A stretch of 64,000 nt of DNA. Origin: Eledone cirrhosa. Lineage: Eukaryota. Of the stretch, positions 1 to 64,000 are shown piece after piece. The notes beneath the pieces are model-generated. The model searched no databases and was not told the DNA's origin. It was given only the letters and a program-made list of their open reading frames with translations. The translations under genes and the position numbers were made by a program. The DNA is taken from the NCBI GenBank assembly GCA_964016885.1, contig OZ024742.1:263872001-263936000 (forward strand), written 5' to 3'. Positions within the stretch are counted from its first letter, which is position 1. Every line of letters starts with the position of its first letter.

Positions 1-1329
1 ATCTCTCTCTCACACTCTCTTTATCGTTCTCTATCTCACTCACACATGCGCATTCGCTCTCTGAGACGCAGACATATCTACACTATGTCTCACATACAAA
101 CACATACATATGCGCGCGCACACACACACACACATATATATGCTCGCACACACATGCGCTCCCTGCCTCTGTCTCTCTGATACACACACTCTCTCTCTCT
201 ATTACATATATCTTTCTTACTTCAGCCAACATCCAGTTTTACTCGTTTTACACTAACGAAGGCATATAACACACGTAACCATATCATACATTATATCTCT
301 TCTTCACCCCCTCTCTCTCTCTCCCTTACTTCTCTTTCTCTCATTCCACAGTTTATTTCTCTATTTCACTAACAATCCACACCTGCTCTATTATATATAC
401 ATATATATATTTACACACTTTTTGTATACTAGACTACTTCTTGTGTATGTACAATACATACACAAGCATAATACACACATAACACATACATGCTCATATA
501 CAGACATCATGCATGCATAACACTAAAATAGCTCATACAAACACGCACACACGCACACTTAGACACACACACACACAAAGCACGCACATACACACATACG
601 CACACACACACACACACACACACACAAAGCACGCACATACACACATATACACGCACATCCAATATAATATACATGAAAAAGCCTGTACGTGAACGCGCAG
701 TCTGCTGGAAATAACAACCAAATTTCTCTCAAATCACACCCTGCCGCCTTATATAAGGAATCGACACTTTCGATAGTACTTAAATGTCGCTAAAACAAGA
801 CTGGTTGTTCATGGCTGGAATGTCTTTTATACAGTTCTGTTCGTTTGGGTCTAACCCAGAATTTAGCAGTAACAACAACAAATAATCTATACGATTTATT
901 CACCCTTATTTCTACCCCTATGTTATATTCTTATATGTTATAATCTGCAAATATAACAGCTAAATCACAATCAAATCATTTCTTAAAAAGAATGAAAGAA
1001 TGAAATACACATTTGATAATGGATGTATTTTCCATAATATTCCTTCCTGGGTCTTTTCATTCAGAGCAAACCTAAGGCTGAACAACAACTAGTCTGTATT
1101 TCTGTATCATATAATCTCTCTCTTCCTTCTCCTCATCTCCCACACTCTCTCCACTTCCATCTCTCCCTTTCTCTCTCCACCTCCACCTCACTATCTCTCC
1201 CCCACTCCCTCTCCACTCCTCTCTCCAATTTAATCTTTCTTCCACTCCACCCTCTCTCCTCCATTGTTTCTGTTGTTATCTCCATTGTGGTTTTAGTGAA
1301 TTTGGCTAAAGTATTTAAAAAAATGTTGT

Positions 1330-1465
1330 TTGCTCTCAGTATGAGTACTGCTTGTACTCATTTTCAGCTTAGTGGACTGGACCAACATGAAACGAAGTGT
1401 TTAAACAAGAAAATAACGTACCATCCGGTCCAAGAATTGAACCAACGACCTTACGATCGTGACTA
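1330..1465 (-). mobile_element. Degenerate tRNA-like SINE fragment
   Basis: The minus strand has a B-box-like GGTTCAATTC (plus strand gaattgaacc at ~1434) and resembles the fragment near 30090-30155. Confidence 0.4.
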
Positions 1466-1769
1466 GCAGGACGCACAAGGGCCAATATATCTAATGTTGT
1501 AATGGTCACTTTGGCTAAAATGGAATGGTCAATTGCAATGATATTGTTGTATTAGAGATAATGTTTTGCCGAAGTGGCACTGGTCAATGTATTCAAAGAG
1601 GTTTGAATTTAGCTGATTTGCTGGTTGATTAGCTGGTTTGAATTTAGTTGGATTTATAACTGTCTATTACGATGACTTACGCAAAGAAATCGATGAATAG
1701 CCGGAGTGTGATCACTCTATGTTCACCATACAAATGATCAGTTTAAACATATTCCTCATACGTACGCGA

Positions 1770-1950
1770 TGGGGGATTGACAGTATCGACAGAGCGTCAG
1801 ACGCCATGCTTTGAAGCATAGCGTTATGGCCCTTTACGTTCTGAGTTCAAATCCCGCCGAGGTTAACTTTGCCTTTCATCCTTACGGGGTCGATAAAATA
1901 AAGTACCACTAAGGCACTGGCCTTGTGCCAAATGTAGAAACAATTATTAT
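1770..1950 (+). mobile_element. tRNA-derived SINE (family with GAGTTCAAATCC B-box)
   Basis: ctgagttcaaatcccgccgaggttaactttgcctttcatccttacggggtcgataaaataaagtacc...gtgccaaa.gtagaaacaattatta; near-identical copies at 42.8, 53.7, 53.9 and 58.9 kb. Confidence 0.8.
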
Positions 1951-1994
1951 ACGCACGAGCAAACACGCACATACACACATACAATCACAACTCT

Positions 1995-2345
1995 GATATA
2001 ACACCTGCAACCCTGATGGTATCCAATGATGTTGACTTGTTCTTCTTTTTGGTAAATATCATCTTGATTAAGAGAGTGGGACTGGCTTTGTGCAGTGCCT
2101 TTGCTCACTATAAAAGCTTCAAGGCACAGGCATTGCTTTATATCTGGAGATCTCTCTGCACTTGTCGTCACATGGTACCATGGGCCCAGCACTATGTGTC
2201 AATAATTGTCACAAGTGTAGTGTTTGTACCAGTTTTCAAGTCGCTGGCTGGACTAAAAAGTCACACTCGTTCAGTGCATCGGTAGGGGTTCTCCTACATG
2301 GATATAAAGTAGTGGCCTTACTCGAAAACGAGTTGGCAGCCACCA
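1995..2345 (-). repeat. Dispersed repeat, inverted copy of 43061-43390
   Basis: About 330 bp closely matches the reverse complement of 43061-43390 (ggtggctgccaactcgttttcgagta.ggccactact...). Confidence 0.75.
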
Positions 2346-2369
2346 TACATGTATGTATGTATGTATGTA

Positions 2370-2710
2370 TGTATCTCTTTCTCTTAATTTCGAGTATATT
2401 TTTTTGACCGGCCACCTTCCTGGTGGCAAGGTTGTAAAAGAAAAGAAATTGTCATCCCTTGAATCGCAAGAATGTTTTGCAAATTTTGAAGGTGCCAGCT
2501 ATCGCAGCCATTTGTAGACTATGAATTAGGGAGCTGCGCTTTTTGCCCGCAAATCCAAGTTCAGTCATACTTTGGTCCAAGCGGGTTGGTATATAACCCG
2601 TAGCTCCAATAATGATGGGTATGAAGCTAAAGGTGTATCTTGGATACTGGATTTGTAAACTCCTCATCAATGGTCCGTAGATGTCCTCCTTCTCCTGTAT
2701 TTTTCTGACA
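2370..2710 (-). mobile_element. 3' fragment of an RLE-type (restriction-like endonuclease) non-LTR retrotransposon inside (CATA)n
   Basis: The peptide KIQEKEDIYGPL...FIPIIIGATGYIP...LQMAAIAGTFKICK matches the K..KY..L / PIIIGA.G C-terminus of RLE elements. (TATG)n lies on both sides. Confidence 0.7.
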
Positions 2711-3057
2711 TGTATGTATGTATGTATGTATGTATGTATGTATGTATGTATGTATGTATGTATGTATGTATGTATGTATGTATGAATGCATGTATGTATG
2801 CATGTTATATATCGACTCTGTCTCACAGATGTATGTATGTATGTATGTATGTATGTATGTATGTATGTATGTATGTATGTATGTATGTATGTATGTATGC
2901 ATGTTATATATCGACTCTGTCTCACAGATGTATAGTTTCAGTAAATATCTGAAAATCTATAAGTACAGTAATTAGATATGTTTTTCATTTAACAGTTAGA
3001 TTAACTCGAATAACGTGATCTAATTAATTATATATATATTTATTACTAGTAATTACT

Positions 3058-3800
3058 GTGATTTGCTGATGACATAGCTCTGGTGACAAACACAGTGAAG
3101 GGGGCAGAGGAGTTGATGCGAGACGTGGAGACTGTGTGGATCAATATGGGGCTGAGAATCAATGAGAGTAAGACGACATATCTGGTAGAGAACATTAAGA
3201 AGCCAGAGAAGATTATGAATGTAGGCAGGAAGCCGCTAGAGTTGGTTGAGGACTTCCTATATCCAGGAGCAAATATTGGGAACACAGAGGATGATGTGGT
3301 GGAAAGGAGGCGCAAAGCCTTGGTGGCGTGTCACAGTTTGAGGTCGGATGTTCGTAATGACCTGAAGATCAGTCTCTTCGTCGCTACAGTGGAGTCTGTG
3401 CTGCTATATGAGGCTAAACTTGGACACTGACCAAAAGACTCACTCAGATGGGGGTAAGGTGCTACACGATGATGCTGAGGATCGCTCTGAACATTAATCA
3501 GTATGCCCTGAGGATGAAGAACTCAGAGCTCTACGGGAGCTTCCCAGAAAACAGCTCGAAAGTGACACAGACGAGACTGAGGTTAGTTGGACATGTTCAC
3601 CGACATTCACAGCTGACACTGCACTCAGTGGTCCTGTGGGAGCCCCTACACGGACACACTTGAGACCGATGATGACGTATATTGATGCCCTAAGGGCAGA
3701 CACTGATCTCTGGGAGACGAGGGACATAGCGGCGATGATGAAGGACAGAGACCGCTGGTGAGAACTTGTCCATGGATCTCGGGAATTTTACCCACTCTAG
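3058..3800 (+). mobile_element. 5'-truncated degenerate RTE-clade LINE (TA-associated family)
   Basis: FADDIALV, LRINESKT, VESVLLY, RLRLVGH motifs; same 3' end (ccatggatctcgggaattttaccc..ctag) as four other copies. Confidence 0.85.
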
Positions 3801-4545
3801 ATTGCTACGATTTTGACTAATAATTATAATTATCCTAATTTCGTAATCTGTCAACATAATACTAATTACTAACGTCAAGGACCGGAAAGAAACAACGATA
3901 CTACACACACTAACCATCAATCTTACTACAAAACACCAGTTCGACTAATATTATGAAATATCCCGAGACTTACAGCATTGCTCTTGACACGTAGTAAATA
4001 GAGTACGGCTTATATATTTCAATAGTGTTCCGATTCTCGCATTTTATGGTCTGCATGAAAGCCATTGGAGCCTTGGATGTTGTCAATGTAATTTTACAAA
4101 TGGAAGACATCGCCTAGAAATGGTAGATACTAGATATGCTAAACTCCTTTCCGCATGTATTGATACATGTTTGAAAGAAGCGTCTATGCTTTCATGTTTC
4201 TCAGACTTTCCGTTCCTGGGTAGACAGAGATTTAATTACAAGAAATATTCGAGTGATTATTCATACACACATACACACACATATATATATGAATATTAAT
4301 CATATATATATATATATATAGTTATATTTGGGGAGGGTCATATTTGCGTAATATTGCCAGAATTAATAACAGAACACACTCACTGTTTGGTTGGTTTTCG
4401 CTTCTCGCTGTCTTTTATATATATATATCTGCGATCTAACTTACTCGGTCCTCAATGTTGCCATTGACTGACCGGTGGTCAAAAATAATACAGATACAAT
4501 ATAGACACAAACACATATATATAGTTTACATAATTTACATAAATC

Positions 4546-4580
4546 TTTCGTTGCACATCTGCAACATCGTCAGTGGTGTT
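4546..4580 (-). ncRNA. Hammerhead-like core in the PLE pseudo-LTR (second copy at ~8679-8712)
   Basis: Minus strand reads CTGACGA-t-GTTGCA-gatg-TGCAAC-GAAA. Stem II is perfect, but stems I and III are not clearly resolved by eye. Confidence 0.5.
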
Positions 4581-4841
4581 ATATTCATTGTTCCTCCTGT
4601 TGTTTTGTATGTCTACGCCATTTTTTTTGTTCAGTCTGTCTATATATTTTTTTATTTATTTGCTTGTTTGTTTATCTTATTTTATTTTGTCTTCTTTGCG
4701 CATGCGTTTGCGTGTGTGTATAGTGTTGTGTGTGATGTGTGACTAGTGTGTATAGTGTTGTGTCTGCTGGGTGACTAGTGTGTGTTTATGTGCTTGTGTA
4801 TGTATTTATTTATCTTATTTTATTTTATTTTATTTACTTAT

Positions 4842-7800
4842 TTATACTTCTCTTAGGTCAGTGTTGTTTGTTTGGGTGTTGTTGTTGTTCCACTCATTCT
4901 TTCTGTTTAGCTTTGGTCTTCTAATTTCTATTTCACTGGCCTCTCTGATTTGCCTATCTGCTGGGTCATTCCTATGTTTAGATATTATTCTAATTTCTAT
5001 GTTGTCTATGTTACCGTCATGTTGTTGTCTAGCATGTTCGTATAGTACTGACCCGTTTTTTCGTCCTTTTAGTTCCCCCCAGTGTTGGTCTATCCTTTCA
5101 CCTATGCTACGAGCTGTCTCACCTATGTATGTTGTTGTCATGTTTCTGCAAGTACCCTCTGTACATCTTATGCTATAGACTACGTTTCTAGTTTTACAGT
5201 TTATCCGGGGGTTCACCTTACATATGATACATTTCCTATTAGTACAGTGGGTTTTCTTAAAAGGGTAGGTTTTGCTGATCAGGGATTTTATGGTGGTTCC
5301 TGGCTTTTCTACCACCTTTATTTTTAAGTGGGTCTTTCTCAGGGCCTTTCTACACTGGTTAGCTAATTTCCCTCCAGGGGTGGCGTCCACAAACATGACA
5401 CTCTGATATCTCTGGTTGTCGTACCATGATGTGGCCTTCCCTATCTTATGTCTAGCCCTATCTAAGCTATTCCATGATTTGCTCCTGTATAGTGGGCAAA
5501 CTCCTTTCATGTCCAGTTCTATGAGGGTTTTATACTTTTCCATGGCTCCTTCGTATACTCTGACTCTGTCTCTTTGGTTGTAGCCAGAGAACTGCATGCG
5601 GTTGATGAAGTGTTGGATGTGTCCTTCCATTTCTGTTGGGTCGCACATGCTGGACACATTCTTCATCACTCGTACCAAATCTGCGATCAGAATATTAAAC
5701 TTAGCACTACTGGACATTGCTGAGTTTTTGAGTATCAGGTATTTGGAGGCCATCGGTTTAGCATAGTGTGAGTGGAGAATTTGGGCTCTCTCGTCTATAG
5801 TGTTAATCCAGAGTTCTGTGTCTAATACAGGTAGTCTATTGTTAGGGTGTTTGGAAGGGAAGTCTATAGTTACAGTTATACTCTGGTGTATGGAATTAGC
5901 TATCTGCTGGATGCTTTCCATCGTGCTACGTTCTAAATCAAACTTGTTAGTGCTCTCTAGTGGGGGTGTTCTTATAACTATATTGATATCGTCTACATAA
6001 CGAGAGTACATGATGAGGTCTAAGGAGCTTTCATTAAGGAGATCTTTAAGTCTCCTTTCCCACCATACCATGAAAAGGTTGGCAACATCACCAGCTATGC
6101 TGACGCCGATGGCTGCTCCCTCATTTTGGGTGTAGATGTTCTCATTGAACTTAAATATGTGGCCCTTTAGGGTAGTTTTGATACTAGCCCCTATTGCATG
6201 CGCGACCATTTTTCTTAGCTGATCAATGTTTTGGGGGGTCCGTATAGCTTTGGTCCACCCAATCCACCTTCCTATGGGAGTCTTTTTAGCCATTGAGGTT
6301 ATGGTGGGGGGTCTACCTCTTATAGGTCTACTAGGGCAGAAACATCTAAGGTCATGGCTGTCTAGGTAGTCAGTGTCGTAGGTAAGTCTAAGTAGGAGGC
6401 CCAGTTCGTCTGTGTCGACGTCGCAGAACTCCACCTCACTCTCAATGATCATCTCCACACATCTTTTCACAGCAAAATCAATGTTAATGGATGGGTACAG
6501 TGACACCACATCCATGCTGCCTATTATGCAGTTGGATAGGCTCCTGTTTTTGTTGCACTCACTGATTCTGCTGAGGAGGTCCTCTGTACTTTCACATACA
6601 TCTGGGGACATCTTGATTATGGGGCGTATAACCATTGAGAGGAAGTAGGAGATCCTGCAGTTGCTAGCTATATTAGCTCCGCATACGGGTCTTGTTGGTG
6701 GTCCTGTTGTCGGGTCGTCGACTGTCTTGTGGTCTTTGCGGAGCCCATACAAGGGTGGTATGCCATTGTTAGACGCCTGGAAGTTGTTGGCAGTGCGTCT
6801 GCTTGGCTTTAGGATGTCAGTCCACATCATCATGTGAGCGTTGAGGATTTTTTCTCTCCCATCGTGTGTTAGTTGTGCAACTTCGCTCGTGTTGGTGATG
6901 TGGGGTTGCATTGCCTCGATGTAGTTCGGCATGCTATCTATTGACATCCTACCAGACTTATATGTGGGTAGACACACTACCTCACCATCCCTTGTACGCT
7001 GTTTGAGGCTAACCAAGCCTTCTACAGGTTTTATCCCAAGTTGTTGGGCCTCTGGTCTGCTCTGTCTCATAGTGTACCTGTCTACTACTTGTCTAATCTT
7101 ATTTCTAGCTATGGTGAACTGTGCCTCCGTCTCGTCATCTATTTGCTGTGGTATGCAAACTCTTTTATTAAAGGGTAACCTCGTAGGATAGATATTACCC
7201 ATCTTATATGTTTTGTCAGCTGGGTTGAAAAATAGTTTCTCTAAGGGGTTGTCGTTATTTCTATCGTCATAGTTGTATGTGTTGCTATTATTGTTATCAT
7301 GGTGGTTGTTGTTGTTTCTATCATTAGCATTAATATTATTATTGTTATGATTGCTAGATGTATTGTTGTTTACTTCACCGTTATTGTTGTTGTTGTTACT
7401 GCTATTTCTACCATTGTGGTTGTTACTATTATTATGTTTCTTGTTTTTGTTGATATTGTTACATGTACTATTTCTATTATTACCACTGTGTTTATTGTTG
7501 TTGTTGTTGTTCGTATTGTTACCGTTATTACTACTGTGGTCACTGTTGCTGTGTCTGTGGTTAACGTTTCTATTATTATTATTATTGTGGTTGTTGTTGT
7601 TCTGTCTATCGCTAGTATTATTGCCATTATCACTATTTCTCACTTTCCTGCCATTGTTATGGTTATGGCTGTTATTTCTATACCCAGAGTTATTGTTTAT
7701 ATTACTACTACCGTTATTATTGTTGTTGTTGTTTACCTTTGCATTCCAACGTATTTTTGTGAAACACTTTTCCAGCTCCGTTTTGCATTCCATAGGGTTA

Positions 7801-8474
7801 ATCTTTTTGTAGATGGCAAATTTTGGTGGTAACTTTAGGATTTGTTGTTCTTGTTCACTGATTAAAGTGTTCCCATAGATATTTACTGTGTGGTCATTGG
7901 TAAATTCTTCCGGTAGTTTTACATCACTCATACGGATGTTGTCGATGTTATCTGGGTATTTTTGAGAATATTCGATTTTCCTTTCTTGTAGTTTTTTCTT
8001 ATTCATCCATTCTAATTTCTTCTTGAAATGCCTACAGCATTCGTTTTGAGCATATTTCGTTTCGCGTCGGATGACGCTCATGAAGTCATCTCTCTCGTTT
8101 GCTGTGATGAGATTTCGGATTTCCTTACCGTTGATGCGTTTTTGTCTGTAGAGTGCGTTGACTTTTGTGTATGTTGTTCTTTTCATATTAACTGTTATTG
8201 TGTGTTTTAGTCGTTCAGCTTGTGTTTTGTTCAATAATAAATTATTTACTTGTTTTGATATGTTTGTTGTGTATGTTTTGGAGGAAACACAGTGTTTTAA
8301 GAAGCGGATTTGTTCTGTTGTTATTGTAGTTTTTATATAACAGAAAACAGTGTCTTTCAATAACCTTTCAGCTTGGCACAAGCTAATGCCATAGCGGCGA
8401 TGAATTAGTTTTGCGAGGTTTTTTATATGAAATCGTGTGTCGAAACAGATATTGTTATATTTGGGGAGGGTCAT
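4842..8474 (-). CDS. PLE polyprotein: reverse transcriptase + C-terminal GIY-YIG endonuclease, with poly-Asn insert
   Basis: 1210-aa ORF with LYGLRKDHK, RPVC, SMDVVSLYPSI, QNEGAAIG, YSRYVDD, LPVLD, Cys-rich linker (C..KCIIC...C) and NVVYSIRC...YIGETARSIGERIDQH...E...LN. Confidence 0.93.
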   Translation of the reverse strand: MTLPKYNNICFDTRFHIKNLAKLIHRRYGISLCQAERLLKDTVFCYIKTTITTEQIRFLKHCVSSKTYTTNISKQVNNLLLNKTQAERLKHTITVNMKRTTYTKVNALYRQKRINGKEIRNLITANERDDFMSVIRRETKYAQNECCRHFKKKLEWMNKKKLQERKIEYSQKYPDNIDNIRMSDVKLPEEFTNDHTVNIYGNTLISEQEQQILKLPPKFAIYKKINPMECKTELEKCFTKIRWNAKVNNNNNNNGSSNINNNSGYRNNSHNHNNGRKVRNSDNGNNTSDRQNNNNHNNNNNRNVNHRHSNSDHSSNNGNNTNNNNNNKHSGNNRNSTCNNINKNKKHNNSNNHNGRNSSNNNNNNGEVNNNTSSNHNNNNINANDRNNNNHHDNNNSNTYNYDDRNNDNPLEKLFFNPADKTYKMGNIYPTRLPFNKRVCIPQQIDDETEAQFTIARNKIRQVVDRYTMRQSRPEAQQLGIKPVEGLVSLKQRTRDGEVVCLPTYKSGRMSIDSMPNYIEAMQPHITNTSEVAQLTHDGREKILNAHMMMWTDILKPSRRTANNFQASNNGIPPLYGLRKDHKTVDDPTTGPPTRPVCGANIASNCRISYFLSMVIRPIIKMSPDVCESTEDLLSRISECNKNRSLSNCIIGSMDVVSLYPSINIDFAVKRCVEMIIESEVEFCDVDTDELGLLLRLTYDTDYLDSHDLRCFCPSRPIRGRPPTITSMAKKTPIGRWIGWTKAIRTPQNIDQLRKMVAHAIGASIKTTLKGHIFKFNENIYTQNEGAAIGVSIAGDVANLFMVWWERRLKDLLNESSLDLIMYSRYVDDINIVIRTPPLESTNKFDLERSTMESIQQIANSIHQSITVTIDFPSKHPNNRLPVLDTELWINTIDERAQILHSHYAKPMASKYLILKNSAMSSSAKFNILIADLVRVMKNVSSMCDPTEMEGHIQHFINRMQFSGYNQRDRVRVYEGAMEKYKTLIELDMKGVCPLYRSKSWNSLDRARHKIGKATSWYDNQRYQSVMFVDATPGGKLANQCRKALRKTHLKIKVVEKPGTTIKSLISKTYPFKKTHCTNRKCIICKVNPRINCKTRNVVYSIRCTEGTCRNMTTTYIGETARSIGERIDQHWGELKGRKNGSVLYEHARQQHDGNIDNIEIRIISKHRNDPADRQIREASEIEIRRPKLNRKNEWNNNNTQTNNTDLREV

Positions 8475-9004
8475 ATTTGCGTAATATGGCCAGAATTAAT
8501 AACAGAACACACTCACTGTTTGGTTGGTTTTCGCTTCTCGCTGTCTTTTATATATATATATCTGCGATCTAACTTACTCGGTCCTCAATGTTGCCATTGA
8601 CTGACCGGCGGTCAAAAATAATACAGATACAATATAGACACAAACACATATATATAGTTTACATAATTTACATAAATCTTTCGTTGCACATCTGCAACAT
8701 CGTCAGTGGTGTTATATTCATTGTTCCTCCTGTTGTGTTGTATGTCTACGCCATTTTTTTGTTCAGTCTGTCTATATATTTTTTTATTTATTTGCTTGTT
8801 TGTTTATCTTATTTTATTTTGTCTTCTTTGCGCATGCGTTTGCGTGTGTGTATAGTGTTGTGTGTGATGTGTGACTAGTGTGTATAGTGTTGTGTGTGTT
8901 GTGTGACTAGTGTGTATAGTGTTGTGTCTGCTGGGTGACTAGTGTGTGTTTATGTGCTTGTGTATGTATTTATTTATCTTATTTTATTTTATTTTATTTA
9001 CTTA

Positions 9005-10187
9005 TTATACTTCTCTTAGGTCAGTGTTGTTTGTTTGGGTGTTGTTGTTCCACTCATTCTTTCTGTTTAGCTTTGGTCTTCTAATTTCTATTTCACTGGC
9101 CTCTCTGATTTGCCTATCTGCTGGGTCATTCCTATGTTTAGATATTATTCTAATTTCTATGTTGTCTATGTTACCGTCATGTTGTTGTCTAGCATGTTCG
9201 TATAGTACTGACCCGTTTTTTCGTCCTTTTAGTTCCCCCCAGTGTTGGTCTATCCTTTCACCTATGCTACGAGCTGTCTCACCTATGTATGTTGTTGTCA
9301 TGTTTCTGCAAGTACCCTCTGTACATCTTATGCTATAGACTACGTTTCTAGTTTTACAGTTTATCCGGGGGTTCACCTTACATATGATACATTTCCTATT
9401 AGTACAGTGGGTTTTCTTAAAAGGGTAGGTTTTGCTGATCAGGGATTTTATGGTGGTTCCTGGCTTTTCTACCACCTTTATTTTTAAGTGGGTCTTTCTC
9501 AGGGCCTTTCTACACTGGTTAGCTAATTTCCCTCCAGGGGTGGCGTCCACAAACATGACACTCTGATATCTCTGGTTGTCGTACCATGATGTGGCCTTCC
9601 CTATCTTATGTCTAGCCCTATCTAAGCTATTCCATGATTTGCTCCTGTATAGTGGGCAAATTCCTTTCATGTCCAGTTCTATGAGGGTCTTATACTTTTC
9701 CATGGCTCCTTCGTATACTCTGACTCTGTCTCTTTGGTTGTAGCCAGAGAACTGCATGCGGTTGATGAAGTGTTGGATGTGTCCTTCCATTTCTGTTGGG
9801 TCGCACATGCTGGACACATTCTTCATCACTCGTACCAAATCTGCGATCAGAATATTAAACTTAGCACTACTGGACATTGCTGAGTTTTTGAGTATCAGGT
9901 ATTTGGAGGCCATCGGTTTAACATAGTGTGAGTGGAGAATTTGGGCTCCCTCGTCTATAGTGTTAATCCAGAGTTCTGTGTCTAATACAGGTAGTCTATT
10001 GTTAGGGTGTTTGGAAGGGAAGTCTATAGTTACAGTTATACTCTGGTGTATGGAATTAGCTATCTGCTGGATGCTTTCCATCGTGCTACGTTCTAAATCA
10101 AACTTGTTAGTACTCTCTAGTGGGGGTGTTCTTATAACTATATTGATATCGTCTACATAACGAGAGTACATGATGAGGTCTAAGGAG
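9005..10187 (-). pseudogene. 5'-truncated duplicate of the PLE ORF (RT C-terminus, thumb, GIY-YIG)
   Basis: 388-aa ORF identical to the C-terminus of 4842-8474 apart from a few substitutions (R>G, A>V, V>I) and one Asn indel. Confidence 0.9.
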
Positions 10188-10242
10188 ACTTAAAGATCTC
10201 CTTAATGAAAGCTCCTTACCTTGAGGCGAGGAGCCTTCACCA

Positions 10243-12228
10243 GTGCAACAATATCCTCAAAGCAACAGCAAATACAGTGAGGAAACTACTTGGTATAAAA
10301 GCGAGAGGAAACAACAGACAAGAAAGAGCAGAGCCATGGTGGAAGAAACGACTGAGGCGGAACATACTAAAACATTCTGGAGAGGAATATGGGAGCAGGA
10401 TGTTAGACATAATGACCAGGCAGGGTGGATTGAGACAGTACTGAGGGAGATCGGTGAGCAGGCACACCAACAAACTGATTTGAGTATCACAGTTGAAACT
10501 CTTAAGGGGCAGGCCAAAAAACTAACCAACTGGAAATCACCAGGCCCAGATGGTGTGCAGGGGTATTGGATTAAAAATTTAACATACCACCACCCGAAAC
10601 TGACGGCCATGTTCAATGACTGCTTGGTGTCGGGTGAGGTGCCAGAGTGGTTGACAAAAGGTACCACAGTTCTGATAATGAAAGACCGAATCAAGGGTAA
10701 TGATGTTACCAACTATAGACCTATCACATGTCTGTCCGTAATGTGGAAACTGTTGACGGGCATTGTGTCTGAGGAAATCTACCATCACCTCCACACAAAC
10801 AACTTGTTACCGGACGAACAGAAAGGATGCCGAAAGAAGTCCCGTGGTACAAAGGACCAGTTACTTATTGATAAGATGGTAATGGGGAATTGCAGGAGGA
10901 GACACACTGATCTTGCCATGGGATGGATAGACTACAGAAAGGAATTTGACATGGTGCCTCATTCTTGGATCACCAAAAGCCTGGAGATCTTCAAGGTGGC
11001 AGATAACATCAGACAGTTGCTGCGCATGAGTATGGGGTCCTGGGAGACAGAGTTGACATCAACTGGAGAATCCTTGGGAAGCGTGAAGATCAAGAGAGGT
11101 ATCTTCCAGGGAGATAGCCTGTCCCCTCTGTTGTTTGTCCTTGCCCTGGTGCCCTTGACCATTATGCTGCGAAAAGTGAGAGCAGGATACAAGTTGGGAA
11201 AGGGAGAGCTTACCATCAATCACCTCCTCTTCATGGACGATCTTAAGCTCTTCGGGAAGAGTGAGAAGGAGTTGGATGTGCTTGTTGACACTGTCCGTAT
11301 TTTCAGCAGTGATATATGTATGCAGTTTGGTATTAGTAAGTGTGGAGTCATTGTGATGAGGAGGGGTAGGTTGAGCAGAAGTAACGGAATCCAGATACCA
11401 ACAGGTGAGATGATAAAGGAAATTGACTCTGAGGAAGGATACAAGTATTTGGGCGTTCTGGAGGCTGATGGCATAAAGAACAAAAAAATGAAGGAATTGT
11501 TAAGAACTGAATACATTCGGAGAGTAAGGAGCGTATTGAAGTCACATCTGATCAGCAGAAATGCCATAAGCGTAGTAAATTCCCGAGCTGTGTCCATTAT
11601 TAGGTACAGTGCGGGAATTCTGAGATGGAATGTTGCTGAACAAAAAGAAATGGATAGGAAGACTAGGAAGCTATTGACTATCTACAACATTTTCCACAAG
11701 AGGAGTGATGTCGATAGACTCTACCTAAGGAGATCTGAGTGTGGAAGAGGTCTCATCAGCATAGAGGACTGTGTTCAGATAGAGAAAAACAACCTATACA
11801 AATACGTGACTGATAGTAAGGAGCCAATGCTCAGAACTGTACTGAAGGAGGGGACGATAGGCCAGGGGATGTCCAAGGAGGAAATAACATCAAGGAGAAA
11901 GAGCAGCCTTCAGGGAATATCCCTTCATAGTACCTTCTTTGAGAAAACTGAATTTAGAGATCCACAGACATGGAACTGGTTGAGAAGAGGAGATCTCAAA
12001 AAGGCTACAGAAGGAATGTTAATGGCTGCGCAGGAGCAGGCCCTCAAAACGAAGTGGTTGAAACACCATATTTACAAGGAGGAGGCTAGCCCACTGTGCA
12101 GGATCTGTGGAGAGAGAGAGGAGACTGTGGCTCACATTGTATCCGAGTGTAAACACCTAGCCCAGAACCACTATAAGGGCTGGAGACATGATGTGATGGG
12201 CAGGGTGAATCCACTGGCACCTGTGTAA
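10243..12228 (+). pseudogene. RT and zinc-knuckle portion of the R4/Dong-like element
   Basis: 661-aa ORF with all core RT motifs; frameshifts at both ends. Confidence 0.85.
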
Positions 12229-12260
12229 AGTAAACAATTTACCACATTCTGAGAAATGGT

Positions 12261-12671
12261 ATGAGCATAGGCCAAGAGGTGGTGATGGAGAACGATCAGG
12301 TGAAGGTGCTGTGGGATTTTAGGATACAGACGGACAAGAAACTGGAACACAATAGACCTGACCTGGTGGTTGTGGACAAAGAAAAAAGATCGTGTCTGAT
12401 TGTGGATATGGCCTGCCCATTCGACACGAGAGTGCAAGAGAAGGAGAGGGAGAAAATTAACCGATACCAGGACTTAAAGTGGGAGGTAAAAAGGATTTGG
12501 AAATGCCATGAAGTCAAAGTGATCCCGATTGTCATAGGCGCACTGGGGACTGTCACCAGGGGTTTCCAGGGATGGTTAAAGAAAATCAGCCCCTTCACGC
12601 TTTTTGGAACGCTTCAAAAGGCATGCTTGCTGGGAACAGCAAGAACCCTCCGATACGTCCTGAATATCTGA
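12261..12671 (+). pseudogene. RLE (PD-D/ExK) endonuclease portion of the R4/Dong-like element
   Basis: VLWDFRIQTD, NRPDLVVVD, IVDMACPFD, EKINRYQDL, PIVIGALG. Confidence 0.85.
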
Positions 12672-12867
12672 GGCTGCAGGTAGTGGCTTGATATTCATTC
12701 CAACGGACTTTCCAGTTAACCAACATCAATGACTGAGATTCAAGGAATAATAATAATATCTATACTTATATATAATCTCTATATATATAATCTATATATA
12801 TATAATCTAATTATAATCTATATATAATCTATATATAATCTTATATATAATCTATATATATATATAT

Positions 12868-13456
12868 AAATAAGACAAGGGTAAGATTGTGTATTACCCA
12901 ATTACCAGTAAGAAAATTAGCTCAATGTAAAATATCAGATATACTACAGAGCAGAAATACAACATAGAAAACAATCAAATTTTTGTTTAATGCATTTAAT
13001 TGTTAATCATCGTTTCTACCAGACAAAAGTCTGGAATCATCGGAACATATACAATGACAAAACAAATAAATTCCTAATCCTTAGAACATTCATTAAGATA
13101 CATTATATTTGAGAAGACTAATTATAATTGTTAGTGTCAGTTACAATATATTGAAGAGTAAGAGAAAAAGAACATTATAATAAAAAGATAGTAATAAAGT
13201 ATTGAAAAGTATTTTAAAGAGAACCTCTTTGAAGCTATATGATATATGCAAGGAATATTACTTATAAATCATTTTATAAAGAATATAAATAATAGCAGAG
13301 AGCATGCAGATATAAGATATCTTAATGAGTGTTCTAAGGAATACAAATTAAATATGTTTTAACATTATGTATACTCCGATGATTCCAGACATTTGTCTGG
13401 AAGAAAAACAATCGTTAGCAATTAAATGCATTAAACAAAAATTTGATTTTCTATGT

Positions 13457-13460
<4 letters not shown>
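12868..13460. mobile_element. Fold-back element H1 (diverged arms 12958-13100 / 13318-13460) with hammerhead-like cores
   Basis: Imperfect inverted repeat between TA-rich tracts. CCGATGA-TTCCAGAC-attt-GTCTGGAA-GAAA at 13376-13406 (+), mirrored at 13012-13043 (-). The tail 12868-12957 resembles the reverse complement of 21990-22060. Confidence 0.7.
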
Positions 13461-13492
<32 letters not shown>

Positions 13493-13495
<3 letters not shown>

Positions 13496-14981
13496 TGATT
13501 AATCTTCAGAGCAATCCTCAGCATTCGTGTGGCACCCATCCTCCATCTGAGTGAGTTTCTTGGTCAGTGTCTAAGTCTCAGACCCGTACAGCAGCACATA
13601 CCCCACTACAGCAATGAAGAGGCGGATTTTCAGGTCTTTACGAAGGTCCGACTTCCACACAGATCTTAAGCTGTGGCACACCGCCCAGGCTTTGCTCTTC
13701 CTCTCAACCACATCATCTTCCGTATTCCCAATCTTTTCTCCCAAATACAGGAAGTCCTGAACCAATTCTAGCGGCTTCCCGCCTACATTAGTGATCCCCT
13801 CTGGCTTCTCAATATTCTCTACCAGATATTTTGTTTTAATCTCATTGATTCTCAGCCCCACACTCATCCACACAGTCTCAATCTCCTGCATCAAATCCTA
13901 TGCCTCTTTCACTGTATTTGTCACCAAAACTATGTCGTCGGCAAATTCAGCATCCGATATCTTTTTCGCCTTAACTCTCCTGCTCTGAGCCGGTGCTACA
14001 GTAAAGCCAGAGTCCTGGTGTTTCTCCAGTGCAAGGCGCATACAATAGTCCACTACGATGATAAAAAGGGAGGGAGCCAATGTATCTCCCTGGAGCACTC
14101 CAGCTAGTATCTCAAAGAACTCTGTCATCCCATCAGGTGTAATGACTTGGGCTTTGGTGTTGGTGTAGAGCAGTGATATCAGGTCCACTATCTTCTTGGG
14201 GATTCCATAAGCCTGTAAGATCTTCATTAGGCAGTGGCGGTCCATAGAATGAAAGGCCTTCCTAAAGTCAATGAAAACCATGACCGCAGGAAGGTACTTT
14301 GCTCTAGCTCCCTCTAATATCCTCCTCAGCATCAGGATGTGACTGGTGGTTGATCTTCCCTCTCTGAAACCGTTCTGGTGTCCCTGAGCTTCTTCTCCAT
14401 CTCAAGCTGGATCCTGTTAAAAATCATCCTGTTGAGGGTCTTTGCCACAAGTGAAGTCACTGAGATCCCCTGTAGTTGTTGGTGTTAGAGAGATCTCCCT
14501 TCTTTGGCACTGGGACGATGTTACTGATCCTCCACTGATTCGGGGAAACTCCTTTCTCCAGTGCCTGGTTACAGAACCCCAGGATGATATCATCAAAATC
14601 ACACCTCTTCATCACCTCTGATGCCACTCCATCTTTTCCATGAGCCTTGCCCTCCTTGATCTTCTTGGCTCTCAGTATAAACTGAGGATGAAAACCTCAG
14701 AGCTGTATGGGAGCCTCCCAAAAGTCAGCTCAAAATTGACACAGAGGAGACTGAGGTTAGCTGGACATGCTCACCCACATCCAGAGTTGACATTGCACTC
14801 AGTGCTCCTGTGGGAGCCCCTTCATGGACACACTGGAAGAGGAAGACCAAGGTTAACGTATGTTGTTGCCCTAAGGACAGATACTGGTCCGTTGGAGACG
14901 CAGGACATGGCAGCGATAATGAGAGACAGAGACCGCTGGAGAGAACTCGTCCATGGATCTCTGGAATTTAAACCGCCCTAG
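13493..14981. mobile_element. RTE-clade LINE with inverted 5' part (13493-14668 minus, 14670-14981 plus)
   Basis: RT motifs VFIDFRKAF, GVLQGDTLAP and FADDIVL on minus; 3' end on plus; (TA)n on both sides. Confidence 0.88.
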
Positions 14982-15070
14982 AAATATATATATATATATA
15001 TAGTGAAAAATGGAACGGGAACAAAACAGAGAGGCAGTACGAACAAAAGTTTATTAGTTTCACGCTCTTG

Positions 15071-15104
<34 letters not shown>

Positions 15105-15107
15105 GGG

Positions 15108-15137
15108 CGTTTCGGGCATAAGCCCTTCTTCAGGCGA
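15108..15137 (-). ncRNA. Partial hammerhead ribozyme (PLE terminal remnant)
   Basis: Minus strand reads CTGAAGA-a-GGGC-ttat-GCCC-GAAAcg. The stem III/I region is replaced by poly-C. Confidence 0.55.
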
Positions 15138-16078
15138 AAAGTGTGTGGGAAGAGAGTTCCAAGGGTGTGTAGGGGAGTTGGGGAGAGACATTTAGAAAGA
15201 AGGGGGGGGGGGGCGGGCGGTGGAAGGGGTACAAATGAAAATAAATATAAAAAAATAATAAAAATAAAAATAAACATGAAGATAAACAAGTGGTGGAAGG
15301 CTGTGGGGCGTGTAGGGGTGGTGGCGGGTGGAGTGGGCAGAGGGAGGCGGGGTGTCCGAGCGGGGAGGGCTGAAGGTGGTGTGTGTGTGTAGGTGTACGT
15401 GTGTGTGTGTGTATTTGAATGTGAGAGTTGGGGGAAGAACGAGGTTCCATGTTCAGGAAAAGGTGTGTGTGTGTGGGGTGGGGTGTAGGTCGGTGTGTGC
15501 GTGCGCGTGTGGATGGGGAGGGGTCAGAGGAGTGGGGTAGGGGGAGAGTAGGATGTTAGTATCGTTAGTTAGATATATATATATATATATATATAAATAT
15601 TAATCATATATATATATATGTGTGTGTGTGCGCGCGTGTGTGCGCGTGTGTGTGTATGTGTGTGTGTGTGTGTTGTGTGTGCGTGTGTGTATGTATATAT
15701 GTATGTGTGTGTATGTGTATGTGTATGAAAAGAGAAAACATTTTCAAATGTAATTGATATGAACACATTTTGAGGTTTATTTAATTTCAAACAATGACAT
15801 TTATTCTCTACACAATGGTGATCCCTACATGATCAAGCAAAGACGGGACATGAACCAGTAATATGTAGAGGCATGATTGAAACAGCTCAACACAGTCCCT
15901 TCACTGACATTCGAACACTTACTGATTTTCGAGGTGTATTTTACCTTGCTCTAGGGTTCTTATATATTTGATATATATTTATCCTTATCGAGCCCTCTTT
16001 GGATTTTAGTCTTCACACTTATTATTACTATATAATATATATATATATATATAGATATATAGATATATGATGATGATG

Positions 16079-16650
<572 letters not shown>

Positions 16651-16674
16651 CAAAAGATTTGGACTCTCAAGCCT

Positions 16675-16899
16675 ATACTTAAGTTTCGTTGGGTTCTGCA
16701 CTCCAACTCATTCAGCCTGTTATAAAATTGAATAAAGATGACCTCCGGTAGTTGAATTTGGTTTCTTTTCTGAAGTATATGCCTTTGTTTGAACTCGCGA
16801 ATAATTTTTAGAAATGAAACCAAATTCAACCACCGGAGGCAATCTTTATTTATAGCAGACTGAATGAATTGGAGTACAAACCCCCCAAAACTTAAGTAC
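16675..16899. repeat. Imperfect inverted repeat (MITE-like or fold-back)
   Basis: tacttaagtt...ctccggtagttgaatttggtttc pairs with gaaaccaaattcaaccaccggag...aacttaagta. Confidence 0.6.
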
Positions 16900-17781
16900 C
16901 TGTATATGCCACTGTTGTAACTATTTATACTTACCTCGTCTAATGGACTAAGTCCTCTAACCCTTGGATATTTCTACCAAACTTTTACTAAAGTATATAC
17001 ATATATATGTAACACGAAGTGTAAGTCAACAGGTTAAAATAAACTTCGCTTATTCATATTTGCTGTTATATATATTTAGGTGTTAGCCATTATGCAACAG
17101 CTATGACCTCATCGGACAGCGAGAATTTGAACAGAAAAAAACAGAAAAACATAATGATGGAATAAAGTTTACTTCTGTAAATTCGATTTTTTTATATGCT
17201 CAATGTCGAAGTATGGTGTTTTTTCAAAGCATTGGTCTCATATGCACAATTCAATTCAAGCACTTGACGTAATGTTACTTAATCAAAATAAAGATGACGG
17301 AAAATACGAAGTTGCAGATGTTAAAGAGTCCTTTATTAACAAAGCTGTGATACATATTTCAATGACGATGATGGTCAGTTGACCAATCTCGTGATTTCAT
17401 CAGACAGCAAAATTGAGTAAACGGTTACGTTTCTGAAACAATCCTATATTCAAGAGAACGGAGAAACAGTTATGTTTTTGCTGGGATAGTCCATCCCCTT
17501 GTGAAATTCAGAACATCCCGACAGCCCTGGGAGACGCAGAGGTGGAGGAAGTTGACCACTTAACTACCATCCAAATTAATACTACTCTGTGTGAGTCACC
17601 CCACACATCAGTCCCCCACCACCTCAGCCGGCAACCTGATACGGTCACAGAGAGTTCAATTCAGCCACAGAGTTTTTGTTTACTACTAATTTCGGTATCC
17701 AGCAGAATTCTGTGTTTGGGGCGAGAGAATATAATGATCATTAACCACAAAGTGAGAATATAACTTAATGTTATATATATA

Positions 17782-18822
17782 TACTAGCAGCTGAGCCCGG
17801 TTGCACTCGGGGCCACTTTTTATTAAGTTAATTTGAAAAATATTATTGTAAGTTTATTATAAAGAAGCAGTTTCAGGAAAAAACATAGAAATATGCACTT
17901 TGGGCTGGACGGCATACAATGAGAAGTGGAGCGACGTGAAAAGCGTTGTTTATTAACAGCGAAATAGCAATGCCGATGATATGCAAGTTTGAAAATGCAG
18001 ATTATGAAGGTTTGTATGATAGTTTATACTTTGATTGCCCTGGTCAGCAAGAGGGGCCTCTATATATTAGACGTTTATTAGAAGAGGGGGAAATAACTAA
18101 CCCCAGTATTAGAACAGGGGGTTCGCAATGTAAGGGTTTTATTTCTTTTGTTAGAAAACAGTGACCTTTTTCGGTTTGGCATTTCGTAAAATTCTACTGC
18201 AGAATCGATTTCATAAAATGGTACTGTATGATCGTTATAGAAGTATTTAAATTTAATATAGAGCAACTGTAATTGAAAAATGAAAATGAAACGTACCGTA
18301 GAAGGCAACAGTTTATTAACAGCGAAATAACGTTGTCTTTGATATGTTATTTTAAATAAGACAATGAATATGTATTAGAATAAAAATAAAATAAAAATGA
18401 TAGTGCATATTTTTATTTTTTTTCCTGAAATTTTCAAGAATATTTTTTTTCCTGAAGAATATTTTTTTTCCTGAAGAATATTTTTCAAAAACAGCGAAAG
18501 AACGTTGTGTTTGATATGTTATGAAAAAATTGATGAGTTTAAAAATTTGTATGAAATTGTAAATAAGACAATTAATATTGAAAGCGACTACGGAAAATAA
18601 CTCATCCAAGTATTAGAACAGGGGGAAATAACTCACCAGAAGCGATAGTAAAAGGACCGTTTGGGGGCCCTAGGGACCCCATTTTTCAAGTTTCTATTTG
18701 CTTCCTTGGCACTTTTTACATAGGTGTGTAAATTTTCATGTCCGTCCGACCACGTCTACTACCATTTAACCGTGCACAACTGAATTTCAACCACCACCCA
18801 TTTCACAAATATATATTAGATA
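17782..18822 (+). mobile_element. Non-autonomous Helitron/Helentron-like element
   Basis: Starts tactagcagctgagcccggttgcactcggg (subterminal hairpin), has internal short repeats and ends atatatattagat. Similar starts at 19497 and 49872. Confidence 0.5.
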
Positions 18823-19496
18823 TATAGTTTACATTGTGGCAGCTATTGTAATATTATTAACCCGTTTTAATACCAAACGGCCTAACACTGGCTTGGATTT
18901 ATGACACATACTGTTGCTTTATAATGTTTAGAGTGAGCATGTGTAAGTAGAAAATCAAATATATTTCTCATTGGAAAAATTACAGATCAACAATTAAAAG
19001 TTAGAAATTACAAAGTTAGAAACTAAAAAATTTAAAAAATCAAAGATTTAGACACCAGTCGAATATAATAAAATAATAGAAACTGTATTCAAAATTGAAT
19101 ATTAAATGTTGATAGTTGGTGATTAACAATTGAATGTTATTAATTTGTTATGAAGTCAGACTAGAAAAAACTGGCATCTTAACGAAAATGACAGTTGAAA
19201 TTTAAAGTATAGAACGTAATAATTAGATAATCATATAATTGATATCCCAATCAATCCGGTAGAGACCAATAAGAATACATATAGAGGGATGTAGGAGGAA
19301 GTATAAAGAAGAAAAGATGAAAGGAAAAGAGGAAAACAGAAATTATAAAGAAAAAATAAAGGAAAAAATATGACAAATGTCTGAGTGGGAATAAGGTAGA
19401 GGTGACGAATTATAAACTGAATCACTTATCATAGTGTTTCCGTGGTGATCAACTGTGGGTACAATGAAGGTAATTCCAGTATTGTTTATATATAAT

Positions 19497-20659
19497 ACTA
19501 ACTGAATGACCCAGCGTTGCCCGGGTTACTGATGTTCATTTTCAGATTAGTAAGCAATAAATATGAAGATATATTTTTTTCTCATAATTATTTAAAAAAA
19601 TAAAAAAAATAAAAAATAAAAATTGTAATGATAATAGAATTTAGAAATGAAAATCTGTCAATCTTGAAGCACCCCAAAGTAAACAATATTCATTGTGTAA
19701 TTTGTTTTTGGTGTGCAAATGAATAAATCGTTGCTGCCTCCAGCTCATGACCAACGAACATAGAGTTGACCGTGGGAGAAGCATGTAGTACAGAGATCAA
19801 GTCCAACTACCCTGAGTGATTGACGCTGAGATTTGTTAATTGAAATAACAAAACTGAGTTTGACTGGAAACTGAAGCCTCTTAAATTCAAATGGAACATC
19901 TGTAGGTATGAGATGAATTTTTGGAATAAAGACTATTTTCAATATTGTAAACAAATAAGTATCAACGTCCCCCCCCCCAAAAAGAAATATATATATTAAT
20001 CTCTATCTTTGTATGCAGTTTAAATTAACTCACACACATACACTCTCACATACACTCACACACATATACTTGTCAGTCGTCACATATGTATATGTATGTC
20101 TGTTCATACAAATACACACAACTTATAAAGAACACTCACAGACGTGCATTCATACAAATACACAGAGTTTTACCCCCAGCGTTCGTTATGTCAGTCATCA
20201 TCACAGAAATGTTTGTATACTCACACACACATACACTCTCACGTACACTTAGCTACATAAACATGTCATTGTCACATATGTATATGTATGTGTGGATATG
20301 TGTGTGTGTGTGTGTGTTTAATTCTCTGTGTATCTGATTAAATATTTACGTGAAGATGTATGTGTATGTAACTTACTAAGGAGTAACGTACGTAACGAAC
20401 GTGCAAACCCACACATACTCACAGACACATACACGCTCATACAAAATATGATGACGTCGTTGTGTTATAAAATATCCGTTTACTTAGTTGTCTATCTGGT
20501 AGATTATTTTAGATAAAGTGTTATATTGTTTTGATCCAAATGAAAATAAAAATGACATTTTAATCCCGGGGACTAATACTATTACCTTGCAAAATTTGAT
20601 TTGATTTGGTCAAGCCGTTTGAGACTACATAAGGAAAAGACAGACAGACAGAGAGAAAG

Positions 20660-20670
<11 letters not shown>
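19497..20670. mobile_element. Helitron-like element containing a PIF1-type helicase remnant
   Basis: Start tactaactgaatgacccagcgttgcccggg; end gacagacagac...ttttatata; helicase fragment inside. Confidence 0.55.
19745..19940 (-). pseudogene. Helitron PIF1-like helicase C-terminal motifs
   Basis: IPKIHLIPTDVPFEFKRLQFPVKLSFVISINKSQRQSL...CFSHGQLYV resembles the R.QFP...F..TINKSQGQ..FSHGQLYV consensus. Confidence 0.85.
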
Positions 20671-20689
<19 letters not shown>

Positions 20690-20690
<1 letters not shown>

Positions 20691-20846
20691 ACGAAGGAAG
20701 TGTGGTAAGGAACAAGATGGACCATAAAGCACCAGAGTACTCAATACTTAGGGTAGTAGAGTGGGTAATAGGAAAATGTTTAACCCCGACGGCAGAGCTC
20801 AAGCCGTTTCGACGGCTTGAGCTCTGCCGTCGGGGTTAAACATTTT

Positions 20847-20850
<4 letters not shown>
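20690..20850. mobile_element. Fold-back element H2: perfect 39-bp-arm hairpin 20769-20850 plus one-sided tail
   Basis: Arms 20769-20807 / 20812-20850 with loop TTCG. The minus strand contains a hammerhead 3' half, GAAA-CGGC-ttgagctct-GCCG-TC. (TA)n on both sides. Confidence 0.8.
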
Positions 20851-20934
<84 letters not shown>

Positions 20935-20959
20935 CATATATATATATATATATAGAGAG

Positions 20960-22149
20960 AGAGATTACAATAATCAAATTTCAGTTTAAATCATTTATTT
21001 GGTTACAATTGTTTCCTCCAAGTCATTTATTCGCATATTCCTCCAGTCATTTATTCGCATACACCTGTAACCTTTAAATAAGTAACATATTCTAGAAACA
21101 CCATTAATGTAATTTAGGATAATAAATATTACTAAGAAAACCAGCTAGTTACCTCCCCTTACGCATTAATTCCCCTTGGTCATACAGACACTTCCGGAAT
21201 ATAATATCATCACACAAAACTAAACAACGTGATCTATTAATTAAGAATCGACAAGATACGGTTTATAACTTGGTTATAAGCTGAACCATCGTGAATTATA
21301 TGATAGACCCGTGTTCTATATATTGCGTCTCATGGATTATGTGAGTGGTGGTGTGAGCGAAGACAGCGGTACTGTTTTACCTACGATACAATATGGTTTA
21401 TAATATGTTTGAAATTTTTGATATTTTGGTGTTTCTCTACATTCGGGACCGTATATCATACAGGTGTATGCGAATAAATGACTTAATAATTCAGCCCACA
21501 TAATAATATCGATTGCCTGCTTCAACTGCCTGACCCTGCAAATAACATTCTGACGCACTCTAATCCTGTATAAATAAGACACGCGTGCATGCTACACGTG
21601 AGATTGTTTCATACACTGACTACTCTAAACTTTCCTCTTGCTTTATCTTCATAGACTGCCAACGCTTCATTTTTATTTTCATTTTTATTTTTATTTTTAT
21701 TTTTATTTTTATTTTTATTTTTATTTTTATTTTTATTTTTATTTTTATTTTTATTTTTATCCTTTAACCTTTATATGTAAATTGCCATACTATATCATTT
21801 TGATGGATGTCTTCCCACTGTGGATCAATATGTGCATATGTCTTATATGTCTCTTGTGTTGAAAAGGAGGTCAAGTATGTTATAGATCACTAAATAGTTG
21901 CTCCGAAGAATCCAAACCTCGGTTTGGAGGAAACAATTGTAAGCAAATAAATGATTTAAACTGAAATTTGATTATTGTAATCTCTATATAACTGCTCTGT
22001 AAAACAACCGATGTTATTACATTGAGCTATTTATCTTACTGGTAATAAGATAGTAATTAATGACTATCTTTCACTATTTAAGGTTTGTATAAAAAATATA
22101 TTACCATAAAAGGTTTTATTACATACATAACCATAAATAGTATCCTTAA

Positions 22150-22152
<3 letters not shown>
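20960..22152. mobile_element. Fold-back element H3 (terminal inverted arms 20960-21021 / 21924-21985)
   Basis: Inverted arms, a second internal inverted repeat (21044-21068 / 21459-21484), (TTTTTA)n at 21670-21760, a tail to 22152 and TA flanks. Confidence 0.75.
21895..21949 (+). ncRNA. Type I hammerhead ribozyme (CCGAAGA core variant)
   Basis: tagttgct-CCGAAGA-a-TCCAAAC-ctcg-GTTTGGA-g-GAAA-caattg-TA-agcaaata. Confidence 0.7.
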
Positions 22153-22205
<53 letters not shown>

Positions 22206-22288
22206 TGTGTGTATATATATCATTTCTCGTCTGGATCACACACCTCCGATTCTCTACAAGCCGAAACCGCTTGGCGTTGCAGTCGCCC

Positions 22289-22481
<193 letters not shown>

Positions 22482-22968
22482 GTGAATGTGAGTGTGTATG
22501 TGTGTGTGCGTGGCTGCGTGGACAAGGAGTACGCTTCGCAGCCATGTAAAATAGTATTCATAAAATCGATAGTGGTTGTCACGCATATAAGCAATAGTTA
22601 AATCAAATATTTATTATACTGGTTACTGCTACGCGCGAAAACCATTACCGTTGTTTATAAAAATCTAATTTCATCTTTCTCTCTCTACCCCCTTTTGGAC
22701 AAAAGTCTCTATATTTCTTTCCTTTCTACTGCTACATTTTGCATCTAAACCCTTGTCCGTTCACAAGTCGCACAAGTACTTTTATATGTTGCTAGGTAGA
22801 AATATTTCTTTATATTCACATGCATTGTACATTTTCTGTCCGGCTACTTTGTTTTTGGTTTATAATATCTATATCTCTGGCATCTAAATAAATAGTTAAG
22901 GTGCTCTATGACCTGGCTATACTAATACAATTCATCCTCATGTATGACATTTATTATTTATTATATAT

Positions 22969-23049
<81 letters not shown>

Positions 23050-25916
23050 ATAAACAATGAGTTATTTGGTTTGTTGATTATTCAACAAAGTTAATTTATA
23101 ACAGGTTAGAAACACTCAACGGTATTTCCGGAGTATAATTAATACTTGGTTTGTAGACATTAAATCTAAAAATAATACAACATTTATACAAATGGATATA
23201 GTTAATTACTATTCTTTAATAACTCCTAATTTACTTAATAAAGCACTTATATACGCATCAAAACATACTGACTTATCTAGTGAAGAAATAAACATTATAT
23301 TAACTGCACGAAAAACTCTCATTGAACTTAACAATGATCTCTGGACTAGAGCTGATAGACAGAACAATTTCGATATTACAATGGGCTCTTCTGACTCACC
23401 TCAGGTCACAGATTTGGTTGGAATATTGATCCTTAATGCATTACGTAGGAAATTGCCGGAAATTGCCGGATGTTTATATCGTGATGATGCGTTATTTATA
23501 GTTGATAAACATAACAATAGTAAACTTAGCAGAAAAAAGAAAATTATTATAGACTTTTTTAATAATTATGGCCTTAAATTAGAAATAGAAAATGATAATA
23601 AAATTGTTAATTTCTTAGATGTTACATTAAACCTTAACTCAGGCCTATATTACCCGTTCCATAAGATTAATGAAAACCTAAACTACGTTAGCTTCTACTC
23701 TAACCACCCTAGAAATGTTAAACAAGCTATAGCTAATAGTATCCAGCAAAGAATATCTAAACTATCAGCTAATAAAAATATATTTGATAACAAGGCAGAA
23801 TATTACAATGACGCTCTACACAGAGCTGGATACAATAATAAAATTAATTACATAGATTAGAATAGTATACACCAACCTCCTAAACTGTACTATAATATTA
23901 ATAATAAATAAATTAACAAAAATAATAAATCGAATAAAAATGCTAGAACTAGAAATATAATTTGGTATTCTCCTCCAATTTCATTAAGAATTAGCGCACC
24001 AATCCTTTAGATAAATGTTTTCCTAAGTCCTATAAGTATCACTCCATTTTTAACAGACATACAGTCAAGCTCTCTTACTCTGCTACTATGAATAGAGCAC
24101 AATATATTAATAGAATTAATAATAGGTATTTAAAATTAAACTCAACCCAAATAAACTCAAATAGCAATAACAATATAACACATAACATTACGGTACGTAT
24201 AATAATAATAGCGAAGACATAAATCATCATACCGTTTCTCTAAATAATAATATTAGAGAATGTAATTGCGAAAATAACATATCATTCCCTTTACAGAATA
24301 ATTGCCTAGATACAAATTCAGTATACAAATGCACCGTAAAAACTAGAGATACATTATATAATTATATAGGAGCTACTTCTACAAAATTTAAGGACCGTTG
24401 GTATAATCATAAACATACTTTCAAACGATCGGACAAAAAATTCTCAACCTCACTATCACAATTAATTTGGTCTTTAAAAGACTTTAAAAGACTATTCGAT
24501 CTCTTGGCGAAGGATAGTGAAAGCGCCAGTTTACCGAAATATGGCTCTCTCAAGAATTTGTCATCTCTGTATTGAAGAAATCTTTCATATAATTACCAAT
24601 CCTGGTAATATTATTACAAAAAAAGGAAATATTTAATTCTTGTTTGCATCGATTCTCCAGAACATTTCACAATATTTACAATTTATAGAAAATACTCTGT
24701 ATAAGTTGAAATAGTCTGTATAAGCTGCCTATGTACAATATATATATATCTTTGGTTGTCTTTAAAAGTTCTAAAATTTATACATAGAAATTTTTAATAT
24801 TATCAAATTTATTCATAGATATACTTATTGTTATCAAAATCTATACATAGAAATATTTATCTTTTTATTATTATCTTGTGCCAAAAGTAGAAACAATTAT
24901 TATCTAGACCATATTTACTATATGGTACTCTGAAATCATATAGGAATTTTTAATTATATTATAATACAAATTATAATTAGTTATTAGGTTAAACATTAGA
25001 TTAAACAATATATCTTTAAATAATTTGCACTCTTTAAATTACTAAACACTAGAGTTATCTTTCCCTTAATAAAAGCTTGTTTACAATTCACATATACGAT
25101 ACATTCAAATTTTACATAAATGTTTAAATTTATATATTTAACCTTATATTATACAATAATAGATTACACATAATATTATAATACATCTTCTCTATAAAAA
25201 ATATATAATTATTTTCACAGTCTTAACCTATACATATAATCGCTATACATATCTTACGCGCTTTCATAATTGAATAAAACCTATATTCACGCATAATTAT
25301 TTATTTACTAAATACATTTTTTTAATAACGATATACAATAATGTCTTATACTACAATACATTATATTTATAACTGCACTCATCATAATATTGAAATGTAT
25401 GCGTAAAATATATCCAATCGTATATATAAATAGAGGGTATCTTTCACATATTATATTGCTTTAATAAAATAGTAGTTCTCAATTTAATACATTACTTTAT
25501 AATTCTCACCTAAATATTAGTAATACTTCCACATTATAAAATTAAATAAATAAAAATAAATATAATTATCTCATTCTTTCTTTAAATATGTTTGGGTGTA
25601 CATATGCGTATCTCTATAAATAATCCAAAATTAACTTTAAAATATTTTTTCAATTTTAATAGCAAACTTAAAAAAAAAAAAAAATTAGATAATTATTTAC
25701 AAGCTATCTAACATCTAAACTTAACAGTCCTTTTCAGTTTGAACGTTATCCTCATTAGCATATTTATCCAGAGCTTTGAACATTTATTCACTATCTTTAA
25801 ATCAAATATTGTATTTTATCTGATGAAAGCGTACTAAAATATTGGTACCTTTGAAATATGTATAATAAAATAATAAAATAAATATGGTTTTATAAAGATA
25901 TTTTCCATTTATTGAT

Positions 25917-25930
<14 letters not shown>
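23050..25930 (+). mobile_element. Degenerate 5'-truncated PLE (RT + GIY-YIG) with long AT-rich 3' UTR and terminal hammerhead
   Basis: ORF 23192-23860 has MDIVNYY, FDITMGSSDS, LYRDDAL, VNFLDVTLNL. Downstream broken frames give IIWYSPP and VYKC...YIGATSTKFKDRWYNH. TA flanks. Confidence 0.85.
25813..25872 (+). ncRNA. Type I hammerhead ribozyme
   Basis: tattttat-CTGATGA-aagcgtac...gtaccttt-GAAA-tatgta-TA-ataaaata, with a perfect stem I. Confidence 0.8.
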
Positions 25931-25978
<48 letters not shown>

Positions 25979-26072
25979 TGGTAGAACACTGGAAGGTAAT
26001 ATCCGTAGTGGTAGAGCACTCAGTCCACGGGACGAGTTAGGTGGAAGTGGTTACACAACAGTTAGTTCACCA

Positions 26073-26116
26073 TACCGAGAACAATTGTTTCACCTTAGCG
26101 GATCCTCAGCTCGTAA
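26073..26116 (-). ncRNA. Type I hammerhead ribozyme (the mirror copy at ~27465-27507 is mutated)
   Basis: Minus strand reads tacgag-CTGAGGA-tcc-gctaa-ggt-GAAA-caattg-TT-ctcggta. Confidence 0.7.
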
Positions 26117-26691
26117 TGGACATGGTTATACGGAATAGGAAGGACAACTGCGAAAGTCCGAAAAGTTTCTAGTTGATAAGAAAATTAGGATTTATGTTGT
26201 AATTCAATCCGGTGCTTTGTAGTTATGTAAGGGGTGTTTCCAGACGTGTGGACAACGTTTGAAGAATTCATATCTCGTGTTTAGGCAATCACTATTGCCT
26301 CCTGTGGTTGATTTGGTCGGTTGGAAGTGACCACAGCTTCATAAACTACAGCGGGTGTGTTGCATTGCTGTTGAAGGGGACAAGCTTCGGGCCTACAGCA
26401 AGAGCACCCTGGTGGGGTGTTTCTCTTAGGGCTGTTGGTGATGTGGGCCTTCATGTTCTTAGCGCAGGAGTATCCTAGTTTTACTTTGTGTCGGTTAAAG
26501 ATGGAACGGTATTTATGACCTATGGGAAAGTGTCTATCTAAGAGGGCTAGAAATCTTTTGCCTACATTGGTTTTAACGTTGAATGAGAAGGGAGGAGAGA
26601 ACCAGATAGTTTGTCTATTGTTACGCTTTCTTTTCTTATTGCTGTTGTTGATAGTGGGAGAGTAAGTGATAGATTGCGAGAAGCCGCTGTT

Positions 26692-27297
26692 AGCAAAAAC
26701 TTTCTAGCCCTCTTACATAGACACTTTCCCATAGGTCATAAATACCGCTCCATTTTTAACCGACACAAAGTAAAACTAGGATACTCCTGCGCTAAGAACA
26801 TGAAGGCCCACATCACCAACAGCCCTAAGAGCAACACCCCACCAGGGTGCTCTTGCCGTAATCCCGAAGCTTGTCCCCTTCAACAGCAATGCAACACACC
26901 CGCTGTAGTTTATGAAGCTGTGGTCACTTCCAACCGACCAAATCAACCACAGGAGGTCAAATCCTATGTGGGTATGGCGGAGGGCCGATTTAAGGAACGC
27001 TTCCTGAACCACCAGTCGACCTTTAGGTACCCGGATAGACATTCATCTACGAAACTCGCGAGCCACGTATGGTCCCTGAAGGACGCACGTATAGACTACT
27101 CCATTCAATGGAAAGCCATTACAAAGTCCAAGCCATACGCAAGGGGCAATCCGTCGTGTGGACTATGTATTGATGAACGAATAAATATTCTAAAGAGATT
27201 ACACAATAGTGATTGTCTAAACACGAGAAATGAATTCTTCACACGTTGTCCACACGTCTGGAAACACCTCTTACATAACTACAAAGCTCCAGATTGA
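26692..27297 (+). pseudogene. PLE linker + GIY-YIG endonuclease
   Basis: FNRHKVKLGYSC, CSCRNPEACPLQQQC, VVYEAVV...YVGMAEGRFKERFLNH, CGLCIDE, LNTRNEFFTRCPH. Confidence 0.85.
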
Positions 27298-27551
27298 ATT
27301 ACAACAACATCCTAATTTTCTTATCAACTAGAATCTTTTCGGACTTTCGCAGTTATCTCCCTCACACCTCTCGCACGCAATTTAGTATTGCCTGTGTGAA
27401 GTGATCGTTTCTGCGCATACGCGTTCGTACGGTTGTCCTTCCTGTTCCGTATAACCATGTCCATTACCAGCTCAGGATCCGCTAAGGTAAAACAATTGTT
27501 CTCGGTATGGTGAACTAACTGTTGTGTAACCACTTCTATATATATATATAT

Positions 27552-27886
27552 AAAAAGATGAAATCGAAAATGCAACTGGAGTCTTATTTAAAAAAAAATA
27601 TATATATTTATTTAGTTCCTTTACCGGTTTCGCAGTTCTTCTGCTTTTCAAAAGTAGAGTTGAGATGGAGGGTCTGTGGTGAGAAAAACGACAGACCCTC
27701 CATCTCAACTCTACTTTTGAAAAGCAGAAGAACTGCGAAACCGGTAAAGGAACCAAATAAATATATATTTAAAAAAAAAATAAGACTCCAGTTGCATTTT
27801 CGATTTCATCTTTTTTTCTTTATACTTTCACTCATGTAGGACACCTCGGTTATTTTTCATTTTGTAAAAAAACCCCACTTTCTAAT

Positions 27887-27890
<4 letters not shown>
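27552..27890. mobile_element. Fold-back element H6 (arms 27552-27677 / 27691-27815) with decayed hammerhead
   Basis: Near-perfect inverted repeat. cttt-TGAAAA-GCAG-aagaa-CTGC-GAAA-ccgg-TA-aagg at ~27714-27750 has a decayed CTGANGA box. One-sided tail; TA flanks. Confidence 0.8.
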
Positions 27891-27940
<50 letters not shown>

Positions 27941-29207
27941 TATTGGTGTTCTTTTTAATTAAACATACAGTATATTCCCAAATATACATACATTTATATA
28001 TAAATATAATTCGGCGAGAATCGTATTTCGGCTTGTAGAAAAAGCGAAACGAAACGCAAAATCGTAGAAATGCTGGCAAGCGCTCAATAGTTTAAAAAAC
28101 CAGAGCTAAATATGGAGAGAAAAGTATTAATACAAACTATTAGAAAGTAATAAATTCCAATATATTTTTATATATATTTATGTCGGTGATTTTCCTGTAT
28201 ATCACTGTGAATATGTGTATGCTTAAGTATGTGTCTACATGTTTATCTGCGCTGCACGTATTCCTCCACCGCTCCGTATATGTATGTAATTCGAAGCAAT
28301 TTAAATTTTATTCTTAAAACAGATTTTCTACATCATTTGACAGGGCTTAGACTAATACAAGTAAAAGCAATCACAACAGTAGCAACAACAACAGTAGCAA
28401 CAACAACAGCACCACAGCCAACAATAGCAACAATACCGACTGCAGCAGTCATCCTTTCAAAAATAATTCAGTGTGTGAAATGTAAGTGTGAAATATAAAG
28501 ACTGAAGGAGAGAGTGATTGCTTGATACACGCACACACATACACCCACACACACTTATATAAGCGAGTGTGTATATATATATTTATATATATATGCATAT
28601 ATATCTGTCATTCTGTTTCACACGTACTCCTCCCTCTCACTCAGTGTCTCTCTCTTACTCCCTCTCCCCCTCTCTCTCTATATATATTTATATATACGTG
28701 CGGGAGGGAGATGAAGAAAAAGAGGGAATACGAGAAACAACAAACACATGGAGAAAGGAGGGGAGGGAAACAAAGAGAGAGAGGGAGAGAGAGAGAGAGG
28801 GGGGGAGAGGGGGAGAGAGAGAGAGAGAGAGAACTCTATTGGTGTCAGCCAATTTTCCAGGTCTTAAGATATTTGTTGGCATGCAGATGTTTTCTTGGAG
28901 ATTGAAGTAGATTCCTCATTAAAGAATACATTCATTTATGACAATCCTAATTTGGCACCCCCTCTGTAACCATTGCCAACAGAAGAATATTGAGGGATAC
29001 ATAAACTGTATCATGAATTCGGGTTGTTCTGTTATAACGTCATATTTTTCAACCTAGCTAACTTGGTCATTTACAATTGGAACACATGTATACTTGTATC
29101 GGTGTTCATTCCTCTCATATATTCAATTGTATTACACGGCTCGGAAAGATTCCCTTCCTTGAGCTATTTAATTGTAAAAGACTATTTTGAGTTTCTAACT
29201 CAATCTA

Positions 29208-29336
<129 letters not shown>

Positions 29337-29347
29337 CGTGCGTGCGT

Positions 29348-29385
<38 letters not shown>

Positions 29386-29799
29386 GTGGGCGAACGTGTC
29401 GTGTTTATTTGTGTGTACTTAGACAGGAATTGGGAGGATGGCGTAGTTGCAAGAAGGACCAATCTAATTTTATTTATTAGAAATGTTGGCAAGCCAGTGC
29501 TAATATATTGCCAACATATTTTAAAGACCAGTAATTTCCTGACGCGAACAACACTGATTCTTCATTAGACAGTACGTCTGATGGCTTGTAATTCCCATGA
29601 TCCTGATCATTTTTATTTAATTAACTTCTGTTTACCATTTTCTTAGCATAGTATCTCTCATTTTTCGTAACTTCCTTCTCTTTTGATGTCATCAAATCCG
29701 GTCTCTCTCTTTCTTAACCACTCCTTATCGACCCCACTGCCTCTCCCGCAAATGATTTATCCTTCTCCCCTCTTCTTTTTTTCTCTCTCTCTCTTTCTC

Positions 29800-30155
29800 T
29801 TATACACACACAAGCCTCAGATGCACCTCCGTCGGTCTTAATGAGAAGTGTATCAATTGTTCAATCAACGGAACAGGCCACTTATGAAATTAACGTATCA
29901 ACGCCTGCTCTTGCCATAAAAATGTGCACTTTTAACGCGATTAGCAAGGAGATTCGGTGTGACAGGGTGTGTGACAAGGTTAGGCCATTGTTTTACTAGT
30001 ATGGCGCATTTAAACAAATTTCGTCAACCGAATTTTACTTACAAGGATTGGCCGACTTGAATCTCTAGCAAAAGATACTGGTTCAAAATGGCAGCGGGAT
30101 TGAACCCGAGACGTAATTATTGCGAAGTCAACTTCTTAACCATTCGGCCATGCTG
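29800..30155 (-). mobile_element. Degenerate SINE-like repeat
   Basis: tRNA-like head on minus (plus strand gggattgaacccgag...cttcttaacca...ggccatgc). Confidence 0.45.
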
Positions 30156-30156
30156 T

Positions 30157-30234
<78 letters not shown>

Positions 30235-30502
30235 CACACACACACACATACATGAATTTGCTGTCTCTCTGATATTGTATTTAAGTCATTCATTACTTAG
30301 GGTTAGGGTTAGGATACCATCTTGAAATTCTCAGTGGCTGCGAAAACATATACTTAGTTGCCATATATTTAGTTTAAGTATAAATATAAATTACCTCTAT
30401 GTCTACATATCGAGGGCACATTCTTTAGTAATTAGAAATTCTTACTCAAATAACGATATGTACATATATAAATATACATACATGTTTATGTATATGTATA
30501 TC

Positions 30503-30603
<101 letters not shown>

Positions 30604-30653
30604 GAATAAAATAACAGGAGGCTGGACTGGTGTAAATCCTTGAAAAGTTTATT

Positions 30654-30711
30654 ATACTAAGATCATTTCAATGACCGGGTTCCGTATGAATCCGGTGATA
30701 TCATCAGGTAT
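30654..30711 (-). ncRNA. Type I hammerhead ribozyme (mirror copy in H7)
   Basis: Reverse complement of 32407-32464 with one stem II loop change. Confidence 0.65.
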
Positions 30712-32406
30712 TCGAAATATAACAAAGGAATATATAAAAATCCATGTGTCCGAAAATCTGAGACAGAGTGGACGACTGACCAACTAGCTGTTTTTATCTC
30801 GGTCAGTCGCTCTCAAGTGATGGCTATTCGGTCTACTAATGACCATCTGGTGAAGGGGCGAAGGCTTATAATGTACTTATAATGTACTACCACCTCTCCG
30901 TCAGAGAATAAAAAAAGAGAAGAATGAAAGAAAGGAAAGGAAACGCCGCGAAAAATGTTATTCCAAAGAACCTATATTGTAACAGGCATATATAATGAGT
31001 GTCTGTATGGTCAAATGTGTGAACAGAAACTTATGTTAAGAGTTAAAGGATGAAATTAAATTAAAAGTTTAAAAAATTTTAGAGTTAAAAGAAATTAAAA
31101 AACTAATTAGAACATTAATAGAAAATTAAAGGTTTGGGTTGTGGGATTTATTTAATGAAACTACAGAGAGAGTCTTATATGAAAAAGTTTAAGTGTATTA
31201 TTGGGAATCCCTATAAGTTATCAAGGCGGGATATAGGGTAAAGATTAAAGCCTTCGATTGTAAATCCCAGCCAGCACCTCCTAACCACGTCTCGAGTGGT
31301 ATCGTCTAGCGAAAGAAATGGAAATAAATTTTTTCGAGTACTCTAGGAACGTGACTGCCATAGGCTTCAGATGTGCTAGCGGGAAGTCTACCATCTTCGA
31401 CAGACCATCGTCTATACCAAACGAATACTATTAATTCACACAGGAGGGGTTTATTTACGTGCCAGTAGAGGGAGGCATGATACAGCTAACAGTTATGCCT
31501 AAGCCCAGAGTTTATAGGTATAAGTATAAGTATAATATGGCGGTCAAAACAGGCGGCGCGGTGGGCCCCGGGGCAAATCCAACCGTTCCGAGTAGTTTCA
31601 TTTACCGAAAGAGGGGAAATTTATTTTTCCAAGCACTCAAGGAAGGCTGAACTCTCCGGCGCACAACCGGGAAAGCCACCGAAAGTGGTAAAACCCAATG
31701 AAAATAGACTATAATTATTTTTAAGTCCCAGTTAGTCCGGGTTATAAGTAGTGTGGTTCTTTGGTGGTTAGGGAACTATGAAAGGTGCATAAAGACCTGA
31801 GTAAGGAATAATAAGCAGAAAATCGAAGGCTTTAAATTTTACTCTATACCCTACCTTGATAACTTATAGGGATTCCCAATAATACACTTAAACTTTTTCA
31901 TATAAGACTCTCTCTGTAGTTTCATTAAATAAATCCCACAACCCAAACCTTTAATTTTCTATTAATTTTCTAATTATTTTTTTAATTCCTTTTAACTCTA
32001 AAGTTTTTTAAACTTTTAATTTAATTTCATCGTTTAACTCTTAACATAAGTTAATGTTCCAATTTTCTGTTCACACATTTGACCATACAGACACCCATTA
32101 TATATGCCTTTGTTAAAATATAGGTTCTTTGGAATAACATTTTTCGCGGCGTTTTCTTGCCTTACTGTAGTGTGACCCTTACGCTGACTCTTCTTCTTTC
32201 TTTCTTTCTTCTCTTTTTTATTCTCTGACGGAGAGGTGGTAGTACATTATAAGCCTTCGCCCCTTCACCAAATGGCCATTAGTAGACCGAATAGCCATCA
32301 CTTGAGGGCGTCTGACCGAAGTGAAAGCAGCTAGTTGGTCAGTCATTCTCTCTGTCTCTGATTTTCGGACCCATGGATTTTTATATATTCCTTTGTTATA
32401 TTTCGA

Positions 32407-32464
32407 ATACCTGATGATATCACCGGATTCATACGGCACCCGGTCATTGAAATGATCTTAGTAT
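32407..32464 (+). ncRNA. Type I hammerhead ribozyme
   Basis: atac-CTGATGA-tatcACCGG...CCGGTcatt-GAAA-tgatct-TA-gtat. Confidence 0.65.
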
Positions 32465-32656
32465 AATAAACTTTTCAAGGATTTACACCAGTCCAGCCTC
32501 CTGTTATTTTATTCATATTAATTAACTCCGTATTCGCACCACCAACTACACAAACAAAGACGGGTGAACTGCACTACGTTGAGTACTTTCCATAATATTA
32601 CATCAAGATTGACCATACGGTATGACCAATTCTATCCGGTGGTGAACCAACAAACC

Positions 32657-33362
<706 letters not shown>

Positions 33363-33364
33363 AG

Positions 33365-34049
33365 TAATAATATAGTAATAATAATAAATTTGAAGACTAA
33401 AATCCAAAGAGGGCTCGATAAGGATAAATATATATCAAATATATAAGAACCCTAGAGCAAATATTTATTAAAATAACAGATTAGAGTTTAAGCAAAGAAT
33501 CGCTGCTTTCAACCTTAACGGGATCTTCTGAAACTAAAAAAATCAATCTGTGAACGCAGAAGTAAATATTTCGAAAAGCGTTGCAACCGAAGGAAAATAG
33601 GGAGACGATACTTTGGTTCGTGAAGACGTTCTCTGGCAATGAACGGAAAAAAGCGAAGATAATACGTCGTTATGAGGATAATTTACGTCTTGATGTGGTA
33701 GCTAAGTATATTTTATGTTTATACCATTACTTATTTGCATAGGTAAGTATATACTCGTATGTTTTGTGAACGCACGTATACTTTGTCGTACGTATGTATG
33801 CTTGCATTTGTTATAGGTGTATATATTATATTATATATACTGGTAGATGTGTATATGGTTATGTGTATATGTGTATTTTGTGTTTGTGTGTGTTTGTGTG
33901 TTTGCACGTCTGTAAGGTGTGTATATGTGTACATCGTGTTTTGGTTGACGTAGTTTGGTGAACATGTGTTTTTACCTGTAGGTATGTGTGTGCGTGCGTT
34001 ATATACGTATTTATGTGTGTATATTTATATACGTTTATATAATTATATG

Positions 34050-34118
<69 letters not shown>

Positions 34119-34659
34119 TTTCTTATGTGTATTTGGTGTATACGTTCGTAAGTGTGCGGGTACAGGTGTTGCGCGGGTTTATGTATGTGTGCGCGTGTTT
34201 ATGTGTACGTGCTTGTATATGCATGGTGGGTGTTTTCGCGTATGCATGTGTATGTACGTATATGGATACGTGTTGTATATATTTAATTATTATTGATTTC
34301 AATAAACGCTGTCATTTTCGTTCTACTAATTTATTTATATTATTCTTAACTCTGAAGCCGAGAATCATTCGGTTTCCTAAATAGAATATTAGTGTACTAC
34401 TTCATTTATACCAGAAACGAGGTTTTATCTTTGCGTGTAATTATTCTCATCGCTCCACATAACGACGTATTATCTTCGCTTTTTTCCGTTCATTGCCAGG
34501 GAACGTCTTCACGAAACCAAAGTATCGTCTTCCTGTTTTCCCTCGGTTGCAACGTTTTTCGAAATATTTACTTCTGCATTCACAGATTGATTTTTTTAGT
34601 TTCAGAAGATCCCGTTAAGGGTGAAAGCAGCGATTCTTTGCTTAAAATTGAATCTGTTA

Positions 34660-34666
<7 letters not shown>
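33365..34666. mobile_element. Fold-back element H9 (arms ~33467-33675 / 34458-34666)
   Basis: Inverted arms with TA flanks. The tail 33365-33462 recurs inverted at 15945-16030, and a relative lies at 52800-53392. Hammerhead-like CAGAAGA-tccc-gttaa-gggt-GAAA has a non-canonical core. Confidence 0.8.
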
Positions 34667-34747
<81 letters not shown>

Positions 34748-34748
<1 letters not shown>

Positions 34749-37359
34749 CTAAGGGACCCCACAGCCAGAAATAAATTTAAAAGCATACTACTTGATGCTT
34801 TCGACAGTAAGGAAGAGAAATTAGAGTCGTACAATATAGAGGAACAGTGGGAATTCCTGAAAGCAAACCTGCTGATGGCGGCAGACGAAGTCTGTGGCTG
34901 GAGCAGGCCTGTAGGCAGGAGGAGAGTAACATGGTGGTGGAACAGTAAGGTGGAGGGGTAAATTAAGGCCAAAAAGCAGGCTTGGAAAGTCTGGCGGGAT
35001 GGGGGAAGTAGAGAAGACTATCAAGTGGCCAGGAGGGAAGCTAGGAGACAAGTGTACTTCGCAAGAAGGGAAGCAGAGGAAAGAAAGTTCAAGCATGTTC
35101 TACAACGCGAGGACCAGAAACGTGAGGTGTTCAGGATTGCTAGGCAATGTGTCAAGGAAAACCGTGATATTGTCGGGGAGAAGTGTGTACTTAATGATGA
35201 CGGCGTACCTGCCATCACCGACGCTGATAAGAAGGTAGCTTGGAAGTGTCACTACGAAAGGCTACTAAATGAGGAGAATAAATGGGAGAAAGACAGTCTC
35301 CCCCACATCGACCCAATAGAGGGACCAGCAGTGTTAGTCGAGGGTAGTATAATAAGTAAGGCAATCAAAGATATGAAGACGGGTAAGGCGGCTGGGCCTT
35401 CGGAAATAGTTGCTGAGATGCTGAAGGCATCTGGAACGGTGGGACACACCATGGTCACCCGGATAGTTAACCAAGTCGTACAGAATGGGGTTGTTCCGAA
35501 GGACTGGCGTAGCAGCATCACCATTAACTGTTATAAGGGTAAAGGAGATGCCCTAGATAGGAGTAACTATAGAGGCATTAAATTAATCGACCAGGTCATG
35601 AAGGTCACGGAAAAAGTAATAGCGCAACTAATCAGAGAGAGAATTGATCTAGATGAAATGCAGTTCGGGTTTGTGTCAGGCAAAAGTACCACAGGCGCTC
35701 TTTTCATTGTACGACAACTACAGGAGAAGTACCTAGCTAAAAGTAAACCCCTATACTTAGCTTTTGTCGACTTGGAGAAAGCCTTCGACAGAGTCCCCGT
35801 TCCATTATCTGGTGGGCTCTTAGAAAACTAGGTGTTGACGAATGGCTTGTGAGAGCTATACAAGCCATGTATAAAGAAACAGTCAGCAAGGTGAGAATTA
35901 ACAACGAATATAGTGAAGAGTTTAGCGTAAAAGTTGGCGTCCATCAGGGCTCTGTTCTCAGCCCCCTACTATTTATTATTGCCCTCCAGGCTATAACAGA
36001 GGAGTTCAAGACCGGTTGCCCATGGGAACTCCTATACGCAGATGACCTAACACTCATAGCTGAATCAATGCCGAACTAGAGAAGAAATTCCAAACATGGA
36101 AGCACGGCCTAGAATCAAAAGGCCTTAAAATTAACCTGGCTAAGACCAAAGTTCTAGTTTGTAAGAAAGAAATTAAGGCGGCGGTCCCTTCCGGGAAGTG
36201 GCCATGCTCAGTGTGTAGGAAAGGCGTAGGTAGAACTTCCATTTTATGTCCCAAATGCAAAGTATGGGTGCATAAAAGATGTAGTGGGATCACAGGTAAG
36301 CTAACTAAGAACATAGATTTTACATGTGGCCGGTGCTCAAGTGCAATAAGTAGCAGCAAGTGCCCACAAAATACTAGCTCCTTCAACTGCGCAGAGGGTT
36401 CTATAGAAATAGTGGACAGCTTCCGTTACCTGGGTGACAAAATCAGCAGTGGGGGAGGGTGCTCTGAAAGTACAGTAGCTAGAGTCAGAACTGGATGGAA
36501 AAAGTTCAGAGAGCTTATACCACTATTAGCCGCTAAAGGGTTCTCCCTAAAAATTAAAGGCAGGTTGTATGATGCCTGCATACGAACAGCAATGTTGCAT
36601 GGCAGTGAGACCTGGGCATTGTGTGCAGAGGATATACGCAGACTAGAGAGGAACGAAGCTTGCATGCTCCGCTGGATGTGTAATAGTAATATACGTGAAC
36701 GGCAAAGCATAAACGAACTAAGGAAAACATTAGAAATAAGAGGGAGCAGATGTTGTTTACTCGAGAGAAGGCTACGTTGGTATGGACACGTGATGCGCAT
36801 GAAAGTCGATAGCTGTATAACAAAGTGCAGGGCAATAAAGATAGACGGTAGCCACGGAGTAGGCAGACCCAGAAAAACCTGGGACGAGCTGATAAATTCC
36901 GACCTCACACACTTACACCTCTCCAAGACAATGTCACTGGACCGAGACCTATGGCGGTACTCAGTAATAGAGAAGACCCGCCTTACCTAAATACAAAGTA
37001 AAACCTACTACAGTCAGTAGGCATCTCTAACAAAATACACCCCCGTCCCACCCCCCCACCCCATCCACACCGCCCCTTTCAATGTAAAGTTATGTTGGTG
37101 CCACAACATCCAGGCCGAAACAAATGAGATCGTGTAGGTGTCACGACAAAAAAACACACAGTCCACGCTGTAATGTGGCCGTGTAGGCAACACGGTAAAA
37201 ACCTCCCAGCCCCACACTGTAAATGTGGTTGGTGTTAGGAAGGGCATCCAGATGTAGAAAACCCGCCAGACAGTCCTATGCGAGCAAGACAACCACTCTT
37301 GCCTGAAGTGGGAAAACTCCCGTCCAAACCCATGCAAGCGTGGAACATGGACGTTAAAC

Positions 37360-37397
<38 letters not shown>
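34748..37397 (+). mobile_element. 5'-truncated, frameshifted RTE-clade LINE with a Cys/His (PHD-like) insert and (GAT)n tail
   Basis: GKAAGP, NYRGIKL, QFGF, FVDLEKAFDRVP, GVHQGSVLSP, LLYADDL, CSVC...CPKCKVWVHKRC...CGRC, HGSETW, RLRWYGHV, GRPRKTW; 3' UTR ending (GAT)n. Confidence 0.9.
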
Positions 37398-37398
<1 letters not shown>

Positions 37399-37786
37399 AT
37401 ATATATATATTGACGGACAGGCATTTCTAGTAAGGTTTCATAGGGTCTTTTCTCTTTATACACTGGTTGAAGAACAGACTAGTTGTAGAAACACCTAAAT
37501 ATCCCAGGAGATTATTCTTTGTCTGAACATATTCCAAATTTATTCTTTCCGTTGCATAGATCCAAGTTACTTTTAGATAGAATTAGTTATAATGAATAAG
37601 CCTCTCGATATTTATTTAAATATGGGTATTGGGTTGTGTGGCTGAATAAACTATACATATACCTATACGAATGTCAGCTGAACAATTCATAGTCTGACTA
37701 TGAAGGATTGATCGGGGCATCGTAAAATAATGAGTTTTACTATGAATTACCTGTATTTTGTTTAATTTCATTGTTTTCACTATTTG

Positions 37787-37838
<52 letters not shown>

Positions 37839-38484
37839 CGACCATAAGTATGTATATATATGTGAAAATGTATATAAATAAGTATATATATATATATGTT
37901 TGATGTGTATAGTTAGATGTAAGTGCATTCATGTATTAAAGTGTTTATATATATATATATATACACATAGACTGGAGAATGTGTGTATATATGTGTGTGT
38001 CTATACGTGTGTATATAAAGATAAATTGAGTATGAAAATGTATACACATGAACGCGTATGTATGTATATGTATATATGTGTATATATATATATGTATGCA
38101 TGTGTATATGTATGTAAGTATGAGCATGTAAGTATGTGTATGTGAGTATATGTATTTTGTAGAGGTGTGCATATATGTTTGTGTGTGAATGCGTGGGCGA
38201 AAGGATACGTACACTTGAAAGAAAAATTTAAGTCTGAATGTTAATTAAGTGCAAACACAAAACCAACCACGCATATCTATACTATCTCTAATCCTTCTAT
38301 AGATTTAGAAAAATAACCAATAATATATTCTATAAAAATGTCAAAACAACAGATGGGAATCTAATTACTCACTGCCACCAAAAATTCTCACTGCTATCAA
38401 AAAACCACCCCCTCAACTATTCTTCTAACAACTTCACCCCTCCCTCCTAATATTCTCTATAAAAACCAAACAGGTCCCCAGTAA

Positions 38485-38610
38485 AATTATTCCGATGAAA
38501 TGACAGTTGATAATAACATAGAAATATTGAATGTCTGCATAACTAATACTTTGTAGATAGCAGCTGTTTTCAGGTTATGTAACTGTTATAGAAACACGTG
38601 TCAATAAATT
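38485..38610 (+). ncRNA. Solo hammerhead ribozyme (CCGATGA core, extended stem II) near (TA)n
   Basis: aattatt-CCGATGA-aaTGACAGTT...AACTGTTAta-GAAA-cacgtg-TC-aataaatt. Confidence 0.65.
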
Positions 38611-38767
38611 CCTTTTAACTAAACTGTATCCATTAAAATCCTTCTATATATATATATATATATATATAGCGTCCGAAACATTAAGACCCCCTTCCTGCTA
38701 TTTCAAGCGTTAACCTAATATATTCCTTCCAAATACTGCACCGATTGTGTTGTTATTTCTGTTTACC

Positions 38768-38863
<96 letters not shown>

Positions 38864-38865
38864 AC

Positions 38866-39059
<194 letters not shown>

Positions 39060-39230
39060 GAAGAAAAGGTGAAGTTGGAAATAGCATGGAAAATATATTC
39101 AGGGTCTGTTTTTTTCTTTCTTTCTTTGATTCGTCAAAGTGTCATTATTGAAAAAATGAGAGGGACAATTCTTTTTAAAAAAGAGTTGTATAATGTACAT
39201 AAAGTGTATAAAGTATTTAACGTATTTAAA

Positions 39231-39276
39231 GTATTACCGGTTTCGATGTATTAGTAAAATTCATCTCATCAAATGT
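39231..39276 (-). ncRNA. Decayed hammerhead
   Basis: Minus strand reads TTGATGA-GATG...CATC-GAAA-ccgg-TA-atac; the first core base is mutated. Confidence 0.45.
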
Positions 39277-39692
39277 TGAGTATTACAATTAAAAAGAATT
39301 AATGAGAATCAAAAACTAAAAATGAAAGATTTAAAATTAAGAGGTAAGTTTTTTCCATCTTCCTTGTTGAGAAGGAGACTGGAAAACGAGCTCTTGTGTA
39401 TAGAGAGAGGTGTGTAGTCATGATAGTAGCAGCAGTAGTGTTGGTAGTTGTGTTTCTTCACATAGAACAAAATTGTTTTTAGGGACAAAGGAAATATTCT
39501 GTCAATATGTGTGTGTATCTCAAATGTGTTAATGGACGAATCAAGAGTTCAGAGGTGCGAAGCAGGAAATTGTAAGCCAGAGACAAATTCTATGGGATTG
39601 GCAACAGTAGGGTTGTAAAAGAAATTCTATTTTTGTAATATGGTTTTAGAGAGTGTGTAAACGTGTGAAAGTGTATATATAATAATAAAGAG

Positions 39693-39790
39693 TCGAGCCC
39701 CAACGGACGAGCTTTTGCCGTTTCAACAGCTAGTTCCAGAATATTAGCCGAGAAGTCTCACGGTCGACTGGCCATATCATCAGGATCGAG
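39693..39790 (-). ncRNA. Hammerhead ribozyme-like motif
   Basis: Minus strand reads CTGATGA-tatggccagt...actagctgtt-GAAA-CGG-caaaagctcgt-CCG-TT-gggg. The 3' half resembles that of H2. Confidence 0.55.
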
Positions 39791-39976
39791 GCCTGTCCAT
39801 CTAATTGTAAATTTTCTTCATAGGGTGTTGCAGAAACGTTTTAAGATGAATTCATTGTATTTTATATATAAAAATACACATACGTACATGTTTATATATT
39901 TAGGGAGTTGTTATATGAGTGGGTGTGTAGTTGTGTGCGTATGTGTATGTGTATATATGTATGTGTGTGTGTATGT

Positions 39977-40046
<70 letters not shown>

Positions 40047-40074
40047 TGTGTGTGTGTGTGTGTATATAAGTATA

Positions 40075-40240
40075 TGAGAGGATTGGTGTGGTAGTGTATT
40101 GGTAAAATCGTTAAAGCATCGGACAAAATGTCTTGCCAATGTTACTTCCGGTTCGTTATGAACACATTTCTAATGTCACCGAAGTAAACTTTGCCTTTCA
40201 TCCTTTCGGGGTCGATAATCATATACCGGTGAAATACTGC
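40075..40240 (+). mobile_element. Degenerate SINE copy
   Basis: aactttgcctttcatcctttcggggtcgataa core. Confidence 0.6.
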
Positions 40241-40596
40241 GATTTATATATCATTCTACATATCTGTTAAAACAACACACACGTACACATCAACTTATTC
40301 ACTCGAACAGACATATTTCATCTCTAAAAAGGCTAACTCCATTAAAAAGGATAATACATCCCCCCCCCCATATATATATATATACATACATATATATAGA
40401 CCAGAAGGACAGATACCCCAGTGAGAGAATATACTCTGAAATCATTAGACGTGTCCGTCGAACCTGCGGGTCCAGAATCAAACAGATCCACTCAATGTTA
40501 TAGCCTTGAGCTGTCCGCCGGCGAAACAATAAATTGAGTTCAGATGCATCATTGATTTTTCGTTTTCTATTCTACAACCCCCCACCCCACACACAC

Positions 40597-40625
<29 letters not shown>

Positions 40626-40627
<2 letters not shown>

Positions 40628-41450
40628 CTGATTAATGTTCAGAGTTATCCTCAGCATTCTCGTGTAGCACCCATCCACCATCTGAGTGAGTATCTTGGTC
40701 AGTGTCCAAGTCTCAGACCCGTACAGCAGCACAGACTTCACTACAGCAATGAAGTGGTGGATTTTCACGTCTTTACGAATGTCCGACTTCCACACTGATC
40801 TCAAGTGGTGACACGCCGCCCAGGCTTTGCTCTTCCTCTCAACCACATCATCTTCCGCATTCCCAATCTTTGCTCCCAAATACAGGAAGTCCTCAATCAA
40901 TTCTAGCGGCTTCCCGCCTACATTAGTGATGCCCTCTGGCTTCTCAACATTCGCTACCAGATATTTTGTTTTAGTCTCATTCATTCTCAGCCCCACACTC
41001 ATCCACACAGTCTCAACCTCCTGCATCAAATTCTCTGCCTCCTTCACTGTATTTGTCACCAAAACTATGTCGTCGGCAAATTCAGCATCCGATATCTTTT
41101 TCGCCTTAACTCTCCTGCTCTGAGCCGGTGTTACAGTAAAGCCAGAGTCATGAGGATGAAAAACTCAGAGCTGTATGGGAGCCTCCCAAAAGTCACCCCA
41201 AAAGTGACACAGAGGAGACTGAGGTTAGCTGGACATGCTCACCGACATCCATATTTGACATTGTAGTCAATGCTCCTGTGGACATACACACACATACACA
41301 CTGGAAGAGGAAGACCAAGGTTAACGTATGTTGATGTCCTAAGGACAGACACTGGTCTGTTGGAGACGCAGGACATGGCAGCAATAACGAGGGACAGAAA
41401 CCGCTGGAGAGAACTCGTCCATGGATCTCGGGAATTTTACCCACCCTAGA
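40626..41450. mobile_element. RTE-clade LINE with inverted 5' part (40626-41149 minus, 41151-41450 plus)
   Basis: Same family as 13493-14981 with the same inversion point; (TA)n flanks. Confidence 0.88.
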
Positions 41451-41464
41451 AAAAAAAAAGAAAA

Positions 41465-41550
<86 letters not shown>

Positions 41551-42042
41551 TATATAAATATAAATTAAATATAAATCTATACCATTATAGATTAAATTTA
41601 ATGTGACTACGTCACATTATTTAATATTCAATTTCCGCCATCTTGTAAGTACTTATCTTAGATAGCTGCCTACACTTGAACTCCATCGGCAGAGTAACAA
41701 ATCAGCGACATCTTGTGAAGGATCCTGAACACGACAAAGCTCTGTCAAATATGTGTAGTTCTCCAGAAGTAAATACGATTTTTTCCGGCAAGTAGTGAAT
41801 TACTGTTGACACAATTGCTAGGGTTCTTTTATATAGGTGCGGCGCTTATGGGGGAAAAGGGTAGTTAAAATAAATTGATTTTATTACTTCGTCCCTGATT
41901 CTTGTCAGTGTCGTATAACAGTGCGGGTCTCGTGACCTGCTAGAAGTAACAAGGGCAGAAGAAGAAGAAGAAGAAGAAGAAGAAGAAACTAGTGAGAAAG
42001 TTGCTAGATCATTGCATCGAAATTTGTCACACACACACACAC

Positions 42043-42122
<80 letters not shown>

Positions 42123-42814
42123 AATGTAAGTCCGTCGGTTTCGATGATCAGTATTCAAACTACATGCTTATTAAACTCACGTCTAAGTCGCTCAGTATTC
42201 TATAGATAGCGTATTACGTACTTCTCAGGCGAAATCAACGGTACAGAATGCATGGCAAGCCTACACTTTTGAATTACAGGTAGAATCGATCAGATTGTCT
42301 TACGCACAGTTACCACATGAAATTGCTATATCGTTGATTGTGTCTGATAGCTTCATTGTGGTATTTAGTTATTATAAGGTATAAATTGTGTAAGAGGCAT
42401 GCAATAAACATATAACTGGCAATGAATATTGGCAATACCAAATAGAAGTAAAACTTACTTAATATTTCATTAATAAAAACTAATTCAACACGTACACACA
42501 TATATACACCCTCACACACATATACACGCACACAGACACCCGTCTCTCTCTCTCTCTCTCTCTCTCGGTCTTTCTCTCTCTCACTCTCACTCTCTCTCTC
42601 TCCCCCCTCTCTCACAGGCATATGTATATAAATTCAAATAAATTAGATTCTTTAGCTTCGCATCCAAAGTTTTCATAAGGAAATATAGCTGTCATTTAAA
42701 GAACACATCTGTCGTTATATTTTCTGTATCCAAATTGATTCAATAATATTTGCAATAAGTATTTTTAATAAGATCCTTGGTGAGAACTGTTGTTTATTAT
42801 TAATTCCTGAATAT

Positions 42815-43012
42815 TCCAGGGCGGTGGATTGGCAGTATCGGTAGAGGGTCGGACGCCATGCTTTGACGCATAGAGTTACGGCCCTTGCCATTCTGAGTTC
42901 AAATCCCGCCGAGGTTAACTTTGCCTTTCATCCTTACGGGGTCGATAAAATAAAGTACCAGTAATGTACTGGGTAATTTCTGGCCTTGTGCCAATAGTAG
43001 AAACAATTATTA
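42815..43012 (+). mobile_element. tRNA-derived SINE
   Basis: Full copy of the GAGTTCAAATCC family. A possible target-site duplication (attaattcctgaatat) is present on both sides. Confidence 0.8.
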
Positions 43013-43060
43013 ATTCCTGAATATATATTTTCATCGCTGTACATATATATATATATATAT

Positions 43061-43390
43061 GGTGGCTGCCAACTCGTTTTCGAGTACGGCCACTACTTTC
43101 TGTCCATGTAGGAGAACCCCTACTGATGCGCTGAACAAGTGTGACTTTTTAGTCCAGCCAGCGACTTGAAAACTCTGGTACAACCACTACACTTGTGACA
43201 ATTACTGACTCATAGTGCTGGGCCCATTGTACCCTGTGGTGACAAGTGCAGAGAGATCTCCAGATATAAAGCAATGCCTGTGCCGTGAAGCTTTTATAGT
43301 GAGCAAAGGCACTGCACAAAGCCAGTCCCACTCTCTTAACCAAGATGATATTTACCAAAAGTCAACATCATTGCAGGTGTTATATAAGAG
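43061..43390 (+). repeat. Dispersed repeat (copy of 1995-2345, inverted)
   Basis: High similarity by direct comparison. Confidence 0.75.
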
Positions 43391-43642
43391 TTTTCCTTAT
43401 CCTAGAATTCTGCCCTGACAAAGGCTAAGGGGGTCATCTCTCCCGGTGATTTTGGATGGCCATTGACTCTTAAGAGCTCCTTTGCCCTTTGACAGGTTTT
43501 TTTTTTAGTCCTGCAGGATGTCCAAAGTCACCCTCCTCACCAGAAACCTTGGTGGGGTTGCCAGTTTAGTCGCCAACGACCCGACCATGAGACAGGTTGT
43601 ACTGGGATACATGTTACCAGTAGCACCAACTGGTGACCTGAC

Positions 43643-43706
<64 letters not shown>

Positions 43707-43744
43707 ATTAAATAAATGGAAAACTATATTTATAAAACCATATT

Positions 43745-43810
43745 TATTTCATTATATATATTTCGGGGATATCATATTAACAATATGCTATGCCTTCATC
43801 AGACAAAATA
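43745..43810 (-). ncRNA. Type I hammerhead ribozyme (H10 left arm)
   Basis: Reverse complement of 46086-46151. Confidence 0.78.
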
Positions 43811-44170
43811 CAATATAAACAGTTTTATAGATAAATATATTCGACATACCGTAATAAACATCAACTTCATTTGAAGAGGTTTACGCTAGCAGTGAAAATA
43901 CAGAGAGAAAGAAAGAGAGAAAGAAAAGAGGGAAAAACGAAAGAAAGAAAGACAAAACGAAGAAAAGGAAGAAAAAGAAGAAAAAGAAAAAGAAGAAATG
44001 CATGGAACAAAATAGAGAGATGGAAAAATAGATAAAGTGAAGAGCTTCATGTAAAGAGACAGAAAGATATATATATATATATAGAGAGAGGAAATAGAGA
44101 TAGATACATATATATATATAGAAAATTAGGTAGTGGGAGGTCATTTTGAGTAAGTGTATCAATGATACAT

Positions 44171-44205
<35 letters not shown>

Positions 44206-45690
44206 GCTCAAGTATTAATGTAAGGGAGATATATAGAGAGATATAGAGAGATATAGAGAGAGAAAAAAATTTAAAAATATCCAGACATATTCGAGGCGTA
44301 GAAAACCCTATGTTTTAATGTATTAGTATTTATAAAACTTACACTACACTGTAAATATCAGTATTCCTGAATGAAACAAGTATTCACAATGTGTGAAAAT
44401 TCATTATCTTATGTTTAGTTTTAAAAATTCATATGTCTATGTGACAGCTACAAATCTCAATGTGAATCCAACTGATTCACTCCGCAAACTCTAAGTTATC
44501 GGAAAACATTCTCAATGTGGTATAAAAATTTGAGCGTATTATTATTCTTGCGATTACTCTACAAGATTATCTATCAAGCAGAAATAGAGAGCAGATTTCA
44601 ATATACTAATCGAAAATATATATTATATTATAAACAAAGATAACAATAATAATAATAATAAGTAAAAATATATAAAAATATAGAATAGAAAACTAAAAAA
44701 ATATTACGAAAGAATATTACATAATAAAAATATTGCATATTAAAAATACTACGTATTAAAAAATATTACGTATTAAAGATTTACATATAAAAATTTACAT
44801 ATAAAAATATACATATAAAAATTTACATATAAAAATTTACATATAAAAATATATAAAAATATTAAAAAAATAAAAAATATTAAAAAAATAAAATAAAAAT
44901 AAAAATATTATAGAATACTACAATACTAAAAGAATAAAAGTAAAAATAAAAATAAAAATAAAAATAAAAATAAAAATAAAAATAAAAATAAAAATAAAAA
45001 TAAAAATAAAAATAAAAATAAAAATAAAAATAAAAATAAAAATAAAAATAAAAATAAAAATAAAAATAAAAATAAAAATAAAAATAAAAATAAAAATAAA
45101 AATAAAAATAAAAATAAAAATAAAAATAAAAATAAAAATAAAAATAAAAATGAAAATAAAAATAAACCACAAAAAACAACCCTTCAAAGTTAATTGACAA
45201 TATATTGCCAAGTTCACTACAAGACAAAGCCAAAAATTATCTATCAAATCACATCTAGCAAAGAATATCGTATATCATATTTTCGATTAGTATATTGAAA
45301 TCTGCTCTCTATTTCTGCTTGATAGATAATCTTGTAGAGTAATCGCAAGAATAATAATACGCTCAAATTTTTATACCACATTGAGAATGTTTTCCGATAA
45401 CTTAGAGTTTGCGGAGTGAATCAGTTGGATTCACATTGAGATTTGTAGTTGTCACATAGACATATGAATTTTTAAAACTAAACATAAGATAATGAATTTT
45501 CACACATTGTGAATACTTGTTTCATTCAGGAATACTGATATTTACAGTGTAGTGTAAGTTTTATAAATACTAATACATTAAAACATAGGGTTTTCTACGC
45601 CTCGAATATGTCTGGATATTTTTAAATTTTTTTCTCTCTCTATATCTCTCTATATCTCTCTATATATCTCCCTTACATTAATACTTGAGC

Positions 45691-45725
<35 letters not shown>

Positions 45726-46085
45726 ATGTATCATTGATACACTTACTCAAAATGACCTCCCACTACCTAATTTTATATATATATATATGTATCTATCTCT
45801 ATTTCCTCTCTCTCTATATATATATATATCTTTCTGTCTCTTTACATGAAGCTCTTCACTTTATCTATTTTTCCATCTCTCTATTTTGTTCCATGCATTT
45901 CTTCTTTTTCTTTTTCTTCTTTTTCTTCCTTTTCTTCGTTTTGTCTTTCTTTCTTTCGTTTTTCCCTCTTTTCTTTCTCTCTTTCTTTCTCTCTGTATTT
46001 TCACTGCTAGCGTAAACCTCTTCAAATGAAGTTGATGTTTATTACGGTATGTCGAATATATTTATCTATAAAACTGTTTATATTG

Positions 46086-46151
46086 TATTTTGTCTGATGA
46101 AGGCATAGCATATTGTTAATATGATATCCCCGAAATATATATAATGAAATA
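46086..46151 (+). ncRNA. Type I hammerhead ribozyme (H10 right arm)
   Basis: tattttgt-CTGATGA-aggcatagCATATTgttAATATGatatcccc-GAAA-tatata-TA-atgaaata. Confidence 0.78.
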
Positions 46152-46279
46152 AATATGGTTTTATAAATATAGTTTTCCATTTATTTAATATTGTAAATAT
46201 ACTCCAAATATTTGTCGAGTGCTTTTATATCAGTTATAAATATTTACTAGTTGTAACCCAACAATTTTAAATATAACTT

Positions 46280-46413
<134 letters not shown>

Positions 46414-46428
46414 CATACATCTATCTAT

Positions 46429-46832
46429 CTAAGGCGGGTAAAATTCCCGAGATCCATGGACGAGTTCTCTCCAGCGGTCTCTGTCCCTCATTATCGCTGC
46501 CATGTCCTGCGTCTCCAACAGACCAGTGTCTGTCCTTAGGGCATCAACATATGTTAACCTTGGTCTTCCTCTTCCAGTGTGTCCATGTAGGGTCTGAGAC
46601 TTGGACACTGACCAAGAGACTCACTCAGATGGTGGATGGGTGCTACACGAGAATGCTGAGGATGGCTCTGAACATTAATCAGTATACACTGAGGATGAAA
46701 AACTCAGAGCTGTATGGGAGCCTCCCAAAAGTCAGCTCAAAAGTGACACAGAGGAGACTGAGGTTGGCTGGACATGCTCACCGACATCCAGAGTTGACAT
46801 TGCACTCCGTGCTCCTTTGGGAGCCCCTACAT
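46429..46832. mobile_element. Short RTE copy with inversion (46429-46592 minus 3' end; 46590-46832 plus)
   Basis: Both segments meet at the same internal ccctacat site; microsatellite flanks. Confidence 0.85.
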
Positions 46833-46880
46833 ATACATACATATACACACATATATACATATGCACCCACACGCGCATAC

Positions 46881-46926
<46 letters not shown>

Positions 46927-47502
46927 CACACACTCACACACACATGTGTATAATGAAGGAAATATTTCAGTTGCATGATTGTCATTCGTCAATTAGTGTC
47001 TGGACGTTTGAGTTATTAATAATGTTAGCGCTGTGTCTTTATCACAAGAGGTGTTGTGTTAACTAGATTTAAACATATATATATAACAAATTATTTTGAA
47101 GGAAACGTTCATTTGCAATGCTTAATATCTATTCCAGAATATTCAATGTGCTAGTGTGTATTTAACCAAATTGATCATGCAACTTTAGTTGTCTGATTGC
47201 AACATTAACCTACAAAAAGATTTAGAGTAAGTAATACATTTTCGAACCTTAGTCAACCTAGACGAAACTGTAGTCAAGGTTACAAAATCATTGATCGTCA
47301 TTAGATTAATTCAAATAACGCATAAAAAGAGCAGCAACAACAGAATATACGGTGGTAATGGAAAGGCAAATATCAAAATTTCGTCTGGAACCATCTAACT
47401 AGTTTTAAAACACACATATATATATGGTATATATATAGTAAAAGAGTGAAGAATAACGTGGTCGGCTGTACAATAGGGTTTATTTAAAGTATATATATAT
47501 AT

Positions 47503-48712
47503 CTAGGGCGGGTAAAATTCCCAAGATCCATGGACGAGTTCTCTCCAGCGGTCTCTGTCCCTCATTATCGCTGCCATGTCGTGCGTCTCCAACAGACCAG
47601 TCTCTGTCCTTAGGGCATCAACATACGTTAACCTTGGTTTTCCTCTTCCAGTGTGTCCATGTAGGGGCTTCCACAGGAGCACAGAGTGCAATGTCAACTC
47701 TGGATGTCGGTGAGCATGTCCAGCTAACCTCAGTCTCCTCTGTATCACTTTTGAGCTGACTTTTTGGGAGGCTCCCATACTGCTCTGAGTTTTTGATCCC
47801 AATCTTTTCTCCCAAATACAAGAATGCCTCAACCAATTCTAGCGGCTTCCCGCCTACATTAGTGATGCCCTCTCGCTTCTCAACATTCTCTACCAGATAT
47901 TTTGTTTGAGTCTCATTCATTCTCAGCCCCACACTCATCGACAACGTCTCAACCTCCTGCATCAAATCCTCTGCCTCCTTCACTGTATTTGTCACCAAAA
48001 CTATGTCGTCGGCAAATTCAGCATCCGATATCTTTTTCGCCTTAACTCTCCTGCTCTGAGCCGGTGCTACAGTAAAGCCAGAGTCCTGGTGTTTCTCCAG
48101 TGCAAGGCGCATACAATAGTCCACTACGATGATAAAAAGGGAGGGAGCCAATGTATCTCCATGGAGCACTCTAGCCAGTATCTCAAAGAACTCTGTCATC
48201 CCATCAGGTGTAATGACTTGGGCTTTGGTGTTGGTGTAGAGCAGTGATATCAGGTCCACTATCTTCTTGGGGATTCCATAAGCCTGTAAGATCTTCATTA
48301 GGCAGTGACGGTCCACAGAATCAAAGGCCTTCCTAAAGTCAATGAAAACCATGACCGCACGAGGGCACTTTGCTCCCTCTAATATCCTCCCCAGTATCAG
48401 GATGTGACTGGTAGTTGATCTTCCCTCTCTGAAGCCGTTCTGGTTGTCCCTGAGCTTCTTCTCCATCTCAGGCTGGATCCTGTTAAGAATCACCCTGTTG
48501 AGGATCTTTGCCACAAGTGACGTCAGATCCCCCTGTAGTTGTTGGTGTTAGAGAGATCTCCCTTCTTTGATATTGGGACGATGTTACTGATCCTCCACTG
48601 ATTCGGGGCAACTCCTTTCTCTAGTACCTGGTTATAGAACCCCAGGATGAGATCATCAATATCACACCTCTTCATCACCTCTGATGCCACTCCATCATCT
48701 CCATGAACCTTG
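47503..48712 (-). mobile_element. RTE-clade LINE, 5'-truncated with an internal deletion at ~47795
   Basis: ORF 47618-48514 has NQNGFR, FIDFRKAFDSV, GDTLAP, FADDIVL; TA flanks. Confidence 0.88.
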
Positions 48713-48715
48713 CTA

Positions 48716-48849
<134 letters not shown>

Positions 48850-48889
48850 AATATATATATAAATTAATATATATATATATATATATATA

Positions 48890-49262
48890 TACGATATTAA
48901 ACAAATGGAAACTATATTTATAAAACCATATTTATTTCATTATACATATTTCGGGGATACCATATTAAAAATATGGCATGCCTTCGTCAGATAAAATACA
49001 ATATATAAACAGTTTTATAAATAATTTTGACGTACGTCAAAATTATTTATAAAACTGTTTATATATTGTATTTTATCTGACGAAGGCATGCCATATTTTT
49101 AATATGGTATCCCCGAAATATGTATAATGAAATAAATATGGTTTTATAAATATAGTTTCCATTTGTTTAATATCGTATATCTACTCCAAAAACTTGTCGA
49201 GTGCTTTATATCAGTTATAAAATATTTACTTGTTGTAACCCAACAATTTTAAATAAAACTTT

Positions 49263-49266
<4 letters not shown>
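48890..49266. mobile_element. Fold-back element H11: perfect 288-bp palindrome (48890-49177) plus tail; same family as H10
   Basis: Centre ttttgacgt|acgtcaaaa with no spacer. The tail 49178-49266 is homologous to the H10 tail. Confidence 0.92.
49069..49134 (+). ncRNA. Type I hammerhead ribozyme (mirror copy at 48933-48998 minus)
   Basis: tattttat-CTGACGA-aggcATGCCATATTtttAATATGGTATcccc-GAAA-tatgta-TA-atgaaata. Confidence 0.8.
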
Positions 49267-49314
<48 letters not shown>

Positions 49315-49871
49315 AATTTATAGACATACGGGCACATATGTATATACATTTATATACACACATATACATATATATATGCCTCAATGAAAGAGATGAGCTA
49401 GTAAGTATCAACCTGATACAAGAATATACCATATCTGTACTCTCGAGGTTTGTCATATAGTAACTGGCAAGCAATTAGTAAATACTTGGCAGGAAAGAAT
49501 ATTTAATTGCAAAGACAAACAATTTAAAACTTTCTCTTATTATAATCGTGACTAACAGGGGATTAGAACCTACAACCTATTCACTAATCTTTTCAATCTA
49601 CTACGCTAACTTTATTATGAGCATGTCTCTGTAGCCCGATTCTCGACCTCTTTGAAATAATACCGGCTGTATTCTTATCAGGAAAAGACCACATAGCTGT
49701 TAAATTTATGGATGTACATTGAACATTATAATTGTTATTGTTATCCTTGTTGAAGTTGTCGTTATACTACTGCTGCTACTACAACACATTTTTGTTGTTG
49801 TTTTAAATAAGTACATTTCAACCAATATGAAGTGTTTCTCTTAGTGAATAATATAATACTTATATATATAT

Positions 49872-50733
49872 TCTAGCTGCAGTACCCGGTAATACCCGGG
49901 AAATGTGGGGTTATTTGCTGTTCCCAGAGTGCGCCTGAAAATACTAACGACCCTGGATGCCCGTACTGGATTTTCAATAGCAACCTTTGCCAGGTGTGTT
50001 TATGGCAGATCAATTTTTTTGTGTGGAACTATCAATAGCTGTTGAAGTGATCAGTCCTTCTTCCATCCAGATTTCTTCATTCAGAGTGAATAAGCTGGGG
50101 AAGTTTGAGCTCGAAAAGTATCGAACTTATTCAACAAACTTATGTATAAGAATAGCGAACATACTGCCTTGGCGCCCAAAAACAAATTCAGAACAATTGA
50201 AGAAGTCATAGCAATTATTGAAGAAATTATAATCGAATAAACATATTCAGGTACTGTTCAAGTACCCTGAATATCACCGTTTGTAAAGCCCTTCGAATGA
50301 CTGAAGCAATTCAATAAAACCACCCCGTTTACCCCCTATAGTAGACATAACCTGAGAAAACACACCATAATAAGTCGGATAAAATATCAGAAGTGATGGC
50401 CCTAAAGAGGGCCTTGTAATGTTCACTGTTGCAAAGTGTCAATAATGGGGGAGTTACATTTTCTTAATTTGTGTTAATCTTCCCACGATCCGACACCTCG
50501 AAATATCAACAAAATAAACTCTACTCCCAAAGATGGCTTGTTACAATTAACATGCCGAGAGTACGAATATTCGTCAACATACGATTTGGGTTTTATTCTT
50601 CAGACTAATCTCATAGTAAGCCAACTCCCAGGTCACTCATCATCACACTTTCTTGTAACGTATCACCGATACCTGCAGTTGACCTTAATGTGACCTAACT
50701 GTGTGCACGTTTTCAGAATCCATATCAGTAGAT

Positions 50734-50735
<2 letters not shown>
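49872..50735 (+). mobile_element. Helitron-like non-autonomous fragment
   Basis: The start tctagctgcagtacccggtaatacccggg resembles the starts at 17782 and 19497. A matching type of end (acagacagac...tatatagtagat) occurs at ~51975. Confidence 0.35.
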
Positions 50736-50789
<54 letters not shown>

Positions 50790-50792
<3 letters not shown>

Positions 50793-51570
50793 AAAATTAA
50801 ATTAAGGTTTCATGTCTGAGAAACATGCGCCATATTCACTGCAGAATAAGCTCAAAGATTCCAATGAATAGATCCGAGCATTTTATATCAACTAGAAATA
50901 GATTGACACATATATATATATATAAAATAAACACATGAAACAATCTCAGAGAATAATTTGTAAAGTGTGTAAGCACACGTAGCTATGTAGGTAACTAAGT
51001 AAAGTTTAACTAGAACTTCAAATATAGATACCTTATAAAATGCTCGGATCTATTCATTGGAATCTTTGAGCTTATTCTGCAATGAATATGGCGCATGTCT
51101 CTCAGACATGACAACTTTAATTTAATTTTGGATATATATACGGCCCCTTGATTGTAGAGCTAATTCAGTTGAATGGACTTGGCTGCTATTTCTAGCTGTT
51201 GATAATACTATTCACGCCACTGGGATGACGCGGTGCGATGTATGTATTTTTTATAAAATGCAACACGTGGTTCGAGTCATTCACAGATTTGCATTTGCTG
51301 TGTAAACACAGATGGTTGGATCTTCTCCTTTGGTGACCATCCAGGATTTGACTGCTGTCATTTACTGATTAATTAGTGAAATATATTTCTTATTTAAAGA
51401 AATATATACAAAGGAGATTAATCATTTAAAAAGGTATCTATATTTGAAGTTCTAGTTAAACTTTAATTAGTTACCTACCTAGCTATGTGTGCTTACACAC
51501 TTTACAAATTATTCCCTGAGATTGTTTTATGTGTTTATTTTATATATATATGTGTCAATCTATTTCTAGT

Positions 51571-51575
<5 letters not shown>
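50790..51575. repeat. Interleaved inverted repeats A-B-A'-C-B' between (TA)n tracts (H12)
   Basis: A 50790-50887 / A' 51035-51133; B 50886-51034 / B' 51431-51575. Confidence 0.8.
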
Positions 51576-51621
<46 letters not shown>

Positions 51622-52702
51622 CAGACATCTGTTCAGTCGTCAACCAAAATTAGATAATCGTCTGCTTTGTTTTGAAATTTCTTTATGTATATTTCTAATA
51701 AGTTGTTGCCTCATTTTGGAGGACTGAGTTGTGGGAGGAGGAAGGGGAGTAGTGGGAGGGAGGGTTTAACATACAGTAGTAGCATGTCCTCTTCCCCCTC
51801 CCTCACTGAAACGTCTTCTCTTTCCTCCTCCATTCTAAAGATGCCCCCAGGGGTTCCATTATTGATTTTTATTGAAATCTAATTAGCCAGTCCTGTTTCT
51901 GAATATAATCGGATCACTGGTGTAGGCGGCAACTGGTTATACACAGACAGACATAAATTGCCATTTATATAGTAGATGTATGAATCACTGCTTCCCTACG
52001 GACAACTGACGCTGCACACCAGATCCGGACACGGAAGAGCCGAACTCTGTCATAGTCTCCATCTCATCCGCCCATATTATGAGCAAGTGGGGTCCCACGC
52101 GCTGGTCGCCCCACGTCCATCCAAACAATTTATAAGACTGATTCCATTTGTCATTTAACGTCCTCCTAATACTACCATATAGTTCCTACCCTTACCCACT
52201 TTTAACTATATTAATTTATCTACAACTATCTTACACTTTCCTCCCTCTTCCACCACTTACCCCTAATCTTCACCATCTTAAATTCTTCATTGCTCTTTCT
52301 CCTTCCCCATTCCTCTACTAATTTCTTTCTATCTAAAATACTATCCTCTCTTTTCTTTCATATATTTCTTTCTCTCTATCTTTTACTTTTTCCTTATCAT
52401 ATTTATCTTCTTTTCTTCTTTTTCATTCTTGTTTTCTTTTTTTTTTACTTTTCCCTTTTCTTTTTCATTCTTTTTCTTTTTTATGATCCCTTTATTCTTG
52501 CGTGCATTCTATATATCCCTATAGGCGAAAAGGTTTTATTCCACTTTGAAAATTCGTTGTGACTGCATATGCTTATTTAAGTAGTTGGATTCGATTTAAT
52601 CAAATATTAGTGATCCAAGACTGATATGTAATACATACGATGAAACACGTATAAGTGTCATGCAATAAAAGTTTTTCCCCACTCTTCTAGATTGTAATGT
52701 TT

Positions 52703-53387
52703 TAAATATGTGTGTGTGTGTATGCTTGTGTACAAATAAATAAATAATAATTAATTAATTATTTATTTATTTGTACACAAGCATACACACACACACATAT
52801 TTATATGTGCGTGGTTTTGTATACCTATGGTAAGGTTTTGCGTATGCTTGTGTATGTACGTATCTGTTTGCGTGTATGTATTTATTTGTTTCTATTACTT
52901 CTGTATTGTATTTATTTACTTTGTCCTTAACTCTGTAGCGGAGATTCATTTGGTCTCCTAGTTAGAATTTTAGTCTACGACTTCTGCTATACCATTTACG
53001 TGGTTTTGTCTTTGCGTGCTTTTGTTCTCCACGCTCCACATATGACTTATTATCTTTGTTTTTTCGTTCATTGCCAGAGAACGTCTCTATGCACCACCTA
53101 AGAGAACATTAGTCTACGACCTCTTTTATACCATAAACGTGGTTTTGTCTTTGCGCGTAATTGTTTTTCACCGCTCCTATTAATGACGTATTATTCGTTT
53201 TTTCCCGTTCTTTGCCAGCGAACGTTACCACGAACCAAAGTATCGTCTTCCTGTCTTCCTCCGGTTGCAACGTTTTTTGAAATATCCAGTTCTGCGTTTA
53301 CAGATTGACTTTGTTAGTTTCAGAAGATCCCGTTAAGGGTGAAAGCAGCGATTCTTTTCTTAAACTTTAATTTAATCTGTTATTTTA

Positions 53388-53392
<5 letters not shown>
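52703..53392 (+). mobile_element. H9-family copy with a ~100-bp palindrome at its left end (52703-52803)
   Basis: 53180-53392 matches 34460-34666 and ends in (TA)n. Confidence 0.7.
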
Positions 53393-53477
<85 letters not shown>

Positions 53478-53644
53478 AAATAGTACAAAGGAAAAAGAGT
53501 TTTTCAGTAGAAAATGTTGAAGAGATTTTTCAGTGAAATTTCAAATCATTAATTTATTTACAATACCGGTTTCAGCATTATATGCATTGTCAATTGCGGA
53601 TATGCAGAATATTGTTAAGTTGCATGTTTGTACAAATAGTGATA

Positions 53645-54050
53645 ATAATAATAATTGTTTCTACTTTTGGCACAAGGCCAGCAATTATCCCAGTGTATTA
53701 CTGGTGCTTTATTTTATAGACCCCGTAAGGATGAAAGGCAAAGTTAACCTCGGCGGGATTTGAACTTAGACCATAAAGGGCCGCAACTCTTTGCTACAAA
53801 GCATGGCGTCAGACCCTCTACCGATACTGACAATCGACTGCCCTATTGTGATAATAATAATTGTTTCTACTTTTGGCACAAGGCCAGCAATTACCCAGTA
53901 CATTACTGGTACTTTATTTTATCGACCCCGTAAGGATGAAAGGCAAAGTTAACCTCGGCGGGATTTGAACTCAGACCTTAAAGGGACGTAACTATGCTAG
54001 AAAGCATGGCGTTCAACCCTCTACCGATACTGCCAATTCACCGCCAATTC
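53645..54050 (-). mobile_element. Two tandem tRNA-derived SINE copies
   Basis: Two reverse-complement copies (53645-53850 and 53850-54050) of the family at 1770. Confidence 0.82.
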
Positions 54051-54815
54051 TAATAATAATAAAAATAAAAAGGGGAAGAAAAATTAATTTTCACATACAT
54101 GTTCATTCAGAGAAGAGAGTTAATTAATCTGTCCATCCTTCTCTGCTAATAGCTTGGTTGTGATTGGAGGGGGTAGAAGCAGAAGGGCAAAATAACAAGG
54201 TCAATGTTGATGATTTCTTAGAAAAAATACCAAGATAGATGTTTTTAGAAACAATCACCCCCCCCCCCCCCCACACACACACACTGAAATTTATGCCAGG
54301 GATGGAATTAGTATCTCAATAACTCTTAATCTTCTTTGTGGCAAAAAACAAGGTCAATGTTGATGATTTCTTCTAAGAAAAAATGCCAAGATAGATGTTT
54401 TAAGAAGCAATCACCCCCCCCCCCCCGCCCGACGATCAACTCTAAGATCACCCGGCCTTTCAAACCAATCCCAGCCACACCCTGTATCCACTATTCAAAG
54501 GCGCTCTCACAGCAGTCAGCTGCCACAACAACCATCCCCTGCCTCCTCTCCTCCTCCTCCTCTTTCTCCTTCTCCACCCTCATCCTGCTTCTACCCTCTC
54601 CAGTCACAACCAGGCTATTAGCAGAGAAGGATGGACAGAGATTAGCAGAATCGTTGGAGCGTCGAATAAAATACTTTGCGGCATTTGTGCTGGTTCTTTA
54701 CGTTCTGAGTCAAATCCCACCGAGGTCAGTATTGCCACTTCTCTTAAATATAGGTGCTCACAAGTATAGGCTATATATATATATATATATAAAGAGATAG
54801 ATAGATAGATAGAGA

Positions 54816-54857
<42 letters not shown>

Positions 54858-55379
54858 GAGAAAGAGAGCTATGAAAAGGTAGACAGCGTGGTTAAAGCAC
54901 ATATCTTTCTTTATTAAAAAAACGTAGCAGAAATCACTGGTATCACCATTCACCACATACTCATCAGAGATCAGTTACTTATTTCTGGTGATAGAGGTTA
55001 CAGAACCATATAGCTACTTATATAATCCCCGCTATTGGGCAAAACTAAATTGGTTTGTCTAATTTGCATAACAGTGCAAGAATGACGACGTTGGAGTAAG
55101 TAGAAATGTAAAGTAAAATGACGTGTTTTTAGTAAAACTATCTTTAGTCCTCTCACCACGTCCCCGCCCACACCTATCACACCCCTTTACTCTCACTCCC
55201 CCATTTTATCCGTCTGTTGTAAGATAATGTACGCCTTTCGGCGAACATAGTCAAATCCCACCCAACCATTCTCTACCTTTTTCCCAACCCAATCGACCCC
55301 AAATACAGCACGCCCGTAACTTACATCACTTCTTGGTTCACAGTTCCTCTTCCTCTCCCCACCACCACCTCACCATTTG

Positions 55380-55750
55380 GATCCCACTCTGGCTCCCGGT
55401 CTCATGGCCACACCTGTCTCCTCATCACCAACACCACCGACCGCATTGGATCAAATAGCCGCACCTTCTACATTTCCGATTCCTTTCTGCTGCACCTCCA
55501 GTTACTTGATCCACTGCCTTAAATGCTCGTTGTGCAATGCTCTCTACATCGGCCAGACTAATCATTTCATCAAACTCTTCCGCCACATTCTTCTTGAAAA
55601 CGATTCGCTGCGTTTCTGGTGTTTTCGCTCTCCAGATCATTCTAGCATTAATTTGATCGTATATGTATTAACACTGCACCACAGCGCACTCCAATCAAGA
55701 CAAAGCCCTTCATAACCACTAATTATCCACTAATTATCATGCTCAGGCAC
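55380..55750 (+). pseudogene. Highly degenerate PLE GIY-YIG fragment
   Basis: FCCTSSYLIHCLKCSLCNALYIGQT resembles the F.C.S.NVIY.I.C..C...YIGET pattern. Confidence 0.6.
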
Positions 55751-56334
55751 TTACATGTTAATTCCATGAGTAAGCTGTTATGCTGATCAAATAACTGGAA
55801 CATTCACGCCGGAACCGACGGAGGTCCATTCCGTTCTATTTATTACAGCGAGTACGTTGCATTGGTAATCGAATGATATATATTTATATATATACATAGG
55901 TTCATATGTATGTGTGTGTGGTGTGCTTGTTTCTGCGAATGGTGTTTCGGCAACTCGCCACAAAAACCCGACAACTTTCCTCCCCAACTATCTTTCATGT
56001 GCAACTCACAAGCTCAAGTAAAAAAAAAAAAATGTCATCTGAATGTCCTCGATATTTTACGTTTAAAAATAACTTGCTTTCATTTGCAGTGCAAAGGATG
56101 GGGGCAGTATTGCTTAGCTTTGGGCCAACCTAACCTTAAACCAGGCAGTGTTTCCCTTCTAGCTGTATATTCATTGACTAATTTGTATAAATTTAAAAAA
56201 AAAAAGCAAAACATAAAAAAAGAACAATTACCATCCTAATATGCTGTATAACATCTTGGCACCTTTCATTTTTATATAACTATGTATACCCCTACATATT
56301 TTACTCACCTATTTTTGTAACATAAAATAATAAT

Positions 56335-56540
56335 AAGTTCTGGCTTAGACAGAAAGCCGACAATTTTGGGGGAGAGGACAGTTGATTAAATCGACACCAG
56401 ATGTTACTGGTACTTTATTTTATCGACTCTGTAAGGATCAAAAGCAAAGCTAGCCTTGGCGGGATTTGAACTCAGAACGTAAACGGCCGTAACATATGCC
56501 GCAAAACATGGTGTCCGCTGTTTTATCGATACTGCCAATC
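56335..56540 (-). mobile_element. Diverged SINE copy
   Basis: tactggtactttattttatcgac...ggcgggatttgaactcagaac. Confidence 0.7.
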
Positions 56541-56919
56541 TTTCTTTGTTTTGCAATTGGGAATTAAATTGTATTTTCAGTGAGAGAAGAGAAACCCTCA
56601 GGGAAAACAGGATCTGTAAATTATAAAAGCTGCCTGTCCTCGAAATAGAAACTAAACGAGATAGAAACACCCAAAGTGGGTCTAAAATTAATGTAAATGA
56701 AGTAATACAGAAACAGAGTTAAACCATTGATTGCATTTAAAGAGATCAATTCGTTAGAGAGGAGATACAATCTTGAAAGGATAGTGAAAGTAATGATGAG
56801 ATAAAAGCTATTAGACCAACTTAAAACAGTAATGAGAAACATGCCAGGTTAAGAGCATTTAATAAAGAGAGGGTAAAACAAAAACTAAAGATAAAGAAAT
56901 GTTATAGGATTTGTGCATG

Positions 56920-57055
56920 CGGTTGATTTGCCAGAGTCATTAGAGCATTGGATATTTGACCTGGGTGTCTGCGTTTCGAGTTCAAATCCCGCTAAGGTTC
57001 ACGTTGTCTTTCGTTCTTTCAGGGTCGATAAAGAAAGTACCAGTTCAGTACTAGT
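56920..57055 (+). mobile_element. Diverged SINE fragment
   Basis: gagttcaaatcccgc...gggtcgataaagaaagtaccag. Confidence 0.6.
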
Positions 57056-57874
57056 GCATCCTCTCTCTCCTTCAAGCTGTTATATCCTGGATCAAGAGAG
57101 GGAGGGACAAGTGGGGTTCATATCTCTGCTCACAACTGCATGGGAATGGAAACCCTTAGTAAAAGCATAGTACATACTACCAAGTCATACTTGATTGCGA
57201 GCTACCTCTGTATTTTTTGATAGCATATCTACCAATTAATTCTCTCATTGCACTATTTCCAACATCACAAACACAACAACAACAACAGCATTAATGCAGC
57301 CAACACAATGATACGATGACATGATCATTTACAGGTGTGGTTGTCCATTGTAAGATGCGTCTTTCCACAGCTTGTTTCGTTGACTGAGTTGGGTCAAGCA
57401 AAGACCGAGACTAGTTGCCTGGCACCTGGAATGTTAGACACTCCTAGCTCTCCACCAATTGACCAATGCTATCAGTGTAAATGGCCTGTTAACATTCTAT
57501 AGAAGATTGGTAGTGAACAAGAAAGGCGACATTCTATGGGCAACTCTAGAATACAGGAATGAGGAGCACGTATATGGTGATAGGGTGATCTCTTATCTCT
57601 GGGATTCCTTAACTACCCATGGATCGGGCACCCCTTATTGGAGAATTCTGTTGTTATTAATTGTTACCCTTGTTTCCCATTTTTTCTGTTTACTACTTTT
57701 ATGCAAATTTCCATTACATTGTCTTTAATGTTTTCGGACCCAATGGCCAATAACGAAATCTTTACTATTAGTATTATTAGTATATTTTTTGTTATTTATT
57801 TTCAGATACAAAAGAAAGATCAAAGCACTTTCTTGGTAAACACATGAATGAAAAAATCCTATCTCCCCAACACA

Positions 57875-58001
<127 letters not shown>

Positions 58002-58312
58002 ACACACACACACATACACACACGTATGCATACATAGAAACACAGAAATATACATATACGTATACGTAGACAAACATAAATACACTCTTTCTATGTTAAT
58101 TTGGTCAGCAGAGTAGTAGCGTGTATTGAAGGTAAATGAGATAGTGCGTGTCGTTGTGTAAATAGAGGCGTGTGTATATATTTCATGGCATGACAACATT
58201 TAGTGTGTAGTGTGTTTAGAGTGCTATTTACGTGTGCATATTTACACATATACACACACACATGCACACACACACACATATATATATACATATATATATA
58301 TATATGTATATG

Positions 58313-58372
<60 letters not shown>

Positions 58373-58410
58373 GATATATGTATATATATATATGTATATA
58401 TATATATGTA

Positions 58411-58469
<59 letters not shown>

Positions 58470-58480
58470 AGATGTATATA

Positions 58481-58583
<103 letters not shown>

Positions 58584-58889
58584 TTGTCTGTGTGTATGAT
58601 GAGGTCAAGTCTTTTATTGTCCTTTCGTTCATGTTACACTGATTTGATGTTCCAAATAGATTTCATTGCGAGAGAATTTTGATTGAATGTCTGAACATCC
58701 TTCCTTCTTTCTTCCTTCCTTCCTTCTTTCTTTCTTTCTTTCTTTCGTTCTTTTCTCTCACCCCCCCCCCCTCTCACACACACACACACATCTTTGCTTT
58801 CTCCCTCACTCCATATATTGACTCGTTTCAAAATTTGACGAAGATAAACAAGATTGTTTGTCTTTATCTCAGTTTCTTGGTGTAATTGA

Positions 58890-59078
58890 CATTGCATTGG
58901 CAGTATTGGTAGAGAGTCGGACGCCATGCTTTGCAGCATAGTTACGTCCCTTTACGATCTGAGTTCAAATCCCACCGAGGTTAACTTTGCCTTTCATCCT
59001 TACGGGGTCGATAAAATAAAGTACCAGTATTATACTGGGTAATTGCTGGCCTTGTGCCAAAAGTAGAAACAATTATTA
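58890..59078 (+). mobile_element. tRNA-derived SINE
   Basis: Full copy of the GAGTTCAAATCC family. Confidence 0.8.
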
Positions 59079-59094
59079 ATATTTTCCTTGTTGG

Positions 59095-60470
59095 GGTTCT
59101 AGTTGTTGTTATAGCAGTTGATGCTGATATCCTTGTTGTTATTGCTGTTGGTGATATCCTTATTGTTATAGCTCTTGATGCTGATATCCTTGTTGTTATT
59201 GCTGTTGGTGCTGATATCCTTGTTGTTATAGCTGTTGATGATGATATCCTTGTTGTTATTGCTGTTGACGATATCCTTGTTGTTATAGCTATTGATGCTG
59301 ATATCCTTGTTGTTATAGCTGTTGATGCTGATATCCTTGTTGTTATTGTTGTTGATGATGATATCCTTGTTGTTATTTCTGTTGATGTTGATACACTTGT
59401 TGTTATTGCTGTTGACGATATCCTTGTTGTTTTAGCTGTTGATGATGATATCCTTGTTGTTATTGCTGTTGATGATATTCTTGTTGTTATTGCTGTTGAT
59501 GATGATATCCTTGTTGTTATTGCTGTTGATGATATCCTTGTTATAGCTGTTGATGATGATATCCTTGTTGTTATTGTTGTTGATGATGATATCCTTATTG
59601 GTTTTGTTGTTGATGATGATATCCTTCTTGTTATTGCTGTTGATGATATCCTTATTGTTATTGTTGTTGATGATATCCTTGTTGTTATTGTTGTTGATGC
59701 TGATATCCTTATTTGTTTTAGCTGTTGATGATGATATCCTTGTTGTTATTGCTGTTGATGATATCCTTGTTGTTATTGCTGTTGATGATGATATCCTTGT
59801 TGTTATTGCTGTTGATGATATCCTTGTTATAGCTGTTGATGATGATATCCTTGTTGTTATTGTTGTTGATGATGATATCCTTATTGGTTTTGTTGTTGAT
59901 GATGATATCCTTCTTGTTATTGCTGTTGATGATATCCTTATTGTTATTGTTGTTGATGATATCCTTGTTGTTATTGTTGTTGATGCTGATATCCTTATTG
60001 GTTTTGTTGTTGATGATGATATCCTTCTTGTTATTGCTGTTGATGATATCCTTATTGTTATTGCTGTTGATGATATCCTTGTTGTTATTGTTGTTGATGA
60101 TGATATCCTTATTGGTTTTGTTGTTGATGATGATATCCTTCTTGTTATTGCTGTTGATGATATCCTTATTGTTATTGCTGTTGATGATATCCTTGTTGTT
60201 ATAGCTGTTGATGATGATATCCTTGTTGTTATTGTTGTTGATGATGATATCCTTATTGGTTTTGTTGTTGATGATGATATCCTTCTTGTTATTGCTGTTG
60301 ATGATATCCTTATTGTTATTGCTGTTGATGATATCCTTGTTGTTATAGCTGTTGATGATGATATCCTTGTTGTTATTGCTGTTGATGATATCCTTGTTGT
60401 TATTGCTGTTGATGATATCCTTGTTGTTATAGCTGTTGATGATGATTTCCTTGTTGTTAGAGCTGTCTTT
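59095..60470. repeat. Minisatellite with ~24-30 bp units (gatgatatccttgttgttattgctgtt) and higher-order repeats
   Basis: Roughly 50 units; blocks containing cttattggttttg recur at a longer period. Confidence 0.9.
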
Positions 60471-60869
60471 ATTATTATCGTTATTCATGTATATTTTGCT
60501 GTGTAAATGCAGCTGTAATAGTATATAGTTGCTATTGTGATCGAGATGGTTATTGCTGTCATTGTTGTTGTAGCTGTCAGTGTTTCCTTGTGTGAAAGTA
60601 AGTAGTTGTTACAACATTATTAATTGAAATTGTTGTTGTGATGGTGATAATACATTCTTGTCAACATCAAAACTCCAAGGCAGTCAAGCCACAAATATTT
60701 TGTCACTTATAGTGCATGTGTGTCAAAGTTATCTAACGTATTTATTTTCAATATCAGACGGAAAAAGGGGCCACCGGCCACTAGGAAGAATCGAACTGTA
60801 TTGTCAAATGTGTCCTTCCTTTATAAAGAGTTTGGCGTTACGTGAGTGTACTTTGGCTGCTGATCGAGC

Positions 60870-62015
<1,146 letters not shown>

Positions 62016-62197
62016 TATTGTCATGTTGTCCTAAGCGAAGTGACCTATAATCAAAGACAACCTAACTGCGACCATCATATATTAAGCACAGTTACCCTCT
62101 CTCTCTCCCTCTCTATCTCATCCCCCCATATACTGCACCGTTTCTTTGTTATTTTGTTTGCCTTTTACACACATTTACACACACACACACACACACG

Positions 62198-62290
<93 letters not shown>

Positions 62291-62672
62291 ACACATATAT
62301 ATATTGATTTGTCGGACTTAAGCCCACAAGATTCATTGACTTGTCTCTCTTTTCCTCTCTTTCCTTAGCATTACTACCATGTTGTTTGTTACTTTCCTCT
62401 GTCCCGATAACTTAATTTAGTTATCGCTCGCACTGATTTTAGGTATCTAGTTTTTAATGCGAAGAAATACCAATGATAATCAGCAGACTACTGATGATGG
62501 ACATTCCTGTTTCTCGGTCTATTTTCATTCATATATATATTTGATATATCTCATATGAAATGATACACCCAATTTTCCACACAATACAACGTTTAGTTAG
62601 GAATATACTCAGGTATTTCCTAATGTTTGTTGAGTGAGTTGGAATTTGGCCGGAGTATCGCTATTAGCTTTC

Positions 62673-62748
<76 letters not shown>

Positions 62749-62753
<5 letters not shown>

Positions 62754-63131
62754 TTCAAAAGATGGTTAAAAGAGTTCCAAGTATTTTATTATGCGCATTT
62801 CATAAACAAATATCATCATGGGATGATATCTGCGTTCTCATCAGATAAAATAGGGAGACATATGAAGCTTAAAAACACTGATATGTTGATTTAAAACTTC
62901 ACTATTCACAAGTGTTTTTTAAGCTTCATATCATGTCTCCTTATTTTATCTGATGAGAACGCAGATGTCATCCCATGATATTTGTTTTTGAAATGCGCAT
63001 AATAAAATACTTGGGACTCTTTTAACCATCTTTTGATCTTATATTATTTATACTCCAGTCCTACAAACTGTAGAGTGCTTCTTATCCGATATTTGCATTG
63101 CTTTATTGTGCTACAATAAAACTCACCTCCT

Positions 63132-63133
<2 letters not shown>
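62749..63133. mobile_element. Fold-back element H13 with hammerheads at 62781-62852 (-) and 62942-63009 (+)
   Basis: tattttat-CTGATGA-gaacgcagatgtcatcccatgatatttgttttt-GAAA-tgcgca-TA-ataaaata; arms diverged; tail to 63133. Confidence 0.88.
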
Positions 63134-63166
<33 letters not shown>

Positions 63167-63170
<4 letters not shown>

Positions 63171-63588
63171 AGATCAAAAGATGGTTAAAGGAGTTCCATG
63201 TATTTTATTATGCGCATTTCAAAAACAAACATCATCATGCAATAATATTTGTGTTTTCATCAGATAAAACAGGAGGACATGATATGAAGGCTAAAAAACA
63301 CTTGTGGATAGTGCAGTTTTAAATCAACATATCATATGTTGATTTAAAACTGCACTATCCACAAGTGTTTTTTAGCCTTCATATCATGTCCTCCTGTTTT
63401 ATCTGATGAAAACACAAATATTATTGCATGATGATGTTTGTTTTTGAAATGCGCATAATAAAATACATGGAACTCCTTTAACCATCTTTTGATCTTATAT
63501 ATTATGTATACTCCAGTCCTACAAACTGTACAGTGCTTCTTATCCGATATCTGCATTGCTTTATTGTACTACAATAAAACTCACCTCC

Positions 63589-63592
<4 letters not shown>
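63167..63592. mobile_element. Fold-back element H14: perfect palindrome (centre 63333) with hammerheads at 63202-63270 (-) and 63396-63464 (+)
   Basis: About 166-bp arms with a 1-nt centre; same family and tail as H13; (TA)n flanks. Confidence 0.92.
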
Positions 63593-63669
<77 letters not shown>

Positions 63670-64000
63670 CAAGGGGATAACAAATCATTACACAAGTTTT
63701 AATATACCGAAATGGGCCTGTGGTTTTTCGATACGAATTCCAGATACGGGTCTTTTTTAGCGGTAGTTTGTGCGAGGTGAACTGAAGACGGCGGATTTAT
63801 AACCTAGCTCCACTATCAACAAGAAATGTAATGTGGTGTTAAAGGCAAATAACAACATCTAAATAACTGACAGTAATGAACAGCAGCTATCTGTACAAGG
63901 GAAAATCGGCAATATAATTACAGAGTGAGTAGGTTGAACAACTGGATATGGTGGAGAGCCGATCAACTTAACTCAATTGAAAAAAATAACATTTAATGAA

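What the first reader, a model, noticed from the sequence alone, without database searches (positions are those of the whole stretch)
62749..63592. Two adjacent copies define a ~255-nt hammerhead unit with fixed ends
Seen: in both H13 and H14 the plus-strand unit begins at the same sequence (atatgttgatttaaaact at 62881 and 63334) and ends at the same point (aaaactcacctcctaca). The inverted arm also stops at the same site (cttttga.cttata). H14 is a perfect palindrome while H13 has diverged arms, so they look like independent insertions of different age. Inference: a discrete small non-autonomous RNA element rather than random 5' truncation.
Basis: partly seen in the sequence, partly recalled or inferred. 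Interest (0 to 1): 0.75.

Follow-up and report, generated by a model that had tools for sequence, protein, structure and literature searches.

The report
Penelope retrotransposon end-repeat, head-to-head stubs
The 259-base hammerhead unit is the end repeat of a very common protein-coding jumping gene, not a separate small RNA element; these two short mirror-image insertions were likely written from both strands of a DNA cut by a copying enzyme that started near the front of the gene's RNA and likely ran off its capped first base.

Summary
In detail: H13 and H14 share start, end and inverted-arm stop, and are independent insertions. The interpretation mostly fails. The unit is the pseudo-LTR (pLTR) of a 3.7-kb Penelope-like element (PLE) with Hydra-clade motifs. 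Its 3' part has 13,139 exact matches genome-wide. Copies carry it before and after an intact ~800-aa RT plus GIY-YIG ORF, and H14 is identical over nt 1-~170 to ORF-linked pLTRs. 5' ends are mixed: of 90 position-ordered copies, 31 read into the element's 3' UTR, 34 are scattered truncations and 25 start at nt 1. So nt 1 is a real hotspot; the ribozyme cut site (nt 125) is at most a weak one. Insertions pair one tail-less arm with one ~90-nt-tailed arm (42 of 43), each truncated independently. An extra G marks nt 1 (single G:C centre in 272 loci, A:T in 5). Best reading (inferred): priming from both DNA strands at two internal RNA sites, running off a capped 5' end. The architecture is in print; I found no paper stating the two-strand or cap steps. 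This scan noted the same model in other genomes. No RNA data were available.

The parts
62678..62751 (.). (TA)n target microsatellite left of H13
   Evidence: (TA)n or (CA)n follows 86 of 90 sampled tailed ends
62749..62879 (-). H13 inverted arm: pLTR nt 31 to ~169, 5'-truncated, no tail
62880..62880 (+). non-templated G directly before nt 1 of H13 (the element's 3' UTR has C here; the partner arm would give T); likely copied cap
62881..63134 (+). H13 main arm: full pLTR nt 1-259 with tail; older subfamily
62942..63009 (+). type I hammerhead of H13 main arm (core CTGATGA at 62950, predicted cut after 63001)
63132..63170 (.). (CA)n(TA)n spacer: the microsatellite after H13 into which H14 likely inserted
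   Evidence: order of events inferred from H14's identical arms
63164..63332 (-). H14 inverted arm: pLTR nt 1-169, no tail, 100% complementary to the main arm
63333..63333 (.). single C:G pair at the palindrome centre; this junction occurs in 272 loci, an A:T centre in 5
63334..63592 (+). H14 main arm: full pLTR nt 1-259; identical over nt 1-~170 to ORF-linked pLTRs (L151, L149, L153)
63395..63465 (+). type I hammerhead of H14: helix I TTTTAT/ATAAAA, core CTGATGA 63403, long helix II, GAAA, palindromic helix III TGCGCA, predicted cut after 63457
63496..63507 (+). short 3' end site (nt ~163-174, TA-like; BLAST reports it as 177); inferred first reverse-transcription start
63503..63592 (+). ~90-nt tail found on one arm only; its end (nt 259-261) is the inferred second start; in tandem copies it runs on into the ORF leader (ATG at nt 343)
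63591..63668 (.). (TA)n target microsatellite right of H14

Best explanation
H13 and H14 are two independent, ORF-less insertions of the end repeat (pLTR) of an autonomous Penelope-like retrotransposon with Hydra-clade motifs, each likely made when the element's enzyme cut a (TA)n repeat and primed copying from both DNA strands at two fixed sites inside the RNA's 5' pLTR, then likely ran off the capped 5' end at nt 1. Shown: the unit is the pLTR of a 3.7-kb element (pLTR, ORF from nt 343, ~0.8-kb 3' UTR, pLTR). Shown: insertions sit in (TA)n and pair a short-ended arm (nt ~166-174) head-to-head with a tailed arm (nt 259-261). Shown: each arm has its own 5' break, nt 1 is the dominant break, and G is enriched just before nt 1. 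Inferred: the two ends are RT start sites, as measured in vitro for the anole PLE. Inferred: the two cDNAs are joined 3' end to 3' end by microhomology or short fill, and nt 1 is a capped Pol II start in a TCA initiator-like context. Priming in the 5' pLTR would give solo stubs such as H13 and H14; priming in the 3' pLTR would give body-carrying copies. The hammerhead is carried along and does not define the ends.
For: Body and ORF: shared 3' UTR, endonuclease and RT lie upstream of nt 1 in 8 of the 30 loci. 20 loci picked for the ORF start show pLTR-ORF-UTR-pLTR, 3 with an unbroken ~800-aa frame. The fold model's top hits are telomerase RTs; the C-terminal domain gives weak hits to T4 EndoII, Hpy188I and I-TevI. 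End rule: 42 of 43 antisense partner arms found lack the tail. In 13 of 13 ORF-bearing loci where both ends were seen, one is short and one tailed, whichever arm is longer (read by eye). Partner arms often hold sequence missing from the tailed arm (L039, L045, L047, L102), which excludes simple fold-back copying of the tailed arm. Arms within a locus differ by 2.0% against 7.1% between loci (24 loci). nt 1: 25 of 90 tailed arms start there against 34 spread over ~220 nt. Of 82 arms that contain nt 1, 42 start there and 40 read on into the UTR. Base before nt 1 genome-wide: G 2,557, A/T 2,820, C 8,976, C being the templated base. One-base centres: 272 G:C against 5 A:T. Last base of non-templated fill is G in 7 of 15 against 5 of 57 interior bases (p = 0.002). 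In vitro precedent: PMC11167929 (both strands cut and extended, two internal start sites equal to the tail ends).
Against: No RNA evidence for a start or cap at nt 1. A one-base G:C centre can also be a templated C read from the 3' UTR (TC|ATATG), although no two-base TC/GA centre appeared among 24 nt1-nt1 junctions. Many G(-1) cases are microhomology or flush joins where the partner arm supplies the G (14 of 30 sampled, 5 of them one-base centres). The fill test is small, had ambiguous centres removed by hand, and counts both sides of some junctions. In 47 of 90 loci no partner end lay within the fetched stretch, so the end rule was not tested there. Within-locus arm identity could come from later gene conversion. 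Clade placement rests on motifs, not a tree; the element is longer (3.7 kb) than described Hydra families and reads RWI for RWK. Pfam and PDB sequence searches gave no RT or GIY-YIG hit. Solo arms are marginally closer to other solo arms than to body-linked arms (mean 1.18% against 1.29%).
Confidence: 0.72

Rival explanations
1. Solo pLTR stubs are themselves transcribed from an internal promoter and are re-mobilised in trans as a SINE-like non-autonomous family.
For: About half of the arms that contain nt 1 start there (42 of 82). Drosophila Penelope has an internal downstream promoter in its pLTR (PMC2377424, passages). Median distance from a solo arm to the nearest solo arm is 0.6%, to the nearest body-linked arm 1.2% (solo arms were more numerous and some loci were fetched twice).
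Against: No diagnostic solo variants among 194 arms; H14 is identical to ORF-linked pLTRs and H13's nearest arm is UTR-linked. Junction fill varies, so the palindrome is not copied as a unit. A perfect 169-bp hairpin RNA would be a poor template (inference).
Confidence: 0.12
2. The inverted arm arises by self-priming or fold-back on an antisense template (the model offered in PMC3846280), and nt 1 is a fold-back hotspot because ATAT is self-complementary.
For: ATAT or AT overlaps at the centre are common (11 of 42 arms starting at nt 1). Arms within a locus are near identical.
Against: Either arm can be the longer one, and tail-less arms often contain sequence absent from the tailed arm. The tail-less arm still stops at a fixed site. 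nt 1 is also the break when the partner is broken internally (13 of 42). The extra G is not explained.
Confidence: 0.1
3. The unit is a retrozyme-like RNA cut out by its hammerhead and circularised (~250 nt).
For: The hammerhead core is intact and invariant across three families in the window. Two-base-mismatch junction patterns give 111 hits at nt 125 against 39 and 31 at control sites.
Against: At least 11 of 30 inspected nt-125 hits are internal 3-nt deletions, not ends, leaving at most a twofold excess against thousands of arms at nt 1. The cut lies mid-unit. Copies are head-to-head, not direct tandem repeats as animal retrozymes are defined (10.64898/2026.07.22.740005, part 1 read).
Confidence: 0.03
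4. H13 and H14 are a local tandem duplication, or H14's perfect palindrome is an assembly fold-back artefact.
For: The two copies are adjacent and in the same orientation; H14's arms are 100% identical.
Against: Each copy has closer relatives elsewhere than in its neighbour. Their inverted arms break at different places (nt 31 and nt 1). The H14 junction recurs in 272 loci and the short end matches the family rule.
Confidence: 0.03

Closest known systems
Hydra clade of C-terminal EN+ Penelope-like elements (Craig et al. 2021, PMC8557442; section 11, passages and supplement part 2 read)
   Same: Single ORF with DKT, CxCx5C linker, CxxC before the conserved E, CxH after the conserved N, hammerhead in the pLTR, insertion into (TA)n, 5'-truncated inverted copy.
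   Different: 3.7 kb against generally under 3 kb; RWI for RWK; an ~70-aa Asn-rich insert before the endonuclease that the 11 homologs reaching this region lack; long helix II and 6-nt palindromic helix III; tail ~90 nt against the 30-40 bp given for PLEs.
Poseidon_Ac (PAc) of the green anole (Frangieh et al. 2024, PMC11167929; parts 1-2 of 4 read)
   Same: AT-rich target, both strands cut and extended, two internal RT start sites that match the tail ends, hammerhead cleavage not needed for insertion.
   Different: Other PLE clade. In PAc the starts lie inside the ORF; here both lie upstream of the ATG, ~90 nt apart. The parts read do not derive head-to-head stubs or a copied cap.
Inverted-pLTR Penelope insertions of Adineta vaga and Drosophila virilis (PMC3846280, PMC2377424; passages read)
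   Same: Head-to-head inverted pLTR, tail on one end only, solo pLTRs, internal promoter with an initiator-like sequence.
   Different: Those papers explain palindromes by self-priming on an antisense template and solo pLTRs by recombination or deletion. The independent truncation of both arms seen here fits two priming events better.
Animal non-LTR retrozymes (bioRxiv 10.64898/2026.07.22.740005, part 1 of 5; PLE hammerheads in PMC4209133, passages)
   Same: Type I hammerhead with weak palindromic helix III, pLTR-related, about 250 nt, no protein.
   Different: Retrozymes are direct tandem repeats processed at the ribozyme; these are head-to-head pairs whose ends ignore the cut site.

Membership tests
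EN+ Penelope-like element | Single ORF with telomerase-like RT | tested here: met
   799-aa ORF with YRDD in L140; fold search ranks TERT structures 1-8; no Pfam hit
EN+ Penelope-like element | C-terminal GIY-YIG endonuclease | tested here: met
   IY..YxG, R, E, N invariant in 11 sequences; model matches T4 EndoII (prob 0.91, E 0.1), Hpy188I, I-TevI weakly; that these are GIY-YIG enzymes is recalled
EN+ Penelope-like element | pLTR repeated before and after the ORF, carrying a hammerhead | tested here: met
   (L144, L146, L149, L151, L154, L155)
EN+ Penelope-like element | 5'-truncated inverted copy at the 5' end; tail at one end only | tested here: met
   42 of 43 partner arms lack the tail; the tail is ~90 nt, not 30-40
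Hydra clade | DKT in place of DKG | tested here: met
   DKT at 123
Hydra clade | CxCx5C linker; CxxC and CxH beside the conserved E and N | tested here: met
   658-666, 758-764, 786-788
Hydra clade | N-terminal RWK motif | tested here: inconclusive
   RLRWI here; RWK in 8 of the 9 homologs that cover the site
Hydra clade | Insertion into (TA)n | tested here: met
   86 of 90 tailed ends followed by TA/CA repeats
Hydra clade | Generally shorter than 3 kb | tested here: not met
   3.7-3.8 kb from nt 1 to the 3' pLTR end in L154 and L144; the paper says 'generally'
Hydra clade | Groups with Hydra RTs in a tree; lacks the internal CCHH motif and IFD | not tested
Non-LTR retrozyme | Direct tandem repeats, each with a hammerhead | tested here: not met
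   copies are head-to-head pairs split by microsatellite
Non-LTR retrozyme | Unit ends set by ribozyme cleavage | tested here: not met
   cut at nt 124/125 is at most a weak 5' break; ends lie at nt 1, ~170 and 259
Non-LTR retrozyme | Abundant circular or monomer RNA | not testable with these tools
   no RNA holder listed
Separate non-autonomous family (SINE- or MITE-like) | Own lineage, copied as a unit | tested here: not met
   no solo-specific variants among 194 arms; variable junction fill; sample is about 1% of arms

The most novel reading that the evidence does not exclude
Thousands of solo stubs in this genome record the whole Penelope insertion reaction in vivo: one enzyme dimer primes both strands of a cut (TA)n site from two RNA sites 90 nt apart, copies to the cap (adding a cap-templated base), and joins the two cDNAs head-to-head. 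That would explain inverted pLTRs, one-sided tails and solo pLTRs with one mechanism, and would replace the antisense self-priming model. Intact ORFs and a pLTR identical to H14 make it directly reconstitutable.
Probability: 0.6. Interest if true: 0.5.

Novelty: new member of a known kind. Interest (0 to 1): 0.3.

Why it matters
As a claimed new small RNA element it is ordinary: it is the end repeat of a known class of retrotransposon. Its value is mechanistic. How PLEs make head-to-head ends and solo pLTRs is open. This family gives large counts for a one-short, one-tailed end rule, for a sharp 5' boundary with an extra G, and against the ribozyme cut as a major template end. It also has young intact ORFs of a clade for which I saw no biochemical study in the papers retrieved.

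Tried and rejected
Rfam scan of the window: no hit. Pfam on two ORFs and five homologs: no RT or GIY-YIG family. PDB profile search: none. RNA runs: no RNA holder listed, so no reads were laid. Idea that 5' truncations pile up at the ribozyme cut, suggested by the table: at most twofold over controls after removing deletions; the control hits were not inspected. BLAST's '177' end was rejected as over-extension into (TA)n; the short end lies at nt ~166-174. Apparent 5' ends at -89 and -406 are alignment breaks at 3' UTR indels, not element ends. Minimum-energy folding does not give the catalytic hammerhead fold as a monomer, as expected for a weak helix III. Sequence look-up in earlier findings: nothing. 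Paper searches for a two-strand priming or copied-cap account of PLE ends listed none beyond those cited; listings only, subscription journals not covered. The host organism was not determined.

Full report
Observation. BLAST of 63334-63592 against the window finds only the four arms of H13 and H14. H14's arms are 169 of 169 complementary around one base. H13's arms differ by 5 substitutions and 3 gaps over 131 nt, and its inverted arm begins at nt 31. All four arms hold a type I hammerhead: helix I TTTTAT/ATAAAA, CTGATGA, a long helix II, GAAA, a palindromic TGCGCA helix III and a predicted cut after nt 124. The core is invariant in two other families in the window. H13 and H14 are 89% alike, but each has closer relatives elsewhere among the fetched loci (95.7% and 99.2%). 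They are independent insertions; H14 likely landed in the microsatellite that follows H13.

What the unit is. The genome is 3.0 Gb. A 27-nt pattern from the unit's 3' part has 13,139 exact matches and the reversed control none. In 8 of the 30 loci, nt 1 is preceded by a shared ~0.8-kb 3' UTR and then endonuclease and RT coding sequence. [quoted passage not shown] Twenty loci picked for the ORF start show the order pLTR, ORF, 3' UTR, pLTR, about 3.7 kb; three have an unbroken ~800-aa frame. The protein has DKT, YRDD, CxCx5C, IY..YxG, CxxC..E and CxH, conserved in 13 unnamed homologs. Its model matches telomerase RTs best; the C-terminal domain matches T4 EndoII, Hpy188I and I-TevI weakly. These motifs, the hammerhead and the (TA)n target match the Hydra clade of PLEs as described in PMC8557442 (section 11; supplement part 2). 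Length and RWI differ, and no tree was built.

Are the ends fixed? I took the first 90 fetched of the 100 listed pattern matches on contig C1, unselected for 5' end (one overlapping place was skipped). 87 of 90 end at nt 259-262 and 3 continue into the ORF. At the 5' end, 31 read on into the 3' UTR, 25 start at nt -13 to +5 and 34 are scattered from nt 6 to 222. So the family shows ordinary 5' truncation plus one sharp hotspot at nt 1. The ribozyme cut is at most a weak one: 111 junction-like hits at nt 125 against 39 and 31 at controls, and at least 11 of 30 inspected are internal deletions. The nt-125 patterns demanded two mismatched bases and the nt-1 counts one, so only the order of magnitude can be compared.

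No separate lineage. Among 194 arms covering nt 1-~170 (108 solo, 86 body-linked), no column is more than 25 points commoner in solo arms. H14's arms are identical to pLTRs of ORF-bearing copies, and H13's nearest arm is UTR-linked. Fill at head-to-head junctions varies (C, CC, CATG, AGG, overlaps of 2 or 4 nt and others), so the palindrome is rebuilt at each insertion. Against this, solo arms are slightly closer to other solo arms (mean 1.18% against 1.29%), in a sample richer in solo arms and with some loci fetched twice.

End rule. Where an antisense partner arm was found upstream, it lacked the tail in 42 of 43 loci; in 47 of 90 no partner end lay in the fetched stretch. In 13 of 13 ORF-bearing loci with both ends visible, one end is short and one tailed, whichever arm is longer (by eye). 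The short end lies at nt ~166-174 in a TA-like stretch, the long end at nt 259-261. Tail-less arms often carry sequence missing from the tailed arm, so they are not fold-back copies of it. Arms of one locus differ by 2.0%, arms of different loci by 7.1% (24 loci), which points to one template source or to later conversion.

nt 1 as a capped start (inferred). In the element nt 1 follows TC (TC|ATATG), an initiator-like context (recalled consensus). Genome-wide the base before the nt-1 motif is G 2,557, A/T 2,820 and C 8,976 times; 2,401 of the C matches are exact 3' UTR joins. One-base palindrome centres are G:C in 272 loci and A:T in 5. Non-templated fill ends in G in 7 of 15 cases against 5 of 57 interior bases, after removing ambiguous C/G and CC/GG centres. 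H13 has such a G and H14 a G:C centre. That RTs copy the cap as an extra G is recalled from LINE work, not read here. The G:C centre could instead be a templated C; no TC/GA centre was seen in 24 junctions. Of 82 arms containing nt 1, 42 start there and 40 read through, as expected if the 5' and 3' pLTRs of the RNA are primed about equally.

Mechanism. Transcription from nt 1 gives pLTR-ORF-UTR-pLTR RNA (inferred). The protein cuts both strands of (TA)n and starts one cDNA at nt ~170 and one at nt ~259 (inferred, by analogy with PMC11167929, parts 1-2 read). Each cDNA stops early or at the cap, and the two are joined head-to-head. Priming in the 5' pLTR yields stubs such as H13 and H14. The hammerhead's role stays open; PMC11167929 found it dispensable for insertion in vitro.

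Known or new. Inverted pLTRs, one-sided tails, solo pLTRs and pLTR hammerheads are in print (PMC8557442; PMC3846280, passages; PMC4209133, passages; PMC2377424, passages). PMC3846280 explains the palindromes by antisense self-priming. Searches listed no paper stating two-strand priming or a copied cap for PLE ends; I saw listings only, and unread parts or supplements of PMC11167929 may bear on this. Earlier notes of this scan report the same model in other genomes; my reading was written down before that, and those notes are unchecked. Verdict: a new member of a known kind, interest 0.3.

Noticed in passing
window 48893-49267: Solo head-to-head stub of a second hammerhead family with the same anatomy: (TA)n, tail-less arm, palindromic centre, arm with a ~90-nt tail, (TA)n. 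Its tail shares a TACTCCA...AGTGCTT pattern with the H14 tail.
   Followed up: partly
window 43695-46201: Insertion of that second family with 930-nt inverted arms, 99.5% identical, hammerheads at 43802 (-) and 46094 (+); short end on the left, tail on the right.
   Followed up: partly
window 23144-25900: Degraded related PLE: RT and endonuclease pieces about 50% identical to the L140 ORF, leading to a hammerhead at 25820 and a (TA)n end.
   Followed up: partly
window 26298-27276: Inverted fragments of another PLE (endonuclease and RT thumb, about 31% identical to the L140 ORF).
   Followed up: no
L138-L157: In ORF-bearing insertions the long arm ends at the short site in 17 of 20 and at the tailed site in 3; the reason for the bias is unexplained.
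   Followed up: no
L140 ORF residues ~580-657: Asn/Ser/Thr-rich disordered insert between RT and endonuclease, absent from homologs; N-rich inserts are described for rotifer Penelope (PMC3846280).
   Followed up: no
L172, L177, L180, L282, L283: Short duplications of nt 1-8 at the junction (ATATGTTG repeated), consistent with a cDNA end re-annealing at the internal GAT.
   Followed up: partly
L031 1624-3620 and L033 3789-4883 (oriented coordinates): Two further, more distant PLE ORFs with the same motifs lie near family copies, so several such families coexist in this genome.
   Followed up: no
window 30601-32517 and 32704-33103: Further long inverted repeats (700 nt at 87%; 400-nt palindrome at 96%) without a hammerhead match under my pattern.
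   Followed up: no
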